Assembly (NCBI GenBank): GCA_005239895.1 | Contig: SBBB01000016.1 | Span: forward strand, 1-47,137 | DNA: 47,137 nucleotides | Source of the DNA: a bacterium | GTDB lineage: Bacteria > Patescibacteriota > Patescibacteriia > SBBB01 | Direction: 5' to 3' | Part shown: piece by piece, positions 1 through 47,137 of the stretch | How positions within the stretch are numbered: the stretch's first letter is position 1 | Layout of the letters: each line of letters starts with the position of its first letter | Notes under the pieces: generated by a model | Seen by the model: the letters and a program-made list of their open reading frames with translations, nothing else | The model's database searches: none | What the model was told of the DNA's origin: nothing | Made by a program: the position numbers and the translations under genes

Positions 1-1710
1 ACCTTGTTTCGCGAGCAACTCTTCGTGATTGCCATCTTCTATAATTTCACCTTTATCAAGCACAATAATGCGTTTCATTTTTTTAATAGTGCTAAGGCGA
101 TGGGCAATTACCAATGTCGTTCGATCTCGCATTAATTCTTCAAAAGCTTCTTTAATATATTTTTCACTGATAGTATCCAGTGAACTCGTAGCTTCGTCCA
201 AAACTAAAATAGGAGCGTTCTTTAACATAGCCCGAGCAATAGCAATCCGCTGACGTTCACCGCCTGATAATTTAATGCCGCGTTCACCCACAAAAGTAGC
301 ATAACCGTGGGGCAAAGCATTTATAAATTCGTGAGCATGCGCTTTTTTGGAAGCCTCAACTATTTCATCTTCATTAGCTTCAGGTTTGCCGTATCTAATA
401 TTTTCCTCTAAAGAACGATGAAATAAAATTGGATCTTGAGGAACATACGCAATTGATTTTCTAAGATCATCTTGCGTAATAGAAGCAATATTTTGCCCGT
501 CTATAGTGATAGCTCCACTGCTTACATCCGCAAAACGTAGTAATAACTTTGTAATTGTAGATTTTCCAGCCCCAGATAATCCTACCAACCCCACAGTTTC
601 TCCAGACTCAATAATTAAAGAAAAGTTTTTGAATACTGAAAAACCACTTTTATAAGAAAAAGATACATTATCAAAAACAATACGTCCATTTTTAATTTTA
701 GATAATTCTGGTTGTTGAGCATCTAAAACATCGGGTTTAATTTCAAATATTTTAACCATTTCAACTGATTCCGCAAGGTTTTGACTAAATTGAGACACGG
801 ATCTGCCCAAACTCCAGACACCCGCAGCAATACTCCAAAAATAAAACTGGATAATTACAATTGTTCCAATTGAAATATCTCCCCGAAGCCAAAAAATAAT
901 TGCTAAATACAAACCACCAATTTCTAATACTCCAATTAGAATACTTTGTACCATGCTTCTAAAATTATGTAATTTCCCTGCTCTAAAACGAGCCTCATGT
1001 TCACGATTAGTTACATCTTGAAAAGAGCTATATTCTGGCTTAAAAGATGTAAACATTTTTAAATTAAGCATGTTTGTTATTACGTCTGCTAGACGGGCCG
1101 CAACTTCAGAATCTTGAGCAGCTTGCTTAAGATCATAAGGAATAATTTTATTGGTAATAATCAAAACAATAAAAATATATAAAATGGACCATCCTAGAAA
1201 AAACAAACCAATTCTGGGTTCCATAATAAAAAGAGCAATAAAAATTGCTACTAACTCAACTCCGTTTGTCCAAAAAGAAAAAACAAAATGCTCAAACAAA
1301 TGCTCAAATGCTCTAACAAACCGTTTAGTTTTTGCTACTAAAGCTCCGGCAAAATTATTAGCAAAAAATGTATAGGAATGAGAAACTAAGTTTGAAAAAG
1401 CAAAATTATATAATTCCGAAATAATTTTACTTTGAGATTTCAATAAATAATGATCTGAAATTCTAAAAATAACCTCACGACTTACAACTAAAATACTTAT
1501 AGCTAAAGCAATATGAAATAGTACCGAACTAATATCAGGGTAGCCCTGCAAGTTCGTAAAAGCATCTATTAAGTCGCGATACAAAAGTGGACCTAATACT
1601 TTCCAAAATATAATACCAATACCAAATCCTAAAAAGGGAATTGAAATCGAACGTTTATATTTTTTGATAAATGGCCAATAATAGGTCATTACACTTGCTA
1701 GTTTGTGCAT
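1..1710 (-). CDS. ABC transporter permease/ATP-binding fusion (exporter), 3' end runs off the window
   Basis: Not in the ORF track. Manual translation gives MHKLASVMTYYWPFIKKYK..., TM helices, Walker A GLSGAGKS, LSGGERQR signature, LDEATSSLD, IAHRLST, ending LDKGEIIEDGNHEELLAKQG at base 1. Confidence 0.92.
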   Translation of the reverse strand, partial: MHKLASVMTYYWPFIKKYKRSISIPFLGFGIGIIFWKVLGPLLYRDLIDAFTNLQGYPDISSVLFHIALAISILVVSREVIFRISDHYLLKSQSKIISELYNFAFSNLVSHSYTFFANNFAGALVAKTKRFVRAFEHLFEHFVFSFWTNGVELVAIFIALFIMEPRIGLFFLGWSILYIFIVLIITNKIIPYDLKQAAQDSEVAARLADVITNMLNLKMFTSFKPEYSSFQDVTNREHEARFRAGKLHNFRSMVQSILIGVLEIGGLYLAIIFWLRGDISIGTIVIIQFYFWSIAAGVWSLGRSVSQFSQNLAESVEMVKIFEIKPDVLDAQQPELSKIKNGRIVFDNVSFSYKSGFSVFKNFSLIIESGETVGLVGLSGAGKSTITKLLLRFADVSSGAITIDGQNIASITQDDLRKSIAYVPQDPILFHRSLEENIRYGKPEANEDEIVEASKKAHAHEFINALPHGYATFVGERGIKLSGGERQRIAIARAMLKNAPILVLDEATSSLDTISEKYIKEAFEELMRDRTTLVIAHRLSTIKKMKRIIVLDKGEIIEDGNHEELLAKQG

Positions 1711-1718
1711 AAAAAAAT

Positions 1719-1766
1719 AAGGCTGCCGCTCAATGGAAATTCTTTTATAATCCACTGAGCGGCTTG
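1719..1766 (-). promoter_or_regulatory. Conserved intergenic hairpin, copy 1 (copy 2 at 4101-4152)
   Basis: GCCGCTCA..TGGA/TCCA..TGAGCGGC stem with a TATAAAAGAA loop on the minus strand. Confidence 0.6.
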
Positions 1767-1789
1767 ATTTAACGTAAGTTACTAAAATC

Positions 1790-2839
1790 TTACACAAGTG
1801 TCCATTGAATTTCAGTACCGCCCATAAAAACTGGGATATTGCCAATTTTCTTTGGAATTACTTGGGGTTCGTATCTTATCGTCATAGTTTCTTCACTGGG
1901 TTTAATTCCATAAATGTGAAGAAAATTCTGAGAAAGAAACCTATCAAGATGATGTAAAGCTTTATCTTCATAAAAAACTTGGGTGTACATTTCTACGGGC
2001 TTCACATGAAAAATTCCAGCTGCGCAACCATAACAGCGGGATTTAGCTTTTAAAGGATGAGGCGCTGAATCTGTGCCAGCTCCAAAACGAGAATGACCCG
2101 AAGTTACATATTTACGTACTCGGCGTCTATGTTTTTCGCGCTTTAATACAGGCTTACAATAATTGCCTGGATTCATACCGCCAGAAAACAAAGCATTGCG
2201 ATTCAACATTATGTGTTGAGGTGTTACCGTAGCGTATATATTGTAAGAAGCATCAGCCACAAAATCAGCTGCTCGACCATCAGTTATATGCTCAAACACA
2301 ACTGGCAATCTTGGATGCGCCTTAAGCAATGGCTCCAAATGTTGCTCAACAGAAACAATTTCACGATCAAACTCATCTACACTATCTTCAAAGGCTTCAA
2401 AATGTCCAAGCAATGGAATAGCATGTTCTTCCATAGCTGCAAACACTGGGTAGCGCCCAATCAAATCGGTGACTCCAGCATGAGAACCAGTTGTTCCTCC
2501 TTTTTTGTTTTTATCAACCATGTACATTTTTACTGCGCACCAAACACCTTCTTTAAAACCCCTAACAACTTCATCGGGCTTAATCTCATCTGTTAAATAT
2601 AATGTCATGTAAGGCACAAAATCAGATTCTGGTGGTAATACTGACATTATCTGCTTCTTAAAACTCAATGTTTTTTTAATTGTTGAAGTTTCATTGGGAG
2701 CATCAAGATTGCCCATAATTACTGCTCCAATAGCACGCTGTTTAAGTAAACGCGGAAGAACAATAGGTAGTCTATAATCATCGCGGGGATGATAATGACG
2801 ATCAAACCACCTACGAACAGTTATTGATTCTGGTTCCAT
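1790..2839 (-). CDS. pyrC: Dihydroorotase (E. coli-like class II)
   Basis: HYHPRD, VKMY, FEHIT, VTPQH, YCKPVLK, GTDSAPH motifs; start moved to ATG 2839, which follows AAGGAGG. Confidence 0.9.
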   Translation of the reverse strand: MEPESITVRRWFDRHYHPRDDYRLPIVLPRLLKQRAIGAVIMGNLDAPNETSTIKKTLSFKKQIMSVLPPESDFVPYMTLYLTDEIKPDEVVRGFKEGVWCAVKMYMVDKNKKGGTTGSHAGVTDLIGRYPVFAAMEEHAIPLLGHFEAFEDSVDEFDREIVSVEQHLEPLLKAHPRLPVVFEHITDGRAADFVADASYNIYATVTPQHIMLNRNALFSGGMNPGNYCKPVLKREKHRRRVRKYVTSGHSRFGAGTDSAPHPLKAKSRCYGCAAGIFHVKPVEMYTQVFYEDKALHHLDRFLSQNFLHIYGIKPSEETMTIRYEPQVIPKKIGNIPVFMGGTEIQWTLV

Positions 2840-2953
2840 TTTAACCTCCTTAACAGTTAATGGTTGTCTAAAAAAAACCAAAACACCTCAATGCTTTTGC
2901 TAATACTAACACAATTATTTAAAAATGCAACCCTAAGACAAAAACAGTAAAAT

Positions 2954-4075
2954 TTATTTATTTAATTTTTCCTCAATTCTAGTTTGCGCGATTTTTAAAG
3001 CAATGTCACGAGGATTTTTATTTGTTCTAATACTTTCTTCTAAAACAATTTTATTTATTTTTATAATTTTGTCTTTTACAAGCTCCAACATTTTTTCTGT
3101 ATTATAACCACGATATTCAGCGTATGAAGATATAACCCCTCCTGCATTAGCTATTAAATCCGGGACAATTAAAAGACCTTTTTTAAATAATTCTTTTTCA
3201 ATATTTTCTCGCATGGGAATATTAGCGCCTTCCACAATAATTTTCGCCTTAATGCTATTTTTATTATTTTCATTTATAACATCTGTAACTGACGCTGGAA
3301 TTAAAATATCAACGGGAAGGCTAAATATTTTATCGTGATTAAGTTTTTTCTTGACAGGGGACTTAATTAAAACCAAATCCTGTTTAGTGATTCCATTTTT
3401 ATTATAAATCGTGCCCTTGGTGTTAGCGATAGCTACAATCCTAGCTCCCATTTCTTGCAAATATTTAAAAGCAAAACTGCCAACATTGCCAAATCCTTCT
3501 ATAGCCACGGTTGCTTTTTTAATATCAATGCGTTTCAAATCAGCCGCAACTTTTGCAGCCTGAGCCACTCCAAATCCTGTGCTTCCTAATTCGTGAGGAA
3601 TGCCACATTTTTTAGATCCATTTACATTTATACAAAAATCGGATGGTTTACCTGTGGCTGAATACCAATTATTAGTTGCTTCTACAAACCACTGCATTTC
3701 CCTGTGGCCCGTATTTACATCTGGGCCAGCTATATATTTTTTAGGTGTAAAAAGTTTAATTAATTTAGCAAAACTTTGAATGTATTGTTTTTTTAATTCT
3801 TCTGAGTCTCCGGGTTTACCCTTCGTAGCTTTAGCAAAGGAGGGCCACACAATCCCAGACTTAGCACCACCAAAAGGAATGCCAACTAGGGCATTTTTCC
3901 AAGTCATGGTGCGCGCTAAACGACATACCTCTTCTTCGGTAACACTAGGTGTCATTCTAATACCACCCTTACCAAGACCTAAGGTAGTATTGTCAATAAC
4001 CAAGAAGCCTTCCATGCCAATACGTGCATCGTACACCTTAATTATATACTCAGGTCCAAATTTATCTTTTTTCAT
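2954..4075 (-). CDS. gdhA: Glu/Leu/Phe/Val dehydrogenase (glutamate dehydrogenase-like) with a 10-aa palindromic insert
   Basis: GKGGIR, MTWKNA, GGAKSGI, GPDVNT, EGFGNVG, EGAN, ANAGGV; likely start MKKDKFGPE at 4075. Confidence 0.85.
   Translation of the reverse strand: MKKDKFGPEYIIKVYDARIGMEGFLVIDNTTLGLGKGGIRMTPSVTEEEVCRLARTMTWKNALVGIPFGGAKSGIVWPSFAKATKGKPGDSEELKKQYIQSFAKLIKLFTPKKYIAGPDVNTGHREMQWFVEATNNWYSATGKPSDFCINVNGSKKCGIPHELGSTGFGVAQAAKVAADLKRIDIKKATVAIEGFGNVGSFAFKYLQEMGARIVAIANTKGTIYNKNGITKQDLVLIKSPVKKKLNHDKIFSLPVDILIPASVTDVINENNKNSIKAKIIVEGANIPMRENIEKELFKKGLLIVPDLIANAGGVISSYAEYRGYNTEKMLELVKDKIIKINKIVLEESIRTNKNPRDIALKIAQTRIEEKLNK
3815..3844 (-). mobile_element. 30-bp palindromic element inserted in-frame in gdh (encodes PSFAKATKGK)
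   Basis: CCCTCCTTTGCTAAAGCTACGAAGGGTAAA; related copies at 41622-41687 and 42194-42253. Confidence 0.75.
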
Positions 4076-4100
4076 ATATTTTTTTAAAATTAAAAAAATT

Positions 4101-4152
4101 AAGACTGCCGCCCACTGGTAATTATTTCTTTTATAGTCCAATGAGCGGCTTG
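4101..4152 (-). promoter_or_regulatory. Conserved intergenic hairpin, copy 2
   Basis: Close match to 1719-1766. Confidence 0.6.
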
Positions 4153-4156
4153 TAAA

Positions 4157-5077
4157 TTAATTCTCTTTCTGGAAATTTTTTAGTCTTTGCTCTATTTTAA
4201 CAAACTCGGTTGGCTTCCATGGATTTGTAAAAAGTGTCCACGGTTTTCCTTTGGTTGGCAAATGAATTGTAGCAAAACTAACAGCACTAGCCCCAAAACT
4301 CCTGACTATATCCATATCTTTAAAATCCATAATGCTCGAACCAATTACAGGAAGGGATCCTTGTTTGGCAAGAACCCGCACAGCCTGCCAATTAAATTTT
4401 TGAGCTAGTATGCCGGAAACGCCTCCACCTCCACCGCCAACCTTTTTCTCAAGTCTCCAAAGCGGACTTCTCTCGTTGGGAAATGCTATTTCCCAGGGTA
4501 CGCTGTTGATTGAAATTGCTTCCGCAACTCCTTCTAAGCCACACGCAATGGCAACGTAGTCTTGAGCCACCGAAACCTTAACAATCAATGGATGACGAGA
4601 AACTTTGCGAACTGCTCTTACATCACTAACCACTGTTTCCGCAACATGAATCTGCGCACCACTATTCGGACAAGCTGAATTTACTTCCAAACCAACAAGA
4701 TCAAAAGTATTTAACATTTCTGCCATTTCTACCAATTCATCTTGCGTACCATAAATTGAACCAACTAATGGATTGGTCTGAAAATCAAGATACGGACCAA
4801 TATTTTTACACCACCACTCAATACCCTTGTTGGTCAAACCAACCTTATTAACCGCTCCACCATCAATTAATTTGACGCATTCCCAAGGTTTACACCATCG
4901 TAAATTACCTGGACGTTTATGTCGAGTTAAAGTTTTTAAAACAACTGTAAAAAGTGTTGGGTCAATAATCCCAAACCATACGAAAGGCTTTTCCCATAAA
5001 TAACCTTTACCATCAAAAGCTAAACCACCACTTGCTATCATGTATTCAAAACTATGACCATTAGACAGAGTAATCAT
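4157..5077 (-). CDS. pyrD: Dihydroorotate dehydrogenase, family 1-like
   Basis: IASG, KTLT..RPGN, NKVGLTNKG, NSACPN, IVKVS, SINS, GGVSG; SD GGAGGG. Confidence 0.8.
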   Translation of the reverse strand: MITLSNGHSFEYMIASGGLAFDGKGYLWEKPFVWFGIIDPTLFTVVLKTLTRHKRPGNLRWCKPWECVKLIDGGAVNKVGLTNKGIEWWCKNIGPYLDFQTNPLVGSIYGTQDELVEMAEMLNTFDLVGLEVNSACPNSGAQIHVAETVVSDVRAVRKVSRHPLIVKVSVAQDYVAIACGLEGVAEAISINSVPWEIAFPNERSPLWRLEKKVGGGGGGVSGILAQKFNWQAVRVLAKQGSLPVIGSSIMDFKDMDIVRSFGASAVSFATIHLPTKGKPWTLFTNPWKPTEFVKIEQRLKNFQKEN

Positions 5078-5193
5078 GTGGACCCTCCGTTTTTGATGAA
5101 CGCACCAAGCCGCATTCTTAGCTTAATTTCAGGGTATTACATTTATTAAAAAATTACAATCTATTTAATTAAAAAAATTTATTAAAATCATTC

Positions 5194-5222
5194 GAGGCAC
5201 CACTACATTGCAGTGGTGCCTC
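5194..5222. terminator. Hairpin downstream of purC-purE
   Basis: GAGGCACCACT/AGTGGTGCCTC perfect 11-bp stem. Confidence 0.55.
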
Positions 5223-5265
5223 ATTTAAATTTTTCTAAATAATCACAAAACCAATACAGTAAATG

Positions 5266-6608
5266 TTATATCATCATGAAGTTACATAAACGCTTCTCCT
5301 GCCTCAAACGAAGCTCGGCGTAAATAAGTGGATTACGCATGGCTAAAATTTGAAGCGCATGAAGAACCGCATTCTTTGGTTCAAGAATTGTTGAGACAGG
5401 CACATCGCTTGGCGTTCTAAGCGATGACCACACATCTTCCGGAAATTCTCTCCATGTAGCAGGAACCGTAATTATTGGAACCGTACATTGAGCAGACAAA
5501 GTCGGCCCAGCACCATTACTTCTTCCGCAAAAGACGATAATGACAGAATCCGGAACCTCCTGGACTATCTTCTGTATTTCTTCACAGGCCCGAATAGGTT
5601 CTTTGTGCAAAGAACAAGTTACAACTTTTTTCCTCCAGCCAATATCAGTGTCATACATAGAAGCAGGATCATCAAGTAACTTGATACCACCAGTTTCTGC
5701 TCTTCTCCATGGACAATAATCAGCAATAGCATCATCAAACAATTTCAAGCCGTCGTTCTCCGACGCTCTCCAAAGTATAAGTTGTTGGCGTGGAATATTG
5801 AAACTTCCGGTCAACTCAGATACAAGTCGGTATTTCGTGGTAACAGTGTTGAGATCCACGTTGTCACGATAAAGCTGCTTGTCAATGTACTGCCCATCTT
5901 CGAGCACTCTCCACGAATCGTTAGTTATTTCATCTGCAAGTCTCAATTTGCCATCTGGGTTTATACCAAACTCCACCTTAAAGTCCACTAACCTCCTTCC
6001 AACAAGTTGCCACGCTTTCTCCAAAATAAGAAAAGTTTTAATGGCAATATCACCAATTTCTGTAATCTTATCTGGTGAACCTTTCAAAGGAAAATCGTTT
6101 AAAACATGAAAAGGTGTTTGTTGGTACATGGGCTGATCGGGAAGATAAAGCAGGGCGCGATCTTCTTCAAAAAGCATAAGCGGATCATCCTTAGGAAGAT
6201 CAATTTCTCCATACTTCTTGCCAGAGGTCTTCAAAAAAAACTCCAACAATAATTTTGGAAAAAGGCGACCTTTCTTAAACTCCGGATAACGCTTTAAAAA
6301 CGATCCATGCGCTTCTCTCCTTACAACCACCTCTAAAGAAATCATATCACAACGCTCGGCAGTAAACTGCGTTTCGCTTACTTCTTCAATAAAAGCAACA
6401 GGCAAACCACACTCCTTAAGCAGACGAAAAACATTTGCATTGGTCCTGTTAGAAAACGCAGCCTTCCCTTTAATAACATCATGCTTAGCTCCGTCTCCAG
6501 CAGTCAGATCGTCTTTGGATTGAATAACAACAACATCTGGATTTTCTGACAGTGTGTATATTTTTTTGTTTTTCCTTCGATCAATAATTCTCGTGTGTCT
6601 GTACTCAT
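5266..6608 (-). CDS. purC: Bifunctional SAICAR synthetase / class II AIR carboxylase (PAICS-like PurC-PurE fusion), with a -1 frameshift at the A7 run (6561-6567)
   Basis: ATG 6608 after AAAGGGGTG gives MSTDTRELLIEGKTKK; the -1 frame continues IYTL..SKDDLTAGDG..VDFKVEFG..ADEITNDSWR..DKQLYR..GRSNGAG..DVWSSLRTPS. Confidence 0.85.
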
Positions 6609-6720
6609 CGTCTCACCCCTTTCGTTTAAGTTTATTGTTTTACGTTTACCTTCTGGAAAACTAACCCCTGATTATTCTAATCTAACACTATGCGATTATT
6701 TTGGCAACCCTATTAATAGT

Positions 6721-6795
6721 TAAAAAGCCGAAAGTAAAAAGTAGAAAGTAGAAAGCCGAAGGTCCCGAGGTACACTGAGGGATCGAAAGTAATAA
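6721..6795 (+). repeat. Degenerate heptamer AAAGT(A/C)(G/A) tandem repeats interrupted by a short palindrome
   Basis: aaagccg aaagtaa aaagtag aaagtag aaagccg; similar runs at 20163-20205 (reverse) and 41574-41611. Confidence 0.5.
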
Positions 6796-6853
6796 AATTT
6801 ATTTAAAAAATAATGACCTTATGAACTTGATAATTTTATAACTTTATACTAAT

Positions 6854-7315
6854 ATGAGCTACAAAGAGGATAATCAAACAAACTACAGGAGAATCATGAA
6901 AGATCATGAACAAGAAAATTTAGACCTAAAACAGATTGCCATAAAGCTACAAAATGAAATTGATAAATATCCCCATGAATTAATTCTTGTAATTTCAGAG
7001 GAATGTGTGTTTTTTCTTGGTTTTCTTGATAGTAGTAAAAAGTTAAAGATTGATGAAATTCACCAAGCCTGCTGGCTACCAACTAATAAGTATATTGGTC
7101 GTCCTTGCATAGATGGACTTAAAATAAATCAAATGATTCGCTATGCAGGCGAGATTATTGTTCCTATAAAACATTTTTCTTCGGATTCCATTAATTACCA
7201 AATCAAAGTAGGTAATAAAGCTGTGACAGATTTTTTTTATAGCCAAGGTGGTGTTTATCTAGAATTGTTTAGACAAACCTTGCACGCTCTCAATAGACTA
7301 AGACTGGGTAGTTAA
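6854..7315 (+). CDS. Hypothetical protein
   Basis: 153-aa ORF followed by hairpin GGGGTATTAC/GTAATACCCC (7316-7347). Confidence 0.6.
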   Translation: MSYKEDNQTNYRRIMKDHEQENLDLKQIAIKLQNEIDKYPHELILVISEECVFFLGFLDSSKKLKIDEIHQACWLPTNKYIGRPCIDGLKINQMIRYAGEIIVPIKHFSSDSINYQIKVGNKAVTDFFYSQGGVYLELFRQTLHALNRLRLGS

Positions 7316-7389
7316 GGGGTATTACTTACATTTATCTGTAATACCCCGTCAAAACTTTTATTGTTTGTAGTTTTTTAAACTTTTATGAA

Positions 7390-7609
7390 TCCCGTTAGAA
7401 GCCGCGATCGCATATAAAATTAAAAACTATTATTATGACAAAATATCTGAAAAATAATTCTAAAATTATGCAGATTGGTTTGATCGCGACTTGTCCCGTT
7501 TAGAAGTTTATATTTCGTATCTAAATTTTAAAAGTATTTAATATAGTAAATATGAGCAAGAGATCAAACGATCATTATAAGACTTTTACGGGATCTGCTT
7601 CTAGCGGGA
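7390..7609. mobile_element. MITE (TCCCGTTAGAA...TTCTAGCGGGA, TSD TGAA) containing a nested 100-bp MITE at 7494-7593
   Basis: Terminal inverted repeats, TGAA on both flanks, ends match the 40947-41060 copy. Confidence 0.8.
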
Positions 7610-8199
7610 TGAAAGCAATTATATTTGATTTTGACGGTGTCATACATGACACTTTTGAATTTCATAGAAGTAAAATCAATAAATATTGTAAAACAAATTT
7701 ATCAGAACAAAATTATAAAGATATACATAATGGAAATTTTTTTGATAATGCCCCAGACGAACTCAAAAACACAGATTGGATAAAATATAGAGACCTTATT
7801 CACCACGAATTATCTAGTTTAAAAACTAAAAAAGAAATTAAGGCTACAATTTTAAAACTTAATAAAAAATACAAACTATATATTGTTAGTTCAGGAGGAT
7901 CTAATGCCATACTGAACTATTTAATTAAAAACAAAATATCTGTTTTTAAAGAAATCCTGGGAATGGAAAGCCATAGGTCAAAAATAGAAAAATTTAAGTT
8001 TATTTTTGATAAACATAATTTAACCGCCAAGGAATGTGTATTTATAACCGATACTTTGGGTGATATTTTGGAAGCCAATCAAGTTGGAATTAAAACCATT
8101 GCGGTTAGTTATGGTTTTCACCCTAAAGAAACCCTTCAAAAAGGCAAGCCTCATAAAATCATTTCTAGTTTAAACGAATTGTTAGAACTTTTAAATTAA
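7609..8199 (+). CDS. HAD-family hydrolase (phosphoglycolate phosphatase-like)
   Basis: MKAIIFDFDGVI motif I; FITDTLGDI; the true start lies at the MITE right end. Confidence 0.85.
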   Translation: MKAIIFDFDGVIHDTFEFHRSKINKYCKTNLSEQNYKDIHNGNFFDNAPDELKNTDWIKYRDLIHHELSSLKTKKEIKATILKLNKKYKLYIVSSGGSNAILNYLIKNKISVFKEILGMESHRSKIEKFKFIFDKHNLTAKECVFITDTLGDILEANQVGIKTIAVSYGFHPKETLQKGKPHKIISSLNELLELLN

Positions 8200-8204
8200 A
8201 TTTT

Positions 8205-8849
8205 ATGTTCTTTCAAGACAGGTCCGAGGCTGGTAAAAAACTAGCTGAAATATTATTGCCATTTAAAGATAATAATCAGGTAATTGTTTTGGGACTGCCG
8301 CGTGGCGGTGTAATTACAGCTTACGAAGTTGCCAAAAAATTAAACGCAGCCCTAGATATTATTATTGTTCGGAAAATTGGCGCGCCTTATAATCCTGAAT
8401 TCGCTATCGGTGCTATAACTGAAGATGGAACTTTTCTAGTTGATCAAGATATAATGACTTTACATAATATCTCTCCAGAATATATAAATGTACAATTGCA
8501 AAATCATAAACAAGAAATTGAACGCCGGATTTTATTGTATCGTCACAATAAACTGCCATTGAATCTAAAAAATAAAACTGTAATAATTATTGATGATGGT
8601 ATTGCAACGGGATTAACCATATTAGCTTCAATTCAATCTGTAAAAAACCAAAAAGCGAAATGTATTATAGTGGCTACACCTGTGGCAGCTGCAGATTCTT
8701 TAGAAAAAATTAAAAAATTAACGGATAATGTGTTTTGCCTGTACGCACCTATGTTTTTTGGAGCAGTAGGGGAGTTTTATAATAATTTTGATCAAACTAG
8801 TGACGAAGAGGTTATAAAATTATTGCAACAAAACTCAGATATTTTATAA
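8205..8849 (+). CDS. Phosphoribosyltransferase family protein
   Basis: GLPRGGV, RKIGAP, IIIDDGIATG PRPP-binding loop. Confidence 0.88.
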   Translation: MFFQDRSEAGKKLAEILLPFKDNNQVIVLGLPRGGVITAYEVAKKLNAALDIIIVRKIGAPYNPEFAIGAITEDGTFLVDQDIMTLHNISPEYINVQLQNHKQEIERRILLYRHNKLPLNLKNKTVIIIDDGIATGLTILASIQSVKNQKAKCIIVATPVAAADSLEKIKKLTDNVFCLYAPMFFGAVGEFYNNFDQTSDEEVIKLLQQNSDIL

Positions 8850-8893
8850 CCACTAGTTTTTAAATTTTATCTATTAAGATATAATTATTACTT

Positions 8894-9334
8894 ATGAAAA
8901 TTTATTTTGCAGGATCAATTACAGGTGGAAGGGGTGACAAGGAACTTTATCTTGAAATTATAAACCTACTTAAAAAACATGGAACAGTGTTGACCGAACA
9001 CGTCGGAGCTCAAACCTTATCAGCCATGGGAAATGTTGACTTAACAGATGAATTTACTTATGAACGTTGTATGAATTGGACTAAAGAAGCTGATGTTATT
9101 GTAGCTGAAGTCACCACTCCTAGTTTAGGCGTTGGCTATGAAATTGGAGAAATGTCTGGAATAAAACCCATACTTTGTTTATACAGACTTCAAGATGGAA
9201 AAAGAGTATCGCGAATGCTCACTGGCAATAAAAATTTACAAACTGAAAAATATGAAACAATCAAAGATATTGAAACTATATTAGAAAACTTTTTTAAAAA
9301 CTTTTATGCAAACGACAAAACTAATTTATCTTGA
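8894..9334 (+). CDS. Nucleoside 2-deoxyribosyltransferase / RCL(DNPH1)-like N-glycosidase
   Basis: IYFAGSITGG, VLTEHV, AEVTTPSLGVGYEIG. Confidence 0.85.
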   Translation: MKIYFAGSITGGRGDKELYLEIINLLKKHGTVLTEHVGAQTLSAMGNVDLTDEFTYERCMNWTKEADVIVAEVTTPSLGVGYEIGEMSGIKPILCLYRLQDGKRVSRMLTGNKNLQTEKYETIKDIETILENFFKNFYANDKTNLS

Positions 9335-10052
9335 AAATTTTAATCTTCTCACATCTAACGCTCAAGTTATTGAAATAGTATCAGAAAATAATAAAGAAAT
9401 TATTATTTTAGATCAAACGATTTTTTATCCTCAAGGTGGAGGACAACCTTATGATCAAGGTATGATTGAAGGAAATTCTGCTAAATTTATAGTAGAAGAA
9501 GTGCGTTTTGTGGATGGGACAGTAAAACATATTGGAAAATTTGAATTTGGTAATTTTCAAATTGGCGAAAATGTAAAATGTTTAGTTAATGAAACGCGTC
9601 GCGTACTTAATAGTCGCTTGCATTCAGCTGGACATATTATTGATATGGCAATTACAGATTTAAAACTCAACTGGACTCCTATAAAGGGTTATCATTTCCC
9701 AGATGGTCCGTATGTTGAATATGCCGCAAGTTCTAATGAATTAGATAAGGAAAAATTAAAAATTGATATTGAAAACATGGGTAACAAATTTATAAATGAA
9801 AACCGAGAAACAAAAATTATTTTTATGGATAAAGAAAAAATGAAAGAGGTTTGCCATTTTGTTCCTGAATATATTCCTGAAGGCAAACCAAGCCGAGTTG
9901 TTATGTATGGAGATTTTGGAATTCCATGTGGAGGAACTCATGTGAATCGTCTCGGCGATATTAAAAAACTAATTATTAGAAAAATAAAATCCAATGGCGC
10001 TAATATTCGGGTTAGTTATGATGTTGAAGGTCCTGTAGGGATTGAAAGATAA
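9306..10052 (+). CDS. AlaX-type alanyl-tRNA editing protein
   Basis: DQTIFYPQGGGQP, HSAGH and CGGTH zinc motifs. Confidence 0.9.
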   Translation: MQTTKLIYLENFNLLTSNAQVIEIVSENNKEIIILDQTIFYPQGGGQPYDQGMIEGNSAKFIVEEVRFVDGTVKHIGKFEFGNFQIGENVKCLVNETRRVLNSRLHSAGHIIDMAITDLKLNWTPIKGYHFPDGPYVEYAASSNELDKEKLKIDIENMGNKFINENRETKIIFMDKEKMKEVCHFVPEYIPEGKPSRVVMYGDFGIPCGGTHVNRLGDIKKLIIRKIKSNGANIRVSYDVEGPVGIER

Positions 10053-10157
10053 ATTTTTATAATATCTCTCAGGTTTGTTTTTAATCAAATTCTATGTTAT
10101 GGTATTGCTGTGTTTTAACAAGAGTGAAATTGTGATATTGACTATGGGAGGGTCAAA

Positions 10158-10304
10158 ATGAAAATACGAAGAACAATGAAACGTGTGACTGGATGTAAAC
10201 AACGTCAAGGGCTACATTGTATATTTATAGGCGTTATATTGAGTAAAGGTTTTGTAATGCGCATCAACAAGAAAAAAAGAACAAGATACGCACATACTAT
10301 CTAA
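10158..10304 (+). CDS. Small basic orphan protein (48 aa, MKIRRTMKRVTGCKQ...)
   Basis: SD GGGAGGG upstream; hairpin AACGGACTGGTTC/GAACCAGTCCGTT downstream (~10328-10367). Confidence 0.5.
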   Translation: MKIRRTMKRVTGCKQRQGLHCIFIGVILSKGFVMRINKKKRTRYAHTI

Positions 10305-10448
10305 AAATAAAGATGAACTAAATTGGAAACGGACTGGTTCAAGCTAAAAATGCGAACCAGTCCGTTGTGATATTATAAACAATATATTAAATGGCAATAG
10401 AAATTGTAGATCTGCAAACAATAATTTATACGATAGAGTTTATAGAGT

Positions 10449-10649
10449 TTATTGATATTTAGGCTTTAACACCATAGGCATATTTGGCACAGGCTTATTG
10501 TTATGCACAAAACAAAGCCTACCATAAAGCCACTTTAATATATGTATTGAAATACGAAGTTCCTTAGCAGCCTGCCTTTTTACAGTCCATCTTTTTTGAA
10601 TGTGGGGTGCTCGTTCCTGCAAACTCTTTCTATTGTATCGTCTTTTCAT
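10449..10649 (-). CDS. Small basic orphan protein (66 aa)
   Basis: SD GGAGG; TTGACA promoter box upstream (~10761-10766, minus strand). Confidence 0.55.
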   Translation of the reverse strand: MKRRYNRKSLQERAPHIQKRWTVKRQAAKELRISIHILKWLYGRLCFVHNNKPVPNMPMVLKPKYQ

Positions 10650-10788
10650 CTATACCTCCATTAGGTTAATTGATGCCAACTGTCATTGAATGAGGATGTT
10701 ATTTGAACTATTGTTATTTTTTTATTCTCACAATTAATAGAATAAATAAACTTTTTATAATTGTCAAGGATAAATAATACAAAAAAAA

Positions 10789-12021
10789 TTAAGAGGTTTT
10801 TATCTTTTGTATAATTAAAAACCCAATCAACACTAAAACACCCATTCCTAATAAGCCATAAGAATAACTCCAATTTCCGCTGTCAGCTGTAGCTGCCAAA
10901 ATAATACTCCAAGTAATAGGTCCAATAAAAGTCGCGAATCGTTCCGCCAAAATATAAAAACTAAAAGCCCGGGCTTCTATTTCTTGGGTAGTAAACTCTG
11001 ACACCATAGCTCGGCTAACACCCCACACTGGACCATAAAAAAGTCCAGCTATAAGACAGATAATAGATGCTATGGTTAGTGAAGATGCAAACGCCAGCGC
11101 TGGAAAAAAAATTATCCAAAAAACAAGAATTATAGATAGAGTGAATTTAGTGCCTTTTTTGTCTGTAATTTTTCCAAAAATCAATGACCCAATACCAGAA
11201 AAAACAAGAATTCCAGCCGTGAGATAAGTCTTAATAGTATCACTAGCGCCAAAAACTTTTTCTAAATAAATAGGAAAATTATTTCCAAATGTTAAAAGCG
11301 CGTCACTAAAAAGAAAATAGGCTATAAGCAATAAAGCTAAATTTTTTATGGAAAAAATAGTTTTAGTAGTTTGAAAAACTTTTATATATTCATTTTTTAT
11401 ATTAATTTTTTCTACAATTCGTTCCGTAGACGCTTCTTTATATTTCAAAAGAAGCGGAAGAGCAAAAATCACGAACAATATAAGCGCGGGAATAAAAGTT
11501 TGAACGCGCCCAGATGCGCCAAATAAAGCAATTGCTCCTGTAGCAAATGGTAAGGTTATTAAAAGACCAAAAACTTGTCCAGCATAGTTTGCTCCTATTC
11601 CTAATCCTGAAACCCAACCCCGATTGGCATCCGTAGAAATATCATTGATCATGGGAGTGTAATAAATAAATGTCATTAAATAAAAATACATAGCAAGTGT
11701 AAAACATATTATGGCTAGTAAGACTTGAGATGGAGCAAAAAGCGCAATCAAAGCTGTAAAAAGATAAAAAATAAATGTAATTATTGAGTAAAAACGAACA
11801 CCCCTGAGTTTATGACCAGTTTCGTCTAATCTTTGCCCAACCACGGGAGCAGTTAAAATAAAAAACAGAGATGAAATCACAAGAACTGAATTGTACCACC
11901 AGTCTGGTTTGCCGCTATCAATAACTAACCATTGAGAAAAATAAAAAAGAAACACAATCATAATGATTGAGTTTGCAAAATCATACAAAGCCCAAAGAAA
12001 AATATTTTTTCGTACTTGCAT
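10789..12021 (-). CDS. MFS transporter (UMF1/Atg22-like)
   Basis: WALYDFANS N-terminus, about 12 TM helices, FGKITDKKG motif A. Confidence 0.85.
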   Translation of the reverse strand: MQVRKNIFLWALYDFANSIIMIVFLFYFSQWLVIDSGKPDWWYNSVLVISSLFFILTAPVVGQRLDETGHKLRGVRFYSIITFIFYLFTALIALFAPSQVLLAIICFTLAMYFYLMTFIYYTPMINDISTDANRGWVSGLGIGANYAGQVFGLLITLPFATGAIALFGASGRVQTFIPALILFVIFALPLLLKYKEASTERIVEKINIKNEYIKVFQTTKTIFSIKNLALLLIAYFLFSDALLTFGNNFPIYLEKVFGASDTIKTYLTAGILVFSGIGSLIFGKITDKKGTKFTLSIILVFWIIFFPALAFASSLTIASIICLIAGLFYGPVWGVSRAMVSEFTTQEIEARAFSFYILAERFATFIGPITWSIILAATADSGNWSYSYGLLGMGVLVLIGFLIIQKIKTS

Positions 12022-12237
12022 ACTGCTAAATTTAAAAAATAAAATTTAGGGTCAATAACTTTAATATAACAAAGGGTTGAATTTTATACAATAGAATTTA
12101 ACTTACACTCTAAATAGTTGATTTTGTCTTAACTTTATAAAAACCCTTAAGCGGAGCAGTTGACTAAAATCAATTGCTCCTTGCGCGTTATGGTATAATA
12201 TAAAATATATTAAAATATTTATTTAAGATAAATTATT

Positions 12238-12777
12238 ATGACAAAAACTATTATTATTGCTTCTAAAAATCCAGTGAAAATAAATGCCACCCTAAACGGT
12301 TTTCAAAAAATGTTTCCGAAAGAAACATTTGAGATTAAGGGTATTTCTGCTTCTTCAGGTGTAAGTAATCAACCTCAAAGTGATTTGGAGGCGTTTTCAG
12401 GCGCGTGGAACCGAGCTGATAATGCTTCTAAGCAAGAACCAAATGCAGACTTTTACGTAGGTATTGAGGGTGGAATTGAAGAAAATAATTTCGATATGAA
12501 AGCCTTTGCTTGGGTCGTAATCAAATCTAGGGCTAGTGGTTTTGGTAAAGCTAGAACTGGAACTTTTTTTCTTCCACTGCAAATTGCTGAGTTTATTAAA
12601 CAGGGAAAAGAGCTTAGCGAAGCTGATGATATTGTTTTTGGCAGAACAAATTCTAAACAAGAAAATGGCGCGGTTGGTCTTTTAACTGATAATGTAATTG
12701 ATAGAACAAAATATTATACAGAAGCTGTGGTGTTGGCGCTTATTCCTTTCAAAAACAAAAAACTTTATAATTTATAA
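12238..12777 (+). CDS. yjjX: Inosine/xanthosine triphosphatase (YjjX family)
   Basis: ASKNPVK, SGVSNQP, GAWNRA, VGIEGGI, GAVGLLT. Confidence 0.85.
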   Translation: MTKTIIIASKNPVKINATLNGFQKMFPKETFEIKGISASSGVSNQPQSDLEAFSGAWNRADNASKQEPNADFYVGIEGGIEENNFDMKAFAWVVIKSRASGFGKARTGTFFLPLQIAEFIKQGKELSEADDIVFGRTNSKQENGAVGLLTDNVIDRTKYYTEAVVLALIPFKNKKLYNL

Positions 12778-12811
12778 AAATCCCTTGACCACGTCATTCG
12801 ACATGGCTTGA

Positions 12812-12832
12812 CCCCGTTAGAAGCCACGATCA
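12812..12832. mobile_element. Isolated MITE end CCCCGTTAGAAGCCACGATC, preceded by TTGA
   Basis: Matches the left ends at 7390 and 40947; no partner end found. Confidence 0.55.
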
Positions 12833-12890
12833 CTCTCTATTTAACATATTAAGCAAACTAAACCAGTAAATAATTTTCAAAAATATTTAC

Positions 12891-13079
12891 TTAAGTATTT
12901 ATAAAATAAAGATAATTATCGGCGGCGGCGAGGGTATGGACCCTTGCCCCATGGATACAGATTATCAATTTTTTTACGATCTTCTCGCATTTCTTCCAAT
13001 CGTTTTTCGCTAGTTCTTCGGGAGTAAATTTTATGCCACCTTCTATATTTTTTTCATCAGGTATTTTTAAATTTTCCAT
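12891..13079 (-). pseudogene. Short ORF, possibly a truncated remnant
   Basis: 62 aa, typical N-terminus, stops next to the MITE remnant. Confidence 0.3.
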
Positions 13080-13165
13080 AATTTTACTTTAAATTAGTGC
13101 CGTGGTTTTATTATAATATTTTTTACTCTATTGCGCAAAGAGGATTAATAAACTACATTATATAA

Positions 13166-13552
13166 ATGGATACAACTATTTTATTTTCAAAATTAATAGG
13201 TATTTTTTGCTTAGTTATGGGAGTGTCAATGCTCAATCGCAGTAAGATGACTAGTGTGTTTAAAGAACTGTCTAATCAACACGCACTTTCTTGCGTAATG
13301 GGTGTTATAATGCTCATTCTGGGACTAATCATAACATTAACACATTCAAGATGGGAAACCTATCCAGAAAAACTCATCACAATCATTGGTTGGTGGGTAT
13401 GTCTTGAATCTATAGTATTTCTTTTTATTTCTAAAGAAACTTTAGCGCAATGGCTGAATATGATGGAAAATAAAAATGTGTACTATCTGGTTACTTTTGG
13501 TTATTTTTTACTAGGAGTATGTCTTGCTTATAATGGCTTCATTGTGAAATAA
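13166..13552 (+). CDS. Small 4-TM membrane protein
   Basis: Hydrophobic 128-aa ORF. Confidence 0.7.
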   Translation: MDTTILFSKLIGIFCLVMGVSMLNRSKMTSVFKELSNQHALSCVMGVIMLILGLIITLTHSRWETYPEKLITIIGWWVCLESIVFLFISKETLAQWLNMMENKNVYYLVTFGYFLLGVCLAYNGFIVK

Positions 13553-13581
13553 GTTGCATTTTTACTTCTGGTAATTTAAAC

Positions 13582-13623
13582 AATAAATTGTCAAGAACTT
13601 CGCGATCGCGAAACGTGTTGACA
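13582..13623. repeat. 35-bp imperfect palindrome TGTCAAGAACTT..GATCGC..TTGACA, copy 1
   Basis: First 19 bp identical to 14923-14941. Confidence 0.65.
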
Positions 13624-13710
13624 GTCTCTAAATAATTTAACAAATAAAATGATTTAGGCAGGGAGACTGATAGTCCCTGCCCATTAAGAATTATTTCTTA
13701 CTTTGTTAAC

Positions 13711-13893
13711 TTAATTAATCGCTGGTTTTTGTCTTTTCTGGATGGCGATCAAATCACCTAGGTTCTTTGCGTATGTCTTAAAAGTGCCTGCTCCACGATA
13801 TTTGAACATGCGCCCTAATATAGCAAGGGAACGATTTGCCCTGAGGAAGATTTCTTTTTGAATCTTAATATCCTTTTCATTATCTTTTGTCAT
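13711..13893 (-). CDS. Small orphan protein, paralog of 13880-14101
   Basis: SD AAAGGAGG; LRANRSLAILG motif; hairpin GGCAGGGA/TCCCTGCC downstream (13657-13681). Confidence 0.65.
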   Translation of the reverse strand: MTKDNEKDIKIQKEIFLRANRSLAILGRMFKYRGAGTFKTYAKNLGDLIAIQKRQKPAIN

Positions 13894-14101
13894 TTTTAAC
13901 AATTCCTCCTTTTGAAATATGGTGTTTAAGTGAAAACCCTGAATGTCTTATATTCAAAAACTTACCAGAGCCATTCCAAACAAAGCTCTCTCCTAAAACA
14001 GCGAGGGAATAATTTGCTCTCAAACGTAAAGCTGCTTGCATTTCTACATCTTCGGGTTTATCTACAAAACCTACAATTGCCTGTTTTTTTCTAATTTTCA
14101 T
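13880..14101 (-). CDS. Small orphan protein, paralog of 13711-13893
   Basis: SD AAGGAGG; LRANYSLAVLG motif. Confidence 0.65.
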   Translation of the reverse strand: MKIRKKQAIVGFVDKPEDVEMQAALRLRANYSLAVLGESFVWNGSGKFLNIRHSGFSLKHHISKGGIVKNDKR

Positions 14102-14274
14102 AGCAGTACCTCCTTCTTAACCAGAATTATACACTGAAAATAACTTAAATAGCAACGAAATATATGACCACCGTATTTTAAAACCCTAATCTCAATATTG
14201 ACTTAACAAATAAGATATTCTAAAATCCAATATTAGTCGTTACAAATCAATGAGTTCATTAAGGAGAGCGAATC

Positions 14275-14766
14275 ATGTTGTTAATTAAAAAGGAAGAAAT
14301 AGGTTGCGAAGAGAGGCAAGCACACTCATTTACATTTTATAGCGAGGAGAAAAGGATATCTATTGGTTTTGCCAAGATTCCAATTAGAATTTTTCTTAAT
14401 AATGTATGGGAAATGTTGTATGACAACATGCATATCTGGAATCACCAACCCTATTGTGAGTTTATCAAACACGTAGGGTCCATCACCAAAATTGGCAAGT
14501 ATAAAATTCAGAGAAAGCGAAGAAAAAATCAAAAAACCACCGACATTAAACAATTTAAAAAGATATTTAATGGTCGTCAACGAGTGCTTTTTGCCGCTAA
14601 GAATGTAATTGTGGTTAAGTACAACGGAATTTACAGCATACCCATTAGTATCTTTTTCTTTGGGGTCACAAAACATGTATTGCACCACCCTGATATAAAA
14701 TTCAATGATCCGCGGATTAAATTTGTTGAGTACGTACAGTCCATAATTCAATTAAAAGCAGCTTAA
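14275..14766 (+). CDS. Hypothetical protein with an internal duplication
   Basis: TTGACT-17-TAAAAT promoter, SD AAGGAG, terminator GCCGAATCGC/GCGATTCGGC. Confidence 0.65.
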   Translation: MLLIKKEEIGCEERQAHSFTFYSEEKRISIGFAKIPIRIFLNNVWEMLYDNMHIWNHQPYCEFIKHVGSITKIGKYKIQRKRRKNQKTTDIKQFKKIFNGRQRVLFAAKNVIVVKYNGIYSIPISIFFFGVTKHVLHHPDIKFNDPRIKFVEYVQSIIQLKAA

Positions 14767-14922
14767 GAAGTTAATCTATCTAAGCATTTTATTAAGGGAA
14801 TTATATAAAATTAGGGCCGAATCGCATTTTCACTCGCGATTCGGCTTTATGTATAAAAAATGGTTGATACTTGTATTTATCTTCCCTAGAATCTTGACAA
14901 AAACAACTAATATTTTATTCGA

Positions 14923-14964
14923 AATAAATTGTCAAGAACTTAGTAATCGCTGAAAATCTTGACC
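14923..14964. repeat. 35-bp imperfect palindrome, copy 2
   Basis: Direct repeat of 13582-13623. Confidence 0.6.
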
Positions 14965-15100
14965 CTATTTAAAAACTATATTTCATATTTATAGTTAAAA
15001 AAGTTAGTAGTCATAATCCCAAAAAAATAATGTTTAATTATTTTTAATAACTAAACAAATTTTTAGTAACAGCTAAATTATTTTTAAAATCAAAAACCAC

Positions 15101-15136
15101 TGTGAGGTTTCGTCACGATCGCGACGAAGCGTCACG
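15101..15136. repeat. 36-bp palindrome with a CGATCGC centre
   Basis: tgtgaggtttcgtcacgatcgcgacgaagcgtcacg. Confidence 0.55.
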
Positions 15137-15313
15137 CTATAATGTTTTAAAATACTATATATTTAATCAAAACCATAAATATACACTAGTCATTACTCAC
15201 TCTTGACTATTAATTCATAATATTCTAGATTAATAATAATTGACTGCTAATGTCAATTACCACGCACGATGGTTTCGCGAGCTCTCATGTATCAATTAAT
15301 ATAAAGGAGAAAA

Positions 15314-15802
15314 ATGCGCAAACCAGCTAAACCTTATTTGAAGTGGTTAATATTTTTCATGCTTGGTACAACGCTTGGGTTTTTTATTACAGAATATAGG
15401 ATGAAAGATACCATTCCTCCAGTCAACGAATTAATATTAAAATTCTTGCTTGTACAAACCTTAGCACTGGCTATCATATCTTTATTCTTATTATTCTTAA
15501 GAATAAAGGCTTGTAAGGCCAAATTACTAGCCAAACAAATTGCCGCACAAAAATGGCATCTCGTAGAGGCTTATTTGATTCAAAATGAAGAATTACAATA
15601 CCTAGATTCAAAAGGTTGGAGAAAAATTAGCAATAATCATTTCGGGCTTAAAGATGGAAGCGCACTACTTAAATTGTCATCTAAAGATCTACAACGAATA
15701 CCGCTAAAAATCGGCCTCCACCAAATCATCCACTTGCAAAAGCAACAAGTAGTTTTATGTGTTTTCAAACCTTGGAATTTGATTTCATTAATGAAGCCCT
15801 AG
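15314..15802 (+). CDS. Hypothetical 2-TM membrane protein
   Basis: TTGACT-17-TAGATT promoter, SD AAAGGAG. Confidence 0.6.
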   Translation: MRKPAKPYLKWLIFFMLGTTLGFFITEYRMKDTIPPVNELILKFLLVQTLALAIISLFLLFLRIKACKAKLLAKQIAAQKWHLVEAYLIQNEELQYLDSKGWRKISNNHFGLKDGSALLKLSSKDLQRIPLKIGLHQIIHLQKQQVVLCVFKPWNLISLMKP

Positions 15803-16017
15803 AATGTGCTTTCAAAACCGATCTTTGCGCGTATTTGTTGCCAAAAAACTGAATCTATACTAGACAAAAACCTTACATAGAATTTTATTACAATTGATAA
15901 TAAACAATCCTTACATCAACAAATATTAATGAGCCCCGACACAGATGCAGTGCCGGGGCGTGCTTTTTAAATTAACTATAAATTGATATAATAATTTAAT
16001 TATAATATCAATTATAT

Positions 16018-16737
16018 ATGGAAAAAACTTTAATTATCGGGGTTGGAGAAATAGGTAAATCTTTGGGACGCGTTCTGTCTGCGTCTTATCAGGTCAGTTA
16101 CAAAGATATTAATAACCATACAAATGGAGAATTCCCGGTTATTAATATTTGCTACCCTTATTCTAAAGATTTTGTTGATATAACCAAAAAATATATTCAA
16201 CAACATAAACCTAAACTAACCTTAATTCATTCCACAATTAAAGTTGGCACAACTCGTAAAATTGGTTTTAATGTTGTTCATACACCGGTTACTGGTAAAC
16301 ACCCATTTCTAGATCAAGGTATTTTAACTTTTACTAAACTTATAGGAGCTCAATCTCCGGATAACGCTCGCGCTGCTCAACTTTTCTTAAAAAAAGCTAA
16401 AATTAAAACCTGTATATTTAGTTCTCCTGAAACCACAGAATTAACAAAAATACTTTGCACAACTAGATTAGGATGGGAAGTAGTTTTTGCCAAAGAAGTC
16501 GCTAAATTATCTAAAAAATACAAAGTGCCTTTTGAAGAAGTTTACACTTTATGGACTTCATTTTATAATGAAGGATATGCGAAATTAAAATCTAGTCATT
16601 TTGTTCGCTCTAATTTAAAATCCATGCCTGGAAAAATTGGAGGTCACTGTGTTATGAGTAATTGCGACTTACTAGATTGCTCTTTAACAAACATTATTAA
16701 AAAATTTAATAAATCGTATAATCAAGTTAAAAAGTAA
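16018..16737 (+). CDS. UDP-glucose/GDP-mannose dehydrogenase-like protein (short form)
   Basis: GVGEIG Rossmann motif, STIKVGTT, TELTK, IGGHCV catalytic Cys. Confidence 0.7.
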   Translation: MEKTLIIGVGEIGKSLGRVLSASYQVSYKDINNHTNGEFPVINICYPYSKDFVDITKKYIQQHKPKLTLIHSTIKVGTTRKIGFNVVHTPVTGKHPFLDQGILTFTKLIGAQSPDNARAAQLFLKKAKIKTCIFSSPETTELTKILCTTRLGWEVVFAKEVAKLSKKYKVPFEEVYTLWTSFYNEGYAKLKSSHFVRSNLKSMPGKIGGHCVMSNCDLLDCSLTNIIKKFNKSYNQVKK

Positions 16738-16767
16738 CTTTATAAACTTTTTACTAATTTTTAAACT

Positions 16768-17502
16768 ATGCCAATAAAAAAAGGAAAATTTATTGTCATT
16801 GACGGCATTGACGGCAGTGGTAAGGGAACCCAAACCAAACTTTTGATCAAAGCTTTACGCCGGGATAAACAAAAAGTAAAAATTATTAATTTCCCAGCAT
16901 ATTCGTCTAACTTTTTTGGTAAATTTATTGGACATTGTCTTGCCGAACAGTATTTTAATTTTGTACAAACTCATCCCAAAATTGCCTCCGTGCTTTACGC
17001 CGCAGATCGTTTTGAATCTAAAAATAAAATTGAGAAATGGCTAAAACAGGGTTTTATAGTTATAGCGGATAGATATGTGAGCGCTAATCAAATTCATCAG
17101 GGTGGAAAAATTAATAACCTTAAAAAACGCGCCGCATTTATTGAATGGCTACATGAAATGGAATATAATGTTTTTAAAATTCCAAAACCGCATGCTGTTT
17201 TTTATCTAAACGTACCTCTAGTCATAGCCTTAAAACTTATTAAACAAAGAAGTAAAAATACTGGGAGTAAAAAAGATGTTCATGAAAAAGATATTAATTT
17301 TTTAAAAAATTCTCAACAGAGCGCTTTATGGCTCGCTAAAAATCAAAAAAACTGGATTACGATTAATTGTCTCAAAAATAGAGAGATGGACACACCTGAA
17401 AATATTCATCAAATAATTTATTCTCAGGTCAAAAAATTATTAACAAATAAAATTCAAGCAGGGGATTTTTGCGTTGCGTTGAACAACCCCCTGCTACACT
17501 AA
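16768..17502 (+). CDS. tmk: Thymidylate kinase
   Basis: DGIDGSGKGTQ P-loop, LYAADR, ADRYVSAN. Confidence 0.9.
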   Translation: MPIKKGKFIVIDGIDGSGKGTQTKLLIKALRRDKQKVKIINFPAYSSNFFGKFIGHCLAEQYFNFVQTHPKIASVLYAADRFESKNKIEKWLKQGFIVIADRYVSANQIHQGGKINNLKKRAAFIEWLHEMEYNVFKIPKPHAVFYLNVPLVIALKLIKQRSKNTGSKKDVHEKDINFLKNSQQSALWLAKNQKNWITINCLKNREMDTPENIHQIIYSQVKKLLTNKIQAGDFCVALNNPLLH

Positions 17503-17537
17503 TAAACGACAAAATTACTTATGCTTAACAGCATTAG

Positions 17538-17825
17538 CTAATTGCCAAATATAGCTAAAAAAACACCCTTATCATCAAAAAAGAAATAACCAAGATAACC
17601 ACCGTAGCAAAAACCAGCAATCAAACAGACTGCAACAAAAATCCTGTTAATGATATTGCCTCGAATCTTGCCGGAGTTATTAAAGTAGAAATAATCTATA
17701 GTAAAACCAAAAGATCCACTGACTATAGTAGATACAATGGCACTAACCAGAGCACCCATCAAAACCAAAAACATGCAAAAACCAAACAAAATCCAATTAA
17801 ATATTGTTACGCTAATCACTTCCAT
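17538..17825 (-). CDS. Small membrane protein
   Basis: SD AAGGAGG; hydrophobic. Confidence 0.6.
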   Translation of the reverse strand: MEVISVTIFNWILFGFCMFLVLMGALVSAIVSTIVSGSFGFTIDYFYFNNSGKIRGNIINRIFVAVCLIAGFCYGGYLGYFFFDDKGVFLAIFGN

Positions 17826-17917
17826 ATCAGACCTCCTTCTGTAAAATGAGTTGCTGAAGGGGACTGTGGCTGGCCCCCTTCACCTTTTGTTACCTGAAAA
17901 CAATAAAATAATTGACC

Positions 17918-18031
17918 CTAAAGCCACTTCCTCCTTTCCCTCTTTTTTCTTCCTCTTCGGTTTAACGCTGCACCCTTTACTCCTACCATGGTAAGCGGAG
18001 GTGGTCTCTTGGAATTCTTTTTCTTGATCAT
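17918..18031 (-). CDS. 37-aa highly basic peptide MIKKKNSKRPPPLTMVGVKGAALNRRGRKKRERRKWL
   Basis: SD-like GTGAGG; followed by hairpin TGAAGGGG/CCCCTTCA before the next gene. Confidence 0.45.
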   Translation of the reverse strand: MIKKKNSKRPPPLTMVGVKGAALNRRGRKKRERRKWL

Positions 18032-18183
18032 CAGAGATCCTCACTTTCAATAAAACATAATATCATAGTTAATGTTATTAAGCCACTCAAAATTACAAAA
18101 ATTAAGTTCTGCATTGAAATCCTTGTGTTATTTTTTAATAAGATGTATACTGATAAAAGTTAATTTTTAATAAAAACAGTTTC

Positions 18184-18264
18184 TGTCATTCCCGACCTGA
18201 TCGGGAATCCGGGAGCGCGCACAATTAATAATAAGTCTGGACTCTAGTCAGGTCTAGGCTGACA
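18184..18264. repeat. REP/dRS3-like inverted doublet (TGTCATTCCC..GGGAATCC)
   Basis: Family members at 20072-20243, 29593-29674, 37190-37420, 42180-42321. Confidence 0.75.
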
Positions 18265-18317
18265 TAAAATACATAGATTGTATATTTTTTAGTTTTAATT
18301 TTTAAACACGTAAAAAT

Positions 18318-19466
18318 ATGACAAAAAACACAAAAATAGTGCTTGGTATAGTTTTAGTTTTAATAGTTGTTTTCATTGGGTATAAAATGACAATGAAACC
18401 CGATTCAAAAGATACTAGCATGCCAGCTTCCACTGAACCGATTAAGATTGGATTTATTGGACCACTAACCGGCGATGCAGCTGCTTATGGGGCAGATACA
18501 GCTAGCGCGGCTCAAATTGCATTAAAAGAAATTAATACCGCAGGTGGTGTCAATGGAAGACAAATAGAACTAATTGTAGAAGATGGAAAATGTAATGCCA
18601 AAGATGGTCTTTCTAGCGCGCAAAAACTTATCAATCTAGATAAAGTAAAAATTATTCTATCAGCAAGTTGTAGCGGGGAATTATTAGGTTTTACTAATCT
18701 AGCTGAACAAAATAAAGTGCTGGTATTAAATACCCTAGCTTCAAATCCAAAAATTAGCGAAGCTGGTGATTATATTTTTAGAAACGATCCCAGTGATGCA
18801 GATGGCGGTAAACAATTAGCACAGTTAGTTGTAAAATCTTATAAAAAAGTGTCTATTATAACTGAAAATACAGAATATGCTCAAGGCATTGCAACTGTAT
18901 TTAAGGAAGTATATAAAAATCTTAGTGGTACTATAGTTGTTGATGAAGTTTTTTCTCCAGATATGAAAGATTTCCGTTCCATATTACTTAAAATCAAAGG
19001 AACAGACACTGAGGCAATTTTCTTAAATCCGCAAGCTCCAGCTAATGCAGCTCGGCTTGCAAAACAAGCTCGCGAACTTGGCCTTAATCAACAATTCTAC
19101 GTTGCCTATATGAGCGGACCAGAATTTGCAGCCTCGGGTCCAAGCGCTGAAGGTGCTTATATTATTGATGTTCCCGGACTGGCTACTGGAAAAGGTGCTG
19201 AACTTTTAAAGAAGTTTAAAGATGTTTATAACCGTGAACCTGGTTATCCTTATTTTGTTGGTTCGACATATGATGCTTTGTTTCTTCTGACGGATGCCAT
19301 AAAAAAAGAAGGTGAAAATACAACCAAAATTAAAGATTATCTTTATGCTCTACCAGAATATGACGGAACTGTTGGTAAATATAAATTCGATAAAAATGGT
19401 GATCTGGAAGGTATTGATTTTATAGTTCGAAAAGTAGTTGACCAAAAAGCTACAGAGCTCAAATAA
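18318..19466 (+). CDS. Branched-chain amino acid ABC substrate-binding protein (LivJ/LivK family), orphan
   Basis: IKIGFIGPLTG, EINTAGGVNGR, VEDGKC, YIFR, YDA, FDKNGD; N-terminal TM anchor. Confidence 0.88.
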   Translation: MTKNTKIVLGIVLVLIVVFIGYKMTMKPDSKDTSMPASTEPIKIGFIGPLTGDAAAYGADTASAAQIALKEINTAGGVNGRQIELIVEDGKCNAKDGLSSAQKLINLDKVKIILSASCSGELLGFTNLAEQNKVLVLNTLASNPKISEAGDYIFRNDPSDADGGKQLAQLVVKSYKKVSIITENTEYAQGIATVFKEVYKNLSGTIVVDEVFSPDMKDFRSILLKIKGTDTEAIFLNPQAPANAARLAKQARELGLNQQFYVAYMSGPEFAASGPSAEGAYIIDVPGLATGKGAELLKKFKDVYNREPGYPYFVGSTYDALFLLTDAIKKEGENTTKIKDYLYALPEYDGTVGKYKFDKNGDLEGIDFIVRKVVDQKATELK

Positions 19467-19649
19467 GCTTCTAAGCTTTTATATAACATTTATTTCATTC
19501 ATATCTACATATTAAAAAGCTAAATTCATTAGCGTTGTTTGGATGCGTTTTCTTGACATTTTTAAAGTATGTTGTATGCTTAGGAAAGGGTTGTTTTTTC
19601 TTACAAACAACTATTAACCACTAAATAACAAGAAGGATTAAGGAGGATT

Positions 19650-19805
19650 ATGGAACCAATTAGTATAATTGAAGTATTGCAACGCAGGCTTGAAATAGTT
19701 GAAAAAGAGCGCGATGATGCTATACAAAAACTCAACGCAGCTCGCGCAGAAATTGAAACCCTTAAAAAACAAGCTTATGAACGTACACTAGGAGCGCACT
19801 CTTAG
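19650..19805 (+). CDS. 51-aa coiled-coil orphan peptide
   Basis: TTGACA-16-TATGCT promoter, SD AAGGAGG; MEPISIIEVLQRRLEIVEKERDDA... Confidence 0.6.
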   Translation: MEPISIIEVLQRRLEIVEKERDDAIQKLNAARAEIETLKKQAYERTLGAHS

Positions 19806-19844
19806 TAATTTAAACATTTTCTTGGATCAAAATAAGGAGACAAC

Positions 19845-20003
19845 ATGCCTAAAAAACTAGCACCGAAAAAGATCAAAAAAGAAAGCACGTTCGCTGACAG
19901 ATTTAACGCAGACGACCCAAACTACGAAGAAGAGTATGAGTTAAAAAAACCAGACGAAGACGGAAACGATATTATTGAATGGAATCCAGAAAATGGAGAG
20001 TAA
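19845..20003 (+). CDS. 52-aa orphan peptide, basic N-terminus and acidic C-terminus
   Basis: SD AAGGAG; terminator GCGCTAC/GTAGCGC-TTT downstream. Confidence 0.55.
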   Translation: MPKKLAPKKIKKESTFADRFNADDPNYEEEYELKKPDEDGNDIIEWNPENGE

Positions 20004-20071
20004 AAAAGCAAACAATAATGGCGCTACCAGATATTATCAGTAGCGCTTTCGGGTTTTTAAAAATTATCACC

Positions 20072-20243
20072 TATCATTCCCGACCTGATCGGGAATCCAG
20101 GTTATCAAATCTTCAGCCCTGAGGTACTTAGAATCGATAGGTTGAAAGTTTAAAAAAATAGTTACTTTATTAACTTTCTACTTATTGCTTTCTACTTTCA
20201 AACCTTAAAGACTGGATCCCCGGGTCACGGCCCGAGGATGACA
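20072..20243. repeat. REP/dRS3-like inverted doublet
   Basis: TCATTCCCGACCTGATCGGGAATCCAG ... CTGGATCCCCGGGTCACGGCCCGAGGATGACA. Confidence 0.75.
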
Positions 20244-20263
20244 AATAAAAATACAAACCAGAT

Positions 20264-20479
20264 CTAACGCTTTGATTTTTTTAATTTAAGCATTTCAATT
20301 AAAGCGGAAATAATAAACACAACTTGCAAAGTTGAGAAAATTATATCTTTAATACTTACACTATAAATAAGCAAAGAAACACCTCCGATTATAAACAGTA
20401 GATCTTGTCTTTTTTCAGATTTTATCCAAACTGCAACAGATATAATAATTAAACCAATGATTCCAAAAATTATAAACAT
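20264..20479 (-). CDS. Small 3-TM membrane protein
   Basis: 71 aa, three hydrophobic segments. Confidence 0.7.
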   Translation of the reverse strand: MFIIFGIIGLIIISVAVWIKSEKRQDLLFIIGGVSLLIYSVSIKDIIFSTLQVVFIISALIEMLKLKKSKR

Positions 20480-20573
20480 AAAGTTAATTTAAGAATTTAA
20501 TTCAATAATAACACAAATTAAATCCATCTAAAATAGTGTATTGTTTTTAAACATCCTTATACTATATACCATC

Positions 20574-20609
20574 GTCTACAGCGATCTGCGATAGCAGAGT
20601 TGTGTAGAC
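20574..20609 (+). repeat. 36-bp hairpin repeat, copy 1
   Basis: GTCTACA gcga TCTGCGATAGCAGA gttg TGTAGAC. Confidence 0.85.
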
Positions 20610-20642
20610 ACAGCACGTACAAATATATTATAATATAATTAT

Positions 20643-21119
20643 ATGATGAACAATACAATCAGCGATCATTTAATAGCTTATTTATTATCTTGCCGCTCTT
20701 TAACAATATATAGACAAATATTATGGTGGCGATTGAAAAAAAGACTAGATACCGCTAAACAAAAAAATTTTAGACAAAATCTCTATCGATTAAATAAAAA
20801 AGGTGCTATAAAAATAAACGGCAATCTTATTCATTTAAATAAAAAAGTACTCACTAATTATACAAAAAGAAATAACTTAGTAACGATTAAAAAATATCCA
20901 ATTAAAACTGAAGAAATTTTAATTTCTTTTGACATACCAGAAGACAAAAAGAAGATTAGAGAATGGCTTCGTAGACAAATCAAATATTGGAATTTTAAAA
21001 TGGTTCAAAAAAGCCTGTGGTCTGGATTTGGTCCTGTACCAAAAGACTTTAAAGAAAAACTTAAAGAGTTGGGTGTTGAGAAAAACATTAAAATATTTAA
21101 ACTAAATAAAAAATTATAA
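20643..21119 (+). CDS. wHTH + Cas2/VapD-like (PaaX-family) protein
   Basis: N-terminal FRQNLYRLNKKGAI helix-wing; C-terminal LISFDIPEDKKKIREWLR..FKMVQKSLW Cas2/PaaX-M motif. Confidence 0.75.
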   Translation: MMNNTISDHLIAYLLSCRSLTIYRQILWWRLKKRLDTAKQKNFRQNLYRLNKKGAIKINGNLIHLNKKVLTNYTKRNNLVTIKKYPIKTEEILISFDIPEDKKKIREWLRRQIKYWNFKMVQKSLWSGFGPVPKDFKEKLKELGVEKNIKIFKLNKKL

Positions 21120-21130
21120 TATTTTGGTGC

Positions 21131-21166
21131 GTCTACAACACTACGCGATAGCAGAGAGTTGTAGAT
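21131..21166 (+). repeat. 36-bp hairpin repeat, copy 2
   Basis: GTCTACA aca CTACGCGATAGCAGA gagt TGTAGAT. Confidence 0.85.
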
Positions 21167-21251
21167 ACTATCTATCACCTATTGATAAAAAATATTTAAA
21201 TATGTTAAAGTAAATTTGCTTATCCTATCATGCGATAGGACACGTAAAAAT

Positions 21252-21700
21252 ATGGAAATAAAAGATTCACCGCCAAAAATACCTTTCGCCACTTATCAAG
21301 TTGGCTTAAAAATTCTGCTCAAAAAAGAGGACAAGTTTTTATTCCTAATAGATAGTAGTACTGGATTTTTAGATTTACCAGGTGGGCGTATAGACGAAAT
21401 TGAGCACGAAACCCAGCTTACTGAAATTATCGCTAGAGAAGTAAATGAAGAGCTCGGAGAAAACATAAAATACAAATTAGGAAAACCTATTTTTCAATTT
21501 CGCAGGTAGAACAATAAAAAAAGGAATGCACTTTTATTACAGTATACGAAGCTGAATATTTGTCAGGTGAAGTTAAATTATCTCATGAACATAGTAATTT
21601 TCAATGGGTTAATTCTAAAGAAATGAACTGGCCCGCAGATCGCTTTTTTAATAAAGAAGAATATGAAGCTTTTAAAAAATATTTTGAAGCTTTGAGTTGA
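21252..21700 (+). pseudogene. NUDIX hydrolase interrupted by TAG (21507) and a -1 shift at A7 (21516-21522)
   Basis: LDLPGGRID..AREVNEELG Nudix box; downstream frame FITVYEAEYLSGEVKLSHEHSNFQWV. Confidence 0.75.
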
Positions 21701-21704
21701 TTAT

Positions 21705-22451
21705 ATGATTTTAAAAAATAAAAAAATTTTAATAACTGGTGCTTCGAGTGGTATAGGTCAAGCCATAGCTATGGCTTGCGCTCAAAAAAGAGCCACAGTT
21801 ATTATTAATTATAGAAAAAATCTTAAAGGAGCCAAACAAACCTTAGAAGAAGTTGAAAAACACTCTAAAGGATTTATTTTTCAAGCGGACTTAACTAATG
21901 AAAAACAAATTCAAAAAATGTTTACGGGTATTGCCAATAAAACTGGGAAAATAGATATTTTAGTAAATAATGCTGGCGACGCGCAACCTGGAGACTTTTT
22001 TAATAATCAAAACTGGCAAGATCAATTTGAAAATATTTTCTTTTCAGCTTTACATACTTCTCAAAAATTTCTGGGACAAAATAAAAAATCTCCTTTGAGA
22101 AAAATTTTAAATATCACCTCGTACTACGGAACTATTGGTGGAGGTAATCCAGAATTCTTTGCCTATTCTGTAGCTAAAGCTGCCTTAGCAAGTATGACTG
22201 TTGCGCTTGCAAAAACTGATGGTAAAATTTTAGTAAATGCTGTTGCGCCAGGATACACCTGGACTCCACCTTGGGAAGGAATATCTGTAGCTGAAAAGAA
22301 AATTTGCGAAGCAAAAGTAATGATCAATAGATATGTAACTGCGAATGAAATTGCTCACGCAGTGGTTAGTATTCTGGAAAATAATGCTATTACAGGACAA
22401 ATTATTACTGTGGATGGAGGCCTATCTTTACAAAAACTAGAGAAAAAATAA
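21705..22451 (+). CDS. SDR-family oxidoreductase
   Basis: TGASSGIG, NNAG, YSVAK, VAPG, VDGG. Confidence 0.9.
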   Translation: MILKNKKILITGASSGIGQAIAMACAQKRATVIINYRKNLKGAKQTLEEVEKHSKGFIFQADLTNEKQIQKMFTGIANKTGKIDILVNNAGDAQPGDFFNNQNWQDQFENIFFSALHTSQKFLGQNKKSPLRKILNITSYYGTIGGGNPEFFAYSVAKAALASMTVALAKTDGKILVNAVAPGYTWTPPWEGISVAEKKICEAKVMINRYVTANEIAHAVVSILENNAITGQIITVDGGLSLQKLEKK

Positions 22452-22628
22452 AAATTCATATATAAATTATAGGATTGCATGCAATTTCTTATAATCAGAG
22501 AGGTGAAACTAACCACACACCTCCCTTAGTGATATAAAAATGTTCTTGACTTTTTGACAAAAGTGTTAAAATATTTAAACTAAACTAAATAAAAAATATT
22601 ATAGTTCATATAAATATGGTTTTGATGC

Positions 22629-22664
22629 GTCTACAGTACTAGGCGATAGCAGAACATTGTAGAC
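22629..22664 (+). repeat. 36-bp hairpin repeat, copy 3
   Basis: GTCTACA gta CTAGGCGATAGCAGA acat TGTAGAC. Confidence 0.85.
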
Positions 22665-22682
22665 ACTAAAATTATCCATTCT

Positions 22683-23774
22683 TCATATCTTCATATTTAT
22701 CTCAACAAATTTTTTAAGCACAATATAAAATTGTTCTAGACTGTTCATATCAACCCATTCATTTTCACTGTGGTGACCTCCACCCCTTGGTCTAGTTAAA
22801 ATTGTTTGAATGCCTTTATCTAGAAAAAATCTAGCGTCGGATGAGCCATGAGAATGAATAAATTTCTGTTTAATCTTAAGCTGATCATATACAATTTTAG
22901 AAAAAGCTTTAATGTAATTATTTTTAATATCAATACTATAATTATTCCCAAATGAAATTTCTTTAATAGTTATGCCTTTATAATTCTTAAGAATGGCCTG
23001 AAATATTTTTTCTAACCTTGGTTTGGAAGAAGCTGAAGCAATGCGAATATCAATCATAGCCGAAGCATAATTTGGTATCTGATTTGTTGATTCTCCTCCT
23101 TTTATTTTACCAATATTAAAAGTATCGTGAATATGATCTTTAGTGCAACAAGGTTCTTTTGGAAATTGTTTCTTAATAATAAACAAAAAATCAATCAACT
23201 CCTCTATAGAGTTTTTACCTGACCATGGACGTGAAGCATGCCCTGATTTTCCTTGACTCTCAATTAATAGGTGCCACACGCCTTTAGCCGACACTTCTAG
23301 TGCAAAATTTTTACCCCCATCTGGTAATATACACAAGTCCGAACTGTAACCACTGGACAGCAAGGCCTTAACACCGTTATGACCTCCTATTTCTTCGTCA
23401 GTTGTAATCATTATTCCTGTACTATATTGTGGCAGCCTTTTCCCCAATTCTTGAAAAAGTTTTAAATAACATGCAATAGCAAATTTCATATCAAAAACAC
23501 CGCGACCATAAATGCAATTGTTTTGTAATTTAGGTTGAAATGTTTTTTCAGAACCATCAACAACATCAAGATGCGCTTGAAGCCACAACTTTGGTTTTTT
23601 TGTTTTTTGGGTAGTAATTAACAAAGATGAAAAATTATTCTTTTTATAATCAGTAATATAAACTGGCACTGTTTTTAATTGAGTTTTTATCCAAGCTATG
23701 GCTTTTTCATTTTCCAAATAATTACCAGTAACAGTTTTAAAAGCTATTAATTTTAGTAATGTTTTAGCTAACAT
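22683..23774 (-). CDS. M20 family metallopeptidase/deacylase (ArgE/DapE-like)
   Basis: AHLDVV, YGRGVFDMK, DEEIG, GHAS, SDARFF, HSENE. Confidence 0.88.
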   Translation of the reverse strand: MLAKTLLKLIAFKTVTGNYLENEKAIAWIKTQLKTVPVYITDYKKNNFSSLLITTQKTKKPKLWLQAHLDVVDGSEKTFQPKLQNNCIYGRGVFDMKFAIACYLKLFQELGKRLPQYSTGIMITTDEEIGGHNGVKALLSSGYSSDLCILPDGGKNFALEVSAKGVWHLLIESQGKSGHASRPWSGKNSIEELIDFLFIIKKQFPKEPCCTKDHIHDTFNIGKIKGGESTNQIPNYASAMIDIRIASASSKPRLEKIFQAILKNYKGITIKEISFGNNYSIDIKNNYIKAFSKIVYDQLKIKQKFIHSHGSSDARFFLDKGIQTILTRPRGGGHHSENEWVDMNSLEQFYIVLKKFVEINMKI

Positions 23775-23905
23775 ATATTATAAATATAAATTATATCTAA
23801 ATTAGATATTACGCTCTTTTATTGTACAAACTGAAACGTGTTTTGTATATAGATTTCTTGGGGCATGTACACTCTAACATGCCCCAAATTTACCGGCAAC
23901 CAATT

Positions 23906-24811
23906 TCATTCCACTATAAGCGGCCCACTGACGGTATTCGTCGCTCCGTGTAAACGAAGACTTGGTCCTGCCATCCATAAACCGCCAATACACTTCCATT
24001 GCTCCTTATACTTTTCGCGAATCCGTTGCTCTTTAACTGACCAAACAAAAAACGGCCGATAAATCATCCAGGGATAGTTAGGAAAATCTGTAGACATTGG
24101 TAACAACAAATACTGACAATACATTTGCTGATAAAGATTCAAAGCTTTTTTAATGCGCTCTTTTGTTGAACACCCAAATCTTCGACGAGGGTCCCAAATC
24201 TCCAATCCCAAACATTTACTTCCGCTTAAAGGTTTTAAAGCAAAACCGCGATTCCAAGGGAGATCTTCAAAATCAGAGACACAAACACGATACCAAAAAC
24301 CCATCCTCAGACCATAACCCTTATTACCTTTGGCCTTTAACGAACTAACCGAACAAGATTCTAAATAACTATACTCTGTCTCATCTGGTTCAGCCCTAAC
24401 TAAAACTAAAGATCTGGATGATAAAGATTGTTCAGTCTGAGCCCATAAAGAATCATCTCCGTCCAATGAACGCTTTGGAGAAACAATAACCTTAAACTTG
24501 GGCCAAATACTCTTTGCAATTTCTAATCTGGTTTTAAAATCAGTGTTAATCAAACCACACAATCCAACTCCAGATGGTCTTTCCTCTACCTCATAAATAC
24601 CCAGCTTCCCATTATGAACAACACAATCTAATCTAATAATCAGAGATGGCACATTATACTTTTTTTGAATCCAAGTAGTTTCTCTCTCAAAAAGATCAAC
24701 CCATTGATCGATCATTTCTAGAGATTGCTCAACCAAGTCTTGAGTAAAAACTATGGCTGTAGTTGTGGTTTGTACTTTCCATGTCCCGATCTGAATCATC
24801 TTGATATCCAT
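23906..24811 (-). CDS. Putative ATP-grasp amide ligase (glutathionylspermidine synthase / circularly permuted type)
   Basis: IRLD..IYEVEERPSG, ALKP..GS, MIYR..IGG; SD AAGGAGG; terminator TTGGGGCATGT/ACATGCCCCAA after the stop. Confidence 0.55.
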   Translation of the reverse strand: MDIKMIQIGTWKVQTTTTAIVFTQDLVEQSLEMIDQWVDLFERETTWIQKKYNVPSLIIRLDCVVHNGKLGIYEVEERPSGVGLCGLINTDFKTRLEIAKSIWPKFKVIVSPKRSLDGDDSLWAQTEQSLSSRSLVLVRAEPDETEYSYLESCSVSSLKAKGNKGYGLRMGFWYRVCVSDFEDLPWNRGFALKPLSGSKCLGLEIWDPRRRFGCSTKERIKKALNLYQQMYCQYLLLPMSTDFPNYPWMIYRPFFVWSVKEQRIREKYKEQWKCIGGLWMAGPSLRLHGATNTVSGPLIVE

Positions 24812-24839
24812 TCTTTTCTTCCTCCTTAAAAAGGTTAAC

Positions 24840-24870
24840 AAAAAACTGGCCTCACCATGAGACCAGTTTT
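24840..24870 (-). terminator. Intrinsic terminator in the 5' leader of the ATP-grasp gene
   Basis: AAAACTGGTCTCA-TGG-TGAGGCCAGTTTTTT. Confidence 0.7.
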
Positions 24871-24895
24871 AGAAGCAGAAATTTTAATAAAATAA

Positions 24896-25024
24896 TTATA
24901 AATTAGTATTACTTCCGCGCCCTAAAGCTAGCCTCAGGAAGAGGCGTAAGTAATGCCAATAACCCAAACAAAGACCGTTTGATTGTAAAAAATTTAATTG
25001 TTTGTTTCCTTTTTCTTTAAACAT
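24896..25024 (-). CDS. 42-aa leader ORF MFKEKGNKQLNFLQSNGLCLGYWHYLRLFLRLALGRGSNTNL
   Basis: Directly downstream of a TTGACA-17-TATGAT promoter (25039-25067); overlaps a long hairpin. Confidence 0.4.
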   Translation of the reverse strand: MFKEKGNKQLNFLQSNGLCLGYWHYLRLFLRLALGRGSNTNL

Positions 25025-25102
25025 ATAACAATTTATTAATCATAACAAAAACCATAAAAAATGTCAAGACGTGGGTTTTGTAAATATCAAAATTGACTGC
25101 AA

Positions 25103-25426
25103 CTACTTACATTCCTTGTCTATCCACTGTAAATACTTTTCAAAGCCAGAATTTATAGGAATCATAATTATCTCTGGCGTTTCATAATCATGATTAGAAA
25201 TCATATCCTTTTTAACATTTTTATAAAGGGACTTTTTGGTTTTAATGAAAAGCAGTTTTTCGGCAGCAGAATTAACACGACCTTTCCAATGATAATAACT
25301 TTTAATATTTTGCACTTGGGCGCATGCAGCCAAACGTTTGGCAAGCAATGAATCAATAATCTTTTTACCTGTACTTTCTTTGCTAAATGTTGTGACTACA
25401 ATGCAATACTTATTTTTTACAGGCAT
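25103..25426 (-). CDS. cutA: Divalent cation tolerance protein CutA
   Basis: LAACAQ, SYYHWKG, HDYETPEI, YLQWI. Confidence 0.9.
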   Translation of the reverse strand: MPVKNKYCIVVTTFSKESTGKKIIDSLLAKRLAACAQVQNIKSYYHWKGRVNSAAEKLLFIKTKKSLYKNVKKDMISNHDYETPEIIMIPINSGFEKYLQWIDKECK

Positions 25427-25499
25427 AAATTATTTTATTATCTTAACTTAATTATACCAAATTATTGACTAAATATATATTAACCTGTAATGTAATATA

Positions 25500-25713
25500 T
25501 TAGGAGGAGCAGAATATTTATTCTAAACTCTAATGCTACATCAAAATGTAGCCTATTAGGACGGTGAAGGAACTTGATCGTCAAGGGTTTTCCCTCCAAA
25601 GCGTCTACCCTCCAGACGCAAAACACACTCTTGGCGAGTAAACCTTCACCGTCCACCCCCATTATCATTATGGCCATCTCTCTTTCAGCATCAGAGAGAT
25701 GGCCAAGCTTTTT
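25500..25713 (+). ncRNA. Candidate structured small RNA
   Basis: TTGACT-17-TAATGT upstream, 12-bp closing stem with a multi-hairpin junction, 13-bp terminator stem plus T-run. Confidence 0.55.
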
Positions 25714-25741
25714 ATAAATTTTTGCTTTATTTTAAAAACAA

Positions 25742-26086
25742 CTAAACCGAAACAAGTCCAAAAACATCCTTTAAAGCACCAAGTTTCATACGCTTCCCAA
25801 CCCATTCCAGCGCTTCCATACATGTTATGGACTTACGCTCGTCTGTGGGAATAGACATATAAAACGTACCATCTGAGCAACGATACAAATATTCATAAGG
25901 AATACCTGGTGCTTCAAAACTACCAATATATTCTGGATTGTTTTCAGTTGCACGCCTGTACGCAACGCCAGTTTTTTTACAATATAACTTTGTTTTTATA
26001 ATATATGCCCTATATCCTGCTTTGGACATCTTTAGTAAAATATCTTCATTGAGTTGTTGTTCTTCTCTTTTTTCTAAAGTGTTCAT
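25742..26086 (-). CDS. Hypothetical protein
   Basis: SD AAGGAGG; TTGACA box abutting a MITE end at 26143. Confidence 0.6.
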   Translation of the reverse strand: MNTLEKREEQQLNEDILLKMSKAGYRAYIIKTKLYCKKTGVAYRRATENNPEYIGSFEAPGIPYEYLYRCSDGTFYMSIPTDERKSITCMEALEWVGKRMKLGALKDVFGLVSV

Positions 26087-26240
26087 CTGAACCTCCTTAT
26101 ACTACTATTATTAATTTAGACATAAAAACAGATATCTGTCAACCCCGTTAGAAGCTAAATTCAAATCATAATACACAAAATTGACATTACAATAAAATTA
26201 AAATACCATTTATTTAAAAGAATGAACATGAGACATTAAA

Positions 26241-27311
26241 ATGTTCACAACTATGAACGAAAAAATTCAAAATAGAATTTCGCAAGCTATAGAAAAAAAA
26301 CTATTTCCAGCTTGTGTGATTGGAGTAGTAAAAACTAATGGAAACAGGTTAATTGTGCCCAGTGGTAAATTCACTTTTGACACTAATGCATCTGTAGTTC
26401 AAGAAAACGCGATTTTTGACATTGCTTCTGTCACTAAATCAATTCCAACTTCGTCTTTAGCTCTAAAATTAATTGACAAAGGAAAACTAAATCTAGAAGA
26501 TAAATTAATAAATTTTATTCCTGAGTTTGGCAACTCAGACCGAAGAAACATTTTAATCAAACACTTGCTTACCCAGACCTTAGATTACAATTTTCGTTTG
26601 TCAGACTATAAAGACAAATCACCCGAAGAAATTTTAAATGTTATTTTTACCACTGAATTTAAAAGCAAACCAGGAACTAAATTTTTCTACACCAATGCCA
26701 CTAGCATCTTATTAGGCTTAGTAGTGGAACAGGTTTTTGGCACACCATTGGACCAACTGGCTAGCAAGTATTTTTTTGAGTCACTAAAAATGACACGAAC
26801 CACATTTAATCCATTGCAAAAATTTAAAAAAGAGGAAATTATACCCACTGAAATTCAAGACTGGCGAGGGGGACTAGTTCAAGGAGAAACTCATGACGAA
26901 ACTGCTCACATATTAAATCAAAAAATGATCCCAGGATCAGCTGGAGTATTTTCAACTGTTCCAGACTTATTAAATTTCTTAGAAATGCTATTAAACAATG
27001 GTTCGCTAGCTGGCAAACAATATTTTTCAGCTGAAATTATTAAACAAATACAAACAAATCAATTGTCCGGTATTGGGTACAGTGCTGGTTTAGGATGGGA
27101 ACTAAATCAACCTAGGTATATGGGTAAATATTGTAGTCCTAAAACTTTTGGCAAAACCGGCTTTACAGGTTGTTCTTGTGTATGTGATATTAAAAAGGGG
27201 ATTGGTTTTGTTATTCTATCAAACTATACTTATCCAAATCGCAAAACAGACTTTGCGTCTATCAATAAATTTAGAAGCGACATAGCTGATATTATTTTTG
27301 AAAATTTATAA
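26241..27311 (+). CDS. Serine hydrolase, beta-lactamase/AmpC-like family
   Basis: ASVTK (SxxK), YTN, HLLT, FGKTGFTG. Confidence 0.88.
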   Translation: MFTTMNEKIQNRISQAIEKKLFPACVIGVVKTNGNRLIVPSGKFTFDTNASVVQENAIFDIASVTKSIPTSSLALKLIDKGKLNLEDKLINFIPEFGNSDRRNILIKHLLTQTLDYNFRLSDYKDKSPEEILNVIFTTEFKSKPGTKFFYTNATSILLGLVVEQVFGTPLDQLASKYFFESLKMTRTTFNPLQKFKKEEIIPTEIQDWRGGLVQGETHDETAHILNQKMIPGSAGVFSTVPDLLNFLEMLLNNGSLAGKQYFSAEIIKQIQTNQLSGIGYSAGLGWELNQPRYMGKYCSPKTFGKTGFTGCSCVCDIKKGIGFVILSNYTYPNRKTDFASINKFRSDIADIIFENL

Positions 27312-27314
27312 AAT

Positions 27315-28088
27315 ATGAAACTTATAACTTTGAACATTTGGGGTGGTAAAATTTTCAAACCCTTAATTGAATTTTTAAAACGCCATGCTGATAATATAGA
27401 TATTTTTTGTTTTCAAGAAGTTTTTCATACTACAACTAATATTACAGAAAGTAATGACGCGCGCACTAATACTTTGAAGGAAATATCTGACATACTGCCA
27501 GATCATATTGGATATTTTACACCTGAACAAAACGGGTTTAACCTCCAAGAAAAAGTAAACTTTGATCTAGTTAGTGGCAATGCGACCTTTATTAGAAAAA
27601 CAACACCTGTTCTGAGTAATGGAAATGTTTTTGTATATGGAAGTCTAAATTCTATGCCCGACCTTACTCAAAAATGGAATCTTATGCCACGAAGCATATC
27701 GCACATCCAATTTCAATCTGGTAATACGCTAACCACTGTTTTTAATTTTCATGGTTTATGGAATAATCTTGGGAAAATGGATACTAACAGCAGATTGCAA
27801 CAATCACAAAAAATCAATGATTACATTTCTAAATTTCAAAACTCAAATATAATTCTTTGCGGTGACTTCAATTTATTGCCAGAAACAAAAAGCCTGTCTA
27901 TGCTTGAAGTGAGTATGAAAAACTTAATAAAAGAATATAATATTACTTCCACTCGAAGTAGCTATTATACAAAACCAAATAAATTCGCAGACTATATTCT
28001 TGTATCGCCACATTTAAAAGTAAATGACTTTCAGGTTTTACAAGATGAAGTGTCAGATCATTTGCCATTATTTTTAGATTTTGAATAA
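27315..28088 (+). CDS. Endonuclease/exonuclease/phosphatase family protein
   Basis: TLNIW, CFQEV, GDFN, DYI, SDHLP. Confidence 0.88.
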   Translation: MKLITLNIWGGKIFKPLIEFLKRHADNIDIFCFQEVFHTTTNITESNDARTNTLKEISDILPDHIGYFTPEQNGFNLQEKVNFDLVSGNATFIRKTTPVLSNGNVFVYGSLNSMPDLTQKWNLMPRSISHIQFQSGNTLTTVFNFHGLWNNLGKMDTNSRLQQSQKINDYISKFQNSNIILCGDFNLLPETKSLSMLEVSMKNLIKEYNITSTRSSYYTKPNKFADYILVSPHLKVNDFQVLQDEVSDHLPLFLDFE

Positions 28089-28301
28089 TAACCAAACCTT
28101 CACAATATTTCACAACTAACAAATGTAAGAAACTAGCGCCATCGCACAAACTTCTTACATTTATATAAAAATAATGAAATATAAATATACAAACATTGCA
28201 TCATCTTCAAATTACTATTCTCGCTATATTTTGGTTTATTATTTCAATAAATATATTTAACCGGGCAGTAAGAAAATACGAAAGTTTTAGTTTTATAACT
28301 T

Positions 28302-28342
28302 TTGGAAATTAAACTTCCGACAATTGGGATTAAACTTCCGAT
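28302..28342. repeat. Tandem pair of short palindromes TTGGRA(A)TTAAACTTCCGA
   Basis: ATTAAACTTCCGA occurs twice, 21 bp apart, immediately before 36-bp repeat copy 4. Confidence 0.5.
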
Positions 28343-28349
28343 TTGAAGC

Positions 28350-28385
28350 GTCTACAATACTACGCGATAGCAGATGACTGTAGAC
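28350..28385 (+). repeat. 36-bp hairpin repeat, copy 4
   Basis: GTCTACA ata CTACGCGATAGCAGA tgac TGTAGAC. Confidence 0.85.
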
Positions 28386-28529
28386 GCTAGTAAACAAGAA
28401 ACCAATAGAGATTAGTTATGTTTCTCAAAACACGCAAACCGTGCTATTATTAAAGTAAATCCATTTATAATGGATATCTAAAACCTTATATCTAATTATT
28501 GAAATTTTCAACTATAAAATAACGTGTTT

Positions 28530-29551
28530 ATGCGAGATAAATACATTTCACTAGAAGAATATTCTGATCAGCAAAATCAACCTAAAAATTCACAACAAAA
28601 CACAACAGGCAAAGAAGAGCAACAAACCCCAAACAACAACATAAGTTTAATCAACCTAGATAATATAAAAAATCCAGACAGACTAAAAAGAAGAAAAATA
28701 ATTTTAAACAACCTAAACAAAAATGAACTGATAACTGCCGTACAAGAAGGTATTCAAAAAAAACTAATAGAACACGTGGAAAAAGAACGAGAGCGAGTAC
28801 GCGCAATAGAAGAAACCATAGCCACAAAAGAAAAATACGCACAAAAAAACTAGAAACCGAGCAAGGTGATAGAGAATTTCTTGATTATTTTAAAGCTTTT
28901 AACATAGCCCTAATAGCTAACCAAGAAGCCGTGCGCACTAATCAAAAAGAACTACTTCAAACCAGCAAAAATGATATTTGGGTATTCATGGATAAAATTT
29001 TTAAATACATTGAAAATAAAAAACAAATAAAATACTGGGAACTAGATGCTGTGGAAAATAATGTTGTCAATAAAATTAAAATTCCTGATTTTAAAAAAGC
29101 GGTTCAAGTACGCTTAGCAGCGCTTGAGTTTAAATTCGCAATGTCAAAAATTATCCGAATCGAAAATAAACACGAGCTTGACGCGCCTGATAACACGCAA
29201 ACACAACTCCAGTTAAATAATCAACTAAGAAAACAATACGAAACAGAGGCTCGCTTACAATACAGCAGGAAATATAATATGCAAAATCAAATAGATCAAT
29301 TAAGATTACTTGCCAGTATTAACGAGGAGCTCTCAACAATTTTTACCGTCGTAAAACAAATAAACAGAGGTAAAGAAATAACTGAAGGGGATATATTTGA
29401 CATTCGTACTAGAAGACCAGTTTTAATAAAAATACTCAAAGAAGTAAAAGAACTACGCAAGGCTCATACAACAAAACCAGAAATAGCAACACCAGAAGAT
29501 AGTGTGGTTAAAAAAATTACGCACTTTTTGATAAAAAAACCAAAGCTCTAG
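28530..29551 (+). CDS. Hypothetical coiled-coil protein split by a -1 frameshift at A7 (28843-28849)
   Basis: CAA AAA AAC TAG; the -1 frame is open from this run into ORF 28931-29551. Confidence 0.6.
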
Positions 29552-29592
29552 TTTCATGACCTTTGGGAATTAAATGCCAGCAAAACCCGTCT

Positions 29593-29674
29593 TGTCATCC
29601 TCGGGCTTGACCCTGGGATCAAGGTTAATTATTAGTGTACACGCTCCTGGATTCCCGTCTTCACGGGAATGACA
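29593..29674. repeat. REP/dRS3-like inverted doublet
   Basis: TGTCATCCTCGGGCTTGACCCTGGGATC ... CTGGATTCCCGTCTTCACGGGAATGACA. Confidence 0.75.
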
Positions 29675-29727
29675 GAAGAGGTAATTTTAAATAAAACTAA
29701 ACTATGCTATTATTAATGTAATATTTT

Positions 29728-30900
29728 ATGACTATACAAAAAATTTACATTGGCGGTTGGTTTCAAAGAACTACCCTGCATTTAACCGAAATCTGGGACT
29801 TTCTGGACAAAGGTGAATCTAATCTGGAGTTTTCAAAAGAAGAGCTTAATAAAATACAGAGCTCTTTATCTATTAAGACCATAACTAGAGAAAGCGGGCT
29901 ACTAGAGTATATATCTGTCGAAACCAACCAACAAATCGACTACCGAATATACGAGGATGGATTAATTGTTTTAGAAAAAAACTTTGAAACTTTAAAAAAC
30001 GATTTTGAAGAAATTAAAGATTACTACGACAATAAACTTTCCAAAGCATTGTCTTTTATTTTTAGTAAGGGCGCTCCGGTTCCGAAAGAACTCGCCAATA
30101 TTAAAACCATTTTGCCATATATTATAACTGTAACAGACGCGTCCTCCGAAGAAGTAAAAACAATTTTCAAGGATTTTGATGAAAATGTTTATTCTACTTT
30201 AACCACTAAAAACATAGAAGTATATCGTGCTCCGGGTATAATTTTAATAAATAACCTGCAAGACGATAAACTTGCCAGAAATATTATTGAATCCCAAATA
30301 TTTTTTAGAGAATTCAAATCGCAACTGCACAGATATTTAGCAATTCATAGAATATTGTGGGAAAAAATCAAAACTATTAAGGAGCGAGGCGAGATAAAGG
30401 GGAGTGAAATAGATTTATTAAGAAATGAATTATCAATTTATCAAAAAACAATCAACTTAATTGGAGCTAGAATAGATCAAATGCCGGCTTATGTTCGAAC
30501 CAGACAAAAAATTACAGACGTAGAAAAAATTGACGATTACTTACAACCACTGTTTCAATTTAAATTTGAAACCTTGCTAGATACGCACGAATATATTAAA
30601 CATCTTTGGGGAATGACTAAAAACTATCTTACTTCGGCTCTTGAAATCATTTCTGAACTTCAAGCCAAAAGCACAAAAAACACCATCGCATCTTTGCAGG
30701 TTATTACAACCATTGGAGTTGTAGCTGGAATATTGGGATATCTTGGTAAAGAAACACCGCCTGAATTTACATTAATAGGAATAGCTTATTTTTTAATATT
30801 AATAGCAATGACCTTGGTTATCAATAGCGCGGTTTCAATATTTTTCAAAAATAGAAAATATACTATTAGCGTGAAAGATATAGAAAAAAATATTAAATAA
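29728..30900 (+). CDS. Hypothetical protein with CorA-like layout (soluble domain, long helices, 2 C-terminal TMs)
   Basis: Architecture only; no GMN motif. Confidence 0.55.
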   Translation: MTIQKIYIGGWFQRTTLHLTEIWDFLDKGESNLEFSKEELNKIQSSLSIKTITRESGLLEYISVETNQQIDYRIYEDGLIVLEKNFETLKNDFEEIKDYYDNKLSKALSFIFSKGAPVPKELANIKTILPYIITVTDASSEEVKTIFKDFDENVYSTLTTKNIEVYRAPGIILINNLQDDKLARNIIESQIFFREFKSQLHRYLAIHRILWEKIKTIKERGEIKGSEIDLLRNELSIYQKTINLIGARIDQMPAYVRTRQKITDVEKIDDYLQPLFQFKFETLLDTHEYIKHLWGMTKNYLTSALEIISELQAKSTKNTIASLQVITTIGVVAGILGYLGKETPPEFTLIGIAYFLILIAMTLVINSAVSIFFKNRKYTISVKDIEKNIK

Positions 30901-30948
30901 CCAAAACTTCTAGTTTTAATCGCGCATTATGGACAAAATACGGATTGA

Positions 30949-31048
30949 CCCAGTTAGAGATTTATATTTGATACGAATGAATAAACAAGAAAATAATTAT
31001 AATTCAACTTAAAACAATAAAAATACTTCTCAATAATCTCTAACGGGG
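30949..31048. mobile_element. 100-bp MITE, TSD TTGA, abutting a -35 box
   Basis: CCCAGTTAGAGA...TCTCTAACGGGG; the right TSD starts a TTGACT-17-TATAAT promoter. Confidence 0.8.
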
Positions 31049-31117
31049 TTGACTTTGTCAAAAAAACATGTTATAATTAGTGTATTAAAATAATTCATCA
31101 AGTTTTCATAACTTTTT

Positions 31118-33373
31118 ATGAATGAAATACTCAATCCATCGCCTAGCCCAGAAAACCAAGCCTCAACAACGCCTCAACAGCCAGCATCTCAACCAACACC
31201 TCAAATAGATTCTAAAATAAAAGGCCATTTTATTATACTGGGCTTTGTTTTATTGTCAATTTTTTTAGTGGGAATGATGTATTTGGGCGGACTTGAGCCT
31301 GACCCAACAGCATCGGGTGGCCAAGCTTATGGGTACTCTACCTGGCTAGTTATTGCGTATTTAGCAGGTCTTTCCATGATTTTTTTGCCCTGCACTTTTC
31401 CACTTGTATTCGTAATTGTTCCACTAGTTCTTAGTAAGGGATATAAAAAAGGCTTTATAATGGCTATTTTATTTGGACTTGGCCTTTCGGTAACTCTTTC
31501 TATTTACGGGGTTGGAATGGCTTATTTAGGACAAAGAATTGGCTTAGATAAAGCAACCGAGGGGTTATTTATTTTTGGAGGTTTATTGGCTTATCTGTTT
31601 GGACTAGCTGAGCTAGGATATATTAATTTTAAAATCCCAACCTATAGCGGAGAACTACCTAAGTTTGTTCAAGCTAAAAATGATTATTTAAAAACATTTT
31701 TTTTAGGTTTATTTTTAGGAAATGCAGGGGTTGGATGCCCTAATCCTTGGTTTTATTTCTTGCTAGCTTATATTACAACTTCCGGCGATGTATTTAAGGG
31801 ACTATCGCTTGGTTTTATACACGGGGTGGGTAGGGCCATACCTTTATTACTACTGGCTGTTTTGGGTTTGGTTGGTTTAAACTACACGAGCAAAATTTTA
31901 ATAAACAAAACCAAAGTGGAAAGAGGCTTAGGGTGGTCTTTGACTTTTATCGGAGCATTTATTTTAGCTAATGGTGTTTTTAGCCACGAATGGTATGTTC
32001 AATCTGGTCTCCATAGTTACTGGGAAAGAATAACAGAATTTGTCATGGGCACTAGATTTGGCGAACGCATTGAACACATTCATGTTGCCATGCAAAGCGG
32101 TTTTTACACTTTAGGAAATTATATTCTGGTTGGATTATTTGTTTTCCCCATGTTATGGTATTTAGCCCGAACCTATATTAAATGCCCCTGGGATATAAAA
32201 ATCTCTGAAATTATATTTAAACTAATGGTAATTGTTATTGTGCTTGGATCTTTCTATCCTTTACTTACACATTTTGACAATGGAACAACCCAGACTATTG
32301 TGAGTAATATCGGATTAATTATTGGTGTTGTTGTGGCTTGGGCGTGGAATAAAAACGACATACTTGGTTTAATTAAAAAAACACCAGCCGCTGCAGAACC
32401 TGTGGTCCTGTCTGCAGAAGACAAAATAAAAACAATGAAAGCTGGCATCACAGCAACTATAAAAGTTATAGTTACAACAATTATATTATTAATGCTTTTT
32501 ACTCAATACTTCCCCAATAGCGTTAAAGACACCGAAGATCACAAAGAATATAAAATAATGTCGGCTGAAGCTGGTTTAAGCAACGAAATAACTATACATA
32601 ATACAAAAATAAAATTAATCCTTAACCCTGAGACTGTTGTGCCCGGCTCTTTAACAACATTTCAATTTCTTTTACTAGATGCTACAACCACTCTCCCCGT
32701 TAAAAACTTGCAAACCATACACACCAAACCAATGCATGTAATTCTAGCGCGAGAAGATCTTAATCATTTCAGCCACTTACATCCCGAATTAATTAATGAT
32801 CAGTACTCGGTTCAACATACCCTACCCGAAGAAGGATATTACAAACTATGGGTAGAATTTACAGCTCATGATATTACTCACTTAGCGGGATTTGAATTCA
32901 AAACCACCAATGTTACAGGTAAAAACAATAATTTACTAGTGCAGGATATGAGCCAAGAGAAAAAAATAGATGAATACTTGGTTAAATTGCAGTTTGGAAA
33001 ATTAACTGCCAACAAGCCCAGCCATTTAACTTTTACGGTCACAGATAGTAATGGCATTGCTGTAAACAAATTTGAAAATTACTTAGGAGCAACAGCGCAT
33101 GTAATCGCAATCAGCCAAGATATGGAAAATTTTGGGCATGCCCACATAGAAAAAAATGACTCCAAGCATGAAGGGGATCATCATGGTTTTAATTTAATTC
33201 CAATTGCGCACGCTGGACCTGGTCATGGTGCTGGCAACGATGATCACAAATCTACTGATTCAAATCTGGAAACTAGTTATACGTTTAAAAAATCTGGAAT
33301 TTATAAACTTTGGTTGCAATTTCAAATAAACCAAAAAGTTATAACTAGTGATTTCATGGTGCGAGTTGAATAA
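31118..33373 (+). CDS. CcdA/DsbD-like transmembrane redox protein fused to His-rich extracellular metal-binding domains
   Basis: FLPCTFP and GVGCPNP Cys pair; HTKPMH..HFSHLHP and AHVI..GHAH repeats. Confidence 0.7.
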   Translation: MNEILNPSPSPENQASTTPQQPASQPTPQIDSKIKGHFIILGFVLLSIFLVGMMYLGGLEPDPTASGGQAYGYSTWLVIAYLAGLSMIFLPCTFPLVFVIVPLVLSKGYKKGFIMAILFGLGLSVTLSIYGVGMAYLGQRIGLDKATEGLFIFGGLLAYLFGLAELGYINFKIPTYSGELPKFVQAKNDYLKTFFLGLFLGNAGVGCPNPWFYFLLAYITTSGDVFKGLSLGFIHGVGRAIPLLLLAVLGLVGLNYTSKILINKTKVERGLGWSLTFIGAFILANGVFSHEWYVQSGLHSYWERITEFVMGTRFGERIEHIHVAMQSGFYTLGNYILVGLFVFPMLWYLARTYIKCPWDIKISEIIFKLMVIVIVLGSFYPLLTHFDNGTTQTIVSNIGLIIGVVVAWAWNKNDILGLIKKTPAAAEPVVLSAEDKIKTMKAGITATIKVIVTTIILLMLFTQYFPNSVKDTEDHKEYKIMSAEAGLSNEITIHNTKIKLILNPETVVPGSLTTFQFLLLDATTTLPVKNLQTIHTKPMHVILAREDLNHFSHLHPELINDQYSVQHTLPEEGYYKLWVEFTAHDITHLAGFEFKTTNVTGKNNNLLVQDMSQEKKIDEYLVKLQFGKLTANKPSHLTFTVTDSNGIAVNKFENYLGATAHVIAISQDMENFGHAHIEKNDSKHEGDHHGFNLIPIAHAGPGHGAGNDDHKSTDSNLETSYTFKKSGIYKLWLQFQINQKVITSDFMVRVE

Positions 33374-33438
33374 TACGTGTCCTGTTAGAAGTATTTAATA
33401 GTCTAACGCTACAACAAACAAATTTAAATAAAAAATAT

Positions 33439-33939
33439 ATGAATACAAGTAATGACCAGCCTTCTAACGGGGTGAGTATAGACAACCAAACAACTTCTAA
33501 TGGGGTGAGTAACACGTCAAAAATAGTATTGGCAATTGTGGCTGTAGTTTTAATTGGACTTGGTTATGTGGGTTTAAATAAACTAAATCAAGGAGCCAAA
33601 GAAAGAATGGCTAAAGCTGAACAAGAAATAATTAAACCAAATGGTATTACCAAAGAATTTAATGTCAGGTCTTTTTCTTGGGGATGGAGCCCTGAAATTA
33701 TTGAAGTAAATGCTGGTGATACTGTTAAACTTATGGTTACAGTTGATCCTAATGATCCTAAGGGAGCAGTTGATCATGGTATTGGTATTGACGCTTTTAA
33801 AGTAATGACTTACTTGAAAGTGGGCGTACCAACTGAGGTGACATTTGTAGCATCCAAACGTGGGGAGTTTAAAATCTTTTGCTCAGTAGCTTGTGGAGAA
33901 GGGCATTTTGCAATGAATGGTAAATTAATTGTTAAATAA
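33439..33939 (+). CDS. Membrane-anchored cupredoxin with a CuA-type motif
   Basis: DHGIG..CSVACGEGHFAM; the N-terminus derives from duplicated MITE ends (SNGVS x2). Confidence 0.8.
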   Translation: MNTSNDQPSNGVSIDNQTTSNGVSNTSKIVLAIVAVVLIGLGYVGLNKLNQGAKERMAKAEQEIIKPNGITKEFNVRSFSWGWSPEIIEVNAGDTVKLMVTVDPNDPKGAVDHGIGIDAFKVMTYLKVGVPTEVTFVASKRGEFKIFCSVACGEGHFAMNGKLIVK

Positions 33940-33940
33940 T

Positions 33941-34087
33941 ATGAAAAAAATTGCCATAATTTTTATAGCAGGATTAATTTTTGCCATCTTGATGTTTTAT
34001 TTAAAAGAAATTAAAGGTTTAAAATTTTTTTGTAAATCTGAAAATGATGGTGGTCTAAAAATTTATTGCAATAAAGAAATTAAGTAA
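33941..34087 (+). CDS. 48-aa single-TM peptide with two Cys
   Basis: Fills the gap in the operon; MKKIAIIFIAGLIFAILMFYLK..C..C. Confidence 0.5.
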   Translation: MKKIAIIFIAGLIFAILMFYLKEIKGLKFFCKSENDGGLKIYCNKEIK

Positions 34088-34119
34088 TAAACTAATGGTC
34101 CTTAACAGGACATAACAAT

Positions 34120-34539
34120 ATGTCTAAAAATACAATTTTAATAATCGTAGTTGTTGTAATGTTTGTAGGTGGACTAATTTTTAAGCTAACATCTAAAGAT
34201 GGGTCTATAAAAATAGACCGAGCTCCGCAAAAAGTTGCAATCACGATCGTATCCCCCAAAAATCAATGGAAATTTATTCCGGATAAAATCACGGTAAAAC
34301 AATATGACGAAGTAACACTAACCTTAGTAAACGAAGATGAATATGACCATGGAATAGCCATTGATTTACTTGGGATCAATACTCGTATGCCAAGAACTAG
34401 CACCTCCACTGTATCTTTTACAGCCACTAAAACAGGAACTTTTAATTTTTACTGTTCAGTCGCATGTGGAGAGGGAATGGTTGATGGTAAAAAAAGAACC
34501 CACTATGATATGTTAGGATCTTTAATAATTGAACCGTAA
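34120..34539 (+). CDS. Membrane-anchored cupredoxin with a variant CuA motif
   Basis: DHGIA..CSVACGEGMVDGKKRTHYDM. Confidence 0.8.
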   Translation: MSKNTILIIVVVVMFVGGLIFKLTSKDGSIKIDRAPQKVAITIVSPKNQWKFIPDKITVKQYDEVTLTLVNEDEYDHGIAIDLLGINTRMPRTSTSTVSFTATKTGTFNFYCSVACGEGMVDGKKRTHYDMLGSLIIEP

Positions 34540-34563
34540 ATTACATAAAAAATAAATTTTTCT

Positions 34564-36969
34564 ATGATTGAAAAACTTACTTTAAAAATACGAGGCATGC
34601 ACTGTGCGGCTTGCAGTCAATTAATTGACAAAATGGTGTCTAAACAAGATGGTGTAATTACAGTGGATGCTAATTTTGGATCAGAAAGATTATACATAGA
34701 ATACGATACCGACAAAATAGCATTAATCAAAGTTAAAGAAGTAATGGCAAAAATGGGATATACTTTGGTTTTACCAAATGAAGAAAAAAAACTAGAGGAC
34801 GAACGCGAAGCTAGAGAAAAAGAAATTAAAGAATTAAGAAACATGGCAATTATTAGTTTTTTAATCTCTTCCCCCATTATTATTTATTACATGCTGGTGC
34901 ACATGTTTAATCTGTTTCATGTTCACGAATTTTTCGCAATGTTAGAACAAGCCTGCAAATATCTCGGTATTGAAAACATCCCAGAATTTATAACTAATCC
35001 AAAATATAAAATTGACTTAAATTATATATATTTTGTAATGACTACTCCGGTTCAATTTGGAGTGGGTTGGGTGTTTTTTAGAAACGCTTACACAGCTGTA
35101 AGAGCTGGTTCTAGCAATATGGATGTATTAGTGGTTATAGGAACCGGGGCTGCTTATCTTTTTAGCGCGCTGGGGTTTTTCTTTTTTGAAATTGATCATC
35201 CTTACTGGGAGTCTTCAGCAGCTTTAATCTCATTTATTATATTGGGTCGTTATTTAGAGGTATTAGTAAAAGGTAGAGCTAGTGACGCAATTCGCAAACT
35301 TTTAAATTTAACTCCACCTACGGCTTTTGTAATTAGAAATGATCAAGAGCTAGAAATACCAGTTGATCAGGTTGTTTTAGATGATATTCTTGTAGTACGG
35401 CCCGGAACCAAAGTTCCAGTGGATGGTATTGTTGTAGAAGGAAAATCCTCGATTGATGAAAAAGTTATCACTGGAGAATCTATGCCTGTTGGTAAAGATG
35501 TTGGGGACCAAGTTATTGGAGCAACTATAAATCAATATGGCTTGTTAAAAATAAAAGCTAACAAAGTTGGCAAAGACACTTTATTGCACCAAATTGTGCG
35601 CATGGTTGAAGAAGCTCAGGCTACTAAGGCCCCTATTCAAAGAATGGCGGATTTAATTTCTGAATACTTTGTGCCTATTGTTATTGGCTTGGCGTTTTTG
35701 GCTTTTTCTTATTGGTATTTTATTTTTGGAATTAACTTTAAAGCTTCGTTAATTATAGCTGTGGCAGTTTTAATTATTTCTTGTCCGTGCGCCATGGGAT
35801 TGGCTACCCCAACTGCGATTATGGTTGGCACAGGCAAAGGCGCTGGTTACGGAATTTTAATTAAAGGTGGAGAAGCTCTAGAAAATGCCTATAAAATAAA
35901 TGCCATTGCTTTTGATAAAACTGGCACACTAACTAAAGGCGAGCCTAGTGTTACGGATGTTGTAACTTTTAATGGTTTTCAAGAAAACGATGTTTTGAAA
36001 TTAGCAGGATCAGTTGAAAGCGGTTCAGAACATCCACTTGCTAAATCAGTTGTTAAGGCTTGTGTGGAAAGAAAATTAGAAATACAATCACCCAAAGAAT
36101 TTATAAGCACGCCTGGACTGGGTGTTCAAGCTATATTAAACGAAGGAAGAATAGCTATTGGGAATCAACCTCTTTTAGATTCTCTAAATATTCAAACTAC
36201 AGATAATATAACCAATGAACTGCATAGATTACAGAACGAAGCTAAAACAGTTGTCTTTGCCCTAAAAGATCAACAAATTATGGGGTTAATTGCTATGGCC
36301 GACACTCTAAAAGAGTCCTCTGTAGAAGCTATTGGTACTTTAAAAAAATTTGGCTTAGAAATTGTAATGATTACGGGCGACAATGAAAAAACAGCCCAAG
36401 CTATTGCTAAACAAGTTGGAATTGAAAGAGTAATGTCTCAGGTCTTACCTCAAGACAAAGAAAGAGTGGTTGAAAAATTACAATCTGAAGGGAAGGTAGT
36501 TGCTATGGTTGGCGATGGAGTAAATGATTCTCCTGCTTTAGCTAGGGCTGAAATTGGAATCGCAGTTGGATCAGGAACTGATATTGCTATTGAAACTGGA
36601 AATATTGTTCTTATTAAAGATGACCTTAGAGATGTTGCCACAGCTATTGAACTTTCTAAAGAAACTATCTGGAAAATTAAACAGAACTTGTTCTGGGCTT
36701 TTATTTATAATATTATTGGTATACCTGTTGCTATGGGTGTTTTAATTTTCCTAAGTCAAAAAGGATTCATATCTAGATCTATTGAATCTGGATTGCGACC
36801 TGAAATAGCTGGTTTTGCCATGGCATTCAGCTCTATATCTGTGGTAAGCAACTCGTTGCTGCTAAAATTATACAAACCCAACACCAACCGCATGCGCATC
36901 ATAGATTTAATTTTGGGTTTGTGTTTTATAGCGTTTTTATACTTTTTATATATTAAATTTATACAATAA
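34564..36969 (+). CDS. copA: Cu(I)-translocating P1B-type ATPase
   Basis: GMHCAAC, TGES, CPC, DKTGT, SEHP, GDGVND, YN and MAFSS motifs. Confidence 0.95.
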
Positions 36970-36970
36970 T

Positions 36971-37183
36971 ATGCAACATTTAACATTAACTATCGACGGT
37001 ATGCACTGCGGATCTTGTTCTGTGTCTATTGAATTATTATTAAACAACACAACTGGGATTAGTTCAGCCCAAGTTAATTTTGAATCTAAAAAAGCTGAAG
37101 TTGATTTTGACCCCAGTAAAATAAATACGGAAACTATTATTAAAAGCATAGAAGAGGTTGGCTTCAAGGCTGAGGTTGTGTAA
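36971..37183 (+). CDS. copZ: Copper chaperone (HMA domain)
   Basis: GMHCGSC. Confidence 0.88.
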   Translation: MQHLTLTIDGMHCGSCSVSIELLLNNTTGISSAQVNFESKKAEVDFDPSKINTETIIKSIEEVGFKAEVV

Positions 37184-37189
37184 ACACCC

Positions 37190-37420
37190 TGTCATTCCCG
37201 CGCAGGCGGAAATCCAGGAGCGCTCCCAAATAATAATAAACCTATATTCTTAATCAAATTTTCAATCCAATAATTCAATCTTTATAAAAGAGATTACTTT
37301 TCTAAGCTGAAATTAAGTTTCAGATTTATATTTCACTTGTTTAATTATTTAAAATATAGAAAAAACATTCTTTAAATAAACCTGAAATAAACCTGGATTC
37401 CCGCCTTCGCGGGAATGACA
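37190..37420. repeat. REP/dRS3-like inverted doublet
   Basis: TGTCATTCCCGCGCAGGCGGAAATCCAG ... CTGGATTCCCGCCTTCGCGGGAATGACA. Confidence 0.8.
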
Positions 37421-37574
37421 TAAACTACAGTTATTAATAACCTAGCATAATAAATTTAGAAACGACACTATTCGCATCGGTTCTACAAATATTAAAAATC
37501 TAAACGAACAATCCCCAGGGCGCACACGCGTGTTGCCCTGGGGTTAAAAAAATGTAGCCGTATTAAGCTTAATG

Positions 37575-37769
37575 TTATCTAAAATATCTGTCTCTGAAAC
37601 TTCTAAGCCCCGATATAACCGTAATTATCAATATGATTAAGCTCGAGTGATAGATTACTGTAATTTTATCTGGCTCTAACAAAACAACTGTGAATAAAAT
37701 TTTAATTACACCCATTAAAAATACAATCCATAAAAGACTTTCTCCTATTTTTATCACTGTTTTAGCCAT
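37575..37769 (-). CDS. Small 2-TM orphan protein
   Basis: SD AAAGGGG; hairpin CCCCAGGGC/GCCCTGGGG downstream. Confidence 0.55.
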   Translation of the reverse strand: MAKTVIKIGESLLWIVFLMGVIKILFTVVLLEPDKITVIYHSSLIILIITVISGLRSFRDRYFR

Positions 37770-37870
37770 GACATACCCCTTTTCTGTTATTGTTTAACAA
37801 CACGTCTACCATCAACCGAAACACATAAAAACCATATCACAATTACAGGCTTTTGTCAGCCCGGGTTGAC

Positions 37871-38011
37871 CTACTTAACTGTCAATTTAACTCGTCCTTT
37901 GACGCGGCGGCGTTTTAAAACGTTTCTACCAGCAATAGTTCTCATGCGAGATAAAAACCCATGTTTTCTAAATTTTCTTCTAGTTTTAGGCTGAAAAGTT
38001 CTTTTTGGCAT
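37871..38011 (-). CDS. rpmH: 50S ribosomal protein L34
   Basis: [46 protein letters not shown]; divergent from dnaA; not in the ORF track. Confidence 0.95.
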
Positions 38012-38025
38012 AAAAAAATATTAAG

Positions 38026-38056
38026 TTATAAACAAATAATTAACAAGTTATCCACT
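38026..38056. promoter_or_regulatory. DnaA-box-like sites upstream of dnaA
   Basis: TTATAAACA (38026) and TTATCCACT (38048). Confidence 0.55.
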
Positions 38057-38157
38057 GAACCCAATTTAAAACCCATAATTTGCGCGCTCACTTGTTTTGT
38101 AGTAAACTATATTATAATATAGTTTCTAAAAATAAACAATACTCATACAATGTTTTT

Positions 38158-39582
38158 ATGAATAAAATGGACCATGACAAACTATGGGAATCTGCTTTGG
38201 GCGAACTAGAAATGTCTTTAAGCAAGGCTAATTTTACAACCTGGTTTAAAAACACCCACCTAGTTTCTTACAACAATGATGTTGTTATAATTAATGTCCC
38301 TAATTTATTCACTAAAGCTTGGTTTGAAAAAAAATATAATCATACCGTGCTTAAGGTTTTACAAACCATCACCCAGTCCAGAATTAAAGAAGTTGTATAT
38401 ACTATAGATTTAGATAATAAATATCAACCTAATGATTTTTTTAAACATAAAACTGAAAACGACGAACAGGGTTGTGATTACGACAAAACCCAGATCAAAA
38501 CTCAAACCCAAACTCAATTTCAAACCCCGGATAATAACCTAAACAATTTATCATCTAATACGCTTAATCATAAATATAAATTTGAAAATTTTATTGTTGG
38601 TAAGGGTAGTGAATTGGCTCACGCCGCAGCTATGGCAGTTGTAAAATATCCATTCTCAGCTTACAACCCATTATTTATTTATGGAGATGTTGGGCTTGGT
38701 AAAACCCATTTAATGCAAGCCATTGGTCATGGGTTTATCCAACAAAACCCGTCTACCAAGGTAGTGTACGTAACTCTAGAAAAATTTATGAATGATTTTA
38801 TTCAAGCGGTGCGAATGGGGAAAACTGATAACTTTAATAACTTATACCGAAACTGTGATTTGTTATTAATAGATGATATTGAATTTATATCTGGTAAAGA
38901 GGGCACGCAAGACGCGTTCTTTCATACTTTTAACTCCTTATATCAAAACAACAAACAAATAGTGTTAACCTCTGATAGACCACCCAAATCTATTGCCGCG
39001 CTAGAAGATAGGTTGGTATCTAGGTTTGAGTGTGGCATGGTGGCTGATATATCTTCCCCAGACTTTGAAACCCGGCTGGCTATTTTAGATGTAAAGTGTA
39101 AAGACAAGGGTATTAATCTTAAACAAGATGTTATGCATTATGTGGCGTCTAACTTCCAAAACAATATTAGAGAACTAGAGGGGGCGTTAAACCGAATAAT
39201 CACTTACGAACAAATTAATAACGCGCAAGTTGATCTAAATATAGTTGTAGATATTTTTTCTTACATTACCAAACCTAAAAGTAAAAACAACCCAATTACA
39301 ACCAAGCTGGTTATAAACACGGTTATTAATTACTATAATATTGAGTTCGAACAATTAATAAGCAATAGTCGAAAAAAAGAATTGGTTATGCCCAGACAGA
39401 TTATTATGTACTTATTAAGAAAAGAAACCAATATTTCTTACCCTTTAATTGGGAAAGAAGTTGGCGACAGAGACCACACCACAGTGATTCACGCTTTTAA
39501 CAAGATTAATAATGAAATAAACAAAAACGAGCGCTTAAAAACAGATATCAAGAATATTAAAGAAAGGTTATATAGTTATTAG
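38158..39582 (+). CDS. dnaA: Chromosomal replication initiator DnaA
   Basis: YNPLFIYGDVGLGKTHL, FFHTFN, SDRPP, NIRELEG, RDHTTVIH; start at 38158 or 38167. Confidence 0.97.
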   Translation: MNKMDHDKLWESALGELEMSLSKANFTTWFKNTHLVSYNNDVVIINVPNLFTKAWFEKKYNHTVLKVLQTITQSRIKEVVYTIDLDNKYQPNDFFKHKTENDEQGCDYDKTQIKTQTQTQFQTPDNNLNNLSSNTLNHKYKFENFIVGKGSELAHAAAMAVVKYPFSAYNPLFIYGDVGLGKTHLMQAIGHGFIQQNPSTKVVYVTLEKFMNDFIQAVRMGKTDNFNNLYRNCDLLLIDDIEFISGKEGTQDAFFHTFNSLYQNNKQIVLTSDRPPKSIAALEDRLVSRFECGMVADISSPDFETRLAILDVKCKDKGINLKQDVMHYVASNFQNNIRELEGALNRIITYEQINNAQVDLNIVVDIFSYITKPKSKNNPITTKLVINTVINYYNIEFEQLISNSRKKELVMPRQIIMYLLRKETNISYPLIGKEVGDRDHTTVIHAFNKINNEINKNERLKTDIKNIKERLYSY

Positions 39583-39787
39583 ATTTACTGTTTATAATAC
39601 CATGAATAAGTTGTTGATTTTTATTTTTAAAAAAAGTAGTCATATAAACATACACACCCCATCAACATTAAACTAACAAGATATGTTAAACAAAAACATT
39701 AATCTAATAACACTATTAAGGTTTATCAACACAATACACATGAATATTATTACTATTATATAAATATATTAAATAAATAATATAAAT
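39583..39787. other. Probable oriC
   Basis: dnaA-dnaN intergenic region, degenerate DnaA boxes (TGTTTATAA 39589, TTATCAACA 39723), AT-rich tail. Confidence 0.7.
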
Positions 39788-40933
39788 ATGAAGTTAATAT
39801 GTTTACAAGAAAACTTAAACAATGGTTTAAGTATTGTTAGTAGGGTTGTGCTTAAAAATTCAACCCTACCAATTTTAAGTAATATATTATTCAAAGCTGA
39901 AAATAATAATTTAACCTTAACAGCTGTCAATTTAGAAATAGCTGTTATTTATCAGGTTAGATGTAAAATATTTGAAAACGGTGAAATAACCATACCAGTG
40001 GATATATTTTTTAATTATGTAAACACCATACCTAAAGACAAAATTGAAATTATATTAAATAAAAATTCCCTAGAAATTCAATCTAGTAAATACAAAACCA
40101 CGATTATAGGTCAAACCTCAACTGATTTTCCACCCATCCCCAAGATTAATACAGACAGGTGTTATAGTATTGAGTTAAAACAATTTACCAGGCTTTTAAA
40201 CCAAATAATATTTGTGCCACCAATTAATCATATTAGGCATGAAATTAATGGGGTGTTTTTAAGGTTTGAAAAGGATAAAATAATAGCTGTAGCAACCGAT
40301 GGTTATCGTATTATTGAAAAAACAGTCCCCACAAACAACCCCAATATTTCTAGTGACAAAGTTATTATTCCAACCAAAACCCTACAAGAATTATTAAGAA
40401 TAATTAGCGTTATTCAAAAAGATATTTCCGTATCAGACCAGGATGATAATTTTTTACAAATTTATATTTCAGACACACAGGTGGTTTTTAAATACAATAA
40501 TTTTGAATTGATATCTAAAGTAATATCTGGTATTTATCCTAATTATGAAACTTTCATACCCAAAACACATAATACCAAACTAACAATCAATACTGAAGAA
40601 TTTATTAAGGGAGTAAAAATATCTAGTTTGTTTAGTAAGAATAATTTATTTGATATTGTGTTAGAATTTAATCCTGAATCCGGATTGTTTTTGTTAAAAA
40701 GTTCCAACATTCAAATAGGGGAAAATATAAGTGAATATAAAGATGTTCAGATAGAGGGAGATATTAATAAAATTGTTTTAAATCATAAGTATCTTTTGGG
40801 TGGTTTAACCCACATGGAAAGTGAAAATGTGGATTTGGAAATAACAAACCCCAATAGTCCTTGTTTAATAAGGCCAAGCAAAGAGGATAAAAACGAAAAA
40901 ACGGTTTATATAATTTTACCCCTTAGAGAGTAA
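39788..40933 (+). CDS. dnaN: DNA polymerase III beta clamp
   Basis: LPILSNIL, VATDGYR, YPNYE, C-terminal ILPLR. Confidence 0.95.
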   Translation: MKLICLQENLNNGLSIVSRVVLKNSTLPILSNILFKAENNNLTLTAVNLEIAVIYQVRCKIFENGEITIPVDIFFNYVNTIPKDKIEIILNKNSLEIQSSKYKTTIIGQTSTDFPPIPKINTDRCYSIELKQFTRLLNQIIFVPPINHIRHEINGVFLRFEKDKIIAVATDGYRIIEKTVPTNNPNISSDKVIIPTKTLQELLRIISVIQKDISVSDQDDNFLQIYISDTQVVFKYNNFELISKVISGIYPNYETFIPKTHNTKLTINTEEFIKGVKISSLFSKNNLFDIVLEFNPESGLFLLKSSNIQIGENISEYKDVQIEGDINKIVLNHKYLLGGLTHMESENVDLEITNPNSPCLIRPSKEDKNEKTVYIILPLRE

Positions 40934-40946
40934 AAATAAATACGAA

Positions 40947-41060
40947 TCCCGTTAGAAGCCGCGATCGCCAGGATATTAAATATATGATACAATATACAAC
41001 AATTTTACAGTTAATTAAAAATAACGCAGTTGCGAGAATCGCGATCTATTTCTAACGGGA
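40947..41060. mobile_element. 114-bp MITE inserted at a start codon
   Basis: TCCCGTTAGAA..TTCTAACGGGA with (C/T)GAA flanks. Confidence 0.8.
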
Positions 41061-41572
41061 TGAATAATATAAACAAAACACAAAAAGACAAATTAGAGCA
41101 AATTAAAAATTGGGTTATAATCGTTGCGATTGTAGCCTTGGTTTTATTTATAGTTTTTATTATTAAAAATAATAAAAATAGTAGCGTGGCAAGTTTTGAT
41201 CCAACTAAAGAATGCGTTAGTCATGGAAACTTGCTTGTGCATTCACATGTTAATTTAAAAATTATGATTAACAATAAAGAGCAATCTTTGCCTGGTGATA
41301 TTGGTTTTGTTAATCACGCCTGCCTTAGGCCTTTTCACACACATAAAAACGACAATATTTTGCATCTTGAATATCATAAAAATATAGATTTTCAGCTTAA
41401 GGGTTTTTTTGCAGTTTGGGGTAATGTTTTTAACTCCCAACAAATTTTGACTTATAAAATTGACGATAAGCATCGCATTCGCGTAACTGTTAATGAAAAA
41501 GAATCTCAAGATTTTGAAAATATAATTTTAAAAGACAAAGACCAAGTAATTATTTATTACGAGGAAAAGTAA
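41060..41572 (+). CDS. Membrane-anchored protein with HxH..HTH..HxE putative metal site
   Basis: N-terminal TM; HSH, CLRPFHTH, LHLE. Confidence 0.7.
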   Translation: MNNINKTQKDKLEQIKNWVIIVAIVALVLFIVFIIKNNKNSSVASFDPTKECVSHGNLLVHSHVNLKIMINNKEQSLPGDIGFVNHACLRPFHTHKNDNILHLEYHKNIDFQLKGFFAVWGNVFNSQQILTYKIDDKHRIRVTVNEKESQDFENIILKDKDQVIIYYEEK

Positions 41573-41621
41573 TAAATAGTAAAAAGTTAAAAAGTTAGAA
41601 AGTTGAAAGTAATTTAAGATA

Positions 41622-41687
41622 TCCTCCTTCGCTCTGCCGAAGCTCGCAAGAGTGAAGGCGAGCTTCGTCAGGGCTACGAAGGATAAA
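41622..41687. mobile_element. 30-bp palindrome family member carrying a 36-bp inner hairpin
   Basis: TCCTCCTTCGCT[..CGAAGCTCGC..GCGAGCTTCG..]GCTACGAAGGATAAA. Confidence 0.6.
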
Positions 41688-41789
41688 TAAGAGAAGGGTA
41701 AATAAGATTTAAGATATAATTTGTCAAAACAAAGCATAAAATCTACGGCGGGGGTTGACAAAACCATATATAGTATGGTAATATGTTCT

Positions 41790-42101
41790 GATGTTCAACA
41801 GTGGCGTTTATTATGGCCACCTAACCGAGAGGAGGTGATATCGCTTGTTGATACGAGGACCAGATAAGACACATGAAATGGCAACTGTTTGTGGAACACT
41901 AAGGTTGAGCTTAAAATACGACGCGAAATCGTGACGCCCGAGCGACCGCACTGAACTGGCTGCAGAGTTAGTCTATAGCCACGACCAGAGAAAGGAGGCT
42001 CATGACCGAATTTTTCTCGGGCTTTATCTAGCCCGGTTAACCAATTGATAAGGGTGGAGTCTAAAAAGAAAACCACCTCTACCCTTATCAATCAAATTTT
42101 T
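41790..42101 (+). ncRNA. Candidate ~310-nt structured RNA (or small-ORF mRNA)
   Basis: TTGACA-18-TAATAT promoter, GC-rich hairpins, 16-bp terminator stem; no long sense ORF. Confidence 0.55.
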
Positions 42102-42179
42102 ATAAAATTTTATTTTTCAATATTATTTAGTTTTGCAATTTGCAATTTTTAAATATTTTTTTAAATAACTTCAATTATT

Positions 42180-42321
42180 TGTCATTCCCGCGACTTGCCC
42201 TTCGAAGCCTTGCCTGCCCATCGAAGTCTTGACGAAGTTGGGGCGTAGGAGGGAGTCGAGAATCCAGCGTGACAATCACTTAAATACAGCCTGGATCCCC
42301 GGGTCAAGCCCGAGGATGACA
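42180..42321. repeat. REP/dRS3-like doublet with two nested 30-bp elements
   Basis: Removing 42213-42242 and then 42194-42253 restores GTCATTCCCGCGAAGTCGAGAATCCAG. Confidence 0.75.
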
Positions 42322-42360
42322 GAAAAAATAAACAAACCTCCTACTTTCAACTTTAAAACA

Positions 42361-42389
42361 TTGACAAGCCATTAATACTGGGCTATTAT
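42361..42389 (+). promoter_or_regulatory. Sigma70-type promoter of the rpsF operon
   Basis: TTGACA-17-TATTAT. Confidence 0.7.
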
Positions 42390-42405
42390 ATATTTACATA
42401 ATACT

Positions 42406-42879
42406 ATGATTAATTATGAATTATTATATATTGTTAATAACAAATATTCAGAAGCTGAACTAAAAGAGCTTCAAGAAAGAGTTAATGCGCTTTTGGGCAA
42501 TCATAAAAGTGTTGTCAATTCTCATGTTTTGCTTGATAATCCGCGAAGTTTAGCGTACCAAATAGATGGCATTAAAAATACTCGCTATTTTGTGGCTGGT
42601 TTTGAAACTGAAACCACAGAAATGTCAAAACTCCACCACTCCCTTAGATACAGTAAAGATATTTTAAGATATATCTTAACTAAAAAACCATTTAAGAGCG
42701 CTGCTCGCATTGAAAAAGAAAATATAATGAAAGAAAAAGTATTATTAAAAAAGAGAAACAGTAAGAAACAAAACAAAACCACTACAACAGAAAATATTGT
42801 TGTTGACAGTAAACCAAACCTTAATGCTGAAGAAATGGACGTTAAAATAGACCAAATCCTAAAAGAAGATATAATCTAA
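42406..42879 (+). CDS. rpsF: 30S ribosomal protein S6
   Basis: YELLYI, LAYQI, ILRY; rpsF-ssb-rpsR synteny. Confidence 0.9.
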   Translation: MINYELLYIVNNKYSEAELKELQERVNALLGNHKSVVNSHVLLDNPRSLAYQIDGIKNTRYFVAGFETETTEMSKLHHSLRYSKDILRYILTKKPFKSAARIEKENIMKEKVLLKKRNSKKQNKTTTTENIVVDSKPNLNAEEMDVKIDQILKEDII

Positions 42880-42892
42880 TTAAAAAAGATTT

Positions 42893-43318
42893 ATGACTTT
42901 AAATAAAGCTATATTAATAGGAAATTTAACTCGTAATCCTGAAACCAGGACTACAACTTCAGGGCAAAGCGTTACATCTTTTGGTGTGGCTACCAATCGA
43001 TCTTGGACTGATGCTAATGGCATAAGACAAGACAAGGCTGAATTTCATAATATTGTGGTGTGGGGTAAATTAGCCGAAATTTGTCAGCAATATTTAACCA
43101 AGGGTCGCAAGGTTTATATTGAAGGAAGAATACAGAACAGAGAGTGGGAAGACAAAGATGGAACCAAAAAGAATAGATCGGAAATAGTAGCTGAAAATAT
43201 GATTATGTTAGACCGCAGTCCAGATAGTGGTGGGCAGAGGCAACAAACACCTTTCGTATCACAAGAAACTAGTTCAGCCCAAGAAGACGAAATTAAAGTA
43301 GAAGAAATACCTTTTTAG
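42893..43318 (+). CDS. ssb: Single-stranded DNA-binding protein
   Basis: [30 protein letters not shown] tail. Confidence 0.96.
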
Positions 43319-43366
43319 AGCTTCTTAGCTTCTTAGCTTCTTAGCTTCTTAGCTTCTTAGCTTCTA
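43319..43366. repeat. Octamer tandem repeat (AGCTTCTT)x~6
   Basis: Five perfect units plus one near-perfect unit. Confidence 0.9.
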
Positions 43367-43392
43367 ATTATCTATTAATTTATTATTACTTT

Positions 43393-43650
43393 ATGCCAAA
43401 TTACAAACCAAATTTTAAAAAACCTTTAGCGTCAAAACAGGATCTTCAAAACAGAACCTGTTATTTGTGTTCACACAAACTAGAAGATGTTGATTACAAA
43501 GATGCTACGTTGCTCAGGCAGTTTATATCTGGTTATGCCAAAATAGTAAAGCGTCGGATTACCAAAACCTGCGCTAAACATCAAAGGAAAGTCAGTCGCG
43601 CTGTTAAAAGGGCGCGCATAGCTTCTTTATTACCATTTGTGATTGAGTAG
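43393..43650 (+). CDS. rpsR: 30S ribosomal protein S18 (zinc-binding form)
   Basis: CYLC, DYKD, CAKHQR, ARIASLLPF. Confidence 0.95.
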   Translation: MPNYKPNFKKPLASKQDLQNRTCYLCSHKLEDVDYKDATLLRQFISGYAKIVKRRITKTCAKHQRKVSRAVKRARIASLLPFVIE

Positions 43651-43716
43651 TGTTTTTAGTTTCAACCTCATCAATATTTTCTAAATTATTTAATATTTTT
43701 AAAATATTTTTAAACT

Positions 43717-44589
43717 ATGAAATTAATTGATGGAAAATTATTAGCTTCTAAAATTAGATATAAAATTAAGAACAGTTTAATTGGTGAAAAAACTAAACCC
43801 GGTCTAGCTATAATTTTAGTTGGCGACAATAAAGCCTCGCGCTTGTATGTTAGTATTAAAGAAAAAGAAGCCCATGGTTTGAGTTTTTATTTTGAAAAAT
43901 ATATTTTTCCAGGAAATACCAAAGAGTACAAAGTATCAAAATTAATTCAGTCTTTGAACCAGAAGCCTAATATTCATGGTATTGTTATTCAATTACCATT
44001 ACCTAAAAAGTTTAATACTGATAGGTTGGTCGCAACGATTGATCCATTAAAAGACGTGGATGGGTTTCATCCTGAAAATGTTAAAAAATTATTACAATTA
44101 AAAAAATGGACTAGTAAGTCTAAAGATGCAATTATAGTTCCAGCTCTTATTTATGGAATTATAGAAATGATTCAAAGTTTAAGATTGAATTTAAAAAATA
44201 AACAAGCTGTTATTGTTAGCAATACCAAAACGTTTTCAGAACCTTTAAAACATATTTTAATCCTAAAAGGATTGTCAGTTAAGGTTTGGATTAGAGGCAA
44301 ACAATCGATAGAAGTTTTAAAAAACATTACTAAGAAGGCTGATTTATTAATTACAGCTGCGGGTAGTAGTAATTTTATAACTCAAGACATGATTAAAACT
44401 AACAGTGTTGTGATTGATGTTGGCATGAATCGGGTTGGTAAGACTGTAAAAGGTGATGTTGATTTTGACGTTGTGTCTAAAATTGTACACGCTATTACAC
44501 CTGTGCCAGGTGGAGTTGGCCCTATGACTGTTGCATGTTTATTGCGCAACACCTTTGTCGCTATGTTAAAAATAGAAAAGATTAAATAG
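43717..44589 (+). CDS. folD: Methylene-THF dehydrogenase/cyclohydrolase
   Basis: QLPLP, KDVDGFHP, IDVG, TPVPGGVGPMT. Confidence 0.93.
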   Translation: MKLIDGKLLASKIRYKIKNSLIGEKTKPGLAIILVGDNKASRLYVSIKEKEAHGLSFYFEKYIFPGNTKEYKVSKLIQSLNQKPNIHGIVIQLPLPKKFNTDRLVATIDPLKDVDGFHPENVKKLLQLKKWTSKSKDAIIVPALIYGIIEMIQSLRLNLKNKQAVIVSNTKTFSEPLKHILILKGLSVKVWIRGKQSIEVLKNITKKADLLITAAGSSNFITQDMIKTNSVVIDVGMNRVGKTVKGDVDFDVVSKIVHAITPVPGGVGPMTVACLLRNTFVAMLKIEKIK

Positions 44590-44591
44590 TG

Positions 44592-44638
44592 TTTTGAACC
44601 AATGTTTGGACACTGGATGTCCAAACATTGGTTCAAAA
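44592..44638. terminator. Bidirectional terminator between convergent folD and tsaC
   Basis: 21-bp perfect stem TTTTGAACCAATGTTTGGACA/TGTCCAAACATTGGTTCAAAA. Confidence 0.8.
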
Positions 44639-44649
44639 GATCGTGCTAT

Positions 44650-45285
44650 TTATTTTTTAGTTTGGTTGTAAATTTTATTTATTTTTTTTTGATCCATAAG
44701 ACCTTGGCGCACCACAACTGGTTTAGATCCCGTAAAATCTACAACCGTTGAAGATATTGAGTCTAGTTCGCCGCCATCCACAACAAGATGAGGAGTGTTT
44801 TTTGATTTTTCAAAATATTTTTTAATGTCACCAACAGTTTGACCTGTGGGTTGATCTGATAAATTAGCCGCAGTTTCAATAAGTGGTAAACCTAGTTTGT
44901 CTATAATATTTAACACAAGATTATTATTTGGTACTCTTAGGGCTATGGTTTTTTGATTTAAATTATTGCGATTATTTTCGTTTTGACAAAAAATTACAGT
45001 TACTTGCCCGGGCCATATTTTTTTTAAAAATTCTACTTTAGAGCCTGGTATATCAGCCAATTCTTGCGCCATGGCTATGTCTTTAACAAAAACTGGTAAA
45101 GCTTTTTTAATAGGTCTATTTTTTAATTGAAATATTTTATTGCGTACGGTTTCGTTATCATATACACCCACCAGACCATAAACAGTGTCAGTTGGCAAAA
45201 CAACCAGTTTTAGAGCTTTTAAAGCCTTGACAGCTAAAATTGCTAAATTATCTATATTTTGATGGGTTATTTTAATAATTTTCAT
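44650..45285 (-). CDS. tsaC: Threonylcarbamoyl-AMP synthase (YrdC/Sua5)
   Basis: PTDTVYGL, KNRP, WPG, ALRVP, TAANLS, SSTVVD. Confidence 0.9.
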   Translation of the reverse strand: MKIIKITHQNIDNLAILAVKALKALKLVVLPTDTVYGLVGVYDNETVRNKIFQLKNRPIKKALPVFVKDIAMAQELADIPGSKVEFLKKIWPGQVTVIFCQNENNRNNLNQKTIALRVPNNNLVLNIIDKLGLPLIETAANLSDQPTGQTVGDIKKYFEKSKNTPHLVVDGGELDSISSTVVDFTGSKPVVVRQGLMDQKKINKIYNQTKK

Positions 45286-45289
45286 ACTA

Positions 45290-45318
45290 TTGACACATAT
45301 TATATATTATTATATCAT
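45290..45318 (+). promoter_or_regulatory. rRNA promoter
   Basis: TTGACA-17-TATCAT. Confidence 0.7.
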
Positions 45319-45378
45319 ATTTTAGTGACAGAAAGTTATTTGATAATTAAATAGTGATAAGAAAACATATCAATTCTT

Positions 45379-46937
<1,559 letters not shown>

Positions 46938-47090
46938 TAAGGAGTATATAAATTTATTGATTTTATCGTAAATTTAACACAGGTCGTTAGATAGAAATAT
47001 CTTTGAGAGAATTTTATGGGAATTGATATTTTACCTTTCTTATCACTATTTAGTTATCAATTTTTGTAAATAATTATTAAATTGTAATTC

Positions 47091-47137
47091 CTAAAAAGCT
47101 AAAAAGCTAAAAAGCTAAAAAGCTAAAAAGCTAAAAA
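47091..47137. repeat. Octamer tandem repeat (CTAAAAAG)n in the ITS, running off the window
   Basis: Five full units plus a partial unit. Confidence 0.9.

What the first reader, a model, noticed from the sequence alone, without database searches (positions are those of the whole stretch)
20574..28385. Lone Cas2/PaaX-like gene bracketed by exact-36-bp hairpin repeats, with further dispersed copies: candidate undescribed repeat/nuclease system
Seen: four copies (20574, 21131, 22629, 28350), all 36 bp and all in the same orientation, consensus GTCTACA-N7-GCGATAGCAGA-N4-TGTAGAY, with conserved ends and core but variable linkers. Copies 2-4 also share flanks (TTTGRWGC left, RCTA right). Copies 1 and 2 lie 33 bp before and 11 bp after the 158-aa wHTH + Cas2-like (FDIPE..VQKSLW) gene and enclose nothing else. 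Copies 2-3 enclose NUDIX + SDR. All copies are intergenic. Known: 36 bp is a common CRISPR repeat length, Cas12a repeats end in TGTAGAT, and Cas2/VapD folds are nucleases; no cas1, integrase or transposase is present here. Inference: (a) a minimal mobile unit or REP-RAYT-like pair in which the protein recognises and spreads its hairpin, (b) cassette boundaries like integron attC sites, or (c) operators or RNA-processing sites (copy 1 sits just after a TATACT -10).
Basis: partly seen in the sequence, partly recalled or inferred. Interest (0 to 1): 0.85.

Follow-up and report, generated by a model that had tools for sequence, protein, structure and literature searches.

The report
Mini-PaaX repressor gene bracketed by operators
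The 36-base hairpin repeats are most likely the DNA binding sites of the small PaaX-type regulator gene that they flank, and this gene-plus-palindrome unit recurs across many ultra-small (Patescibacteria) bacteria.

Summary
Four GTCTACA-N22-TGTAGAY copies lie at the stated places, against 0 expected in shuffles. The genome (831 kb) holds 14 such copies, all intergenic, and about 45 palindromes of 36 bp in four families.

The 158-aa protein is a winged helix plus the Cas2-like middle domain of PaaX. It lacks PaaX's C-terminal effector domain. E. coli PaaX binds TGATTC-N27-GAATCA, which has the same architecture as these repeats.

I examined 194 homologous genes from other Patescibacteria in three non-overlapping sets. 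In these sets, long palindromes with CGATCG, CGGCCG or GCTATAGC centres are 16-23 times denser within 200 bp of the gene than in the rest of the loci. They lie upstream in 88 of 179 genes and just after the stop in 99 of 181. Each paralogue has its own arms.

Upstream copies sit in a fixed register with an extended -10 element. In the window, the right arm of copy 1 supplies the -35 of the best promoter-like site.

Best reading: an autoregulated mini-PaaX repressor with private operators. The downstream and orphan copies are not promoter-linked and remain unexplained. I found no support for a CRISPR, integron or RNA reading. Mobility could not be tested.

The parts
20574..20609 (+). Palindrome copy 1 (family A): proposed autoregulatory operator. 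Its right arm overlaps the -35 of the gene's promoter-like site.
   Evidence: Exact pattern match. -35 TAGACA at 20605-20610. Folds at -8.3 kcal/mol as ssDNA, better than all 200 shuffles.
20605..20634 (+). Promoter-like site: TAGACA, 18 nt, TATAAT. The ATG lies 8 nt after the -10, so the mRNA would be leaderless or nearly so.
   Evidence: Best of the 20 promoter-like sites in 20300-22800, with 11 of 12 matches. This is a consensus match only, in AT-rich DNA.
20643..21119 (+). [quoted passage not shown]
   Evidence: Pfam PF20803 at 6.8e-10. AF2 model at pLDDT 84.3 with a wHTH and a beta-alpha-beta-beta-alpha-beta domain at residues 91-154. Foldseek rank 1 is E. coli PaaX 8a39, followed by Cas2 chains. 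A profile search of PDB puts 8a39 first at 2e-4.
21131..21166 (+). Palindrome copy 2 (family A), 11 nt after the stop codon: the downstream bracket of the module.
   Evidence: Homologues carry a palindrome just after the stop in 99 of 181 genes.
21216..22451 (+). NUDIX gene (frame broken at an A-run near 21513-21522) and an SDR gene, enclosed by copies 2 and 3.
   Evidence: Pfam. Three-frame translation.
22629..22664 (+). Palindrome copy 3 (family A), between the convergent 3' ends of the SDR gene and the M20 peptidase gene: an orphan copy with no promoter context.
28124..28159 (.). 36-bp palindrome of family F (TGTAAGAAAC...GTTTCTTACA type), 35 nt after the Exo_endo_phos gene.
   Evidence: Two more copies lie at C22:13614 and C23:29879.
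28350..28385 (+). Palindrome copy 4 (family A), an orphan between two + strand genes.
15101..15136 (.). 36-bp palindrome related to family D (CGTGACA...CGATCG...TGTCACG).

Best explanation
The gene at 20643-21119 encodes a minimal member of the PaaX repressor family. It has a winged-helix DNA-binding domain joined to the Cas2-like domain, which in PaaX is the dimerisation domain. It has no effector-binding C-terminal domain.

Inferred mechanism: a dimer binds the 36-bp palindrome GTCTACA-N22-TGTAGAC. The two winged helices would sit on the outer 7-bp arms and the Cas2-like dimer over the conserved centre. Binding has not been shown.

Copy 1 overlaps the -35 of the gene's own promoter, so the protein would shut off its own transcription. 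This is how E. coli PaaX acts at its Px promoter.

Copy 2, directly after the stop codon, and the other 12 copies of the family are further binding sites. My best guess for them is that they insulate the module or block read-through transcription, or loop with the upstream site. That step is inferred and weak.

The unit of palindrome, gene and palindrome, with arms private to each paralogue, is conserved across Patescibacteria.
For: 1. Homology. PaaX_M scores above its cut-off. E. coli PaaX 8a39 is the top hit by both profile and fold, over 159 columns. The second paralogue in the genome matches TIGR02277 PaaX at positions 37-138.

2. Operator architecture. The review PMC9493321 (passages read) gives the EcoPaaX site as TGATTC(N27)GAATCA and states that PaaX represses its own Px promoter by steric hindrance. 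Here the site is 7-bp arms with N22 between them. One homologue (L027) has TGATTC-N26-GAATCA.

3. Conserved linkage in three sets that share no identical protein. Palindromes with at least 14 of 18 pairs:
- Set 1, 70 of the 140 places listed: upstream 32/66, downstream 41/68, both 22/64. Density is 3.23/kb near the gene against 0.20/kb in the rest of the loci.
- Set 2, 41 metagenome loci: upstream 20/32, downstream 19/33, both 10/24. Density is 3.05 against 0.14/kb.
- Set 3, 83 genes in 80 of 170 loci: upstream 36/81, downstream 39/80, both 18/78. Density is 2.72 against 0.12/kb.

4. Private specificity. Paralogues within one genome have different arms (G100 and G044). The window's genome has a second intact paralogue (C6:182906-183490) bracketed by family E palindromes. 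Arm identity tracks protein identity (r = 0.19, 0 of 2000 permutations), but arms are shared only at 70% aa identity or more.

5. Promoter register.
- Among 51 upstream palindromes, 22 -10-like hexamers start 10-15 nt beyond the gene-proximal end, 9 of them with TGn. Elsewhere the count is 6.7 per 6-nt window.
- In the closest subfamily, the palindrome ends 7-9 nt before the start codon in 20 of 28 cases. By my reading of the rows that one search prints, its outer arm plus two bases reads as an extended -10. That call made no count of this.
- In the window, TAGACA-18-TATAAT scores 11 of 12.
Against: - No binding or expression data exist for this protein.
- Downstream copies show no promoter beyond them: 3 -10-like hexamers in register against 4.9 expected. 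They occur whichever way the next gene points: 20/29 for convergent and 20/38 for co-directional neighbours.
- In the window's genome, the palindromes are not depleted between convergent genes: 10 convergent, 26 tandem and 7 divergent, against a baseline of 71, 286 and 91. A plain regulon of promoter operators would not look like this.
- Where the up and down copies of one gene differ, 20 of 61 differing pair positions are compensated on both arms, against about 2 expected by chance (the expectation is my own estimate). G012 orphans are perfect palindromes with compensated variants. That points to a constraint on symmetry beyond protein contacts. Template-switch correction of quasipalindromes could produce it without selection (PMC7202029, listing and start of abstract only).
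- D97, at the position of the Cas2 catalytic Asp, is invariant in 37 sequences, so an enzymatic role is not excluded.
- Family D has about 16 well-kept copies but only a 15-codon remnant of a cognate gene.
- Promoter calls in 33% GC DNA are weak evidence.
Confidence: 0.62

Rival explanations
1. A REP/RAYT-like selfish or domesticated repeat system. The wHTH-Cas2-like protein recognises its palindrome as a hairpin or cruciform. Through the Cas2-like domain it nicks or helps to copy it, spreading orphan copies. The flanking copies are the ends of the unit.
For: The layout is that of RAYT genes: the gene is flanked by cognate palindromes and there are dispersed intergenic orphans. The orphans take any intergenic context. 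Arm changes are compensated. The Asp at the Cas2 catalytic position is invariant. Some orthologue pairs lose similarity right at a palindrome (L042/L044 downstream; L043/L046 and L049/L058 upstream). Family D keeps its copies without an intact gene.
Against: The protein is homologous to a known repressor, and its site has that repressor's architecture. The upstream copy is locked to the promoter. Other orthologue pairs are syntenic on both sides (L100/L116, L093/L096). Copy numbers are low: 2 in G100, 5 in G211 and 14 here. In the window's genome the inner positions pair poorly, and family E keeps conserved C.C and T.T mismatches. The genome has real Y1 transposases flanked by other hairpins.
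Confidence: 0.13
2. The palindromes act mainly on their own, as hairpin or cruciform elements at gene boundaries (terminators, insulators or replication-linked structures). The regulator merely uses one of them as its operator.
For: Many copies lie within 0-30 nt of a stop codon. Ten lie between convergent genes. Gene-flanking copies in other genomes are often perfect 18-bp arms: 24 of 107 upstream and 17 of 120 downstream.
Against: No terminator-like site (hairpin plus T-run) is found in 20300-22800. There is no excess of G.T over A.C mismatches on the sense strand (71 against 68 downstream, 61 against 72 upstream), which argues against an RNA hairpin read in the gene's direction. The arms are private to each paralogue and track it, which a generic structure would not need. 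Copies 3 and 4 fold no better than many shuffles.
Confidence: 0.12
3. Cassette boundaries like integron attC sites. Genes between two copies are exchangeable cassettes, and orphans are empty sites.
For: Several genes or gene pairs lie between two copies of one family: the regulator gene; NUDIX + SDR; MerR + DUF4325 on C17; three D copies on C2; and C5:73562/75350. At one syntenic locus the flanks are 92% identical while the module gene is only 67% identical (L012 against L085).
Against: There is one tyrosine recombinase in the genome, on another contig. The palindromes are 36 bp and symmetric, unlike attC. No joint between copies appears in the contigs of the source sample (contigs cannot show rare forms). 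The enclosed genes point either way.
Confidence: 0.05
4. Remnant or dispersed CRISPR-type repeats served by a lone Cas2.
For: The length is 36 bp, the ends are TGTAGAT-like, and the protein has a Cas2 fold.
Against: Cas1 is not found in the genome. The spacings are 557-5721 bp. The Cas2 models score below their cut-offs. The protein aligns to PaaX over its whole length.
Confidence: 0.01

Closest known systems
PaaX, the phenylacetyl-CoA-responsive repressor of E. coli and Pseudomonas (PDB 8a39, 3l09)
   Same: A winged helix followed by the Cas2-like middle domain. The operator is made of short inverted repeats about 22-27 bp apart (TGATTC-N27-GAATCA, PMC9493321). It represses its own promoter by occupying it.
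   Different: This protein is half the size and has no C-terminal effector domain, so there is no evident ligand control. Its operators are near-complete 36-bp palindromes with a conserved CGATCG, CGGCCG or GCGATAGC centre. A second copy lies directly after the stop codon. There are up to 8 paralogues per genome, each with private arms. There are no paa genes nearby.
REP elements and their RAYT (Y1 HUH) transposases
   Same: The gene is bracketed by its cognate palindromes. Orphan copies lie in intergenic DNA. There are several families per genome, and arm changes are compensated.
   Different: The protein has no HUH or Y1 domain. Copy numbers are in the tens, not hundreds. The upstream copy is part of a promoter. 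The same genome has true Y1 transposase genes with other hairpins.
CRISPR Cas2
   Same: The ferredoxin-like fold, the Asp at the end of strand 1 and the Q-S-V-W type motif.
   Different: There is no cas1, no array and no leader. The domain is fused to a DNA-binding domain and scores below the Cas2 cut-offs.
Phage lambda cI between the operators OR and OL (recalled, not from a call)
   Same: A repressor gene lies between two sets of its own operators, which cooperate by looping.
   Different: In lambda the operators are 17-bp sites in triplets 2.4 kb apart, and each controls a promoter. Here a single 36-bp site sits on each side, about 0.55 kb apart, and the downstream one has no promoter.

Membership tests
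PaaX family repressors | [quoted passage not shown] | tested here: met
   The AF2 model has helices 6-16, 24-34 and 43-52 and a wing at 56-65. The profile hit to 8a39 covers residues 56-113. Foldseek rank 1 is 8a39.
PaaX family repressors | Central Cas2-like domain (PF20803) | tested here: met
   39.4 bits against a cut-off of 24.
PaaX family repressors | C-terminal PaaX_C domain that binds phenylacetyl-CoA | tested here: not met
   The protein ends 4 residues after strand 4 of the Cas2-like domain. No further Pfam hit.
PaaX family repressors | Score over the equivalog cut-off (TIGR02277) | tested here: not met
   No hit for this protein. The paralogue scores 40.3 bits against a cut-off of 264.55.
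PaaX family repressors | Operator of two short inverted repeats about 27 bp apart, placed on its own promoter | tested here: inconclusive
   The form and position fit. Binding cannot be tested with these tools.
CRISPR Cas2 | Cas2 fold with the conserved Asp after strand 1 | tested here: met
CRISPR Cas2 | Score over the curated cut-offs of PF09827 and TIGR01573 | tested here: not met
   21.5 against 23.8 bits. 21.9 against 24.5 bits.
CRISPR Cas2 | Partner cas1 and a repeat-spacer array | tested here: not met
   No Cas1 match in the genome, which is 97.8% complete. Repeat spacings are 557, 1498 and 5721 bp.
REP/RAYT | Y1 HUH transposase domain in the flanked gene | tested here: not met
   No PF01797 hit for this protein. 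Five such genes lie elsewhere in the genome.
REP/RAYT | Gene flanked by cognate palindromes, plus dispersed copies | tested here: met
REP/RAYT | Evidence of spread (insertion polymorphism between close relatives) | not testable with these tools
   No close relative was found. None of 40 class relatives carries the repeat. The metagenome DNA pattern scan gave 0 hits. The best protein identities are 44% and 53%.
Integron cassettes (attC) | Adjacent IntI-type tyrosine recombinase | tested here: not met
   The only PF00589 match is at C6:42271-42825, on another contig.
Integron cassettes (attC) | attC form: 57-141 bp, imperfect, with extrahelical bases (definition recalled) | tested here: not met
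   The elements are 36 bp and symmetric.

The most novel reading that the evidence does not exclude
The wHTH-Cas2-like proteins and their private 36-bp palindromes form a repeat-handling system and not just repressor-operator pairs. In this reading, the Cas2-like dimer measures and acts on the palindrome in hairpin or cruciform form, using the invariant Asp. It keeps the arms symmetric and seeds orphan copies. This partnership between a Cas2 fold and 36-bp palindromic repeats would be an evolutionary relative of the one in CRISPR adaptation.
Probability: 0.1. Interest if true: 0.9.

Novelty: new variant of a known kind. Interest (0 to 1): 0.55.

Why it matters
- Very few regulators are understood in Patescibacteria. 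If this reading holds, a two-domain PaaX relative would be a common regulator family there. My query found it in 52 of 401 genomes of the class, with up to 8 copies per genome.
- Its binding sites can be read straight from the DNA next to each gene. That makes regulons predictable in organisms that cannot be grown.
- The family would supply many natural, mutually distinct repressor-operator pairs of small size.
- The unexplained parts raise a testable question: whether a Cas2-fold protein does more with palindromic repeats than sit on them. Those parts are the copy after the stop codon, the orphans away from promoters, the symmetric co-variation of the arms and the invariant Cas2-type Asp.

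Tried and rejected
- Rfam at gathering threshold over the whole window found only the 16S rRNA gene.
- None of 40 class relatives carries GTCTACA-N22-TGTAGAC.
- The metagenome scan for the family A pattern gave 0 hits.
- The protein scan of metagenomes gave no relative above 44% identity, so the empty-site test could not be done.
- The look-up of sequencing runs listed only two runs of the probable source sample, plus one run of the same study holding next to none of the sampled words. No RNA holder was listed.
- Read laying on 19500-23500 showed the source contig, short pieces of other palindrome copies lying on copy 2, and no joints. All runs laid were contigs, which cannot show rare forms.
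- Complex prediction with two copies of the protein gave no verdict (score 0.13, mark 0.42). I count it neither for nor against a dimer.
- Covariation within the window's own families is weak. At positions 8-15, family D pairs at 0.65 against 0.57 in shuffles (15 of 2000 shuffles reach it). Family A pairs at 0.51 against 0.42 (11 of 2000). Family E pairs at 0.55 against 0.55.
- Reading the downstream copy as the operator of the next gene is rejected.
- The RNA-hairpin reading is weakened by the absence of strand bias in wobble-type mismatches.
- The genes beside family A copies show no clear shared function. They include an aminotransferase, MerR + DUF4325, HhH-GPD and several with no family.
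- Literature searches found no description of this module. No paper in the library holds both 'PaaX' and 'Cas2'. Subscription journals are not covered, so the paper behind the PaaX structure 8a39 was not seen. Supplements were not opened.

Full report
**The observation**

The four 36-bp copies are at 20574, 21131, 22629 and 28350 on the + strand, with 0.00 expected in 100 shuffles. Copy 1 ends 33 nt before the ATG at 20643, and copy 2 begins 11 nt after the stop at 21119. All four lie between the long ORFs.

The window is contig C1 of an 831,563-bp, 31-contig, 33% GC genome. Genome-wide there are 8 copies with the GCGATAGCAGA core: the four in the window, plus C6:172817, C19:6200, C23:14955 and C28:17479. 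Six more have the same GTCTACA/TGTAGAC arms but other cores: CACGAYCGTG at C17:1915, C17:3318 and C29:23094, and GCGGCCGC-like at C5:72291, C23:45350 and C23:50564. None overlaps an ORF of 80 aa or more. With 14 copies in 831 kb, two copies hugging one 477-bp gene is not chance.

**The protein**

- Pfam gives PaaX_M (the Cas2-like middle domain of PaaX) at 6.8e-10. Cas2 itself scores below its cut-off.
- NCBIfam gives cas2 below its cut-off for this protein. For the genome's second paralogue it gives PaaX over positions 37-138 of 279, far below the equivalog cut-off.
- A profile of 37 family members finds E. coli PaaX (8a39) first in the PDB at 2e-4. Cas2 chains follow at 1.5e-3 and weaker, among other winged-helix proteins.
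- The AlphaFold model (pLDDT 84.3) has a winged helix-turn-helix, a linker helix and a beta-alpha-beta-beta-alpha-beta domain at residues 91-154.
- Foldseek ranks 8a39 first, over 159 columns. Many Cas2 structures follow at probability 1.00.
- D97, R106, R110, S124 and W126 are invariant in the 37 sequences.

The protein is therefore PaaX without its C-terminal effector domain.

**What is known about PaaX**

The review PMC9493321 (passages read) states three things. The E. coli PaaX site is TGATTC(N27)GAATCA. PaaX represses its own Px promoter by steric hindrance. The Jannaschia structure 3L09 has a winged helix, a dimerisation motif and a C-terminal domain. The repeats here have the same form, with 7-bp inverted arms and 22 bp between them. 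One homologue's palindrome reads TGATTC-N26-GAATCA (L027).

**The link holds in other genomes**

The protein has relatives in 52 of 401 sampled genomes of its class, with 140 places in all and up to 8 per genome. I scored palindromes with at least 14 of 18 complementary pairs and a centre gap of 0, 2 or 4.

| Set | Source | Upstream (within 200 bp) | After the stop (within 160 bp) | Both | Density near gene | Rest of loci | Inside gene |
|---|---|---|---|---|---|---|---|
| 1 | 70 of the 140 places: the best per genome plus all copies in nine multi-copy genomes that I chose | 32/66 | 41/68 | 22/64 | 3.23/kb | 0.20/kb | 0.13/kb |
| 2 | 41 metagenome loci | 20/32 | 19/33 | 10/24 | 3.05/kb | 0.14/kb | 0.09/kb |
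| 3 | 83 genes in 80 of 170 genome-contig loci | 36/81 | 39/80 | 18/78 | 2.72/kb | 0.12/kb | 0.12/kb |

The sets share no identical protein, although some loci within set 2 are near-duplicates. The window's own copies score 13 of 18, so they count as misses in set 1.

The centres are mostly CGATCG, CGGCCG, CGACCG or CGGTCG, GCTATAGC, and GCGATAGC as in the window. Most of the palindromes are 36 bp long. The arms differ between genomes and between paralogues within one genome. Arm identity follows protein identity (r = 0.19, 0 of 2000 permutations), but the arms are shared only at 70% aa identity or more (0.83 against about 0.4).

**The window's genome repeats the rule**

- A second intact paralogue (C6:182906-183490, PaaX_M at 1.4e-21) is bracketed by family E palindromes, one upstream and two downstream.
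- A 15-codon remnant of a third paralogue (about C6:3805-3852) has a family D palindrome about 30 nt upstream.
- The genome holds about 45 such palindromes: about 16 in family D, 14 in A, 10-12 in E and 3 in F. All but 2 are intergenic.

**The upstream copy is part of the promoter**

- In the window, the best promoter-like site in 20300-22800 is TAGACA (20605-20610, the right arm of copy 1), 18 nt, then TATAAT (20629-20634). The ATG lies 8 nt further on.
- Among 51 upstream palindromes of sets 1 and 2, 22 -10-like hexamers start 10-15 nt beyond the gene-proximal end, with a peak at +13. Nine have TGn. Elsewhere the count is 6.7 per 6-nt window.
- In the closest subfamily (52 genes of 140-176 aa in set 3), 28 have an upstream palindrome. 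It ends 8 nt before the start codon in 15 and 7-9 nt before it in 20. By my reading of the rows that one search prints, the outer arm plus the next two bases reads TGnTAnnnT, which is an extended -10 for a leaderless message. That call made no count of this.

The operator therefore covers core promoter elements, as expected for autorepression.

**What does not fit a plain repressor**

- The copy after the stop codon has no promoter in register beyond it (3 against 4.9 expected). There is only a weak signal pointing back into the gene (6 against 3.3).
- It is present whichever way the next gene points (20/29 convergent, 20/38 co-directional).
- In the short subfamily it starts between -6 and +33 nt from the stop in 32 of 52 genes.
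- Orphan copies in the window's genome take intergenic contexts in about the baseline proportions: 26 tandem, 10 convergent and 7 divergent, against 286, 71 and 91. Few have a -10 in register.
- Orphan numbers vary between genomes: none for one G100 family, 3 in G211 and about 8 in G012.
- Where the two copies at one gene differ (19 loci), there are 61 differing pair positions. Of these, 37 differ on one arm only, 20 are changed on both arms so that pairing is kept, and 4 are changed on both arms without pairing. My estimate from the observed per-base difference is about 2 compensated changes by chance.
- The G012 orphans are perfect palindromes with three different pairs at one position.
- Mismatches show no strand bias (G.T 71 against A.C 68 downstream; 61 against 72 upstream). 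The symmetry is therefore a DNA-level property and not that of an RNA hairpin read with the gene.
- Template-switch correction of quasipalindromes is a known mutational route to perfect inverted repeats (PMC7202029, search listing and start of abstract only). It could explain the symmetry without selection. Selection on a hairpin or cruciform form remains possible.

**Mobility**

No close relative of this genome was available. Among orthologue pairs elsewhere, several are syntenic on both sides (L100/L116, L093/L096). Others lose similarity at a palindrome (L042/L044, L043/L046, L049/L058). At one locus the flanks are 92% identical while the module gene is only 67% identical (L012/L085).

Cas1 was not found. 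The only tyrosine recombinase is on another contig. The genome has five Y1 transposase genes. At least three are flanked by their own, different hairpins. One of these hairpin families has 19 copies and sits 45-80 bp from four of the GTCTACA copies.

**Verdict**

The finding is real, and the protein-repeat link is real and widely conserved. The best-supported mechanism is an autoregulated mini-PaaX with private 36-bp operators. The downstream and orphan copies, the arm symmetry and the invariant Cas2-type Asp are not explained by that mechanism alone. They keep a REP-like or repeat-handling reading alive at low odds. I found no description of this module in the papers searched.

Noticed in passing
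window 21216-21700: The NUDIX gene is split. The frame with the NUDIX box stops at 21509, and the C-terminal part continues in another frame after an A-run near 21513-21522. This could be an assembly error, a pseudogene or slippage.
   Followed up: partly
G000 C18:10860-11691; C29:3270-3975; C6:131234-131936: True REP/RAYT-like units. Genes with the Y1 transposase domain (PF01797; 5 over the cut-off in the genome) are flanked by their own 23-35-bp hairpins. The ATGTTTAGGAGTT..AACTCCTAAACAT hairpin has 19 copies genome-wide.
   Followed up: partly
G000 C17:1771-2011, C17:3173-3414, C29:22998-23190, C15:1-92: A composite repeat of about 240 bp: a REP hairpin, short tandem repeats, a GTCTACA-type palindrome and an E-like half palindrome. 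It lies at contig ends and on both sides of a MerR + DUF4325 gene pair, and it probably breaks the assembly.
   Followed up: partly
G000 C6:3805-3917: A remnant of a third paralogue: 15 codons, then a stop, 81% identical to the start of the window's protein. A family D palindrome lies about 30 nt upstream. Family D has about 16 copies and no intact cognate gene in the assembly.
   Followed up: partly
window 21216-21509 and 27315-28088; G000 C23:13976-14596: Three genes beside family A copies belong to families that often act in DNA repair or nucleotide cleansing: NUDIX, Exo_endo_phos and HhH-GPD. This may be chance.
   Followed up: no
L012 (G044) against L085 (metagenome contig): The flanking DNA is 92% identical over 348 bp. 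The regulator gene between the flanks is only 67% identical in DNA (60% aa) and has different palindrome arms. The module either evolves faster than its flanks or was replaced.
   Followed up: no
G012 C1 (L124-L128): This complete genome holds several families of perfect 36-bp palindromes with CGATCG or CGGCCG centres beside ordinary genes. Pairs lie 1.1 and 1.6 kb apart and enclose genes unrelated to the regulator.
   Followed up: partly
window 45379-46936: A 16S rRNA gene (Rfam RF00177, 1376.5 bits).
   Followed up: no
G000, whole genome: For a genome of 0.83 Mb it is rich in short dispersed repeats: 2229 self-matching blastn pieces of 27 bp or more, in several families of 30-200 bp.
   Followed up: no
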